Part shown: in pieces, positions 1-32,000 of the stretch
How the letters are laid out: the number at the start of each line of letters is the position of its first letter
How positions within the stretch are numbered: the stretch's first letter is position 1
Assembly: GCF_000025665.1 (NCBI RefSeq)
Contig: NC_013926.1
Coordinates: forward strand, 780,001 to 812,000
DNA from: Aciduliprofundum boonei T469
Lineage (GTDB): Archaea > Thermoplasmatota > Thermoplasmata > Thermoplasmatales > Aciduliprofundaceae
DNA: 32,000 nt
Direction: 5' to 3'
Program-made: the position numbers and the translations under genes
Notes under the pieces: model-generated
What the model was told of the DNA's origin: nothing
The model's database searches: none
Seen by the model: the letters and a program-made list of their open reading frames with translations, nothing else

Positions 1-718
1 CTATACCCTCGTTTATTGTGGGGTTGAAAATTGTTATAGTAAAATGTGGACCTGCCTGCATAACCTGCTTTGTGGGATAATCGCCTATGTAGTTTCCCTC
101 GAAAACTAAAGTTAGAATGGATGCACCATAGGTAATAGAGTACCATGGCTCAACTCCGGTGAGCATGGATATGCTATCCACTATGTTGAATACGAAAAAG
201 TATATGATTGCCACTAGTACAATGGCAACGGTTCCATTGTTCAATAGTGAGGAAAATAGGTAGGTGAGTGCAAGTAAGCTAAGGAGGAATAGGAAGGATA
301 GGCCAAATGAGTACCATAATGCAATGCTAATCTCCTTGTAATAATAGTACACATCTCCCAACGCAAATGCCCAGTATATAAGCATTACAATAGTTGAGGC
401 CAAAAATGATGCTATGTATTTCCCCCAGAATATTGATTCTCTTCGAATTGGGTTTGGAAGAAGGAAATACCCTGTTTTTGTTTGATACTCTCCAGCAATG
501 GCATCACCGCCAAAGAACAATGCAGCCAGGATGATTAAAAATGATATAGGAGAAACCCAGTTTTTGGCAAATTCATTTACCTCCATATAAGATGGCTCAA
601 TATAAAAGTGAATGACCACAATGTATGCTATCACTATGGCAAGTGTTATAAGAATTAGAGTAAGTAACCTTTTAGATCTGATGTAATTTTTAAATTGGTA
701 CTTTGATATTATCAGCAT
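1..718 (-). CDS. ABC-2 type transporter permease, C-terminal part cut by window edge (absent from supplied ORF track)
   Basis: Hand translation of minus strand from ATG at 718-716 gives MLIISKYQFKNYIRSKRLLTLILITLAIVIAYIVV... The frame is open to position 1 (239 codons) with multiple hydrophobic spans. It starts 10 nt after the stop of the same-strand ABC ATPase. Confidence 0.6.
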   Translation of the reverse strand, partial: MLIISKYQFKNYIRSKRLLTLILITLAIVIAYIVVIHFYIEPSYMEVNEFAKNWVSPISFLIILAALFFGGDAIAGEYQTKTGYFLLPNPIRRESIFWGKYIASFLASTIVMLIYWAFALGDVYYYYKEISIALWYSFGLSFLFLLSLLALTYLFSSLLNNGTVAIVLVAIIYFFVFNIVDSISMLTGVEPWYSITYGASILTLVFEGNYIGDYPTKQVMQAGPHFTITIFNPTINEGI

Positions 719-728
719 CTGGAGAAAA

Positions 729-1646
729 TCATTCAATTTTATCACCTCCGATAAGCTTTAGATATGCCTTTTCCAAGGCTAAACCTTCGCTTCTATAACT
801 TGTAATTTTATAGCCCATTTTTAAAAGCGACTTTAAAATTTCATACTGCTCTTCTGCATTGCCAGAGAAATCGATTTGAATCTTATATGGATTTATCTGA
901 TTTATTGCCTTTATATACTTAATTTCCTGTATTGGCTTAATATCCTTTACTGGCTCTAGAAATTCAACTACTACTGAGTTAGAAAGGAATTTTGAAGATA
1001 CATTTTCAATGGTATCGTAGAGAAGAAGAGTTCCCTTGTTAATCATAGCAACTTCATCGCAAACATCGGTGATTTCCGGAAGAAGATGTGATGACATGAA
1101 TATTAATTTTCCATCTTTTTTCAGGTCTTTAATTATTTCCCTTATTTCTGCCATGCCTTGCGGGTCCATTCCTGTGGTCGGCTCGTCTAAAATCATAATG
1201 GAAGGATTTGTCACCAATGCAACAGCCATAGCCAATCTCTGTGTCATCCCTTTGGAGAATTTTTTGACTTTGGTGTTTCTCCATTCATAAAGCCTCACTT
1301 TTTTTAGCGCCTCTAGGATGTCCTTTCTTGTTGCTCCTCTAATATCACATAGCATTGAAAGGATCTCCATAGGAATTAAATAAGGATAGAAATTTGGGGT
1401 TTCAATAAGTGTTCCCACATCTTTGAGAGCCTTTTTCAACTCTTTTTGAACTGAGTACCCGTTTATGATGGCATCCCCAGATGTAGGTCTTAGCAAATTT
1501 GTGAAAATCTTTAGTGTTGTGGTTTTTCCTGCTCCATTTGGACCAAGATATCCAACACATTTTCCACCTTCAACTCTCAAATTCAAATTCCGAAGAGCGT
1601 AGAAATTTCCGTATTTCTTGCTTAAATTTATGGCTTCAAGATACAT
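729..1646 (-). CDS. ABC transporter ATP-binding protein (ABC-2/exporter type, with ~80-aa C-terminal extension)
   Basis: Walker A GPNGAGKTT, signature FSKGMTQRL, Walker B IMILDEPTTGMD, H-loop SSH. Overlaps the upstream gene by 11 nt. Confidence 0.9.
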   Translation of the reverse strand: MYLEAINLSKKYGNFYALRNLNLRVEGGKCVGYLGPNGAGKTTTLKIFTNLLRPTSGDAIINGYSVQKELKKALKDVGTLIETPNFYPYLIPMEILSMLCDIRGATRKDILEALKKVRLYEWRNTKVKKFSKGMTQRLAMAVALVTNPSIMILDEPTTGMDPQGMAEIREIIKDLKKDGKLIFMSSHLLPEITDVCDEVAMINKGTLLLYDTIENVSSKFLSNSVVVEFLEPVKDIKPIQEIKYIKAINQINPYKIQIDFSGNAEEQYEILKSLLKMGYKITSYRSEGLALEKAYLKLIGGDKIE

Positions 1647-2103
1647 CTTTTCTCCTCCTTCTAATCAAAAGCCATCCACCAATACCTCCAAATATTAATC
1701 CGGTTAAGCATATACCACCACTTGCTGTGAGCTGTGCACTTAGGGACATCATAGCTTTCTCGGATTTTAAGGTTAATGCAACTACCGTAGCGTTCTCCTC
1801 CATATTTTTTATTGTGAGGGTGTATGTGCCGTTTAAATGCCCCAATTTTTTAATAATTTGATTTGATACATTTCCTTCCGCTATGATTCCACTAGAATTC
1901 CTAAAGGCGTAGTATATTTTTCGGGATGTGTGCATTGTTAATGTGTAATTTCCATAAGTCAAGTTATAGGTTATGTTTTTCTCTCCATTTCCAGGTATAC
2001 TTAGTGTCTCAACGCCCATGTGAGATACACTTATCGCGTATATGCCTGTGGACGCAAGGATTAATATAATACCTATAACAATCAATGTTTTTTCACGCCG
2101 CAT
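1636..2103 (-). CDS. Small bitopic membrane protein, sequon-rich ectodomain (hypothetical)
   Basis: N-terminal hydrophobic segment LIVIGIILILASTGIYAI. C-terminal hydrophobic segment GGICLTGLIFGGIGGWLLI followed by RRRRK. Seven N-x-S/T sequons in ~100 aa. Overlaps both neighbours by 11 nt. Confidence 0.55.
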   Translation of the reverse strand: MRREKTLIVIGIILILASTGIYAISVSHMGVETLSIPGNGEKNITYNLTYGNYTLTMHTSRKIYYAFRNSSGIIAEGNVSNQIIKKLGHLNGTYTLTIKNMEENATVVALTLKSEKAMMSLSAQLTASGGICLTGLIFGGIGGWLLIRRRRKDVS

Positions 2104-2935
2104 TTTTCACACCTCTCTCCTTTTTCCATCTGTATATGATATATCCTATAGGCACAAATGCCGCTATGAATGTCAAAATCAAAAAGTATGTGGTTGCAAT
2201 GTATCCTTCAAATGCTCCCGATATGTTGTAGAAATAAATCCATAGAAAAGTGGCCATTAAGATAAAGAACACTATATTCAAACTAAGTATTGTTGCCTTG
2301 AATACTGTATCCTTTCCTATCCTCATAACTCCAGAATGAAGAGCCACAGGATATTTCTTTCCCGCGTATATTATGAAGTATAAGAGTGCAAGATATACCC
2401 CAGCTAAAATTATGTAAGTGGTATAGAAATCGTTCTTGCTTGACCAGCCATTGGGATTTCCAGAAGCATCAAAATGCACTGCCAACCTACTTGGCAATGA
2501 GGGATAGGATATCAGCATCATAAGGAGGAGGATTAGGAAAAGTATAATCCCAAGGTATTTCCACACGAATGTGGTTTCTAAAGGTTTAATGGGTTTAACA
2601 GGTCCTTTTACTTCAACTCTCTCCTCCTCAAGTTTATGGGACGCATAGATTATCCCGACTATTGAGATTATGAGAAGTGGAACTATTAGGGCTATTATGT
2701 AGTATACAATGTTGTTCAGTATTATTATTGGAAAGAGGAACAATGCGTGGATAGCCATAAGAATACCTGCAAATATGTTTGTTTTATTCCATACCTTCCT
2801 GCTTGAAAATGAGTATCCTATGCGAAATCCAAAATATGGGTTTGGCCCTATTTTAGGCGCTAAAAATAACACAAGGAGTGCGGATATCAAATATATTACA
2901 TTGATTATCAAGAGGAACACAGACATCCCATTCAT
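2093..2935 (-). CDS. Polytopic membrane protein with SdpI-like and DUF1648-like segments
   Basis: N-terminal PKIGPNPYFGFRIGYSFSSRKVWNKTN resembles the SdpI-family motif. LPSRLAVHFDASGNPNGWSSK resembles DUF1648. Multiple TM spans. ATGA overlap with the PadR gene stop. Confidence 0.6.
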   Translation of the reverse strand: MNGMSVFLLIINVIYLISALLVLFLAPKIGPNPYFGFRIGYSFSSRKVWNKTNIFAGILMAIHALFLFPIIILNNIVYYIIALIVPLLIISIVGIIYASHKLEEERVEVKGPVKPIKPLETTFVWKYLGIILFLILLLMMLISYPSLPSRLAVHFDASGNPNGWSSKNDFYTTYIILAGVYLALLYFIIYAGKKYPVALHSGVMRIGKDTVFKATILSLNIVFFILMATFLWIYFYNISGAFEGYIATTYFLILTFIAAFVPIGYIIYRWKKERGVKNAA

Positions 2936-3279
2936 TCTCCCACCTCTAAGATATTTTTTGCAAGTTTTTCAAGGACTCTATAATCATCTATCAACTCTTT
3001 CAAAAGCTTCTTTCCTTCATCTGTGAGAGCATAGTATTTTCTTGGAACTCCAGAGCCTGTTGTTGCCCAGAAACTCTTCAAAATTTTGTGCCTATCTAAA
3101 TAGCGCAGAACAGGATAAACGGTTGCATCCTTCATTTTTATCCTTCCATCACTCTTTCTCTCAATGTATTTTATTATCTCATACCCGTATGTTTTGCCGA
3201 GAGCATCCACGCTCTTTAATATGAACAATGTGTACAGGCCAGAACGAAGCTCTCTGTTTACCTTATCTCTTATTCCCAT
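2932..3279 (-). CDS. PadR-family winged-helix transcriptional regulator
   Basis: MGIRDKVNRELRSGLYTLFILKSVDALGKTYGYEIIKYIERKSDGRIKMKDATVYPVLRYLDRHKILKSFW...RKYYALTDEGKKLL is a typical PadR pattern. I use the internal ATG at 3279. The track ORF extends to 3444 across the promoter and into the gyrB start. Confidence 0.8.
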   Translation of the reverse strand: MGIRDKVNRELRSGLYTLFILKSVDALGKTYGYEIIKYIERKSDGRIKMKDATVYPVLRYLDRHKILKSFWATTGSGVPRKYYALTDEGKKLLKELIDDYRVLEKLAKNILEVGE

Positions 3280-3288
3280 GCTCTCACC

Positions 3289-3311
3289 TATACCTAACAG
3301 CGTTAGGTATA
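3289..3311. promoter_or_regulatory. Perfect 10-3-10 inverted repeat (TATACCTAAC agc GTTAGGTATA), candidate PadR operator overlapping TATA-like boxes
   Basis: Read directly from sequence. Lies 10-32 nt upstream of the PadR ATG (3279). The right arm runs into ATTATATA/TTTATATAAA TATA-like elements (3307-3329). Confidence 0.5.
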
Positions 3312-3350
3312 TAATCCCTTTATATAAATTTTTCTCTTTGAGTTGCATAA

Positions 3351-5354
<2,004 letters not shown>

Positions 5355-5364
5355 GGTGAAATTA

Positions 5365-7731
5365 ATGAAGATTCAAGAGAGGGCAATAGATGAAGAGATG
5401 AAGGATTCTTATATGGACTATGCCATGAGTGTGATAGTTTCTCGTGCTTTACCAGATGTCAGGGACGGACTAAAGCCCGTACATCGCAGAATTCTTTATG
5501 GGATGTATGAGCTCGGATTGTATCATAACAAACCATATAAGAAGAGCGCAAGAATTGTGGGAGAGGTAATGGGTAAGTATCATCCCCATGGTGATCAGGC
5601 CATATACAATACCCTGGCAAGAATGGCCCAGGATTTTTCTATGCGTTATCTCCTGGTGGATGGTCAGGGAAATTTTGGAAGCATCGATGGAGATTCTCCT
5701 GCAGCTATGAGATACACCGAAGCTCGACTTGCAAAAATTGCAGAAGAGATGCTAAAGGATATAGATATGGAAACTGTTGATTTCATGCCCAATTTTGATG
5801 GGACTTTGAAAGAGCCAGTCGTACTTCCTGCAAGAATACCCAATCTTTTAATTAACGGCTCCTCAGGTATTGCTGTTGGAATGGCCACCAACATGCCGCC
5901 CCATAATCTTTCAGAGATAGTTGATGCCTTAATTTATCTAATAGATCATCCAGATGCAGATGTGGATGAGCTTTTGGAATTTGTTAAAGGTCCAGATTTT
6001 CCAACAGGTGGTACGATAATCGGTTATGAGGGGCTTGTGGATGCGTACCGAACTGGAAAGGGAAAGATAAAGGTTCGTGCTAAGTATGAAGTAAAGGAGG
6101 ATAGGATAATAATAAAAGAGATTCCCTACGAGGTGAATAAGAGCACACTTCTAAAGAAGATTGCATCATTGGTTAGAGAGGATAAGCTCCGAGGCATATC
6201 TGATTTGAAGGATGAAAGTGACAGGGAAGGAATAAGGATTGTAATAAAAGTAAAGAGGGATATGAATCCCGAGATAGTGGTTAATCAACTGCTCGAGCAT
6301 ACCGATTTGGAAGTTACTTACGGGATAATAAATTTGGTGCTCGTAGATGGTGTGCCTAGAATTCTAAATTTAAAGGAGCTAATGAAGGAGTATATAAGGC
6401 ACAGGATGGAAGTGCTTGTACGCAAATTGAATTACCAACTCAGAAAGGCAAAGGAGAGGAAGCATATTGTTGAGGGCCTCGTCAAGGCGCTGGGGATGAT
6501 AGATGAGGTTATAGCCACAATAAAAGCATCTAAAGATGTGAAAGAAGCTACGATTAATCTTGTCTCTTTGGGATTTTCGGAAGTTCAAGCTAAGGCAATA
6601 CTGGATATGCGCCTTCAAAAATTAACTTCTATGGAGATAGATGCGCTAATTGAAGAGAACAGAAAATTGGAAGAGGATATCAAGAATATGGAATCCCTTC
6701 TAGCAAGCGAGGAGAAAAGGTATGGTGTTATCAAAGAGGAGCTCTTTGAGATAAAGAATTTGTATGGGGATAAGAGAAGAACGGACATTTATAAGGGCGC
6801 AGTTGAGCGCAGGGACATAGAGGATTTAATTCCAAATGAAGAAGCAGTTATAATTCTAACTGAAAAGGGATATATAAGGAGATTAAAAGTAGATGAGTAC
6901 AGGGCTCAAGGACGTGGCGGTAAGGGAGTTATGATAAATTATGGGGAGGGCGATTTACCGCGGGATATTACAACAGCAAATCTCCACGATTACCTGATGT
7001 TTTTCACGAAGAATGGCAGAGTTTACTGGCTCAAGGCGTATGAGGTTCCTGAGGGAACGAGAAGAAGCAGGGGTAGGGCTATAATAAATATCATACCCAA
7101 ACTTGGGAGCGATGTGATTCGTATGCTCTCTCTCAATGATTTCTCGGGCTACTTGTTTTTCATAACCAGAAATGGAATAGTTAAGAGGACATCTTTGGAA
7201 GAATTTTCAAATCCAAGAAGCACAGGTATAAGGGCAATAATCTTCGATGAGGATGACGAGCTTGTTGATGTGAAAATAACCCATGGGGGAGAGGATATAT
7301 TCCTATTCACAAAGTATGGAAAGGCAATAAGGTTTAGCGAGGATGATGTTCGCGTAATGGGTAGAACTGCTAGGGGTGTTATAGGCATAAAGCTGCAGGA
7401 TGGAGATGAGGTCATATCTTCTGCTGTAGAATCTGAGGGTCCATATGTATTCGCAGTTTTAAGCAGCGGATATGGGAAGAGAACTCCAATAGGTGAGTAT
7501 CGGAGAATAAGAAGAGGGGGAATGGGAGTTAGAAACATAAGCATAAGGAATGCCAATGTTGTAAAAAGTTTGCTGACCACGGAGAATGATGAAGCATTAC
7601 TCCTAACAAAGAATGGGATGAGCATAAGAATAAAGTTGAGAGATGTTTCAGTAATGGGTAGAAATGCAAGAGGAGTTAAACTTATTAAGTTGGATGATGG
7701 AGATGAAGTGGTAAATGTGGCAAAACTCTAA
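5365..7731 (+). CDS. gyrA: DNA gyrase subunit A
   Basis: [49 protein letters not shown] (catalytic Tyr region), and repeated C-terminal beta-pinwheel-type blades. The track starts at GTG 5356. I prefer ATG 5365, 5 nt after GAGGTGA (5353-5359). Confidence 0.95.
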
Positions 7732-8756
7732 TGATTTATAGAGTAATCCCATAAGTAATCTTCATAATTCACAATTTTTCTCCATCTTTCCTTGCAGGAG
7801 CAGTTTAAATTCTCTAGTGATTCCAAATTTTGAGTCAGGGAGAAGTTTTCTATAGCTTTAAGGACTTTTTCATCGCATTTACCGCAATTGTGTGCTCCAC
7901 GGGTTTTACCTCCTGCGGTTGGAAATGATACCACATCAGCATCCAAATTAGCAGTTCTCTTTAGTACTTCAACCACGCTCCATAGCCATGGTGCTCTATA
8001 CTCTCCTCTACGCCATAGATATTCCACAAGTGTATAATTCTGGATATTCATAGGGTTTACAGATACAATTTCAGAGTACTGTGAGGCGAATTCCACGGAG
8101 TATATCGCTTCTTCAATTGCCTGTCTTTCGCTCATAAAAGGTGGTTTTAGGAGAATGTAGGTTTTCACAGGGATATCAAATTCATTCAAAATTTCAGCAG
8201 CCCTAACATAATCTTCCACTTTAAATCCCTTATTTATCCTCTTTCTCAAAGTTTCATTATTGGCGCTCTCAAGTCCTAAAGCAACCATTATATTTCCCCT
8301 TTCTGCAATTTTCTTTGCTTTCTCCCTTGTTACATACTCTGGTCGACTCTCCACAATTATTCTCTTTGCTGAGGAGAACTTATCGTACAATGCATTTTGA
8401 ATCTTGGGTGGGACTTCCCAATCATCCAAGAATGAGCCGGAGGTGAATACTTTTACAACTTCTTCGTTCTTATATTTTTCAAATGCCTCGTTGATTTGAT
8501 TGAGTAAATCTTCATCACTCATCCTTGGATTAGTATCGTTGAAGTAACCGCACATGGAGCATCCTGAATGATAGGCCCATCTGCAACCCTTGGTGCGGAG
8601 AATGATAACGAAAGAATCCACAATCCTCCCTTGAAGCCTGTCTTTCTCACTCCAAACAGAGATTAAATTTCTTTTATCCTCTCTCTTAGCTCTTTTTCGC
8701 AACTCTCTTATGAATCTTTGAAATTCGTCCATTGAGGGAAGATTGGGAGATAACAT
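7728..8756 (-). CDS. Radical SAM protein, archaeal TIGR01210/RaSEA-like (possible archaeosine-pathway enzyme)
   Basis: Cys cluster [15 protein letters not shown] near the N-terminus, a TIM-barrel-like alternating pattern, and C-terminal Cys pairs HNCGKCDEK ... NCSCKERW. Family assignment is from memory, not searched. Confidence 0.6.
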
Positions 8757-8788
8757 AAAAACTTATTTACGCAAAACTATTTACTCTT

Positions 8789-9556
8789 ATGGAGCTTCTT
8801 TTGATCTCTTGGAATGTAAACGGCATTCGTGCTTGTGTGCGTAATGGTTTTCTTGATTTCTTAGAGAAGTACAAGCCAGATATTTTGGCTTTGCAGGAGA
8901 TAAAGGCTACCGAAGATAATATACCCATAGAGGTTCGCTACTATCCAGATTACCACAAGTATTGGAATCCTGCAAAAAAGAAGGGCTATGCAGGCACAGC
9001 ACTATTCACAAAGATTGAGCCTTTAAATATCAAATTTGGAATAGGCGAGGATAAGTTTGATTCTGAAGGGAGGGTTATAACTGCAGAGTATGAGAAATTC
9101 TACCTTGTGAATGCATACTTTCCAAATTCTCAGCATGGCTTAACTCGGTTAGATTTCAAAATTGAGTTTGATAAATTGATTCACTCTTATCTTAATGAGC
9201 TGAGAAAGAAAAAGCCGGTAATTCTATGCGGAGATTTCAATGTTGCACATAAGGAGATAGATTTGGCAAATCCAAAGCAGAATGTGAAGAATGCCGGATT
9301 CACACCACAAGAGCGTGCTTGGATGGATGAGTTTTTGCAGGATGGGTACATTGACACATTCAGGATGTTTACAAAGGAAGGGGGGCATTACACTTGGTGG
9401 ACATACAGGTTTAAGGCAAGGGAGAGGAATATAGGATGGCGTGTGGATTATTTTGTTGTTAGTGAAGAATTAAAAGATAAAGTGAAAAGCTCTTGGATTC
9501 TGAGCGAAGTTTATGGTTCAGACCACGCGCCTATTGCTATGGTGCTCGATATTTAG
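8789..9556 (+). CDS. xth: Exodeoxyribonuclease III / AP endonuclease
   Basis: ISWNVNGIRA, LQEIK, NAYFPN, LCGDFNVAH, WTYR, GSDHAPI are the full ExoIII/EEP catalytic signature. Confidence 0.9.
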   Translation: MELLLISWNVNGIRACVRNGFLDFLEKYKPDILALQEIKATEDNIPIEVRYYPDYHKYWNPAKKKGYAGTALFTKIEPLNIKFGIGEDKFDSEGRVITAEYEKFYLVNAYFPNSQHGLTRLDFKIEFDKLIHSYLNELRKKKPVILCGDFNVAHKEIDLANPKQNVKNAGFTPQERAWMDEFLQDGYIDTFRMFTKEGGHYTWWTYRFKARERNIGWRVDYFVVSEELKDKVKSSWILSEVYGSDHAPIAMVLDI

Positions 9557-9927
9557 AGATCTTTATAAAGGGGAGATTTTAGAACTCTTAGATTCAACTC
9601 AGTATCGTTTAGGTCGCAGATTTCATCGAGCAGATTATTTAATGTATTTTCAACATCATCTGGCAAATTCACGGGAATATCTTCCTTTAGAACCAAGTAT
9701 CCATAGGGCTTTGCTTCTATTTTCTCCACAGGTAATTCCTTTATTATCTCTGCTAGTTTATTGCTCGTGAGGCCATATTCTGTTTTTTCGTAATCCAGAG
9801 AGGTTAGCTTTTTTCCTATCTTTTTAATGTATTCCATATCAAGAAGCGCTAAAATTCTGCTTATATGGAATGGATGTAAACCATTGCATTCTCTAAGCAG
9901 GTACACAATGAGGTCTTTTTCAATCAT
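9553..9927 (-). CDS. Hypothetical 124-aa protein, last gene of the NifX-like/MinD-ferredoxin cluster
   Basis: 8-nt overlap with the upstream ATPase gene. HISRILALLDMEYIKKIGKKLTSLDYEKTEYG weakly resembles the DUF4065/Panacea (SocA-like) pattern, unverified. Confidence 0.5.
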   Translation of the reverse strand: MIEKDLIVYLLRECNGLHPFHISRILALLDMEYIKKIGKKLTSLDYEKTEYGLTSNKLAEIIKELPVEKIEAKPYGYLVLKEDIPVNLPDDVENTLNNLLDEICDLNDTELNLRVLKSPLYKDL

Positions 9928-10798
9928 TAAGCCACCCCCTTACTATTTGGGCAATTCTTTTTATCTCCTTACTCGCAGGGGAATCTGGAGCGTACTCCAC
10001 CAAAGGTTTCATATTTGCCAGGGATTTTGGTATAGAGGGGTCATAGGGGATACGTCCTATTATCTCAACATCGTTCTCTTTGGCAAAATCTTCAATCCCT
10101 CTATATCCAGGGTTCATTCCGTCCTTGTTTATTATTAGGTAAGATGGGATTCTAAAATGCTGTGCAAGCCAATAAACTCTTTTTAAATCGCTCAAGCTTG
10201 ATGGAGTTGGCTCTGCAATTAAAATTGCTTTATTAGCTCCGCTTAAAGAGGCTATAACTTGGCATCCTATACCTGCAGCAGAGTCCACAATTATGTGCTC
10301 TGCTTTTCCCTCCTTTACCCAATTTTTAGCGATATTTTTTTCCTCTGTTACCAATTTTCCACTATTTGGCTTGCCAACATCAAGCTCTGCACTAACTAAC
10401 GGTCCATATTTTGTGTTTGCAATTCTAATCCATCCTGAAACTGTATCATCTATTATTATGGCATCTTCAACAGGGCAAACTGCCTTGCATGCGCCGCATC
10501 CTTCGCATAGATACTCCTTTATTTTATGCTGACCATTCTCTATATAAATAGCTTCATAAATGCAAATATTGTCACAAACTCCACAGTTTATGCACTTATC
10601 AGTTATGGTTGCACTCTTTGCAGATATAACATCTCTTTCAGAATCCCATTTCTCCACATTTAATACGAGATGCAAATTGGGAGCTTCCGCATCTGCGTCA
10701 ACAGCTGCAATTTTTAAATCTTTAAGAAGGGAAATTAGAGAGCCGGTAAAAGTGCTTTTTCCTACGCCTCCTTTTCCGCTGGCTATTACGATTTCCAT
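9920..10798 (-). CDS. MinD/ParA-superfamily P-loop ATPase with inserted 2x[4Fe-4S] ferredoxin domain (COG1149-like)
   Basis: Deviant Walker A GKGGVGKST. Ferredoxin motifs CINCGVCDNIC and CEGCGACKAVCP inserted after the P-loop. Confidence 0.85.
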   Translation of the reverse strand: MEIVIASGKGGVGKSTFTGSLISLLKDLKIAAVDADAEAPNLHLVLNVEKWDSERDVISAKSATITDKCINCGVCDNICIYEAIYIENGQHKIKEYLCEGCGACKAVCPVEDAIIIDDTVSGWIRIANTKYGPLVSAELDVGKPNSGKLVTEEKNIAKNWVKEGKAEHIIVDSAAGIGCQVIASLSGANKAILIAEPTPSSLSDLKRVYWLAQHFRIPSYLIINKDGMNPGYRGIEDFAKENDVEIIGRIPYDPSIPKSLANMKPLVEYAPDSPASKEIKRIAQIVRGWLND

Positions 10799-10799
10799 T

Positions 10800-11660
10800 T
10801 TATAGCACCTCCTCGATGCGCTCTACGATGCTCTCAAATATTTTTGCAGCTCTGCTATCAGGGAATTTTTCAACTACAGGTACACCACTCACATAACTCT
10901 CCAGTATTTCATCAAGCATGGGAATCTCCGCTATTATTTCAGCATCGTAATTTTTCAAGAGCTCATCATGAGAAATCTTGCCAATATCACTACGATTTAT
11001 AACTATCCATGCCTTCAAATTCAGCTTTTTAAGGAGTTTTAGTATCATTTCTAAATCATGTCTCCCAAGAGGTGTTGGCTCTGTGACGGTTATGACTATA
11101 TCAGAGTCCTCTATAGCTGCTGCCACATGATTCCCCGTTCCGGGCATGGTATCAAAGAGGTATATGTCAGCGTCAATATCCATGGCTCTTTGCCTTGCGG
11201 CTAACACTGTTGGATAAGAACGCTCCTCCCCCTCGGCGAGAACGCCAGTAACTAACTCTAAATTATCCTTCACTTTTGTTCTGTATGTGTGGCCTACGAG
11301 GCGATAATCGTCCAGTATGGCCCCCTCCTCTGGACATACTAACTGGCATGTGCGGCATCCGGAGCACAGGGTGGGCATTAGAAATGGATAACCTTCCTTG
11401 AATTGTAAAAGGGCGTTTTCTGCGCAGTTCTCAACGCATAATCCACATTTGGTACATTTACTGTAATCAAATTTTGGTTTGAATAGGTTTACATCTTCCT
11501 CATTCTCGAGCTTTGTTGAAAGGAGAATATAATCGTTGGGGCATTCAACATCTGCATCAACAAACACTACCTTATGCTTTTTAGATAATAGCAACGCCAG
11601 ATTCGTTGCCACTGTGCTCTTTCCTGTTCCACCTTTTCCGCCGGTGACGGTGAGTTTCAT
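10800..11660 (-). CDS. MinD/ParA-superfamily P-loop ATPase with inserted ferredoxin domain (second paralog)
   Basis: MKLTVTGGKGGTGKST, CTKCGLCVENC, CSGCRTCQLVCP. I start at ATG 11660. The 31-codon W/E-rich extension in the track (to 11753) is the alternate frame of the upstream gene's RG tail. Confidence 0.85.
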   Translation of the reverse strand: MKLTVTGGKGGTGKSTVATNLALLLSKKHKVVFVDADVECPNDYILLSTKLENEEDVNLFKPKFDYSKCTKCGLCVENCAENALLQFKEGYPFLMPTLCSGCRTCQLVCPEEGAILDDYRLVGHTYRTKVKDNLELVTGVLAEGEERSYPTVLAARQRAMDIDADIYLFDTMPGTGNHVAAAIEDSDIVITVTEPTPLGRHDLEMILKLLKKLNLKAWIVINRSDIGKISHDELLKNYDAEIIAEIPMLDEILESYVSGVPVVEKFPDSRAAKIFESIVERIEEVL

Positions 11661-11664
11661 TAAA

Positions 11665-12108
11665 TCACCAGCCGCCACGACCTCGTCCCATGTCTCTTCC
11701 CATTCCTCGACCTCTGCCTCGTCCCATACCTCTGCCCATACCTGGACCACCAACAGGTTGAGCAGGTGCGAGGTTACCTTGGAGATACATATTTACCGCA
11801 TCCCCAATCTTTACTGGTGGGGAGGTATACATTTCCACACCTCCCATAGATAGAACTTGAGCAGAGTTTGGACCGATTGCCCCAGCAATCAGAACTTTGC
11901 AACCTTCATTGACCACCGTCTGGCCAGCCTGCATTCCAGCACCACTTGCTGCCGCTGCACCGGGATTTGGTATGACATAAACATTTTTTATTGAATTCCC
12001 TTCTGTTTCAACCACTGTAAATGCAGGACATCTTCCAAACTGCATACTTACCGTATCTTCAAGCCCACCATTTGAATCTGATGCTACACATATTTTCATT
12101 CGGCTCAC
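11665..12108 (-). CDS. NifX/NifB-C-terminal-like (dinitrogenase FeMo-cofactor family, COG1433-like) protein with RG-repeat tail
   Basis: KICVASDSNGGLEDTVSMQFGRCPAFTVVE...IAGAIGPNSAQVLSMGGVEMY matches the PF02579-type pattern. The C-terminus is GGPGMGRGMGRGRGRGMGRDMGRGRGGW. AGGTGA lies upstream of the ATG. Confidence 0.8.
   Translation of the reverse strand: MSRMKICVASDSNGGLEDTVSMQFGRCPAFTVVETEGNSIKNVYVIPNPGAAAASGAGMQAGQTVVNEGCKVLIAGAIGPNSAQVLSMGGVEMYTSPPVKIGDAVNMYLQGNLAPAQPVGGPGMGRGMGRGRGRGMGRDMGRGRGGW
11668..11751 (-). repeat. Low-complexity GMGRG/RGRG coding repeat (28 codons)
   Basis: Quasi-repeats of cctcgtcccat / cctctgcccat are visible on the plus strand. They encode (G-M-G-R-G)n. Confidence 0.8.
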
Positions 12109-12200
12109 CTAAATGGTGATATGTGCAGGGTTTATAAATCTTATTGGATATTTTTGTATATTCTGAAAAATTTAAATACTCTTTTCCTTTCCTCCTCATA

Positions 12201-12785
12201 ATGAGAAAATTGATAATCGCATTGGTCATGGTATTTCTACTTATCGTATCCTCTGCAACCGTTATTGGAGCACCCAACAAGAAGACTAGTAATAAAAATA
12301 AGTTCCCCACTATAACTGTGATATTTTCTGATGGAAAGGTTGCCGATATAACGGGTAAAATGTGGGCCACTACTATTATTCCCTATGTTGAAGGGAGAAT
12401 AAAGGATTATAAATGGGAGCAAAATCCGGATATTGCACAGTATATATTCTTCGATAAAGCTTTAAAAGGGCTGAATCCCTATGGCCTTGATTTCATAAAG
12501 GCTTTAGAAGAATCAACCTATGAGCAGTTCCAGCATAATATATTTATTCCCCTTTCTAATGCATTGAACAAAACGGCAAATTTGGACTCAGACCATGATG
12601 GCTATACGAATATTGAAGAGCTTAATAATGGAACCTTGCCCGGATTTGCAGATAGCCATCCCGGTATGAATAAGAAAACATTTTGGGGACAGTATGGTGG
12701 ATATATAATAATAGGGGTTTTGATACTCTCTATTTTTGTCCTCTACTTTGTTTTCAATAAGGAAAGTGAGAAGGAGAAACTTTAA
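12201..12785 (+). CDS. Secreted, C-terminally anchored protein (hypothetical)
   Basis: Start at ATG 12201 gives the signal-like MRKLIIALVMVFLLIVSSATVIGAP. Contains an acidic DSDHDGYTNIEE (DxDxDG-type, calcium-binding-like) motif, then LPGF. C-terminal TM YIIIGVLILSIFVLYFVF followed by NKESEKEKL. Confidence 0.6.
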   Translation: MRKLIIALVMVFLLIVSSATVIGAPNKKTSNKNKFPTITVIFSDGKVADITGKMWATTIIPYVEGRIKDYKWEQNPDIAQYIFFDKALKGLNPYGLDFIKALEESTYEQFQHNIFIPLSNALNKTANLDSDHDGYTNIEELNNGTLPGFADSHPGMNKKTFWGQYGGYIIIGVLILSIFVLYFVFNKESEKEKL

Positions 12786-14131
12786 AAATAAACCCATCTC
12801 CTTTCAATTCTTTTGAAGTTGTAAAATGTTAAAAGGAGCATAAAAGATGCTGTTATTGCAACAGTTATTATTGAATAAATTGATATTTCAAAGGTTCCTA
12901 TTACAAGAATCATTCCAGGTATTATGCTGTACATACTGAATTTTAGCACGATCCCTGGATTGAAGAGCAGGCTCGTTATTTTTGGACCTGCTATGTATGC
13001 TGTTATGGATAAAAGGTATATGCTGTTTAAGTAAAATAATCCCAAACTGGCAGGAAGCAACTCTAAAGAATTTATGCTAAATCCTATAATTATTGGAATT
13101 GAAATTATGGATATTATGATTAGATAAGCTCCAATATGGGTTTTAATCACATTTGAGGCCTTTAATGGTAGGCATTCATAGTATCCAAAATCCTCAAGGA
13201 TGGTGAGCCAGCTGTATATGACTGCAGAGAATATAGAGAGCATAACTGCCATACTCATTGGATTGTAAACATTCTTGCCCATGCTCAGATTTATTATTTT
13301 CACAAAAATCAAGAGCAATAGCATGGGAAGAAAATATGTGAATAGGGATTTTACAATAATGCCTCCTCGGATAACATCTTCCATCTCCTTTGCCAGTTTT
13401 ATGTCCTTGAATATTCTTTCGTACTTTTTGAGGGCCATGCCTTTTTTTCTTGAAACATCCTTTAGTTCATTCGGGGTTAAGATATATGCAGATAAGGAGA
13501 ACAAAGTAGTAAAGATAAGAGAGATTAAGAGCCAATACAAGTTCTTATTGATTTGGAACAAAGCCGGGGGAAAAGGGGAGATGGAGAGCATTACGAGAAT
13601 TAGGTAAATCAGCAGGGATGAAAGAAGGAGGTAGTATAATGCTCTTCTTCTGTACCAAAGAGAGAATGAAAGATAACCGAGGGAATACCCGAGAAACATT
13701 GAGATAAAAATTGTTATGGAGAAAATGGAAATTTGATAAATGTTCAATCCTGAAAATGGTAGAGAAATTAACAATCCGATTATTGTTGGGAGGAGGAATA
13801 GGAGAGTGTAATAAATAACATCTCTCAGAAATAAGTAAAAATAGTTCTTCTTCTGTGATATCGGTAGATAAGATGTTATAGTTGTTATGGATGCCCTCTC
13901 TTTACTCCTTCCTAGGAATTCAAAGGAGCTCACTCCGAATCCATATATAAATGTGCTTACCGTGTTTATTATTATAAATTGCTTGTATGGGAAAATTGTA
14001 AAGATCTCACTAAGAAATGATGCACCAACAGCTACAAAGAATATTATGTACAATGGGAAAATTATAAGAGAGTACTTTTTTGCGATGGAAGCGTGTCTTC
14101 TGTACTCTTCAATTAGATAATATTTAATCAT
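12782..14131 (-). CDS. Polytopic membrane protein, putative permease partner of the adjacent ABC ATPase
   Basis: 449 aa, about 10 or more hydrophobic spans. 8-nt overlap with the upstream ATPase gene. No family recognised by eye. Confidence 0.55.
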   Translation of the reverse strand: MIKYYLIEEYRRHASIAKKYSLIIFPLYIIFFVAVGASFLSEIFTIFPYKQFIIINTVSTFIYGFGVSSFEFLGRSKERASITTITSYLPISQKKNYFYLFLRDVIYYTLLFLLPTIIGLLISLPFSGLNIYQISIFSITIFISMFLGYSLGYLSFSLWYRRRALYYLLLSSLLIYLILVMLSISPFPPALFQINKNLYWLLISLIFTTLFSLSAYILTPNELKDVSRKKGMALKKYERIFKDIKLAKEMEDVIRGGIIVKSLFTYFLPMLLLLIFVKIINLSMGKNVYNPMSMAVMLSIFSAVIYSWLTILEDFGYYECLPLKASNVIKTHIGAYLIIISIISIPIIIGFSINSLELLPASLGLFYLNSIYLLSITAYIAGPKITSLLFNPGIVLKFSMYSIIPGMILVIGTFEISIYSIITVAITASFMLLLTFYNFKRIERRWVYF

Positions 14132-14804
14132 TTTCGAATTCCCTCAGAAATATATCCTCCAAGTTTTCAAGCTCATCTACGATTTTAATTATCTTTCCAT
14201 TTTTTATTATTCCTACCCTTGTGCAAATCTTCTTTGCAAGTTCAATTATGTGGGTAGCCATAAATATGGTGTTTCCTTTTTTTGCATAAGAAATTATGTA
14301 ATCCCTAATCTTCTTCTGGTAAATTGGGTCAAGATTTATGAAGGGCTCATCTAAAAAGAGCAGTATTGGCTTATGAATAAATGCTGTAGCAATCATCAAT
14401 CTCTGCTTCGTTCCCTTAGATAAGTCCTTGCATACATTCTTTCTATAATTTTTTAACTCAAAATCTTCTATCATTCTATCCACAGCAGAATTATCCAATT
14501 TTCTTATTTTTGCTACAAAGTAAAGGTATTCCTCCACGGTGAGGTAATTTGGAACACTTTCGTTCTCTGGTACTATCCCAACGAGTTCTCTAACCTTTAT
14601 TGGTTCTTTTAGGGGATCTACCCCTGCTACTCTGATTCTCCCTTTCGCAGGAGTTTGACCTGTTAGTACTTTTATAAGCGTGGTTTTTCCGGCGCCATTT
14701 GGACCCAGTAATCCAAAAACCTCTCCTTTTTTCACCTCTAAATTTAAATCCTTGAGAACATGCTTGTTTTCGTACCACTTGTTTAGAGAATGTACTGAAA
14801 TCAT
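14124..14804 (-). CDS. ABC transporter ATP-binding protein
   Basis: Walker A GPNGAGKTT, signature LSKGTKQRL, Walker B LLFLDEPFINLD, H-loop ATH. Confidence 0.9.
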   Translation of the reverse strand: MISVHSLNKWYENKHVLKDLNLEVKKGEVFGLLGPNGAGKTTLIKVLTGQTPAKGRIRVAGVDPLKEPIKVRELVGIVPENESVPNYLTVEEYLYFVAKIRKLDNSAVDRMIEDFELKNYRKNVCKDLSKGTKQRLMIATAFIHKPILLFLDEPFINLDPIYQKKIRDYIISYAKKGNTIFMATHIIELAKKICTRVGIIKNGKIIKIVDELENLEDIFLREFEND

Positions 14805-15553
14805 ATTGGAACCCTTCTACCCGAACTATCTCTCTTATACTTTCCCAAATCTTTCATCTCTGCAAGCTCTTTATTCGAAAACACAGGTCCATCAACGCAT
14901 ACCCTGTATCCATTTATACTGCAAGAATCGCAGATTCCTATACCGCATTTCATCAATCTCTCTAAGGATGCCTGTACCTTTATCCCTTTTTCAATTGCCA
15001 TATCTATTATTTTTTTCATCATAATCTCGGGGCCACAGGTATAAATGATTGAGTAATCTCTCCTATCCATCACTTCTTTTGCAAGCTCCGTTGCAAACCC
15101 TTTGAACCCAGCAGAACCATCATCTGTTGCTATATACACATTTCTATCCTTGAATCTGTCCAGAAATAAAAGCTCCTCCTTTGTTCGAGCGGCTATTATT
15201 ATATCTCCCTTAACTCTCTCAATTAATGGAGCAAGAGTTGCCATACCACTGCCACCACCAATTATCAAAGCATAGCCATCCTCGATTTTGAACCCTCTTC
15301 CATAGGGGCCTCGTATCCATAGTTTGTCCCCCTCTTTCAATTTATGCATTGCACTCGTTCCTTTTCCTATTTTTTTGACTGTAAATGCTTTCTCATCGCC
15401 TATGTAAGAGATGCTCATCGGGAACTCGTCCACTCCGGGAAGCCAGATCATGTAGAATTGTCCCGGCTCTGGCTCGCTATTATCCTTGAAGAAAAATGTC
15501 TTAATTGTTGGTGTCTCCTCTTTTATTTTTTCTATTTTTACAGCCCTATACAT
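14801..15553 (-). CDS. pyrK: Dihydroorotate dehydrogenase (class 1B) electron-transfer subunit
   Basis: Flavin reductase-like fold pattern (GQFYMIWLPG, IIGGGSGMA). C-terminal 2Fe-2S motif MKCGIGICDSCSINGYRVCVDGPVF. Shares one nucleotide (TAATG) with pyrD. Confidence 0.85.
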   Translation of the reverse strand: MYRAVKIEKIKEETPTIKTFFFKDNSEPEPGQFYMIWLPGVDEFPMSISYIGDEKAFTVKKIGKGTSAMHKLKEGDKLWIRGPYGRGFKIEDGYALIIGGGSGMATLAPLIERVKGDIIIAARTKEELLFLDRFKDRNVYIATDDGSAGFKGFATELAKEVMDRRDYSIIYTCGPEIMMKKIIDMAIEKGIKVQASLERLMKCGIGICDSCSINGYRVCVDGPVFSNKELAEMKDLGKYKRDSSGRRVPI

Positions 15554-16452
15554 TATCTCACCTGCGCTATTCCTACAATATCTGAGATTTTAGAATACCC
15601 ATTTTCATTCATCCACTCTTCTATCTCCTTTGCAATTTCTTTAAATACTTCTATCCCTCGAGTGTATAAGGCAGTGCCTATCTCCACAGCAGAAGCACCT
15701 GCCATTATGTACTCTATTGCATCCCTACCATTTTCAATACCGCCTACACCGATTATCGGTTTCTCTATCTCCCTATAAACTTCATATACAGCTCTCACTC
15801 CAATGGGCTTAATTGCCTTCCCGGATAATCCACCGAACACATTTTTTAGAACGGGTCTCTTTGCATCAATATCAATGGCCATAGCCTTTAGAGTATTAAT
15901 TAACACGAAAGCATCCGCATTCTCAGCTGCCTTTGCAATTTCCACAATATTGTTCGTATTGGGAGTTAATTTTGCCCAGACTGGGATTTTTACTGCTCTC
16001 TTCACAGAATTAATAATTTCTTCTACAAGTTCCAAATCTGTTCCGACCTCCATGCCATAACCCTTAGCATGGGGACAGGATAAATTTAATTCAACGGCAT
16101 CTGCACCATAATCTTCCATCTTTTTGGCAAGGTACGAGAATTCTTCAGGATTGGAGCCGAATATACTTCCTATTATTGGCACTCCTCCTTCTTTTGCGAT
16201 TTTTATCTCATCTTTATAATTTTCAATTCCTGGATTTGGAAGGCCCATGGCGTTGAGAAGTCCACAGGGGAGTTCATAGACAACAGGATTTTCATATCCC
16301 TCTCTGGGCTCTTTGCCTATGGATTTTGTAACTATACCTCCAGCACCATTCTTTGCAATTCTCAGCATGGTCTCTCCTGATTCGTCCAGTATACCAGATG
16401 CAAGAATAAGTGGATTTTTAAGGTGCAATTTGCCAATATCTACATCGAGCAT
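15553..16452 (-). CDS. pyrD: Dihydroorotate dehydrogenase catalytic subunit (class 1B)
   Basis: KNPLILASG, GAGGIVTKS, NAMGLPNPG, ELNLSCPH, KLTPN, GGLSG, GVGGI. Confidence 0.9.
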   Translation of the reverse strand: MLDVDIGKLHLKNPLILASGILDESGETMLRIAKNGAGGIVTKSIGKEPREGYENPVVYELPCGLLNAMGLPNPGIENYKDEIKIAKEGGVPIIGSIFGSNPEEFSYLAKKMEDYGADAVELNLSCPHAKGYGMEVGTDLELVEEIINSVKRAVKIPVWAKLTPNTNNIVEIAKAAENADAFVLINTLKAMAIDIDAKRPVLKNVFGGLSGKAIKPIGVRAVYEVYREIEKPIIGVGGIENGRDAIEYIMAGASAVEIGTALYTRGIEVFKEIAKEIEEWMNENGYSKISDIVGIAQVR

Positions 16453-16481
16453 ATTAAGATTAAGGAGAAATGCATATTAAA

Positions 16482-16955
16482 TCATTTCGTGAGCATAATT
16501 ACGGCATCTTCGAGGGCCTTATTGGCTATTTTGTCTTTTATTTCCATTCTTTTTCCTTTGAATACATATTTTCTCACTTCTATGTTCTCTCCTATCTTTA
16601 CACCTATATAAACTAGCCCAACGGGCTTATCTTTTGAACCACCGGAAGGCCCGGCTATGCCTGTAGTTGCTATTGCCACATCCGCTTTGAATAAATTGCT
16701 CACTCCAATTGCCATCTCCCTTGCGCATTCTTCGCTCACCGCACCGAAATTCTCCAGTGTCTCTTTTTTAACACCCAATATATCCATTTTTATCTCATTA
16801 CTATATGCTACAATCCCACCTAAAAAATAAGAGGATGCTCCGGGTACATCAGTTATCTTGCTTCCAACCAATCCCCCTGTGCAAGACTCGGCAACAGCTA
16901 TTTTTAATCCTCCCTTTTTCAAAATTTTTCCTATTTTCTCTTCACTCTTCATCAC
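16482..16955 (-). CDS. pncC: CinA C-terminal domain protein / NMN amidohydrolase
   Basis: KIAVAESCTGGLVGSKITDVPGASSYFLGGIVAYSNEIK ... TGIAGPSGG ... PVGLVYIG. Confidence 0.85.
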   Translation of the reverse strand: MMKSEEKIGKILKKGGLKIAVAESCTGGLVGSKITDVPGASSYFLGGIVAYSNEIKMDILGVKKETLENFGAVSEECAREMAIGVSNLFKADVAIATTGIAGPSGGSKDKPVGLVYIGVKIGENIEVRKYVFKGKRMEIKDKIANKALEDAVIMLTK

Positions 16956-17454
16956 TCTCAGCCAACTCCCTCAAACGAGAAATTCCATCGATTTCTTTTA
17001 TTGTTCTTGCAACCATCTCAGGCACGAATTGCTCCCATGGCTCTCCGTGTATAATCCTCCTTCTTATCTCCCTGCCAGAATACTTCTTTCTATCGTAGAA
17101 TGGAGGAGTTTCAATCTTGTATCCTCTCTCTTCAAACAATCTCTTTATTAGGGGATTATTTGCAAAAACAACATCAAATGGTGGGGCTATGCTCTCCACA
17201 TGTGCGACCCAGATTGAATTGCGATGCAGGTCCTCTATGGGCACTAGGTAATAATTGTGAATTCCCTCAGCCTCCAAGCTTCTTGAAATCATTAGATGCC
17301 TCTCACCTGCTGTGAATGGATTATCGAGCGTGTGAGAATACTGGGCACTTCCTATGCCCACAATTACATCTTCGTACTTTGAAACTATGTATTTTATCAC
17401 TTCCAGATGTCCTTTATGAAATGGCTGAAATCTGCCTATTATTAAAGCACGCAT
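16942..17454 (-). CDS. nadM: Nicotinamide-nucleotide adenylyltransferase, archaeal type
   Basis: MRALIIGRFQPFHKGHLEVIKYI, NPFTAGER, SGREIRRRI. 14-nt overlap with pncC. Confidence 0.9.
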   Translation of the reverse strand: MRALIIGRFQPFHKGHLEVIKYIVSKYEDVIVGIGSAQYSHTLDNPFTAGERHLMISRSLEAEGIHNYYLVPIEDLHRNSIWVAHVESIAPPFDVVFANNPLIKRLFEERGYKIETPPFYDRKKYSGREIRRRIIHGEPWEQFVPEMVARTIKEIDGISRLRELAESDEE

Positions 17455-17819
17455 ATTTGTAAATCTCTTTATATGAAATAAACTTTTTCAAGAAGGGGTA
17501 CCAAGCAGCGCCCTGTATACCAGGGCTAGCTCACAATTTATAAAATTGCTTCATTTTTTATTTCTAAACTTTCTCTTTGAAATTTTCTATGGTTGAAAAT
17601 GTAAGATGCTTCTTTGTCTCATATAACTAATTCAAAAGTTCTTTGGGGGTAAATGAGCATCGTGAGATACGAACACGCTCTGCGTAGCAGGGCAGTGGCA
17701 CCTTTCTTTGTAAGAAAGTGGCTCTAAGAACCTACAGTGGGTTCTTATCAACTCCAGCAACCCAATAATAAGTTTCTTTCCGGATGAAACCGCTTTCTTT
17801 TTTAAAGAAAGGGGTTCAG

Positions 17820-17943
17820 TGGGGCCGACCGGATTTGAACCGGCGACCTCCCGGTATCTGAAAGCCCCCTTTTACGGGTAAAGCCGCTTTTTTAAAGGGG
17901 CTTCTATCAGCCGGGTGCTCCAACCATGCTAAGCTACGGCCCC
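17820..17943 (-). tRNA. tRNA-Ile (anticodon GAU) with a 49-nt intron at canonical position 37/38
   Basis: Hand-folded minus strand. Acceptor GGGGCCG/CGGCCCC, D-arm GCTT-AGCATGGTTG-GAGC, anticodon stem CCCGG/CCGGG, loop CU-GAU-A|intron|A, variable AGGTC, T-arm GCCGG-TTCAAAT-CCGGT, discriminator A. Mature length 75 nt; CCA not encoded. Confidence 0.85.
17856..17904 (-). other. tRNA intron with canonical hBHBh' splice motif
   Basis: Nt 32-35 CUGA pair with intronic UCAG. The 3-nt bulges are U36-A37-G(i1) and A-U(intron)-A38. The flanking intron helix AAGCCCC/GGGGCUU abuts the central 4-bp helix. Confidence 0.75.
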
Positions 17944-17966
17944 GTGCGGAGTGTATTATATTTCCC

Positions 17967-17975
17967 TATTTAAAA
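17967..17975 (-). promoter_or_regulatory. TATA box (TTTTAAATA) for the tRNA gene
   Basis: Lies 24-32 nt upstream of the tRNA 5' end on the minus strand, preceded by an A-rich BRE-like stretch. Confidence 0.45.
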
Positions 17976-17984
17976 CTTTTTTGC

Positions 17985-19061
17985 TTAGAATGATGCACCG
18001 AAGAATATGTTTATTACATAACCGAATAGGTATGAAAGAGTCGCAGCTCCCAAACCAAGCACTACCATCTCTGCAACTTTTCTTTTTATGGATATGCCTG
18101 ACATGACAGAAATTATTGCTGAAACTATCGCTAGAGCCAATCCTGCTAAGAAAACTGAGAAAGGAAGAGCAATGTAAGATGTAGGTGCGAAGAAATATGG
18201 AATAACAGGGAAAAACACACCGAGGATATAAGCTAAACCTGTATAAAGGGCAGCCCTGCCCTCATCTATATCCTCCTTCGGGATTATGTTTTCAGGTTTA
18301 CCCTTTTTCACTATGTAATCTGCAGCAGTATCGGAAACCTCACCTGCTAATCCCATTTCCTCTAATTTCTCTTTCACTTCCTTTTTTGCCCTTTCTTGGG
18401 ATAGGGAGAACACGATGCTTAACCTATTCCTTGTTCCTTCATTGACTTGTCTTTGAGAGCGAACTGATACATAGGTACCGATACCCATGGATAGGGCTCC
18501 AGCAACGCCCACAATCAATCCACTAAGCCCAACAATCATAGGATTGTTCACATATACTGCGGATAATCCTGTGACTGCACCTAAGAGCTCTACAAGACCA
18601 TCATTCATTCCCAATACAAGGTCTCTGATGTTTTCGGCATGAAGCAATTTTTTCTCATTTTCAAAGATTTTTTCATGCTCTAACTCGTCGAGTATTATAT
18701 TCCCTAATTCTCTTTTTTCCTCCTCACTGAGATTATAATCTTTGTAAAAATTGTAATAGGTTGATACTGTGGAGGACTCCGTGGCCTCAAATAGGGATAC
18801 CATGTAGACAGAACCTAGGAGCAATTTAAGAATTCTTAATGAAAATTTTTTAAAAGAGCTTAATCTCACATCTTTTACCCTTTCTCCCCTTTTTTCTACA
18901 AAGTTTTTCCAGAATTCGGCATGTCTTTTTTCAATATTGGCTAAACCCAAGAGCTTGGTCTTCAATTCTCTCCTCTTCTCTAAATGTCCAAGATATTCGT
19001 AAATCAATGAATCCCTCATTTCATTTTGGTAGAATTTTTTTGCAATGGCTATAATGTCCAT
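17985..19061 (-). CDS. Ferritin-like N-terminal domain fused to VIT1/CCC1-family iron/manganese transporter
   Basis: N-terminal helical EKRHAEFW ... LDELEHEK (di-iron-like E/H pairs). C-terminal LVLGMNDGLVELLGAVTGLS plus hydrophobic spans typical of VIT1 (PF01988-like). Confidence 0.8.
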   Translation of the reverse strand: MDIIAIAKKFYQNEMRDSLIYEYLGHLEKRRELKTKLLGLANIEKRHAEFWKNFVEKRGERVKDVRLSSFKKFSLRILKLLLGSVYMVSLFEATESSTVSTYYNFYKDYNLSEEEKRELGNIILDELEHEKIFENEKKLLHAENIRDLVLGMNDGLVELLGAVTGLSAVYVNNPMIVGLSGLIVGVAGALSMGIGTYVSVRSQRQVNEGTRNRLSIVFSLSQERAKKEVKEKLEEMGLAGEVSDTAADYIVKKGKPENIIPKEDIDEGRAALYTGLAYILGVFFPVIPYFFAPTSYIALPFSVFLAGLALAIVSAIISVMSGISIKRKVAEMVVLGLGAATLSYLFGYVINIFFGASF

Positions 19062-19146
19062 CGACTCTAAATATGTGTGCGATATTTAAAATTTTAAGTA
19101 CCATAATTTTTATAACATTTGCGGAGATTACAATCTGGTGAAAAAT

Positions 19147-19803
19147 ATGGTTGAAAGGTTCAGATGCCAGCTTGTTTCTTGGAAAGACATAGAAAGATGG
19201 TCAAAGAACATAGTTAAGGAGGTTATGAAAAGCGGTTATGAGCCTGAAATTGTAATAGGACTTGCCCGAGGAGGGCTCGTACCCGCAAGATTGATTGCAG
19301 ATTATCTTAACATCAAGGATTTATATGCTGTAAAAACAGAGCACTGGGGATTAACAGCTACACCTGATGGTAAGGCAAAGCTTGCCCAAGGGTTGCAGAT
19401 AAGTATTGATGGTAAGAGAGTGCTGGTGGTGGACGACATAACTGATACGGGACAGAGTTTGAAACTAGCAGTTGACCATATTAAGGGACATAACCCCTCC
19501 GAGATAAGAAGTGCGACTTTATTGCATATAACACATTCAAAATATGTCCCCGATTACTATTCTGATGAAGTGCCCGAGGATAAATGGACATGGTTCATTT
19601 TCCCATGGAATGTTTATGAGGATATGAGAAATCTCATTCCAAAGACATTATACGGGCCAAAGGATAGGTATGAAATTAAAAATGCGTTAAAGGAGCAGTT
19701 TCAGATTGATGTGCGCATAAGGATAATATCCGAAGTGTTGAGAGATCTTGCTAAGCGAGGAATTATAAAGAAAAATGGTAATAAATGGGAGTTGGTAAAA
19801 TGA
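19147..19803 (+). CDS. Purine phosphoribosyltransferase (Gpt-like) with ~50-aa C-terminal extension
   Basis: PRPP loop VLVVDDITDTGQSL. WTWFIFPWN resembles the Gpt-type C-terminal motif. The basic/helical tail ISEVLRDLAKRGIIKKNGNKWELVK looks winged-helix-like. ATG 19147 is preceded by GGTGA; the track uses GTG 19138. Confidence 0.75.
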   Translation: MVERFRCQLVSWKDIERWSKNIVKEVMKSGYEPEIVIGLARGGLVPARLIADYLNIKDLYAVKTEHWGLTATPDGKAKLAQGLQISIDGKRVLVVDDITDTGQSLKLAVDHIKGHNPSEIRSATLLHITHSKYVPDYYSDEVPEDKWTWFIFPWNVYEDMRNLIPKTLYGPKDRYEIKNALKEQFQIDVRIRIISEVLRDLAKRGIIKKNGNKWELVK

Positions 19804-20357
19804 AACTTTTAAAAGAGTCTCTCAAGAATGCACCGGTAATAATGAAGGGAAACTATCCATATTTTATCCACCCGCTTACGGACGGAATTCCAGAGATAGA
19901 TCCTGCCGTGCTCAAGGATGCTGTAAATGAAATAATAAAGGTAATAGACATTGATAATTTTGATAAGATTGTGGCAGTAGAGGCCATGGGTTTACCTATT
20001 GGTGTTGCTCTCAGTATGGAACTAACGAAGCCCATGACGGTCATAAGAAAAAGGCCCTATGGCTTATCTGGAGAGGTCATGGTTGAGCAGCAGACAGGAT
20101 ATTCTAAAGGTAAGTTATATATAAATTCCATATCCTCTCAAGATACCTTGCTCTTGGTGGATGATGTTCTAAGCACAGGAGGTACAATAACTGCTGTGGT
20201 GGACGGAATAAAGAAGATAGGAGCAAAGATAAGTGACATAGTGGTGGTTGTTAACAAAAACAGAAACATCAAAGAAGTAGAGCAAAAGATAGGATTTAAG
20301 ATAAAGACAATAGTAAATATAGAAATAGTTGATGGAAAGGTTAAAGTTTTAGACTAA
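19800..20357 (+). CDS. hpt: Hypoxanthine/guanine phosphoribosyltransferase, archaeal type
   Basis: MKLLKESLKNAPV...YPYFIHPLTDGIPEIDP...VAVEAMGLPIG...TGYSKGKLYIN...LLLVDDVLSTGGT matches the archaeal Hpt pattern as I recall it. ATGA overlap with the upstream PRT stop. Confidence 0.75.
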   Translation: MKLLKESLKNAPVIMKGNYPYFIHPLTDGIPEIDPAVLKDAVNEIIKVIDIDNFDKIVAVEAMGLPIGVALSMELTKPMTVIRKRPYGLSGEVMVEQQTGYSKGKLYINSISSQDTLLLVDDVLSTGGTITAVVDGIKKIGAKISDIVVVVNKNRNIKEVEQKIGFKIKTIVNIEIVDGKVKVLD

Positions 20358-20695
20358 AGCGTTTTTTCCATTATCTCATCTATTTCTTTTTGAAACATCT
20401 GGTATAAATTGGATATAAACTCTTTTTTTACATCTGGAGGCAACGAAATCACACCAAGTTCACCCAAGGCCTTTGTGAGCAGAGTAGCTGCTTCAATTTC
20501 TTTCACCTTCGCATTTATATACATCATCATTGCCTCCCTCATTTCCTCTTTTATCTTTGGGTTCTCATTCATTTTTTCTTTTATATATTCTTTCATCTGG
20601 TCTTTCATGAGATCTCTAAGAACTTCTAGCATCATGTCCTCAGAGGGCATTATTTTCTCCGTGTCTTTTAATAACATTTCAATATTCCTCACCAT
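20354..20695 (-). CDS. Hypothetical helical protein rich in Met/Lys/Glu
   Basis: 113 aa, about 14 Met, predicted all-helical, no motif recognised. Convergent 4-nt stop overlap with hpt. Confidence 0.5.
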   Translation of the reverse strand: MVRNIEMLLKDTEKIMPSEDMMLEVLRDLMKDQMKEYIKEKMNENPKIKEEMREAMMMYINAKVKEIEAATLLTKALGELGVISLPPDVKKEFISNLYQMFQKEIDEIMEKTL

Positions 20696-20852
20696 AAGGA
20701 TAGATATGATCTTATTTGATAAGTAAATTTCTCAATGGCTTCCAAACTCCTCCTATTTAAAGTACTTGCCTATGAATTCAACTCACCCACAATGAGGAAA
20801 AAGTTAAATACTTTAAAGTTCATTAATCTAAAAATATATATTGGTGGTTTAA

Positions 20853-21368
20853 ATGGTTCAGGGAGCATCAATAAGGCTTATAATAGATTATGTATCGAAA
20901 AAGAAGGGAATTGAAGGGTTAAATGCTTTGAGAGACATTGTTAATAAGGATAGGGTTATATTTATGAAAGAATCAGATATAAAGCACAATGAAAATTACC
21001 CCGGGCATTATCTTGCCAAAATTTTAGATGCTACAGTAAAAATTTTTGATGAAAATGAACTTCAGGAAATGGGCAAATATTTTGGTGAGCATATGGATGT
21101 GAATTTTAAGGGTATTTTGGGCAAATATCCCCCTAAGAAAACAATGGAGAATATTGTGCTTGTGATGAGAAAATATCTGCCTATTTTCCACACAGGATAT
21201 AAAAGTATAACCTCCAAATCATATTGGCTATTGGTTTCAAAGCTCAAAAAGGAGTACTATCCTTTCATAGACGGAATAACTCAAGCACTCTTTGAGAAGC
21301 ATGGGGGGATAAGAGAGGTTAAAAAGGCCTACGAGGAGGATAGAATAGAATACACACTTAAATTTTAA
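20853..21368 (+). CDS. Hypothetical 171-aa protein
   Basis: ATG preceded by GGTGG (20843-20847). No diagnostic motif recognised. The N-terminal pattern GASIRLIIDYVSKKKGIEGLNAL loosely recalls small ligand-binding/sensor folds, unverified. Confidence 0.5.
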   Translation: MVQGASIRLIIDYVSKKKGIEGLNALRDIVNKDRVIFMKESDIKHNENYPGHYLAKILDATVKIFDENELQEMGKYFGEHMDVNFKGILGKYPPKKTMENIVLVMRKYLPIFHTGYKSITSKSYWLLVSKLKKEYYPFIDGITQALFEKHGGIREVKKAYEEDRIEYTLKF

Positions 21369-21715
21369 TATTTCTCAGAAAAAATTCTTATTACGCTGTT
21401 TTGGATTATTGTAGATGCCAAGGCATCATCTATCTTATCAAAATCCACATCATCCTGAGGAGAAATGGCAATTATTTCATTTCTCTCTCCAAGAACCCAA
21501 TGCACAACTATGTTTCTTTCGTTTTTAATTTCTAAATATCCTTCTGGGTATGTTGGAGACCAATGATGTAAAAAGTCCCCTGAAAAAATACTTTTAAAGT
21601 AATTTTCTAGGCTAGTTGGGCCTAGGGTTGTGGTTATATCTATCCAAACCCATGGGGAGCTATATTCCTCAATAACGCTTCTAAATTTTTTCTCATCTTC
21701 TTTGGAAAACATCAA
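21365..21715 (-). CDS. Hypothetical 116-aa protein (downstream partner of the HicB-like gene)
   Basis: 4-nt overlap with the upstream small gene. No motif recognised. Confidence 0.5.
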   Translation of the reverse strand: MMFSKEDEKKFRSVIEEYSSPWVWIDITTTLGPTSLENYFKSIFSGDFLHHWSPTYPEGYLEIKNERNIVVHWVLGERNEIIAISPQDDVDFDKIDDALASTIIQNSVIRIFSEKY

Positions 21716-21879
21716 AGTACACCTTCAAACTCTTGCTGCAGTTCAATCATAACTTGGTCAAGTACCTCCTCAAATGATATTCCTCTGTACTCTCTTAGAC
21801 CTCCTAGAGGGCTCTGCAATTTTGCTACAAACACGCCATTTTCCTCCAAGAATTCTATGCTGCAAAGACTCTCCTCCAT
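21712..21879 (-). CDS. Small UPF0150/HicB-N-terminal-like protein (55 aa)
   Basis: From ATG 21879: MEESLCSIEFLEENGVFVAKLQSPLGGLREYRGISFEEVLDQVMIELQQEFE. This follows the HicB-N pattern (beta strands, xLPGxxxxGxTxEEAL, helix). The longer track ORF (to 21972) runs into the opp promoter. Confidence 0.4.
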   Translation of the reverse strand: MEESLCSIEFLEENGVFVAKLQSPLGGLREYRGISFEEVLDQVMIELQQEFEGVL

Positions 21880-21990
21880 GTTATCACCGAGCCCGCTATT
21901 GCAATGTTCTATAAAAAATATTCTGCTGGGGATTGAGTAAAGTTTAAATGTATGATTACCATTGTAGGGCAAAGTGGTAGGTGGTTAATC

Positions 21991-23427
21991 ATGGCTGGAT
22001 TAGGTCCTTATTTGGTTAAAAGAGCAATTCAAGCAGCGATTACGATATTTGTTGTTACCAGTATTATATGGGCACTCTTTGAAGCTATGCCGGGTGATCC
22101 AACTGATGCTTTTTATGCAAATCCAAATTATAAGGCAGAAGATATTGCGAATATGGCTGTATCTTTTGGTTTGGCCGATAAGCATGTGGAAACTTTGACT
22201 GCTAAGGCTTTCACTCCGGTACCTGCTTCTCAGATACCCAATTCCAATCAGCAGTATTCCTATTTCTACACGATATTATCTTTTAATCAAAATCCAAGAG
22301 CCGTGTCTATGACTCTGAACGAAAGTTATGAGTATGGTAACAAAACGGTTCAATACGGCATCTATGTGTTTTCATCCCCTGAAAAGGTTCCGTTGGATAA
22401 AATATACTTGAAGAACTCATCAAATGCTGAAGTGCCATCGCAGTACAAGTATCATTGGACTTCTTATGATAAGCTTGGAAGCTCTATTCAGAGCGTTGGC
22501 GTGCTACCAAAGAAGTATGTTTATGTTCTTATTGAAATCCCTCTGAAGGGTGTTCAGATTTCTCCTCAGATGAAAATAGCTCTTCTCTATGTTACGGATA
22601 AACCCCTTTATGAGAGGTATGTATTTTTCTTGAAGGATATGTTTACCTTGAATTTTGGAATCTCTTCTATTTACCATGAACCCGTTTGGACTATTTTGGA
22701 GCAGAGAGTTCCAAGGACACTTCTATGGTTTGGCTTGGCTACTTTGATAACATATGCTATTGGTATACCTCTAGGAACATATATTGCATGGAGAAGAGGT
22801 GGTGCCGCGGAGGGAGCGGTAATAGGATTCAGTCTGTTTTTCTACAATATGCCATCTTTCTGGCTGGCATTAGTGTTCTTGTGGATATTCTCCTATAGTT
22901 TGGGTTGGACCCCTATAAGCGGATTTGCCAGTGAGGGCTATACAGGTCCTGGCTCAACATGCGCTCAGCTTGGTATATGCCCTGGAAATCCATTCTACTC
23001 TATAGTGGATTACGGATGGCATTTGATACTTCCTCTCACTGTTATAGTTCTCTTAGGGGTTGCGGGAGTTATACTGCTGCAGAGAACTTCTATGCTTGAA
23101 ACACTTGGTGAGGATTACATACTCACAGCTAAGGCAAAGGGCTTGCCTGAAAAAGTGGTTCGAAATAAGCATGCTAGAAGAAATGCAATGTTGCCAATAA
23201 TCACATCTTTCGTTCTCTCACTTGCCTACGCTATAGGTGGTGCTGTGATTCTGGAACAGATATTTTCATACTACGGTGTGGGGTACACATACCTACAGGC
23301 GCTGATGGGTCAAGATTTCTTCTTGGCTGGAGCTACGCTTTATATAATATCATTGCTAGTCATATTTGGTAATGTGCTGGCTGATGTGTTGTATGGTATC
23401 CTTGATCCAAGGGTGAGGTTGCAATAA
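21991..23427 (+). CDS. Opp/Dpp-type ABC importer permease (OppB-like) with ~138-aa insertion in the TM1-TM2 loop
   Basis: MAGLGPYLVKRAIQAAITIFVVTSIIWALFEAMPGDP (OppB N-terminus), later the EAA-type region LTAKAKGLPEKVVRNKHARRNAMLP, and the ending ADVLYGILDPRVR. ATG 21991 is preceded by GGTGG. Confidence 0.85.
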   Translation: MAGLGPYLVKRAIQAAITIFVVTSIIWALFEAMPGDPTDAFYANPNYKAEDIANMAVSFGLADKHVETLTAKAFTPVPASQIPNSNQQYSYFYTILSFNQNPRAVSMTLNESYEYGNKTVQYGIYVFSSPEKVPLDKIYLKNSSNAEVPSQYKYHWTSYDKLGSSIQSVGVLPKKYVYVLIEIPLKGVQISPQMKIALLYVTDKPLYERYVFFLKDMFTLNFGISSIYHEPVWTILEQRVPRTLLWFGLATLITYAIGIPLGTYIAWRRGGAAEGAVIGFSLFFYNMPSFWLALVFLWIFSYSLGWTPISGFASEGYTGPGSTCAQLGICPGNPFYSIVDYGWHLILPLTVIVLLGVAGVILLQRTSMLETLGEDYILTAKAKGLPEKVVRNKHARRNAMLPIITSFVLSLAYAIGGAVILEQIFSYYGVGYTYLQALMGQDFFLAGATLYIISLLVIFGNVLADVLYGILDPRVRLQ

Positions 23428-23442
23428 AGGAGGTGTAAAGAA

Positions 23443-25899
23443 ATGGCAGAAGTATCAAAGTGGGACGAAATAAGAAGGCATATGAGTAGAAGCCTAAAAC
23501 AGGGTTGGAAACTTTATAGCCAGAGTAAGTATGGTGTAGTAGGGCTTGCATTGATTCTGATATTTGCGATAATGGCAATTTTTGCTCCATTCCTCACTCC
23601 TTATTCCCCTCAGTTTGAGGCACCTTCAATAGATGCTTTAAGACCTTATGTTTATGCATTTAATACTACTGCACCTGTTGAGGACATTGCCATAGGGTAT
23701 ACTCAGTTAACAACAGCACCATCGGAGGGTGGTAATTGGATAATTCTTAACTACGGCAAGAGTATCCAGGGTATATTCATCCAGGATCCTTCTAGAGTTG
23801 GAATGCCTAATAAAGATCCTTGGGGGACCAACTCTTTGAGATTCACTTTGAATCTAACAGATATTCCTGGAATAGGTGCTGATGAGACAGTTACAAATAT
23901 TGCTTTTCTCTCCCCATCAACATCGGATCTTCAGTATCACTACAGCGGTACAGGTCAAGATCCAAACTGGGATGGAGAGCTGGTGTTCACAACTCAACAT
24001 CATCTGGTTATATACGATATATATAATCTTAAGCCAAAATCCAATTATGATAGGGTGATTGTCAAGAGCTTGCCCTACATACCCACATGGCTCGTGGTTG
24101 ATACAACATCTTCTGGAAATCTTGAGGTGCCAGTTGTTTATGCGCCAGGTTCTGCGGTATTCCCTTCTAGGTTCATAGGTGTTGGAGATGAGTATCATGC
24201 AAATCTTTACTGGTATTATTACACATATTCAAATGATTCTTATCTTCCAAATGCACAGCAATGCTTGTACCCTGTTCTAAATCAGAATTACACGGAGAAA
24301 ATAATAATGAAGCCATTTCTATTCTACAACGATTATCTTTACAACGATAATCTTTCGAAGGATCAAAATGTGTTTATCGTTCCTCTTGAGACAAAGACTG
24401 TGGTCTACAAAGGGTTTGATACACACACCTATCCTCTACCATTCCCCACTCCTGGTGCTCTTCCGTTCGTTCCAAGGCCTAATGTTGTTGAGACAGTTCT
24501 TAATTTCCCGCTAACTGCTGAGCCAGGTTACTATGCGGGAAGTCCAAATTTAGGGAAGAATTACATATTCCTACCTGCTCAGAGCAACGGTAATGCAGTT
24601 GTTTATGTGATGAATCCTGCTGGTTCAAATGGTCATGTGGTAGTTGAGAATGACTGGACAATGAACATGGGAAGAGGTATGGTAACAGCTTCACCATCAG
24701 TCACATATTCTGGAGGAAATTTCACAGTATTTAATGCAAAATATGTGAGCAATGAGGATATGAGTTATGTATATGAGTATATGAAGGGAACAAACACAAA
24801 GTTTGAAATGGTCCCAATAAATAGCACCAAGAATGGCGCCATACCCGTTAATTCTAAGGTTGTTATGCTGGTAAATATGATACTCCAGAATGGAGAGATG
24901 CTTGCCCTTACAAATGGAAACGAGTTAACCCTTTATGTGTTGGATTTTTCTGATTATCAAACAACTGGAAAAATGATTGTTAGTAAGTTTATGTACTATA
25001 ACAATTATACCAAGAAATTGTCCCCATTCCCATATCCTCCGGGAAGCAAGCTATCTTACTTTGAGTACATGGGAACTCTATCTGGCTCAAAATATTCTCC
25101 TACTGCGAGCTCCAATGTGTATACTTTGTATTACTGTAATGATACCAAGACTGTAGGTCTCTTAAATCCAAAGGGTACTAATGTTCTTCCTCTCCCGCCA
25201 GGTAAGTATTTCAGCGGTAACTGGTACATCTTGGGTACAGATGATAAAGGTCATGATATATGGACTTGGTTAGTATATGGCTCAAGAGTGGCGTTTATAG
25301 TGGGTATTCTAGCAGCATTTTTCTCCGTGATGATAGGTACGCTCTACGGTATATATTCAGGATATAAAGGTGGAGTTGTAGATACTTTGCTAATGAGATT
25401 TGTAGATATTATGCTGACACTACCTGGTTTGCCCATATTGTTGATATTGACTGCTATCTTAGGTCCAAGCATATGGAACATAATTCTAGTCATATCTGTG
25501 TTGGGATGGTCCGGAATAGCCAGGGTTATAAGGGCACAGACACTCTCTCTGAGATCTAGGCCATTTGTGGATGCTGCTAGAGTTGCAGGAGCCAGCAATA
25601 CTAGGATAATGGTATCACATATATTCCCCAATGTGTTGCCTTATTCCTTCCTTTACATGACTCTTGGAGTCGCCGGTGCTATTCTTTCAGAAGCTGCTCT
25701 GAGTTTCCTAGGTTTGGGAGATCCAAAGGCGATATCTTGGGGACAGATGTTGTACAGTATACAAACTGCAGGAGCAGTTATGTATGCATGGTGGTGGCTA
25801 TTGCCTCCAGGTCTTTCAATTACACTGATATCGCTTGGATTCTATCTGGTTGGCAGGGCATTCGATGAAATTCTTAATCCGCGCTTGAGGAAGAGGTGA
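23443..25899 (+). CDS. Opp/Dpp-type ABC importer permease (OppC-like) with ~530-aa insertion in the TM1-TM2 loop
   Basis: N-terminal TM VVGLALILIFAIMAIFAPF. The canonical core resumes at ILGTDDKGHDIWTWLVYGSRVAF (nt ~25228), followed by DAARVAGASNTRIMVSHIFPNVLP and DEILNPRLR. AGGAGGTG lies upstream of the ATG. Confidence 0.85.
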   Translation: MAEVSKWDEIRRHMSRSLKQGWKLYSQSKYGVVGLALILIFAIMAIFAPFLTPYSPQFEAPSIDALRPYVYAFNTTAPVEDIAIGYTQLTTAPSEGGNWIILNYGKSIQGIFIQDPSRVGMPNKDPWGTNSLRFTLNLTDIPGIGADETVTNIAFLSPSTSDLQYHYSGTGQDPNWDGELVFTTQHHLVIYDIYNLKPKSNYDRVIVKSLPYIPTWLVVDTTSSGNLEVPVVYAPGSAVFPSRFIGVGDEYHANLYWYYYTYSNDSYLPNAQQCLYPVLNQNYTEKIIMKPFLFYNDYLYNDNLSKDQNVFIVPLETKTVVYKGFDTHTYPLPFPTPGALPFVPRPNVVETVLNFPLTAEPGYYAGSPNLGKNYIFLPAQSNGNAVVYVMNPAGSNGHVVVENDWTMNMGRGMVTASPSVTYSGGNFTVFNAKYVSNEDMSYVYEYMKGTNTKFEMVPINSTKNGAIPVNSKVVMLVNMILQNGEMLALTNGNELTLYVLDFSDYQTTGKMIVSKFMYYNNYTKKLSPFPYPPGSKLSYFEYMGTLSGSKYSPTASSNVYTLYYCNDTKTVGLLNPKGTNVLPLPPGKYFSGNWYILGTDDKGHDIWTWLVYGSRVAFIVGILAAFFSVMIGTLYGIYSGYKGGVVDTLLMRFVDIMLTLPGLPILLILTAILGPSIWNIILVISVLGWSGIARVIRAQTLSLRSRPFVDAARVAGASNTRIMVSHIFPNVLPYSFLYMTLGVAGAILSEAALSFLGLGDPKAISWGQMLYSIQTAGAVMYAWWWLLPPGLSITLISLGFYLVGRAFDEILNPRLRKR

Positions 25900-25904
25900 T
25901 CAAG

Positions 25905-26957
25905 ATGGCAAAAACATTATTGGATGTTAGAAACCTTTCGGTGCATTACAAGATTCAAGGTGGCTGGGTGTATGCGGTAGATGATGTTAGTTTCAAGTTA
26001 GAAAAAGGAGAAACGATGGGTTTAGTGGGTGAATCAGGCTGCGGTAAAACAACCACTGGATATGGCATAACCCAGTTGCTTGCAAGCAATGCATATTACA
26101 AGGAAGGAAGCAAAGTGATATTCGATGGTAAGGATTTTGTTCAAATGAGCACTGTGCCAAGCAAGGAGTATAAGGAGTATAGGAAAATAGTTGAATACCA
26201 TCCAGAGATGCGCAAGTATAGGTGGAAGAGGATATCTATGATATTCCAAGGTGCAATGAATGCGTTTAATCCTGTGTTCAAGGTTGGAGATCAAATAATT
26301 GAAGCCATAAAGGCTCATGAAGATGTTACTGACGAGGAAGCTAGGAAAAGAGTTGAAAGGTTATACAAACTGGTTGGTATACCGGTGGACAGAATAGATA
26401 ACTATCCGCATGAGTACAGTGGTGGTATGAAGCAGAGAGCTATGATTGCAATGGCTCTAGCACTAAATCCAGATTTAATTATAGCAGATGAGCCCACTAC
26501 GGCCCTGGATGTGGTTACTCAGGATAGAATTCTAGGTGAGATGGCAAGATTGCAGAAGAGGGAGAAAGTGGCAATGATTCTTATTACCCACGATGTCAGC
26601 GTTGTGGCTGAAATGGCACACAAGATGGCTGTGATGTATGCGGGACATCTTGTAGAGACAGGTACAACTAGACAGGTATTCAAAGAGACAGCTCATCCTT
26701 ATATGGAGGCTCTCTTAGCAGCTTTCCCAAATATAAAGAAAGAGAAAAAAGAAAGGCTTAAAGCTATACCTGGCTCTCCACCGGATTTGTCTAATCCTCC
26801 TAAGGGTTGTAGATTCGCACCTCGCTGTCCTTACGCTAAGGATATATGCTTAGAAGAAGAGCCACCTGTAATTGAAGTTGCTCCTGGACATTATTCAAAA
26901 TGTCATTTTGCAGAGGAGTTGTATGGTGAACTAGGCGGTGGTGAGAGCAATGAGTGA
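25905..26957 (+). CDS. Opp/Dpp-type ABC importer ATP-binding protein (OppD-like)
   Basis: [41 protein letters not shown]-terminal oligopeptide-transporter domain with GCRFAPRCPYAKDIC...KCHF. ATG 25905 lies 5 nt after AGAGGTGATCA. Confidence 0.9.
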   Translation: MAKTLLDVRNLSVHYKIQGGWVYAVDDVSFKLEKGETMGLVGESGCGKTTTGYGITQLLASNAYYKEGSKVIFDGKDFVQMSTVPSKEYKEYRKIVEYHPEMRKYRWKRISMIFQGAMNAFNPVFKVGDQIIEAIKAHEDVTDEEARKRVERLYKLVGIPVDRIDNYPHEYSGGMKQRAMIAMALALNPDLIIADEPTTALDVVTQDRILGEMARLQKREKVAMILITHDVSVVAEMAHKMAVMYAGHLVETGTTRQVFKETAHPYMEALLAAFPNIKKEKKERLKAIPGSPPDLSNPPKGCRFAPRCPYAKDICLEEEPPVIEVAPGHYSKCHFAEELYGELGGGESNE

Positions 26958-28026
26958 TGAGAATAATAATGATGTGGTCATTCGTGTGAGGAACCTTAAA
27001 AAATACTTTGAATTGCACGCAGGAATGTTCAAGTTCTGGGGTGAGCCCATCTATGTTAAGGCTGTAGATGGTATAAATTTCGATATACATAAGGGCGAGA
27101 TATTGGGTCTTGTTGGTGAATCAGGCTGCGGTAAAACTACAACTGGAAGATTGCTTACGAGGCTCGAAGATCCTACGGAAGGAAATATATTGTTCGAAGG
27201 AGAAGACATTGCAAAATTAAAAGGTAGAGAGTTGAAAAATTACAGAAGAAATGTTCAGATGATATTTCAGGATCCTTATGAATCACTAAATCCAAGATTT
27301 ACTGTGCAAAAGACCGTTATGGAGCCCTTGATCATTCATGGAATCGGTGAGAGCTACGATGAGCGTGTTGAGATGGTTATTAAAGCTCTAGAGGATGCGG
27401 AATTAAGGCCTGCTGAGGAATACTTGGACAGATTCCCTCATGAGCTGAGCGGTGGCCAGAGACAGAGAGTTGCGATTGCCAGGGCTTTGGTGCTGAGACC
27501 TAAGTTCATAGTGGCAGATGAGCCCGTATCGATGCTTGATGTATCCATTCGTGCTGGTGTGATGAACCTGATGCTTGATTTGAGGGATAGATACAATATA
27601 CCTTTCCTCTTCATTACGCACGATATAGCGGTTTCTAGGTACATGTCTGATAAAATGGCAGTGATGTATCTTGGAAAGATAGTGGAGATGGCAGATTCTG
27701 ATGAAGTTGTATTCAATCCTATGCATCCGTATACCAAGGCGTTGATATCCGCAGTGCCGGTGCCAGATCCAGAGCACAAGCATGGAAGGGTGGAGATTAA
27801 AGGAGAGATCCCGAGCCCAATAAATTTGCCTCCAGGATGCAGGTTCTGGCCTCGCTGCCCGTATGCTCAAAAGGGTATTTGCGATGTGAAAGAGCCACCT
27901 CTCGTGGAAGTTGAGCCAGGACATTATGTTGCTTGCCACTTTGCAGAGCAATTAGCTGCTGGAGAACTTGAAAGCGGAGAGGAAGCAAAAGAAGTAATTG
28001 AAGAAGCAGAAAAAATAGAATCTTAA
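26950..28026 (+). CDS. Opp/Dpp-type ABC importer ATP-binding protein (OppF-like)
   Basis: [41 protein letters not shown]-terminal [16 protein letters not shown]...ACHF and an acidic tail. ATG 26950 overlaps the oppD-like stop by 8 nt. Confidence 0.9.
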
Positions 28027-28027
28027 A

Positions 28028-28042
28028 TTTTTCTTTATTTTT
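28028..28042 (+). terminator. Oligo-T tract (TTTTTCTTTATTTTT) just after the operon's last stop codon
   Basis: Read from sequence. Archaeal termination commonly uses T-runs. No strong hairpin seen. Confidence 0.35.
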
Positions 28043-29333
28043 ATGGTTTTGTTCTTCTGATGGTTCTTGGATATGGTATGGCGTATTTTATATGGGAAAG
28101 TCCTGCAAGCCACCAAACGAGGCGATCAACACCTAATCCAAATCCTGAATGAGGTATGCTTCCATATTTGCGCAAATCCACATACCAGTAATAGTCCTCT
28201 GGATTGAGTCCCTCTTCTTCCATTCTTCTCAAAAGCACATCGAGCTTGTATATCCTTTCCCCACCGCCAATTATCTCTCCATAACCCTCTGGAGCGAGGA
28301 GGTCATGACATAGAACAACTTTTGGGTTATCAGGATCGGGCCTGTGGTAAAATGGCTTAATTTCTATTGGATAATGAGTAACAAATATTGGTTTATCAAA
28401 TTTTTTAGTTATGGCAGTTTCTTCATCGGCACCTAAGTCATCTCCATACTCTATATTTATCCCATTCTCCTGTGCAAATTCTATGAGCTCTTCGTATTTC
28501 ATCCTTATAAAAGGTTTTTCTAAATTCTTTAATATTTCTAAATCTCTATTCAAAAACTTCAGCTCCTTCTCTCTTTCTTCTAGAACTTTTTGGACTATGT
28601 GCATTATGAGCTCTTCTTCATCTCTCATCATATCCTCATTGTGATACCAAGCTACCTCTCCCTCAGCATGCCAGTACTCCGTTAAATGCCTTCTTGTTCT
28701 GCTCTTCTCTGCCCTGAAGCTTGGGGCGATTGTGTAAACTCTTTCCAAAGAGAATATGAAAGTCTCAAGATAGAATTGAGCGCTTTGAGATAGATATGCC
28801 TTTTTTCCGAAATATGGCACTTCAAAGAGAGTTGAGCCCCCTTCAACAGCTCCCGTAACAAAGATAGGTCCTTGAACTTCGTAATATCCATTCTCTCTGA
28901 AGAATTCGTGTATGGCTCCAAATACAGTGTGCCTGATTTTAAGAATAGCATTCATCTCCCTGCTTCTCAGCCACAGATGCCTGTTGTCTAGCAAGAACTC
29001 ATCGCTCTTGTCCTTTGTGATGGGAAATAGGTATGAGGGCCCGATGATATTTATATCTTTAACATCCACTTCATACCCTGTGGGAGCCCTTTCCTCTTTC
29101 CTAATCACTCCATTAATTTCTAATGAAGATTCTACGCCTACTTTGTCCAATTCTTTGAATTTCTCGTTTCCTATTTTTTTCTTCTCTATAACGCATTGGA
29201 TTATGTCAGAAGAATCTCTAAGAACCACGAATATTATCTTGCCCATCCTTCTCTTTCTGTATATCCATCCCCGCAGGGCTACTTCTTTCCCTATGAAATT
29301 GTCTGAGAGTACCTCGGATATGTGATGAAACAT
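28041..29333 (-). CDS. asnS: Asparaginyl-tRNA synthetase (class IIb)
   Basis: N-terminal OB-fold pattern (VALRGWIYRKRRMGKIIFVVLRD). Motif 2 FRAEKSRTRRHLTEYWHAEGEVAW (the EKS-TRRHL-E-W form typical of AsnRS rather than AspRS). Motif 3 GFGLGVDRLVWWLAGL...PYPR. Confidence 0.75.
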   Translation of the reverse strand: MFHHISEVLSDNFIGKEVALRGWIYRKRRMGKIIFVVLRDSSDIIQCVIEKKKIGNEKFKELDKVGVESSLEINGVIRKEERAPTGYEVDVKDINIIGPSYLFPITKDKSDEFLLDNRHLWLRSREMNAILKIRHTVFGAIHEFFRENGYYEVQGPIFVTGAVEGGSTLFEVPYFGKKAYLSQSAQFYLETFIFSLERVYTIAPSFRAEKSRTRRHLTEYWHAEGEVAWYHNEDMMRDEEELIMHIVQKVLEEREKELKFLNRDLEILKNLEKPFIRMKYEELIEFAQENGINIEYGDDLGADEETAITKKFDKPIFVTHYPIEIKPFYHRPDPDNPKVVLCHDLLAPEGYGEIIGGGERIYKLDVLLRRMEEEGLNPEDYYWYVDLRKYGSIPHSGFGLGVDRLVWWLAGLSHIKYAIPYPRTIRRTKP

Positions 29334-29415
29334 AAGGTAGCATGGGAGTTATTTATTTATATCTTATCTCTGGGATTGGCAATAATTATATATCGGTGAA
29401 ATAGAATATACTTTC

Positions 29416-32000
29416 GTGGCAAAAATTCGGGGCTTTTATTCGTACCCTATTTACGATTCCCTATCTCCGGTTATTTTAGATGAGCTTATTTACTATGATT
29501 TCATACATAAGTTTTATGAAATATTTGACGAAGAAACATCGGTAAATTTTGTTACATACTCTTTGAATAAAAAAGATTTGAATAAAATTAAAGAAATTGC
29601 TCCTTATGCTAGATTAATACACGGGGAGAAATACACCGAAGAAATAGGCATGTTAATTAAGGACTTATTCAAAAAGAAAAGTATAGGGATTAAAAATATA
29701 AGAACATACTATTGTAGCAAATGTGACGAGTATTTTAAGGAGAGTCAGGTTAAAATTATTCCCAAGAAATTAAGGGAGAATATTGCAAAGATTAGAGTGG
29801 GGAAAAAAATATATTTTCTTGGAGCTTTTTATGGGGAGGAAGAGCCAATAGGAGTATATCTTGGTAAGAACGATAGTTATGTGATTGCCCAGCTTTATGA
29901 TGAAGAATGGATTGCCCCAGCAAGTTTAGAGCTATTTTTGTTGAAGGAGATAGAGATACCCAAGAGTAAGATAAAAAAAGTAGGGTTTGAAGGAATAAAG
30001 GATTTAAATTTTGAATTGTATGTTATCCAAGGAGATGGGAGAGCGGAGCTTATAAAAAAAGGAGATATAAGGGCTAAGAGTTTAAAAAGAAGAATACCTT
30101 CCTATTCGGTTATATTTTCTAAAGAGAAAGAATTGCCCATAAAGACCTGTCCTATCTGTGGTAATGTCTTGCAGGAAGAGAATGTACCAATCTTAGTAGT
30201 TAAAGGAAAAGGTGGCACATATGATCTCTCATCTCCAGAAGGCTCATACAAACTTCCTGTTCTCTATTGTCCAAATTGCGGGCATATAGAATATGGCACA
30301 ATAATCAAAGAATGTCCAGTGTGTGGAAATATAATGGAAAGAAGATTCTCTCTTAAGCCAGAGTTATCCGCTCTGGGCGCTTATATCCATAGTTTTGATG
30401 CACCTCCCTCTCTAATGTTCCTTCACCAGAAGAGATTTATTTTGAAGTATTTTATGGAAAATATTTTGAAGGTTTATGGTAAATATCTTTTTAAAAATAC
30501 GAGATATCTTTCTCATAAAGTACCTGAAAGTATAGATGAAGTTAAGAGAGCTGCACTTTTGATAAAGAAAAGAGGCACTATAAATAAATCCGATATAAAA
30601 AAGATCAGAAAGTTGAGAAATGTAGTTGATAATATTGTTAGATATGTAGAAATTTATGGAACCACTGATGATTACAAAGAAGAGGATGAATGGCTATTGT
30701 GGAAGAATAACGAAGTTAAAAAAAGAATTAGAGAATTAGTAGAGAATGGTAAGATATCTTATGCTTTCCATGTTCTCTATGGGCATATCATTGGAGACAT
30801 TTCGCATTTTTATATACCAATAAAAAGGAAAACTCCATTAGTTCTTGAACCAGTTAGAGATGCCATCTTGATGCTTTATCCGTTTATGCCTGCTTTTGTG
30901 GAAGAGAATTTAGGAAGGATAAATGTTGAGAAATTTTCATTAAGCACTACTGAAGCTGAGGAGATAAGCACTATGGAAATCATAAGGGATTTCGTAAAGG
31001 TTGTCAGAAAGTATAGGGAGAAGAAAGGTATTCCGAGAAAAGAGCCACTAAAAAAAGTCGTTTTTGTAACTTCCTATGCTGATGAAGTAAATTCCCTAAA
31101 GAGTTCTATTTTGAATTTAGAGAATGTGCTTATATTTCAAGTTGTGGAGGATTGGGATGAGATGGAAATAGAGATAGAACCCAATATGGAAGAGATAAGT
31201 GCATCTTATCGTGCCTGGGCGCCTAAAATAGGTTTCTTGCTTCGTAGGAAAAATGTTAGGGAAGTTCTAGATGCCATGGAGAAGGGGGGATACACTCTTG
31301 GAATTGAAGGCTTCATAATTAAAATAACTCCAAAGATGATAAATTATATAAAGAAGGTTCCAGAGGGCTATGACCATATTGAATTTGAGTATGGAGATAT
31401 ATATATTCAAAACGAAAGAGATGCTACTACAAAGAGAATTAGGTTGGTTCGGGAGGTAATAAGGAGAATAAATATTATGAGAAAGGATATTGATATGGAT
31501 TTCGATGATTTAATTGATGTAAGTATTTCTGGAGATAGTGAAGCTATAAAGATGATAAGGGGCTACGATGATGAGATTAGAGAAAAATGTTTGGCTAGAA
31601 ACATTGAATTTAGCTATACGGAATACGGATACATTGTAGAGTGGCCTATAATGGGATACAGAATTACAATAGGTATAAATCCACTGTTTAAGCGTTGGGT
31701 TATAAAGGCGTTTAAGAGTATACCCGGTATAGATGATTACAGAGCAGAGCTTTTGTTTAAAATGGGGTATGGGAGTATATATGAATTGATGGAAGCTGAG
31801 CCAGAGCAGATAGCTGAGGCCACAGGTATGCCTCTGAAGCTTGTAAATGAGCTTATTGATTACCTCTACTCTACGGCTTTCAAACCTAAAAAAGAAAAAA
31901 ATAAGGAGTATTGCCCGTTCTGTGGTACCGAGCTCACACCTGATGATGATTTTTGTCCAAGATGCGGGGCACCTATAAGGGTTAAGATGGAAGAAAGAAA
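29416..32000 (+). CDS. Class Ia (IleRS-type) aminoacyl-tRNA synthetase-like protein lacking HIGH and KMSKS, with added HhH region and C-terminal zinc ribbon; 3' end beyond window (absent from ORF track)
   Basis: Hand translation is open from 29341 to the window end. Candidate starts are GTG 29416 or GTG 29395; there is no in-frame ATG before ~29649. Retained blocks are LFKKKSIGIKNIRTYYCSKCDEYF (CP1 entry), CPICG/CPNCG/CPVCG knuckles, KIRKLRNVVDNIVRY, DEWLLWKNNEVKKRIRELVENGKISYAFHVLYGHIIGDISHFYI and LYPFMPAFVEENL (anticodon-binding domain). Also retained is an IleRS-type C-terminal region (KRIRLVREVIRRINIMRKDIDMDFDDLIDV). Confidence 0.7.
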   Translation, partial: MAKIRGFYSYPIYDSLSPVILDELIYYDFIHKFYEIFDEETSVNFVTYSLNKKDLNKIKEIAPYARLIHGEKYTEEIGMLIKDLFKKKSIGIKNIRTYYCSKCDEYFKESQVKIIPKKLRENIAKIRVGKKIYFLGAFYGEEEPIGVYLGKNDSYVIAQLYDEEWIAPASLELFLLKEIEIPKSKIKKVGFEGIKDLNFELYVIQGDGRAELIKKGDIRAKSLKRRIPSYSVIFSKEKELPIKTCPICGNVLQEENVPILVVKGKGGTYDLSSPEGSYKLPVLYCPNCGHIEYGTIIKECPVCGNIMERRFSLKPELSALGAYIHSFDAPPSLMFLHQKRFILKYFMENILKVYGKYLFKNTRYLSHKVPESIDEVKRAALLIKKRGTINKSDIKKIRKLRNVVDNIVRYVEIYGTTDDYKEEDEWLLWKNNEVKKRIRELVENGKISYAFHVLYGHIIGDISHFYIPIKRKTPLVLEPVRDAILMLYPFMPAFVEENLGRINVEKFSLSTTEAEEISTMEIIRDFVKVVRKYREKKGIPRKEPLKKVVFVTSYADEVNSLKSSILNLENVLIFQVVEDWDEMEIEIEPNMEEISASYRAWAPKIGFLLRRKNVREVLDAMEKGGYTLGIEGFIIKITPKMINYIKKVPEGYDHIEFEYGDIYIQNERDATTKRIRLVREVIRRINIMRKDIDMDFDDLIDVSISGDSEAIKMIRGYDDEIREKCLARNIEFSYTEYGYIVEWPIMGYRITIGINPLFKRWVIKAFKSIPGIDDYRAELLFKMGYGSIYELMEAEPEQIAEATGMPLKLVNELIDYLYSTAFKPKKEKNKEYCPFCGTELTPDDDFCPRCGAPIRVKMEER

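Follow-up and report, generated by a model that had tools for sequence, protein, structure and literature searches.

The prevailing view of type I ABC importers is that they strictly require a binding protein, and to our knowledge no natural Opp/Dpp importer that is independent of a substrate-binding protein (SBP) has been described. The operon considered here lies in a 32-kb stretch of DNA, the whole of which was analysed and is called the window, and it raises the question of how an Opp/Dpp importer would capture substrate with no SBP gene beside it. The first-pass annotation had offered two answers, namely that the SBP is encoded elsewhere or that large ectodomains of the permeases replace it. 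Its premise that Opp/Dpp importers need an SBP is sound, as DppBCDF of E. coli shows no activity when DppA is missing (PMC12136057). If replacement were true, this would be the first natural SBP-independent Opp/Dpp member, with a receptor fold unrelated to SBPs; should the SBP gene merely lie elsewhere, the operon would be a modest variant, and even then the ectodomain family would stand as a component of peptide uptake that is widespread in Thermoplasmatota and uncharacterised.

Gene order and family membership

The operon and its flanks contained the following features.

21712..21879, minus strand: divergent small ORF of 55 aa with ATG at 21879; context, not part of the transporter
21880..21990, plus strand: A/T-rich divergent intergenic region of 111 bp, read from the sequence
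21991..23427, plus strand: oppB/dppB-type permease, 478 aa; Pfam BPD_transp_1 (1.2e-36) and BPD_transp_1_N
23443..25899, plus strand: oppC/dppC-type permease, 818 aa; Pfam OppC_N at residues 19-62 and BPD_transp_1 at residues 632-817
25905..26957, plus strand: oppD-type ATPase, 350 aa; Pfam ABC_tran and oligo_HPY; alternative GTG at 25896
26950..28026, plus strand: oppF-type ATPase, 358 aa; Pfam ABC_tran and oligo_HPY; alternative GTG at 26938
28027..28040, no strand assigned: T-rich spacer of 14 nt, ATTTTTCTTTATTT, separating the stop codons of the convergent oppF and asnS
28041..29333, minus strand: asnS, asparaginyl-tRNA synthetase type, 430 aa; Pfam tRNA-synt_2 and tRNA_anti-codon

The tight linkage of the four-gene Opp/Dpp set reported in the first-pass annotation was re-read in the sequence as a 15-nt gap between oppB and oppC that includes AGGAGGTG, a 5-nt gap between oppC and oppD and an 8-nt overlap of oppD with oppF (ATGAGTGA). 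The ORF of oppB opens at an ATG at 21952, giving a 491-aa alternative, and homologues of 465-478 aa begin at the Met of 21991. The flanks were likewise as annotated. Thus, the spacer of about 110 bp behind the divergent 55-aa gene measured 111 bp, and the T-tract ahead of convergent asnS was seen as the 14-nt T-rich spacer, which is likely an archaeal oligo-T terminator region. The 111-bp region, with TATA-like boxes at 21909-21919 (CTATAAAAAAT) and 21944-21950 (TTTAAAT) and an SD-like GGTGG at 21980-21984 ahead of the oppB ATG, would be expected to act as a promoter region. Scans for sigma-70 promoters and intrinsic terminators gave sites no more than chance, the models being bacterial and not meaningful for an archaeon. 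The divergent 55-aa ORF, the mechanical version of which runs on to a TTG at 21972, matched no Pfam family; a homologous small gene was noted at the same place in relative L001 and was absent in L010. The asnS gene, which was used as a synteny anchor for comparing relatives, was found at the same position in L001-L005, L010, L020 and L096.

Judged by its sequence, OppBCDF of this Aciduliprofundum/DHVE2 archaeon is the membrane translocator of an importer in the Opp/Dpp family (PepT, TC 3.A.1.5) of type I ABC systems. The permeases matched PF00528 (1.2e-36 and 1.1e-28), PF19300 and PF12911, and both ATPases matched PF00005 and PF08352. The best PDB sequence match of OppB was E. coli DppB (5.9e-44), and residues 584-816 of OppC matched E. 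coli DppC (3.4e-49). The C-terminal motif of OppD, Cys-x5-Cys-x6-Cys-x17-Cys, has spacing identical to that of the E. coli DppD [4Fe-4S] ligands (PMC12136057), and OppF carries a four-Cys C-terminal motif with spacing x5, x7 and x17; both are predicted to be of the [4Fe-4S] type. The family-level substrate class is peptide, nickel or oligosaccharide, and the actual substrate of this transporter would presumably fall within it.

Compared with E. coli DppABCDF and M. tuberculosis OppABCD (PDB 8z1v-8z1z, 8j5q), the operon shares two BPD_transp_1 permeases, the OppB-type N-terminal region, the OppC_N helix, two oligo_HPY ATPases with four-Cys motifs and a scoop motif of equal length in the B subunit. 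All of these features of Opp/Dpp membership were present; the one missing was an operon-encoded cognate SBP_bac_5 protein. Both permeases were also well above the usual size (OppB 478 aa as opposed to about 330, OppC 818 aa as opposed to about 300), and they departed from the bacterial proteins in 143 aa of predicted beta-sandwich inserted after the OppB scoop and in an ectodomain of about 540 aa in the TM1-TM2 loop of OppC, a loop that is short in bacteria.

Absence of a linked binding-protein gene in the window and in the clade

In agreement with the first-pass annotation, no ORF of SBP size adjoined the operon, and the absence extended to the whole window. Pfam searches indicated no SBP domain of any family in any sizeable ORF, and a profile that combined 16 SBP domains from sister operons detected no SBP remnant or small SBP among six-frame ORFs of at least 30 aa (E<=10, filters off), so that both of these candidates were rejected. 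An SBP fused to or hidden in the permease ectodomains was rejected as well, given that neither matched an SBP Pfam family and both folds were all-beta. The same profile was run against a protein collection, a search not aimed at the Aciduliprofundum genome, and gave no match attributable to DHVE2; a composition screen of the matches picked P0292, a member of a bacterial A-B-C-D-F operon.

The B-C-D-F layout with no SBP gene was common to the whole DHVE2/Aciduliprofundum clade, including relatives L001, L010 and L018, and persisted down to 54-57% OppC identity and across several upstream contexts. Conservation of the operon was noted in at least 14 sequence clusters (54-96% OppC identity) and five GTDB species representatives, with OppD and OppF 86-94% identical within the clade. 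Four canonical intact subunits together with such conservation indicate a system under selection, and loss of the SBP in this genome alone, which the first-pass annotation had named as a finding that would tell against its reading, was rejected because the same layout occurs clade-wide in different upstream contexts. One DHVE2-related locus, L096, resembled in part the situation envisaged there, of a close relative with the same unit preceded by an SBP gene. The L096 proteins were 79% (asnS), 82% (OppD) and 85% (OppF) identical to those of the window and thus near-orthologous, the asnS synteny was the same, and upstream of oppB the locus encoded the C-terminal part of a giant SBP-type protein with Ig repeats and a TM anchor. 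Against this, oppB of L096 is of normal size, the locus has two additional membrane genes, and its OppB and OppC differ from those of the window.

Other Thermoplasmatota operons with a big-ectodomain OppC are arranged A-B-C-D-F-x-y, where x and y encode two small membrane proteins and usually follow oppF. These operons (L013, L040, L028, L096 and others, all uncharacterised) have the same B-C-D-F order and tight coupling as the window. Their SBP_bac_5 proteins, encoded upstream of oppB, are giant (900-1850 aa), have an Ig-like stalk and are anchored by a TM segment at the C terminus. Among loci with a big OppC and at least 2.5 kb of sequence upstream of oppB, 31 of 41 had an SBP gene directly upstream of oppB. 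In the L013 group, an SBP_bac_5 ORF, in some cases cut by the contig end, was immediately upstream of oppB at nine of ten loci, the tenth having too little upstream sequence. In contrast, no homologue of the SBP, x or y was found in the window or at any DHVE2 locus, and OppB of the clade is enlarged; the SBP gene, x and y were also all absent from the locus of the L022-like sister. DHVE2 and L022 are probably sister lineages. The comparison suggests that the clade lost the SBP gene and the two accessory membrane genes from the locus, its OppB carrying the beta-sandwich insertion. Two other patterns were noted: L038 and L011 had no adjacent SBP gene and yet a normal-size OppB, and L033 had, directly upstream of oppB, a gene for a 1706-aa Ig-domain surface protein in which no SBP_bac_5 domain was detectable.

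Extracytoplasmic parts of the permeases

Three extracellular segments of the permeases bear on how substrate might be captured.

22090..22173, plus strand: OppB scoop motif, residues 34-61, PGDPTDAFYANPNYKAEDIANMAVSFGL, from alignments with DppB and relatives
22174..22602, plus strand: OppB extracellular insertion, residues 62-204, about 143 aa, predicted beta-sandwich/jelly-roll
23629..25242, plus strand: OppC extracellular domain, approximately residues 63-600 (about 540 aa), in the TM1-TM2 loop; no Pfam family

The scoop motif (PGDP...GL), located between TM1 and helix alpha3, was intact and at 28 residues was equal in length to that of E. coli DppB and of normal-size relatives. Among 20 clade members, 18 of the 33 positions from 29 to 61 of OppB were invariant, which places the motif among the most conserved extracellular segments of the protein. 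In E. coli, the corresponding motif of DppB inserts into the cleft of DppA (PMC12136057).

The OppB insertion follows the scoop motif directly and precedes helix alpha3 (DKPLYERY) in the TM1-TM2 loop. It was modelled by AlphaFold2 as all-beta with block pLDDT mostly 84-90, contains three N-glycosylation sequons and was missing from relatives of 331-335 aa in alignments. Homologous insertions were found only in OppB of DHVE2 and of the L022/L015 type. No significant fold match was obtained in the PDB, the best outside the transmembrane domain having an E of about 0.05, with weak matches to jelly-rolls. Derivation of the insertion from the ectodomain of accessory protein x was considered and rejected (hhalign probability about 1%).

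The AlphaFold2 model of the OppC ectodomain was also all-beta, with about 35 strands and block pLDDT mostly 70-95. Foldseek matched it to WD40-type and DPP4-type propellers with probability 1.0, E of 1e-4 to 1e-5 and target-normalised TM of about 0.45-0.5, the matches including the DPP4 and FAP propellers and WD40 peptide binders; the model thus points to a propeller-like all-beta fold class. The domain is rich in Asn, Tyr, Ser and Thr, has nine N-glycosylation sequons and was confined to OppC proteins of the long kind, in 39 clusters at 50% identity. Invariant motifs specific to the clade were noted in DHVE2 (STSDLQ.HY, YYTYSND and FPYP.GSKL), and the GTDxxGHD motif ahead of TM2 was kept; no motif common to the DHVE2 and L022 ectodomains and specific to operons with no SBP gene was seen. 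Homology was evident from hhalign comparisons with the L013 (E 3.6e-19), L011 (8.5e-17), L006 (1.4e-16) and L022 (1.1e-19) groups and was nearly full-length with the L013 group (probability 99.2%, 437 columns), as was also seen by BLASTP; L096, L008, L037 and the "big" groups aligned over the last 13-63 columns only. No description of permeases with a propeller-like ectodomain of 540 aa was found in the literature, nor anything relevant on peptide transporters of Aciduliprofundum/DHVE2 or on Opp permeases with big ectodomains. We know of nothing comparable to the 540-aa OppC domain in MalFG.

For the OppB insertion, the nearest analogy is the P2 loop of MalF in the E. coli maltose importer MalFGK2-E, a loop which sits between TM3 and TM4 and binds MalE. 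Both are beta-sandwiches in an extracytoplasmic permease loop, that of P2 being Ig-like, about 185 aa long, periplasmic and reaching about 3 nm outward (PMC6906923). The insertion differs from P2 in lying in the TM1-TM2 loop and in showing no sequence or significant fold match to it, and binding of an SBP by the insertion is a proposal drawn from this analogy.

Probable dependence of the translocator on a binding protein

Between the two answers given in the first-pass annotation, the evidence favoured a distant SBP, and replacement by the ectodomains kept less weight; the ectodomains are not SBP folds, that of OppC coexists with SBPs, and the scoop motif is intact. The coexistence follows from the homology of the OppC domain to ectodomains in SBP-encoding operons, and since these relatives keep an SBP gene beside the same large domain, the domain by itself probably does not stand in for a binding protein. 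On balance, we consider it probable that the translocator is still SBP-dependent and that its SBP is encoded elsewhere. Most likely, OppBCDF would work with an extracellular binding protein of the SBP_bac_5 type, whose gene, sited elsewhere in the genome, would be an orphan or else part of another opp/dpp operon that shares the protein.

The host, an archaeon, is bounded by a single membrane and has an S-layer. In such a cell, both ectodomains may serve as accessory modules at the outward side of the permeases, with the probable role of recruiting, positioning or retaining the binding protein or substrate in the space under the S-layer, much as the Ig-like P2 loop of MalF holds MalE. There is precedent both for recruitment of an SBP by a beta-sandwich ectodomain in a permease loop, in MalF P2 (PMC6906923), and for an SBP whose gene lies away from the translocator operon, in MppA, which works with OppBCDF of E. 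coli (PMC3173086). The latter system resembles the one proposed here in having a translocator operon and at least one SBP encoded apart (PMC3173086) and differs from it in that oppA is still in the E. coli operon whereas the window operon links no SBP gene. In OpuA, GlnPQ and Bdellovibrio MalE-MalF, substrate-binding domains are fused to the permease, which makes a separate SBP gene unnecessary (PMC8025302, PMC11065425, PMC6906923). There, as here, the permease polypeptide itself carries extracellular domains, but the fused domain has a genuine SBP fold and sits at a terminus, as opposed to all-beta domains within TM1-TM2 loops that match no SBP Pfam family or fold.

Beta-propellers commonly bind or gate peptides, and the Foldseek matches to DPP4, FAP and WD40 peptide binders are consistent with an importer that needs no SBP, in DHVE2 and the L022-like sister alike. 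The OppC propeller-like domain and the OppB beta-sandwich would then form a built-in receptor/filter or gate that captures peptides or oligosaccharides and passes them to the translocation pore. Such an arrangement would agree with the clade-wide absence of the SBP gene in several upstream contexts, with the absence of x and y, with the restriction of OppB-insertion homologues to the SBP-less operons of DHVE2 and L022/L015 and with the invariant motifs of the DHVE2 OppC ectodomain. We nevertheless regard it as rather unlikely, for operons of the L013 group encode an SBP beside an OppC with a homologous propeller, and the scoop motif, a known binder of the SBP cleft, is retained and conserved. 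Moreover, the normal-size OppB of L038 and L011, which have no adjacent SBP gene, indicates that the insertion is not needed for the SBP-less layout, and as DHVE2 and L022 are probably sister lineages the co-occurrence of the two may reflect a single evolutionary event. Propellers are also typical platforms for protein-protein interaction, and the surface protein upstream of oppB in L033 would fit a partner that is not of the SBP_bac_5 type, such as a surface or S-layer-associated protein or a protease, encoded elsewhere and recruited by the ectodomains. This is improbable and, for the clade, speculation that lacks positive evidence; the window offers no candidate gene, its neighbouring small ORFs having no signal peptide or Pfam family and not being kept in L010.

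Heavy remodelling of the extracytoplasmic parts beside conserved OppD and OppF, together with large ectodomains that carry many N-glycosylation sequons, would also suit a function other than nutrient import, whether sensing or signalling, export, or an ATPase-driven structural link between membrane and S-layer. The transmembrane domains and coupling regions are, however, of canonical importer type and highly conserved, the scoop and GTDxxGHD motifs are kept and no signalling genes are linked to the operon, which makes such a function decidedly improbable. Decay of the operon into a pseudogene cluster after loss of the SBP is hardly credible; the missing SBP gene alone speaks for it, and it is effectively refuted by four intact, tightly coupled ORFs and by their conservation across the clusters and species representatives given above.

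The clade and its relatives provide a natural comparison in which the same ATPases are found, in one arm, alongside an anchored SBP of giant size, an OppB of normal length and the two accessory membrane proteins and, in the other, with no local SBP and an enlarged OppB. From this comparison two testable questions arise, namely whether the ectodomains of a permease can bring in a binding protein or take its place, and how archaea with a single membrane keep substrate capture near the transporter. Certain observations ran counter to a distant SBP. The SBP gene, x and y were all absent from the loci of the clade and of its L022-like sister, which are also the only operons whose OppB has the beta-sandwich insertion, a joint pattern that resembles coordinated remodelling of the whole extracytoplasmic apparatus and that a switch to SBP-independent capture would also yield. 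Similarly, domains of 540 and 143 aa on the outer face might sterically limit the docking of an SBP.

The opp operon and its flanks

The layout described in the first-pass annotation, four tightly linked genes in the order oppB-oppC-oppD-oppF, was reproduced exactly when coordinates, gaps and overlap were read from the sequence, as follows.

Divergent 55-aa ORF, beyond the 111-bp spacer
111-bp spacer 5' of oppB, A/T-rich, with TATA-like boxes
ATG at 21952, + strand, in frame: alternative oppB start that opens the ORF and overlaps a mechanical 86-aa minus-strand ORF
21991-23427, + strand: oppB, starting at the Met encoded at 21991, as in homologues
15-nt oppB-oppC gap, containing AGGAGGTG
23443-25899, + strand: oppC
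5-nt oppC-oppD gap
25905-26957, + strand: oppD
26950-28026, + strand: oppF, with an 8-nt overlap with oppD
14-nt T-rich oppF-asnS spacer, followed by the asnS stop codon
28041-29333, - strand: asnS, convergent with the opp operon

Alignment with homologues indicated that the true oppB start is at 21991, which is preceded by GGTGG; the longer product (491 aa) is used in some database entries. Pfam assignments (BPD_transp_1 and BPD_transp_1_N in OppB, OppC_N and BPD_transp_1 in OppC, ABC_tran and oligo_HPY in both OppD and OppF) confirmed the predicted Opp/Dpp-type translocator. Each ATPase probably binds an Fe-S cluster, as four C-terminal cysteines in OppD (approximately 26750-26860; spacing x5, x6, x17) and in OppF (approximately 27830-27930; spacing x5, x7, x17) correspond to the [4Fe-4S] ligands reported in E. 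coli DppD and DppF.

No ORF of the 32-kb window matched any solute-binding protein (SBP) family, and a profile built from 16 SBP domains of sister operons gave, even after HMMER filters had been disabled, no match at E<=10 to any six-frame ORF of at least 30 aa in the window. The earlier statement that no SBP gene flanks the operon thus held over the whole window. The nearest public relatives of the window (G+C approximately 39%) were Aciduliprofundum/DHVE2 archaea, with OppC identities in a genome scan of 76% and 70% for Aciduliprofundum sp. MAGs and 56-57% for DHVE2/Thermoplasmata MAGs. The B-C-D-F-asnS arrangement without an SBP gene was also found in comparison loci L001 (76% OppC identity), L003 and L004 (56-57%) and L010 (57%), and loss confined to one genome was ruled out by this shared layout. 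L001 keeps the same small upstream genes and L010 has a different upstream neighbour, PGK. OppC of exactly the window type was limited to 14-15 clusters at 90% identity. A search of the protein collection with the SBP profile gave no match assignable to DHVE2 and was uninformative rather than negative.

Ectodomains of OppB and OppC

Both permeases are enlarged. OppB has 478 aa, as opposed to approximately 331-335 aa in the nearest normal-size Thermoplasmata relatives, and alignment placed the difference in a single insertion, residues 62-204, between "...SFGL" and "DKPLYERY". According to alignment with E. coli DppB and the published structure of DppABCDF, in which the scoop motif is the TM1-to-alpha3 segment that binds the DppA cleft (PMC12136057), the insertion directly follows this motif. 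This motif (PGDP...GL) has retained the canonical length of 28 residues, and 18 of the 33 positions from 29 to 61 were invariant among 20 clade members. In an AlphaFold2 model from a 20-sequence alignment, the insertion was an all-beta sandwich (pLDDT approximately 84-90) for which Foldseek returned at most weak jelly-roll or carbohydrate-binding-like matches (best E approximately 0.05). Homologues of the insertion were detected by profile solely in DHVE2 and in loci L022 and L015.

OppC has 818 aa versus approximately 300 aa for bacterial DppC, and no Pfam family matched residues ~63-600, which separate the OppC_N helix from the GTDxxGHD motif that precedes TM2. AlphaFold2 modelled this region from 15 sequences as approximately 35 beta-strands, most blocks having a pLDDT of 70-95. 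Foldseek matched it to WD40-type, DPP4/FAP and semaphorin propellers with probability 1.0 and E of 1e-4 to 1e-5, at target-normalised TM of approximately 0.45-0.5; because the alignment was shallow, it is called no more than a propeller-like all-beta domain. As neither insert has an SBP fold, a transporter with a fused SBP, as in OpuA/GlnPQ, was ruled out. Both inserts contain many Asn, Tyr, Ser and Thr residues and few charged ones; their combined 681 aa include 12 N-glycosylation sequons, compared with none in the remainder of both permeases and 0-0.5 per 100 aa in cytosolic proteins of the window. This composition and these counts fit a predicted extracellular location for both.

When 1.84 billion representatives were searched exhaustively by HMMER, with the OppC ectodomain alone as query, 39 proteins were returned which, short fragments aside, were long OppC-type permeases (approximately 550-1140 aa); no free-standing ectodomain was found among these representatives.

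Sister operons and their extracytoplasmic parts

Gene context was compared among 80 metagenome loci and several loci reached via OppB homologues. Of the 41 Thermoplasmatota loci with a big OppC and 2.5 kb or more of sequence upstream of oppB, 31 had a very large SBP gene immediately before oppB, and truncated Ig-domain ORFs resembling SBP C-termini were present in two more loci, L048 and L062. These SBPs (900-1850 aa) are far larger than usual ones (approximately 550 aa): an SBP_bac_5 domain at the N terminus is combined with Ig-like repeats (Big_1, Big_7, CARDB, MG4) and, at the C terminus, with a TM anchor, which bears an acidic tail in L008, L013, L028, L034, L040, L041 and others. By its predicted architecture, the giant sister SBP is a stalked, tethered binding protein. 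At the usual SBP site of L033, directly upstream of oppB, lies a 1706-aa protein (L033:3617-8734) with C-terminal Big_1 and Big_2, in which neither Pfam nor the sister-operon SBP profile detected SBP_bac_5. In L006, L007 and L029, whose contigs stem from at least two independent sources, the assembled sequence stops 160-280 bp before oppB, possibly because assembly broke within a repetitive gene at this site, e.g., an Ig-repeat SBP.

Many big-OppC operons also carry two small conserved genes 3' of oppF, x (33 loci) and y (46 loci), for example in the following regions.

L096:6681-7683, x and y
L013:9605-10801, x and y
L011:13380-14560, x and y
L008:14667-15756, x and y

The x product (approximately 190-230 aa) has an N-terminal TM helix or anchor and a beta-rich, sequon-rich ectodomain, and the y product (approximately 145-170 aa) has the appearance of a multi-pass membrane protein. 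Neither had a significant Pfam match (L013 y gave a sub-threshold match to AtpR), and both were absent from all DHVE2-type loci.

Profile-profile comparison indicated homology between the window OppC ectodomain and those of four groups, extending over almost the whole domain.

L013 group: hhalign E 3.6e-19, 437 columns; SBP gene upstream of oppB present
L011 group: hhalign E 8.5e-17; SBP gene absent in L011
L006 group: hhalign E 1.4e-16; contigs end upstream of oppB
L022 group: hhalign E 1.1e-19; no SBP gene upstream of oppB

Of the 10 loci of the L013 group, 9 had an SBP_bac_5 ORF before oppB, in some cases cut by the contig end; in the tenth, the upstream sequence was too short. Thus, this type of OppC ectodomain works alongside an operon-encoded SBP, a coexistence that argues against the predicted domain being an SBP replacement by itself.

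Outside DHVE2, L022, L015, L038 and L011 had ample upstream sequence but no SBP gene. L022 and L015 have an upstream HypF gene (plus an MFS gene in L022) and an OppB of 586-590 aa; OppB is of normal size in L038 and in L011, which has x and y, so the SBP-less layout does not depend on the OppB insertion. L021-L023, L038 and DHVE2 grouped together in a rough NJ tree of OppC transmembrane domains. In this sample, the window-type OppB beta-sandwich was found only in operons that also lacked SBP, x and y at the locus, a co-occurrence that may stem from a single evolutionary event.

Cassette exchange is suggested by the mosaic nature of L096, a syntenic relative. Its convergent asnS (79% identity to that of the window), OppD (82%) and OppF (85%) resemble those of the window, the latter two being nearly as similar as within the clade (86-94%), whereas its OppB, OppC ectodomain and x resemble those of other Thermoplasmatota lineages (L032, L036, L092). 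L096 OppB is of normal size (332 aa; 47-49% identity to that of the window in two BLAST comparisons), its OppC ectodomain is of a different type, x and y are present, and oppB is preceded by an ORF for the C-terminal portion of a giant SBP-type protein with Ig repeats and a TM anchor. This pattern suggests that the extracytoplasmic parts are exchanged as one set while the ATPases are inherited vertically.

Possible source of a binding protein, and other genes of the window

The first-pass annotation had proposed that the SBP is either encoded elsewhere or replaced by the permease ectodomains. The first of these proposals gained weight, and we lean, with some reserve, towards a canonical, selected and functional translocator that would still need a putative SBP encoded elsewhere, the OppB and OppC ectodomains acting as accessory docking or retention modules for it. 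This reading is preferred because sister operons combine the ectodomain with SBPs and the scoop motif is conserved, and because E. coli DppBCDF needs DppA, without which it is inactive (PMC12136057), and distant SBPs are known, MppA working with OppBCDF (PMC3173086). Among characterised systems, the ectodomains come closest to the MalE-binding, Ig-like P2 loop of MalF (PMC6906923). That the enlarged OppB and OppC together would form a built-in receptor seems improbable to us, even though the other extracytoplasmic partners are all gone from the locus in the very lineages that carry the OppB insertion. A decaying remnant was effectively ruled out by conservation.

The literature searched contained no description of these permease ectodomains or of DHVE2 peptide transporters. 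The transporter family itself is ordinary; neither the ectodomains nor the cassette-like way in which the whole extracellular apparatus varies is described in that literature, and both are experimentally tractable. The substrate could be peptides, which fit A. boonei physiology, or oligosaccharides, as archaeal Opp-family systems import sugars too.

A protein of approximately 1000 aa (29386-32000, + strand, running past the window end) has Anticodon_1, DUF5915, HHH_5 and zinc-ribbon domains, with no tRNA-synthetase catalytic domain matched in the part within the window. An ORF of similar length lies downstream of asnS at the same position in L001, L003 and L010, that of L010 sharing its Pfam families. 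At 17820-17943 (- strand), Rfam identified a 124-nt tRNA (54.5 bits) that was missed entirely by ARAGORN; its length points to an archaeal tRNA with an intron. The regions 729-1646 and 12782-14804 (both - strand) contain two more ABC ATPase genes, which appear to belong to ABC systems separate from the opp operon; one of the two, at 14124-14804, adjoins a 449-aa ORF without a Pfam family.

Follow-up and report, generated by a model that had tools for sequence, protein, structure and literature searches.

A predicted beta-propeller domain at the TM1-TM2 junction of OppC-type permeases of Thermoplasmata

The 32,000-nucleotide stretch of the Aciduliprofundum boonei T469 genome analysed here (the window) harbors an Opp/Dpp operon, in which genes for OppB- and OppC-type permeases are accompanied by those for two OppD/F ATPases with an oligo_HPY C-terminal domain. 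The OppB/DppB-like permease gene (positions 21991 to 23427, + strand) was identified through matches of its product to Pfam BPD_transp_1 and BPD_transp_1_N and to the NCBIfam OppB/DppB models. The longest ORF at this position starts at 21952 (491 aa); the ATG at 21991, giving a 478-aa product beginning MAGLGPY, is the probable start, being backed by the NCBI draft call and by alignment with relatives of 332 to 335 aa. Aboo_0843 (23443 to 25899, +) is an intact ORF encoding an OppC/DppC permease of 818 aa, with a Shine-Dalgarno-like GGAGGTG (23429 to 23435, +), as read from the sequence, 7 nt upstream of its ATG. The start of the OppD-type ATPase gene (25896 to 26957, +; ABC_tran and oligo_HPY) overlaps the oppC stop codon, and the gene for an OppF-type ATPase (26938 to 28026, +; ABC_tran and oligo_HPY) is the last of the operon. 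An asparaginyl-tRNA synthetase (AsnRS) gene (28041 to 29333, -), whose product scores above the NCBIfam asnS cut-off, lies outside the transporter system.

The two ends of Aboo_0843 are those of a canonical member of the OppC/DppC class of Opp/Dpp type I importers (peptide/nickel, K02034/COG1173). The N-terminal cytoplasmic segment and first transmembrane helix (TM1) occupy 23443 to 23613 (+; aa 1 to 57, with TM1 at aa 32 to 50), an assignment based on Pfam OppC_N, alignment to DppC, hydropathy and the number of K/R residues, while TM2 to TM6, the EAA loop and the stop codon are encoded by 25192 to 25899 (+). OppC_N (PF12911) was matched at aa 19 to 62 (E=6e-10; 39 bits against a cut-off of 23.9 bits) and BPD_transp_1 (PF00528) at aa 632 to 817 (E=1e-28), the latter covering the full profile from 1 to 184, and the EAA loop motif DAARVAGAS...IFPNVLP is present in the translation. 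Residues 18 to 57 align with residues 19 to 58 of Escherichia coli DppC (8z1v_B), and residues 584 to 816 with its residues 67 to 299, the core being approximately 40% identical (Foldseek E=3e-10, 41% identity); from this alignment, the TM1-TM2 junction amounts to 8 residues in E. coli DppC and 526 in Aboo_0843. The six transmembrane helices have 19-residue Kyte-Doolittle means of 1.6 to 2.8. An earlier note, made from the sequence alone, had described an OppC-like permease with canonical ends, had located TM1 and the resumption of the core near nucleotide 25228 and had quoted several peptides, all of which were borne out. The NCBIfam OppC/DppC/NikC models match solely from about aa 584 to 596 onward, and all 14 OppC-type models remained under their cut-offs (the best, Opp4C, reaching 232 of 350 bits); the substrate of Aboo_0843 is, therefore, not assignable by equivalog.

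Between these regions lies an insert (23614 to 25191, +; aa 58 to 583, 526 residues) which is predicted to be an extracytoplasmic beta-propeller. Its outward-facing position, as previously suggested, is supported by the homology of both flanks to DppC/OppC proteins of known topology, coupled with the positive-inside charge conferred by seven K/R within the 31 residues preceding TM1. It was computed to be rich in Tyr, Asn, Thr, Ser and Pro, and its maximum 19-residue Kyte-Doolittle mean of 1.14 agrees with the claim that it contains no hydrophobic span. Its description as a domain of no recognisable family likewise withstood searching: neither Pfam nor NCBIfam returned a match at E<=10, and phmmer and profile searches of PDB sequences were blank. 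The confident AlphaFold2 model (pLDDT 85.2, pTM 0.88) is built of about 35 strands with hardly any helix, forming a single all-beta domain of predicted four-stranded antiparallel blades. The best Foldseek matches in the PDB were all generic propellers of 7 to 8 blades (E down to 2e-7), including DDB1, Swd1, Nup133, the DPP-IV propeller, Sema and the clathrin NTD, with TM-scores of at most about 0.5 and identities of 6 to 13%. The insert is, on this model, predicted to represent a single beta-propeller of about 7 to 8 blades. Internal blade repeats were sought and rejected, as Pfam detected no blade repeat at the sequence level (WD40, Kelch, PQQ, YVTN, etc.) and hhalign no blade-to-blade or half-to-half signal within the insert.

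When the insert profile was compared with 1.84 billion representative proteins, ten matches were obtained, eight of which are full-length OppC permeases of 759 to 832 aa and one an OppC fragment; these derive from Thermoplasmata and carry the insert at the same TM1-TM2 site. The tenth, a marginal match to a repeat protein of 1,811 aa (P0025; E=3.5e-4), consists of short repeated alignments to one stretch of approximately 50 residues and was dismissed as spurious, rather than taken as a home of the domain outside OppC. The insert HMM further matched 30 ORFs in the 29 sources examined, the window included. These matches define an undescribed family of predicted beta-propeller domains, existing only inside OppC permeases of Thermoplasmata, and our literature search returned no paper mentioning Aboo_0842 to Aboo_0845, nor any that describes an Opp permease with a propeller.

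Unusual length alone may raise the suspicion of an artefact, whether through mis-assembly, gene fusion or a mobile insertion disrupting an ordinary OppC. An artefact of assembly or fusion was specifically looked for, and the complete T469 genome and an independent draft were found to carry the identical 818-aa protein. Fourteen full-length orthologues (54 to 96% identity) and more than 20 deeper homologues, all from independent assemblies, read through in one frame without interruption and carry the insert at an identical junction, and no break in GC content is seen along the gene. The insert is, moreover, under purifying selection, with a dN/dS of about 0.07 to 0.09. Together, these findings refute an artefactual origin. 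Its dN is 2.6 to 5 times that of the OppC core, and a fast dN together with a low dN/dS is what surface domains with a function typically show. Conserved across the deep family are the polar motifs P-x-W-x3-D-x2-S-x-G ... R and G-x-L-x-G-x-K-Y, with P214, W216, D220, S223, G225, R243, G544, G548 and Y551 as invariant residues. Collectively, these data support the insert being a real and conserved ectodomain that folds and that belongs to no sequence family yet described.

Aboo_0843 was compared with the structurally characterized permeases E. coli DppC (8z1v) and OppC (8z21) and Mycobacterium tuberculosis OppC (8j5q) and DppC (8wd9), with which it shares the OppC_N helix, the BPD_transp_1 core of five further transmembrane helices, the EAA loop and an operon context of OppB and OppD/F. 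It differs from these in the replacement of an 8-residue P1 linker by the propeller, in an operon lacking a substrate-binding protein (SBP) gene and in the enlarged scoop loop of its OppB. The statement that OppC proteins are usually of ~300 aa holds for such bacterial reference proteins but not for cultured archaea, in which OppC/DppC permeases of 455 to 505 aa are common, as exemplified by Pyrococcus abyssi "DppC-1" and those of P. horikoshii, Thermococcus aggregans, Geoglobus acetivorans and Nitrosopumilus. At this same TM1-TM2 junction, these archaeal proteins carry an extra conserved domain of approximately 190 to 250 aa for which Pfam likewise has no family, and which is less than half the size of the propeller and displays no detectable homology to it (hhalign probability 0.1%); the literature searched held no characterization of these medium-sized inserts. 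That enlarged OppC loops are common in cultured archaea lowers the novelty of the A. boonei insert. A further type, of approximately 490 to 890 aa and resembling PQQ/BamB-like propellers, occupies this junction in four metagenomic loci with closely related OppC cores (L027, L030, L032 and L033) and gives weak Pfam PQQ_2 and Beta-prop_ACSF4 signals below cut-offs. These PQQ-like inserts could not be linked to the A. boonei type by homology (hhalign probability 0.2%), and were either acquired independently or have diverged beyond recognition, whereas the inserts of L034, L036 and L022 are homologous to the A. boonei type (98%). A single origin of all OppC loop inserts is, with probabilities of 98% against 0.2% and 0.1%, not supported. 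The comparison of these sequences shows the OppC TM1-TM2 junction to be a hotspot, at which archaea carry ectodomains of at least three unrelated kinds.

Since unrelated ectodomains occupy the same loop in other archaeal OppC proteins, bulk of some kind may be generally required at this position, which is in keeping with the propeller serving as a spacer, a tether to the S-layer or cell surface, or a glycan shield, with no direct part in substrate delivery. The envelope in question is that of an acidophile without a periplasm. The rapid divergence of the domain and its low-charge, Tyr/Asn/Thr/Ser-rich composition are compatible with such a role, as is the confinement to the insert of all nine N-x-S/T sequons reported in the earlier note, four of which (N74, N264, N426 and N521) are retained in 9 to 13 of 15 aligned sequences. 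Composition-preserving shuffles predict 6.7 +/- 2.3 sequons, however, such that the nine observed do not represent an enrichment, and sequon enrichment was rejected as evidence of glycosylation. The ectodomain, which had been called glycosylated, is thus possibly so and no further. No S-layer-binding or known adhesion domain was detected in the insert by Pfam, and the conserved polar motifs, coupled with a dN/dS below 0.1, suggest a specific interaction surface over filler. A purely structural role in the cell envelope is, accordingly, regarded as improbable, though far less so than an artefact.

The docking of an SBP was also considered, given that the TM1-TM2 loop of Opp/Dpp permeases had been named as the usual docking site. 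This property is established for the partner subunit and not for OppC: in the M. tuberculosis DppABCD structure, the 56-aa P1 loop of DppB forms the scoop loop which enters DppA, while DppC contacts DppA slightly, through its P3 loop (PMC10954201). Because the OppC P1 loop makes no SBP contact in solved Dpp structures, docking by the propeller would represent an added function. The insert harbors no SBP family signature according to Pfam and NCBIfam, its predicted fold being all-beta. Extracytoplasmic domains covalently joined to a membrane subunit are also a feature of OpuA, GlnPQ and the Bdellovibrio bacteriovorus MalE-MalF fusion, but these are genuine SBP folds at a terminus, whereas the insert of Aboo_0843 is all-beta and lies within a loop. 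A functional parallel is offered by E. coli MalFGK2, in which the P2 loop of MalF likewise constitutes a folded extracytoplasmic domain in a type I importer permease and stays bound to the SBP through the whole cycle (PMC6906923). MalF-P2 is an Ig-like domain of approximately 185 residues between TM3 and TM4 of a CUT1-family permease, in contrast to the ~526-residue propeller between TM1 and TM2 of OppC, and the likeness would be an analogy of function only and not one of class membership. Among type I importers, MalF is, to our knowledge, the only permease for which a large folded loop domain is understood in detail.

In most relatives, the operon encodes a giant SBP_bac_5 protein (~1550 aa) with a signal peptide and a C-terminal transmembrane anchor, as well as two small membrane proteins (X and Y). 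The propeller-bearing OppC gene is located directly downstream of the giant SBP gene in nine loci (L012, L019, L020, L022, L023, L025, L026, L034 and L036) and directly downstream of an anchored ORF, probably a giant SBP, in two more (L008 and L018). An anticorrelation between the insert and an adjacent SBP gene, for which the earlier note had advised a survey, therefore fails. Genes for the SBP, X and Y are absent from the DHVE2-type loci (the window, L001, L004, L098/L099 and L010/L011), and at the A. boonei locus no SBP gene was found anywhere in the 32 kb of the window or in the ~10 kb beyond each of its edges; a further locus, L015, combines a propeller OppC with a normal OppB and no adjacent SBP. 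AsnRS occupies the same position in L001 to L005, L008, L010, L036, L039 and L098/L099, and the SBP-containing and SBP-less operons are, therefore, orthologous loci. In a neighbor-joining tree of concatenated OppC-core and OppF sequences, SBP-bearing operons were present in all three clades, while SBP-less operons fell inside one; the SBP-bearing state is thus ancestral, and the propeller older than the loss of the SBP. The SBP-less operons did not form a group of their own in this tree, SBP-bearing L008 being placed among them with a bootstrap of only 44 to 65%. As the propeller coexists with a giant SBP in most relatives, it did not originate as a substitute for one.

What accompanies the absence of the SBP is a second insert, in OppB, of which the earlier note made no mention, rather than the OppC propeller. 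Alignment with OppB of normal size delimits a beta-rich stretch of 141 aa in the P1 scoop loop (22180 to 22602, +; aa 77 to 217 of the 491-aa ORF), for which Pfam and NCBIfam returned no match. Its HMM matches solely the OppB proteins of the window, L001, L004 and L010/L011, among the sequences searched, to which those of L098/L099, where OppB is also enlarged (466 aa), did not belong; the OppB insert is, on these matches, confined to SBP-less operons. Derivation from the small X protein was rejected at the sequence level (hhalign probability <1%), as was derivation from the giant SBP, the HMM matching only long OppB proteins.

These observations raise a further explanation, limited to the DHVE2 lineage, in which the OppC propeller and the OppB scoop-loop domain would bind peptides directly and pass them on to the pore, without a separate SBP. 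The DHVE2-type loci lack SBP, X and Y, the OppB insert occupies the loop which ordinarily projects into the SBP, and the propeller has been kept under purifying selection in lineages whose operon has lost its binding protein. In a search with the L022 SBP, which matched at least 190 Thermoplasmata clusters, no Aciduliprofundum or DHVE2 label occurred among the 120 representatives listed, nor among ten low-GC giant-SBP clusters; this search compared cluster representatives, which hide members. DPP-IV propellers are among the structural matches of the insert, and beta-propellers often bind or gate peptides, as in DPP-IV, prolyl oligopeptidase and tricorn. Against this stand the homologous propellers that accompany a dedicated giant SBP in most relatives, and we know of no natural type I importer that functions without an SBP or SBD. 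SBP genes located away from the permease operon are, in addition, well known, an example being the five proteins DppA1 to DppA5, which serve Pseudomonas aeruginosa DppBCDF (PMC4206461). The sample of SBP-less loci is small and phylogenetically clustered, and SBP absence, as judged from the window, its ~10-kb flanks and cluster representatives, is unproven. Direct peptide binding by the permease is, on balance, an unlikely though serious option for the DHVE2 lineage, and slightly more doubtful still is the stronger form, in which the importer would dispense with a separate SBP altogether and the propeller and OppB domain would act as a permease-borne peptide receptor or gate.

We favor the explanation, to which a probability of roughly 0.45 is assigned as a whole, that Aboo_0843 supplies the OppC subunit of an Opp/Dpp-type (type I) ABC importer specific to Thermoplasmata, in which a propeller of ~526 residues has taken the place of the 8-residue TM1-TM2 linker and stands out from the membrane's outer face, next to the translocation pathway. 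By analogy with the Ig-like P2 loop of MalF, the propeller is most likely an accessory docking or vestibule platform, which would position an extracellular substrate-delivery partner over the OppB/OppC gate; MalF-P2, which binds its SBP with a Kd of 7 to 22 uM, provides the precedent for a folded permease loop in such a role (PMC6906923). In most relatives, this partner would be the giant SBP_bac_5 protein with its C-terminal anchor. In A. boonei and the rest of the DHVE2 lineage, the giant SBP and the two small membrane proteins have been lost from the operon, and the OppB scoop loop has gained its 141-aa domain, such that the platform may serve either the OppB domain or a binding protein whose gene lies elsewhere. 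Against this explanation, strong purifying selection on the propeller where the operon lacks an SBP fits a role independent of the operon's own SBP, and L015, with its propeller OppC, normal OppB and no adjacent SBP, likewise speaks against it. Both the docking function and a peptide substrate are inferred.

In textbooks, type I ABC importers feature as machines that depend on a binding protein, and Thermoplasmata include abundant marine and sediment protein degraders. None of the three or more OppC TM1-TM2 ectodomains was found to be characterized in the literature searched. The practical payoff is modest, consisting of improved annotation of peptide uptake in archaea and a candidate for structural work; only proof that the importer does without a binding protein would make it substantial. 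Orthologous loci with and without the giant SBP, the OppB scoop loop showing a change that looks compensatory where it is absent, constitute a natural experiment, through which the role of the propeller and the need for an SBP become directly testable in cultured A. boonei T469. If true, a permease-borne receptor in DHVE2 would represent the first natural SBP-independent type I importer.

Aboo_0843, the OppC-like permease at window positions 23443 to 25899 (+ strand), is encoded by an intact ORF of 818 aa, which is preceded by a Shine-Dalgarno-like site (GGAGGTG, ending 7 nt before the ATG) and was identified by exact sequence match (ADD08652.1/WP_008082411.1), its database annotation being merely “ABC transporter permease” (K02034/COG1173). 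Pfam assigned OppC_N to aa 19 to 62 and BPD_transp_1 to aa 632 to 817, and the NCBIfam OppC/DppC/NikC models covered the protein from approximately aa 584 to 596 onwards, all below their equivalog cutoffs. Alignment with Escherichia coli DppC (8z1v_B) paired residues 18 to 57 with chain positions 19 to 58 and residues 584 to 816 with positions 67 to 299; 526 residues (aa 58 to 583, nt 23614 to 25191) thus stand in place of the canonical 8-residue TM1-TM2 linker (the P1 loop), confirming the large insert described in the earlier note. Also borne out were its lack of a hydrophobic span, its richness in Tyr, Asn, Thr, Ser, and Pro, and its lack of a recognizable family, as Pfam and NCBIfam (E ≤ 10) yielded no match, nor did PDB sequences by phmmer or profile search. 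The insert also carries little charge. The insert is predicted to face outward, as previously proposed, because both flanks are homologous to permeases of solved topology and seven K/R residues precede TM1. All nine N-x-S/T sequons of Aboo_0843 lie within the insert, four being retained in 9 to 13 of 15 aligned sequences; the count of nine therefore stands, but since composition-preserving shuffles yielded 6.7 ± 2.3, sequons are not enriched, and the glycosylation proposed in the note is only possible.

The full-length AF2 model (pLDDT 72) presented the insert as all-beta, and Foldseek matched its core to DppC/OppC and the remainder to propellers. An insert-only AF2 model built from a 20-sequence alignment was confident (pLDDT 85.2, pTM 0.88, about 35 strands) and matched solely generic 7- to 8-blade beta-propellers (DDB1, Swd1, Nup133, the DPP-IV propeller, semaphorin, and the clathrin N-terminal domain), with TM-scores of at most about 0.5 and identities of 6 to 13%. 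Aboo_0843 is a type I importer permease whose accessory loop domain is predicted to represent an undescribed beta-propeller family; neither the protein, its insert domain, nor propellers in Opp permeases were mentioned in the literature searched.

A k-mer-based search retrieved 14 full-length orthologues (54 to 96% identity) and one further protein with a very divergent insert. An exhaustive search of 1.84 billion representatives with the insert profile returned just 10 proteins, eight being full-length OppC permeases of 759 to 832 aa that carry it at this junction and one a fragment of such a permease; the tenth, a repeat protein and the sole candidate carrier outside OppC, matched marginally and was taken as spurious. 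A metagenome scan contributed 80 further loci. In the set of loci searched, the insert HMM recognized 30 ORFs in 29 sources (the window included), and profile-profile comparison brought in the inserts of loci L022, L034, and L036 (98% probability). The family belongs to Thermoplasmata and relatives, as judged from neighboring genes (DNA primase PriL, proteasome, and deoxyhypusine synthase) and from the names on co-encoded proteins (Thermoplasmata, Methanomassiliicoccus sp., and Thermoplasmatota). The insert diverges much faster than the core (e.g., 45% versus 81% identity in protein P0014 and 20% versus 66% in P0024), and its dN/dS within DHVE2, the lineage including A. boonei, is about 0.07 to 0.09 (dS saturated), indicating purifying selection on the domain. 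This selection, together with the orthologues and the exact match to Aboo_0843, excludes an assembly artefact. A purely structural role for the propeller, in tethering or as a glycan shield, is less likely, since its polar motifs are conserved and the insert is strongly constrained.

Enlarged P1 loops are not rare among the archaeal OppC proteins surveyed, the nearest core relatives falling into canonical (~280 to 330 aa), medium (~480 to 570 aa), and long (~740 to 830 aa) classes, with outliers of 883 aa (L027) and 1,173 aa (L032). Medium OppC/DppC proteins (~455 to 570 aa) carry, at the junction occupied in Aboo_0843, a conserved domain without a Pfam family (~190 to 250 aa, reaching ~290 aa in the wider set), which seems to be undescribed so far. 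They are widespread in cultured archaea, among them Pyrococcus (P. abyssi “DppC-1” and P. horikoshii), Thermococcus, Geoglobus, and Nitrosopumilus, and are also found in MAGs of Bathyarchaeia and Thermoprotei (loci L043 to L094, e.g., L058:9272-10675 and L047:9998-11557; proteins P0198 to P0296). PQQ/BamB-like propellers occupy the same junction in other metagenomic OppCs (L027:9845-12496, L030:1141-3432, L033:332-2635, and L032:2029-5550). The L032 protein has an extra block of “YASLALD...IAYYD”-type repeats, and OppB is also enlarged in L027 (562 aa) and L032 (532 aa). Profile-profile comparison detected no homology of the A. boonei-type insert to either set. As all three occupy one position, the OppC TM1-TM2 junction is a hotspot for ectodomain insertion, of which the A. 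boonei-type insert is the largest well-conserved, lineage-specific form.

Aboo_0843 is the second gene of a four-gene operon, between an OppB-like permease (21991/21952 to 23427) and two ATPases with oligo_HPY domains, OppD (25896 to 26957) and OppF (26938 to 28026). No substrate-binding protein (SBP) gene was found within the 32-kb window or ~10 kb past either edge. Two small overlapping ORFs of unassigned function (116 and 86 aa; 21365 to 21972, - strand) are divergent from the operon, and a 171-aa ORF at 20853 to 21368 lacks a Pfam family, as does a 449-aa ORF (12782 to 14131, - strand) which runs into the beginning of a gene for an ABC ATPase (14124 to 14804, - strand) and may encode an uncharacterized membrane partner. 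A 124-nt tRNA (17820 to 17943, - strand), matched by Rfam (54.5 bits) and missed by ARAGORN, probably contains an archaeal intron.

Loci encoding a homologous propeller-OppC fall into two architectures. Type 1 operons (L012, L019, L020, L022, L023, L025, L026, L034, and L036) encode, in order, a giant protein (~1,450 to 1,650 aa), OppB of normal size (323 to 396 aa), propeller-OppC, OppD, and OppF. The giant protein (~1,550 aa at L012:4246-8874, L020:4121-8809, L022:619-5397, L034:1878-6527, and L036:4242-8921) has SBP_bac_5 as its N-terminal domain, contains Ig-like/MG4/CARDB domains besides, and bears both a signal peptide and a C-terminal TM anchor. L008 and L018 probably also belong to this type, since their truncated upstream ORFs finish in the same kind of anchor. 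Usually downstream are two conserved ORFs without a Pfam family, X (one TM helix and a beta-rich ectodomain of ~190 aa) and Y (four TM helices), located after OppF at L012:14785-15946, L015:14376-15556, L009:5162-6356, L008:6681-7683, and L036:14097-15094. Several type 1 OppDs are enlarged (408 to 498 aa versus 353 aa in the window; L012:12339-13685, L034:9852-11348, and L009:2860-4086), and their ABC_tran match is split, pointing to an insertion within the nucleotide-binding domain. Type 2 operons (the window, L001, L004, L098/L099, and L010/L011) lack the SBP, X, and Y and encode an OppB of 465 to 580 aa; L015 deviates, with a normal OppB, X and Y present, and no adjacent SBP.

An AsnRS gene immediately downstream in both types (the window, L001 to L005, L008, L010, L036, L039, and L098) identifies them as orthologous loci. 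Adjoining AsnRS, and conserved in several Thermoplasmata loci (L010 and L098), is a gene (29386 to 32000, running off the window end; complete at L096:6895-9918, 1,007 aa) whose large product matches the Anticodon_1 domain of Ile/Val/Leu-tRNA synthetases and has DUF5915, DUF835, and zinc ribbons, whereas no catalytic domain was matched. In a neighbor-joining tree of concatenated OppC core and OppF, type 1 was spread over all three clades and type 2 was confined to one (bootstraps bearing on type 2 monophyly, 44 to 65%), which argues that the SBP-bearing state is ancestral and the propeller older than SBP loss. A search with a giant SBP returned at least 190 Thermoplasmata clusters (MAGs), none labeled Aciduliprofundum among those inspected by representative.

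The earlier note was supported in part: the anticorrelation between insert and adjacent SBP gene that it proposed to look for did not hold, the propeller normally coexisting with a giant SBP, and its premise that the SBP docks at the OppC TM1-TM2 loop fits OppB instead. In Mycobacterium tuberculosis DppABCD, it is the 56-residue P1 “scoop” loop of DppB which contacts DppA, entering its binding groove upon ATP binding, and the part played by DppC is limited to a small contact made by its P3 loop (PMC10954201). Among folded domains in permease loops, MalF-P2 offers the nearest functional parallel: this Ig-like domain (residues 91 to 276) binds maltose-binding protein (Kd, 7 to 22 µM) and keeps it bound throughout the cycle (PMC6906923). 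Because the homologous propeller normally accompanies a dedicated, membrane-tethered SBP, the best-supported reading, to which we assign a probability of roughly 0.45, is that it would act as an accessory docking or vestibule platform for a substrate-delivery partner.

The window OppB contains a beta-rich insert of 141 aa (aa 77 to 217 of the 491-aa ORF, nt 22180 to 22602) inside the scoop loop, between its first helix and the amphipathic helix, which matched no Pfam or NCBIfam family and showed no similarity to X, the giant SBP, or anything else in the loci. Homologous or longer OppB inserts are confined to SBP-less operons (L001, L004, and L010/L011 besides the window), and the OppB of L098/L099 is likewise enlarged (466 aa). 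The DHVE2 locus has lost the SBP together with X and Y, its OppB scoop loop has gained a new domain, and the propeller is still under selection, a combination that fits two readings. In one, the transporter would be served by an SBP encoded elsewhere; SBP genes remote from permease operons are well known, an example being the five DppA proteins that serve Pseudomonas aeruginosa DppBCDF (PMC4206461). In the other, the two permease-borne ectodomains would have taken over substrate capture, a possibility that we regard as unlikely. That the DHVE2 importer is a naturally SBP-independent type I importer is unlikely but, if true, would be of high interest.

Follow-up and report, generated by a model that had tools for sequence, protein, structure and literature searches.

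The gene Aboo_0847 of Aciduliprofundum boonei encodes a protein derived from isoleucyl-tRNA synthetase (IleRS) that is predicted to be catalytically dead, and we propose, from its sequence and from structural models, that it probably acts as a non-catalytic adaptor or sensor that binds tRNA-Ile. The protein combines homology to a synthetase with the loss of the catalytic signatures, as expected of an aaRS-like pseudo-enzyme. In the analyzed stretch of 32,000 nucleotides (hereafter the window), its frame begins at GTG 29416, the first start codon after a TAA at 29383, and extends for 861 codons up to the end of the window and past it. The full product (P0001) is 1007 aa long, with residues 1-861 inside the window and the last 146 residues, DUF835 among them, outside it, so that the C-terminus noted as missing in the first-pass annotation has been recovered. 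The database name of the protein is "DUF835 domain-containing protein" and nothing more; the same protein family is assigned to COG0060 and is named "valyl-tRNA synthetase" in one genome. We found no published description of an IleRS pseudo-synthetase of this type. The features discussed below are listed in Table 1.

Table 1. Positions, within the window, of Aboo_0847, its predicted parts and the neighbouring asnS gene.
Feature	Position	Strand	Basis
asnS (asparaginyl-tRNA synthetase), divergent neighbour	28041..29333	-	ORF; tRNA_anti-codon + tRNA-synt_2; tblastn synteny
asnS/Aboo_0847 divergent intergenic region, 82 bp	29334..29415	.	alignment of five orthologous intergenic regions
IleRS-derived pseudo-synthetase gene (Aboo_0847 family)	29416..32000	+	translation, GTG start, full-length homologs P0001-P0011
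Degenerate first Rossmann-fold half, residues 1-99	29416..29712	+	AF2 beta-alpha-beta-alpha-beta; alignment; segment lengths
Zn knuckle 1, C100-x-x-C103 = CP1-entry PWCxRC of IleRS	29713..29724	+	invariant in alignments A1 and A4
Shrunken CP1/editing-domain remnant, residues 104-244	29725..30147	+	motif columns; segment lengths
Zn knuckle 2, C245-x-x-C248 = CP1-exit HCWRC	30148..30159	+	MAFFT alignment with intermediates
Zn knuckles 3 and 4, C285/C288 and C300/C303 = WxCxxCG, LKCxxCGxxMxR of archaeal IleRS	30268..30324	+	
Second Rossmann-half remnant (beta4-alpha-beta5) and deleted KMSKS site	30403..30540	+	AF2 strands 334-337, 362-367
Stem-contact helix KIRKLRNVVDNIVRY (N406) and class Ia anticodon-binding domain	30541..31095	+	Pfam Anticodon_1; residue mapping
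Eukaryote/archaeal-type IleRS C-terminal tRNA-binding domains (DUF5915)	31096..31710	+	Pfam; dN/dS; residue mapping
Helix-hairpin-helix domain, residues 766-825, RadA N-terminal-domain-like	31711..31890	+	HHH_5; RadA 2bke
C4 zinc ribbon (C833, C836, C847, C850)	31909..31977	+	Zn_ribbon_3/Zn_Ribbon_1, E about 2e-7; cysteines invariant

Profile, fold and intermediate sequences all support the descent of Aboo_0847 from an archaeal-type IleRS, the origin proposed in the first-pass annotation. The profile of the reduced family was aligned by hhalign with a profile of ten canonical IleRS at a probability of 100 (E=9e-44). The AlphaFold model, which has pLDDT values of 80-92 in residues 10-460 and low confidence in residues 580-760, ranked IleRS first in Foldseek (E=5e-30), followed by ValRS (8e-20) and LeuRS (1e-12), and the full-size intermediates gave their best scores with the ileS model TIGR00392. 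The four zinc knuckles (C100/103, C245/248, C285/288 and C300/303) map one to one on the knuckles of archaeal IleRS, and none of their eight cysteines varies among the 14 sequences of alignment A4, down to 24% identity. An alternative placement by hhalign, with knuckle 2 on the third canonical knuckle and HCWRC unaligned, was rejected because MAFFT alignment via the intermediate members keeps the four knuckles collinear. The elements that had been picked out by eye, namely the CP1 entry, the four CxxC knuckles, the helix, the anticodon-binding domain and the IleRS-type C-terminal region, were each found at their place.

The sites of catalysis and editing have been lost. The first half of the Rossmann fold comprises 100 aa vs 182 aa in canonical IleRS. 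Its HIGH region reads FYSYP-IYDSLSPVILDELIYYDF; the equivalent loop, PIYDSLSPVI (29446-29475), is shorter than the canonical one and has no histidine, SPVI is aligned with the canonical HIGT, and neither H-x-G-H nor the archaeal H-[IM]-G-T follows strand beta1. The KMSKS site reads YLSHKVPESID (30505-30537), and because both MAFFT and hhalign put a gap of ~21 residues there, the loop has been deleted rather than substituted. The alignment also showed deletion of the pocket motif EAxDQTRGWF and of the DxxHGLP region, with no sign of remodelling. The CP1 segment from knuckle 1 to knuckle 2 measures 145 aa vs 220 aa in canonical IleRS, and neither editing motif (WTTTPWT or GTGxVHxAPGHG) is present in its motif columns. 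The catalytic body, about 424 residues long vs about 700 before the losses, is shortened in every segment, and ~280 residues are gone. There was no Pfam match to tRNA-synt_1 at E<=1, and the TIGR00392 score was 16.9 bits vs a curated cut-off of 621.4. The first-pass annotation had described an eroded HIGH, the replacement of KMSKS by YLSHKVPES, a shortened editing body and a catalytically dead paralog, and it had allowed for intact motifs misaligned by eye; the profile searches and the alignment with archaeal IleRS uncovered no such motifs, and the sequence elements that it described were confirmed. Together these losses support the prediction that Aboo_0847 is catalytically dead.

The half of the protein that reads tRNA has been kept. 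Pfam matched Anticodon_1 at E=1.4e-14 and DUF5915, the type-2 C-terminal domain of IleRS, at E=4.4e-11. In yeast IleRS, Asn660, Arg739, Arg838 and Arg999 touch the anticodon loop and their mutation abolishes tRNA-Ile charging; Arg999 reads N34 (PMC11685878). Their equivalents in Aboo_0847 are N406, R471 (30826-30828), R534 (31015-31017, just upstream of the DUF5915 part) and R689 (31480-31482), the last of which is held in the motif REVIRRINIMRKD. The protein carries a combination expected of ileS, an anticodon-binding domain with type-2 C-terminal domains that include the equivalent of the N34-reading arginine. All four residues being kept, the tRNA-binding competence claimed earlier stands as a sequence prediction, and tRNA-Ile is most likely the tRNA that is bound. 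The equivalent of yeast Gln996 is Asn, and that of Arg999 is Lys in two of the four distant members; specificity may therefore have drifted.

Orthologs that are 45-87% identical share this pattern, as do relatives with 24-30% identity, and therefore the loss of the signatures is not a matter of chance. The family is intact in Aciduliprofundum/DHVE2 genomes and in a few other Thermoplasmata, and internal stops are absent in all seven orthologous genes. The dN/dS of Aboo_0847 is 0.06-0.14 overall and 0.10-0.14 across the dead catalytic body, and the DUF5915 region is the most conserved part (0.03-0.12). Aboo_0847 is under purifying selection and is not a pseudogene; the intact orthologs and a dN/dS of about 0.1 rule out the decay that had been raised beforehand as an alternative. 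A scan of genome contigs gave 19 related loci, and a profile search with the distant reduced members added returned the same 11 proteins and nothing further.

Because IleRS is essential, we infer that a housekeeping ileS is present alongside Aboo_0847 in the A. boonei genome. With the canonical IleRS P0075 as the query, the name Aciduliprofundum was absent among the best 120 of 7754 matches listed. The clusters of the ten nearest canonical-IleRS matches included no Aciduliprofundum/DHVE2 ileS, and the contigs of four candidate ileS belonged to unrelated assemblies.

The synthetase-derived body is followed by a tail of helix-hairpin-helix (HhH), Zn ribbon and DUF835 domains. HHH_5 was matched at E=5e-5 in Aboo_0847 and at 3.5e-9 in the relative P0033, and the HhH region matched RadA 2bke at E=0.021. 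DUF835 (PF05763) scored 63.9 bits vs a gathering cut-off of 33.1 in the full-length P0001 (E=1.8e-17). Its AF2 model (pLDDT 93) matched KaiC (E=9e-7) and FlaH (E=3e-6) in Foldseek, with TM values of 0.6-0.69, and a PDB sequence-profile search with the DUF835 alignment gave only a marginal match, to FlaH (E=0.05). The position after strand 1 where Walker A is expected reads GELGDM, without GKT/S. DUF835 of Aboo_0847 is accordingly modelled as a KaiC/FlaH-like fold without Walker A, and would be inactive. DUF835 has been classed as an inactivated KaiC (iKaiC) output domain of archaeal response regulators, found in Thermoplasmata and Methanomicrobia (Galperin et al. 2018, PMC5847659). That domain is the same PF05763 with a KaiC/FlaH-like fold that lacks the P-loop, but it comes after REC or PAS, whereas in Aboo_0847 it follows a synthetase-derived tRNA-binding body. 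No KaiC-type ATPase gene adjoins Aboo_0847.

The same tail is also present on annotated IleRS of 1320-1500 aa from Thermoplasmata and Methanomassiliicoccales. These tailed IleRS are homologous to Aboo_0847 end to end, from the knuckles through DUF835, the RRIQxMRK motif included. However, H(I/M)GT, (K/P)MSKS, an amino-acid pocket and a complete editing domain are present in them and lost in Aboo_0847, and they pass the ileS model (812 bits for P0040 vs the cut-off of 621), which Aboo_0847 does not. Aboo_0847 is about 300-400 aa shorter.

From this survey of the family, we propose that an ancestral Thermoplasmata IleRS, already equipped with the HhH, Zn ribbon and inactive-KaiC (DUF835) tail, was duplicated. 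One duplicate would then have shed all elements of aminoacylation and editing, its body shrinking as described above, and would have held on to a zinc-stapled remnant of the Rossmann fold. Strong purifying selection maintains the tail, the anticodon-binding domain and the C-terminal domains specific to IleRS, among whose residues are the equivalents of the arginines by which IleRS recognizes A35/U36 and the wobble position N34 in tRNA-Ile. The protein would bind tRNA-Ile via the anticodon arm and leave it uncharged, and the inactive KaiC-like domain, possibly together with HhH and the Zn ribbon, may serve in oligomerisation or in docking on partner proteins. The result would be a tRNA-Ile-specific adaptor or sensor and not an enzyme.

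We considered whether Aboo_0847 may instead be purely structural, scaffolding a multi-synthetase complex or a translation complex in archaea; its tRNA-contacting residues would then be relics, and its KaiC-like domain would bridge AsnRS, IleRS or other factors. KaiC- and RadA-type domains oligomerise, a KaiC-like fold is modelled here, and the conserved neighbour is an aaRS gene. It has also been reported that eukaryotic IleRS assembles into a complex via a C-terminal add-on (PMC11685878). However, selection is tightest on the tRNA-binding C-terminal domain (dN/dS 0.03-0.05), and the key arginines of that domain are conserved, which is unexpected for relics, and we regard a pure scaffold as unlikely. 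The scaffold overlaps with the adaptor or sensor and does not exclude it.

The position of the gene bears on another possibility. As noted at the outset, asnS lies divergent to Aboo_0847 on the minus strand (28041-29333), across a gap of about 80 bp that measures exactly 82 bp. Alignment of five orthologous intergenic regions revealed invariant columns in two AT-rich boxes, TTTATTTATA at 29352-29361 and ATAATTATATAT at about 29382-29393, which we interpreted as the two archaeal TATA boxes, with a predicted role as promoters. The gene-neighbourhood survey that had been advised showed asnS in the divergent position at 13 of the 27 family loci, which overlap in part, including relatives only 28% identical. 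Most relatives have this pairing. The conserved head-to-head arrangement suggests that Aboo_0847 is co-regulated with the translation apparatus or acts on it; the arrangement could also be inherited gene order only. Aboo_0847 might locally regulate asnS, or a broader set of translation genes, with HhH and the Zn ribbon on the shared promoter DNA and the tRNA half sensing tRNA status. The divergent layout persists in relatives of as little as 28% identity, together with its gap of 78-82 bp and its conserved AT-rich boxes, and HhH and Zn-ribbon modules are frequently nucleic-acid binders. However, the pairing with asnS is missing at three loci (L013, L014 and L021), no sequence-specific DNA-binding domain was found, and the same tail is present on intact IleRS that do not adjoin asnS, and therefore it did not evolve for the control of asnS. 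We consider such regulation distinctly improbable.

Aboo_0847 could also be an aminoacyl-tRNA-dependent transferase that takes charged Ile-tRNA-Ile and hands the isoleucine to another acceptor, for which the ATP motifs are unneeded, as in SbzA and the cyclodipeptide synthases. Users of aminoacyl-tRNA that derive from aaRS and lack HIGH/KMSKS are known, SbzA is derived from IleRS (PMC9437257), and Aboo_0847 has both a Rossmann remnant that is modelled as folded and the residues for tRNA-Ile recognition. However, the EAxDQTRGWF and DxxHGLP region has been deleted, not remodelled, and invariance across the first 375 aa of the reduced family is limited to the cysteines, Y133, G289 and G304, with no conserved polar constellation fit for an active site. 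Biosynthetic genes were not found nearby, and such a transferase is very unlikely. As for a working A. boonei IleRS with very divergent motifs, or a decaying pseudogene, the COG0060 assignment, the "valyl-tRNA synthetase" name and the failure to find a second ileS speak for them, but both are extremely improbable and were rejected, the former because the KMSKS loop, HIGH histidines, pocket and editing site are missing with ~280 residues and the ileS score of 16.9 bits is far below 621, and the latter because the ORFs are intact in all orthologs of a family reaching 24% identity, at a dN/dS of about 0.1.

The adaptor or sensor that we favour can be compared with known synthetase-derived proteins. 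In the eIF2-alpha kinase GCN2, a HisRS-like domain is a dead, synthetase-derived tRNA-binding module on a signalling domain. The logic proposed for Aboo_0847 is shared, in that a dead tRNA-binding module is fused to another domain. However, GCN2 is eukaryotic, with a class II HisRS module, broad binding of uncharged tRNA and an active kinase, whereas Aboo_0847 is of class Ia IleRS type, keeps anticodon-specific residues and is fused to a predicted inactive KaiC-like domain. By analogy, the dead IleRS might sense, through its retained anticodon-specific contacts, how much tRNA-Ile is present or in which state it is, and relay this via iKaiC into the proposed archaeal network of KaiC-type ATPases, although we hold this to be a speculative and rather unlikely extension.

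LeuRS-I of the Sulfolobaceae resembles Aboo_0847 as an archaeal class Ia paralog whose CP1 editing domain is disrupted (PMC9437257). It binds tRNA, cannot aminoacylate and co-exists with the housekeeping enzyme (Weitzel et al. 2020 in PMC9437257). However, LeuRS-I still makes leucyl-adenylate with intact HIGH/KMSKS chemistry (PMC9437257), and it is a LeuRS derivative with an acidic C-terminus, whereas Aboo_0847 is derived from IleRS and has the HhH to KaiC-like tail. SbzA and the mupirocin-resistant IleRS2 (MupA/MupB) are derived from IleRS as Aboo_0847 is, and IleRS2 also has the type-2 C-terminal domain, but they are active bacterial proteins with intact catalytic cores (PMC9437257), whereas Aboo_0847 is archaeal and its core is lost. 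The IleRS paralogs named in a 2022 review are active enzymes (PMC9437257).

Synthetase-derived pseudo-enzymes are rare, and GCN2, HisZ and LeuRS-I each tied tRNA or amino-acid status to regulation. In practical terms, the mis-assignment of this family to COG0060 or to valyl-tRNA synthetase can skew marker-gene analyses and the counting of synthetases. Stripped of ~280 catalytic and editing residues, yet still holding its zinc-stapled core, the equivalents of the anticodon-reading arginines and its KaiC-like tail, Aboo_0847 would represent a natural minimal module for the recognition of tRNA-Ile. It also points to an unexplored link between the archaeal translation apparatus and KaiC-type proteins, and the presence of the tail on working IleRS across Thermoplasmata suggests that this link is older and wider than Aboo_0847. 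If the GCN2-like reading is true, then it would amount to amino-acid-starvation sensing for organisms without RelA/SpoT and GCN2, and the ancestral fusion of IleRS with a KaiC-like domain would have been split by duplication, in Aciduliprofundum, into a catalytic and a sensing copy.

The C-terminus of the IleRS-like protein Aboo_0847, which the first-pass annotation had found missing from the window, was recovered from full-length relatives. Eleven were found among 5.8 billion protein clusters, with lengths of 1002-1007 aa and identities of 45-100%; the 100% match shares a cluster with A. boonei T469 Aboo_0847 (WP_008082614). The protein is therefore 1007 aa long, and 861 of its residues lie inside the window. 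The exception in length, P0008 (969 aa as annotated), has a wrongly placed start: an in-frame GTG 108 nt upstream (locus L004, 9893-10000) restores the conserved N-terminus VEKARELYSYPIYD... and gives 1005 aa. Databases list Aboo_0847 under COG0060, either as "DUF835 domain-containing protein" or as "Anticodon-binding domain family", and the MAR08-339 ortholog is annotated "valyl-tRNA synthetase".

Features of the window discussed in the text
Feature	Position	Strand	Remarks
gyrB and gyrA	3408-7731	+	upstream
MinD/ParA-type 4Fe-4S ATPase and dinitrogenase FeMo-cofactor-binding-domain protein	10800-12108	-	
tRNA-Ile(GAU) gene	17819-17943	-	49-nt intron next to anticodon loop
asnS	28041-29333	-	82-bp gap to IleRS-like gene
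Intergenic region	29334-29415		two AT-rich boxes, TTTATTTATA and ATAnnTATATAT
IleRS-like gene	29416-32000	+	frame opens after TAA 29383; first start GTG 29416; 861 codons; runs off window

Aboo_0847 is derived from IleRS, as had been proposed from the sequence. Pfam searches identified the expected Anticodon_1 (E=1.4e-14) and DUF5915, the C-terminal domain of type-2 (archaeal/eukaryotic-type) IleRS (E=4.4e-11), together with HHH_5 (E=5e-5), a C4 zinc ribbon (E about 2e-7) and, on the full-length protein only and past the window end, DUF835 (E=1.8e-17). The tRNA-synt_1 models did not match the first 420 residues, and the NCBIfam ileS model scored 16.9 bits against a cut-off of 621. When the alignment of the 11 orthologs was compared with a profile of ten canonical IleRS, five of which scored 828-963 bits on TIGR00392, residues 63-757 matched with a probability of 100 and E=9e-44. 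An AlphaFold2 model calculated from the ortholog alignment was confident in the N-terminal half (pLDDT 80-92 at residues 10-460), and its strands and helices follow the order of a Rossmann fold with interrupting insertions. Foldseek against the PDB ranked IleRS first (Priestia megaterium IleRS2 at 5e-30, then the yeast and S. aureus enzymes), followed by ValRS (8e-20) and LeuRS (about 1e-12).

The intermediate family members that make the motif alignment to IleRS reliable came from an exhaustive profile search over 1.84 billion representatives. These were full-size IleRS with the HhH - Zn ribbon - DUF835 tail and intact motifs (P0040, P0047, P0052, P0062, P0065 and P0067), full-size proteins with eroded motifs (P0037, P0042, P0045, P0046, P0053, P0056-59 and others) and reduced forms of 921-1091 aa (P0033-P0036). 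Every catalytic and editing signature is gone from Aboo_0847. At the HIGH site, archaeal IleRS have H-[IM]-G-T, whereas Aboo_0847 has S-P-V-I in a loop three residues shorter that lacks a histidine. Deletion of the KMSKS loop shows as a gap of about 21 residues following HKVPESID. Thus, no intact HIGH or KMSKS had been overlooked when the first-pass annotation described both as eroded. The EAxDQTRGWF motif of the adenylate and amino-acid pocket is deleted as well, and the editing motifs WTTTPWT and GTGxVHxAPGHG are absent. All catalytic-body segments are shorter than in canonical IleRS: 100 versus 182 aa from the N-terminus to knuckle 1, 145 versus 220 aa between knuckles 1 and 2 (the CP1/editing body, already suspected to be short), 40 versus 72 aa between knuckles 2 and 3, 15 versus 43 aa between knuckles 3 and 4, and 124 versus 183 aa from knuckle 4 to the anticodon-binding domain.

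The four CxxC knuckles recognized by eye correspond in order, one to one, to PWCxRC, HCWRC, WxCxxCG and LKCxxCG of archaeal IleRS, and their CxxC is invariant even among members at 24-30% identity. Aboo_0847 also keeps the stem-contact helix, the anticodon-binding domain and the C-terminal domains. Structures of yeast IleRS with tRNA-Ile show Arg739 reading A35/U36, Arg999 (within the RIQKLRKK motif) reading N34, the wobble base, Arg838 supporting the fold and Asn660 touching the backbone of the loop; charging is abolished when these arginines are changed to alanine (PMC11685878). We confirmed the yeast numbering on chain 8wnd_A and transferred it through the alignment, in which Asn660, Arg739, Arg838, Gln996, Arg999 and Leu1004 correspond to N406, R471, R534, N686, R689 and M694 of Aboo_0847. 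The positions of R471, R534 and R689 are conserved through the Aciduliprofundum clade, with one Lys at 471, and four distant reduced members have Arg or Lys at each.

We also analyzed the tail. In Foldseek, a model of the last 150 residues, built from a 22-member alignment (pLDDT 93), hit KaiC at E=9e-7 and FlaH, an archaellum protein, at E=3e-6 (TM 0.6-0.69). The Walker A position reads GELGDM, so there is no P-loop; in the literature DUF835 counts among the output domains of archaeal response regulators, as one that is KaiC-like but inactivated (PMC5847659). The HhH segment weakly resembles the RadA N-terminal domain (2bke, E=0.021), and an HhH followed by a RecA/KaiC-type core would mirror the RadA layout. 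In all, Aboo_0847 keeps the residues that read tRNA-Ile, a folded core stapled by zinc and a KaiC-like tail that is inactive. The tail also occurs outside the dead paralog, in Thermoplasmata and Methanomassiliicoccales entries of 1320-1500 aa named isoleucine--tRNA ligase that carry HHH_5 and DUF835. The six full-size, motif-intact sequences that we read keep both catalytic motifs, KMSKS usually as PMSKS, and P0040 exceeds the ileS cut-off at 812 bits. Many long annotated housekeeping IleRS of these two groups (among P0226-P0324) have HhH, sometimes Zn ribbons or TPR, and then DUF835. In our literature search we met no account of this extension.

Seven orthologous genes are intact, and Nei-Gojobori dN/dS between the closer ortholog pairs was 0.10-0.14 in the dead catalytic body (residues 1-375), 0.08-0.16 in the anticodon-binding region, 0.03-0.12 in the C-terminal tRNA-binding domains and 0.03-0.07 in DUF835 (0.14 in one more divergent pair). 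Constraint is strongest on the tRNA-binding and tail modules. Together, the intact genes and low dN/dS rule out a decaying pseudogene with frameshifts, the alternative raised beforehand; purifying selection acts on the gene, which is conserved in one lineage of archaea. Two loci from the same metagenome sample, L008 (11314-11598) and L006 (5296-5580), are nucleotide-identical over the HhH and Zn-ribbon segment (codons 766-860; window 31711-31995), with dS of 0.24-0.88 in all other segments. Either co-resident strains have probably recombined recently or the assembly is chimeric.

Scanning a single genome from each GTDB species gave 19 loci. In Aciduliprofundum and DHVE2 MAGs the protein is of the reduced form and 44-81% identical; more distant reduced forms occur in Aciduliprofundum sp. 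JdFR-45 and in several Thermoplasmata MAGs, and full-size eroded forms in other Thermoplasmatota. A. boonei T469 itself was missing from the hits, though its sequence fits the pattern MRKDIDMDF; the region was probably masked in the collection scanned. A second kind of IleRS-like paralog in Thermoplasmatota (P0037, P0042, P0045, P0046, P0053 and P0056-P0059; loci L022-L026) is full-size (1170-1480 aa) and has a CP1 as large as an editing domain, the same tail and eroded HIGH and KMSKS. It falls below the ileS cut-off (315-421 bits for the two scored, P0045 and P0037), and asnS is not adjacent at L022-L026.

The asnS gene is divergent, as first described. In the Aciduliprofundum clade the order is oppBCDF, asnS (-), the IleRS-like gene and AcnX (-), and the divergent pairing, with a gap of 78-82 bp, extends to JdFR-45 and to two Thermoplasmata MAGs whose protein is just 28% identical. 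It is absent from L013/L014, which have UbiA and PcrB upstream instead, and from L021, which has YjeF. The AT-rich boxes, 19-28 nt from the asnS ATG and 23-35 nt from the GTG, are nearly invariant across orthologs at 45-70% protein identity. We read them as a probable pair of TATA boxes for transcripts with a short leader or none, which would fit archaeal promoters placed back to back with very short leaders. The tRNA-Ile(GAU) gene was detected by Rfam (54.5 bits) and intron-aware ARAGORN and missed by default ARAGORN; we found no evidence for a functional link with the IleRS-like gene 11.5 kb away. A GC peak at 11-12 kb (0.47 versus about 0.38) coincides with the MinD/ParA-type ATPase and FeMo-cofactor-binding-domain genes, which, like the gyr genes, appear to be ordinary context.

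A housekeeping ileS of Aciduliprofundum, looked for with canonical IleRS, was not among the matches listed; we infer its presence only because IleRS is essential and Aboo_0847 is predicted to be incapable of catalysis. Literature searches on the locus tag, DUF835 and IleRS/KaiC/Thermoplasmata/pseudoenzyme found no description of the protein, while a 2017 work on KaiC-like hubs might mention an IleRS - iKaiC fusion. A 2022 review of synthetase paralogs gives only IleRS2 and SbzA for IleRS (PMC9437257), and LeuRS-I of Sulfolobaceae is the nearest archaeal analogue (PMC9437257). We therefore place Aboo_0847 with the synthetase-derived pseudo-enzymes, a kind already known. Its output could be signalling, complex assembly or control of asnS. 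We propose that Aboo_0847 may bind tRNA-Ile by the anticodon arm without charging it, and that its tail would serve oligomerisation or docking onto partners, in an adaptor or sensor role.
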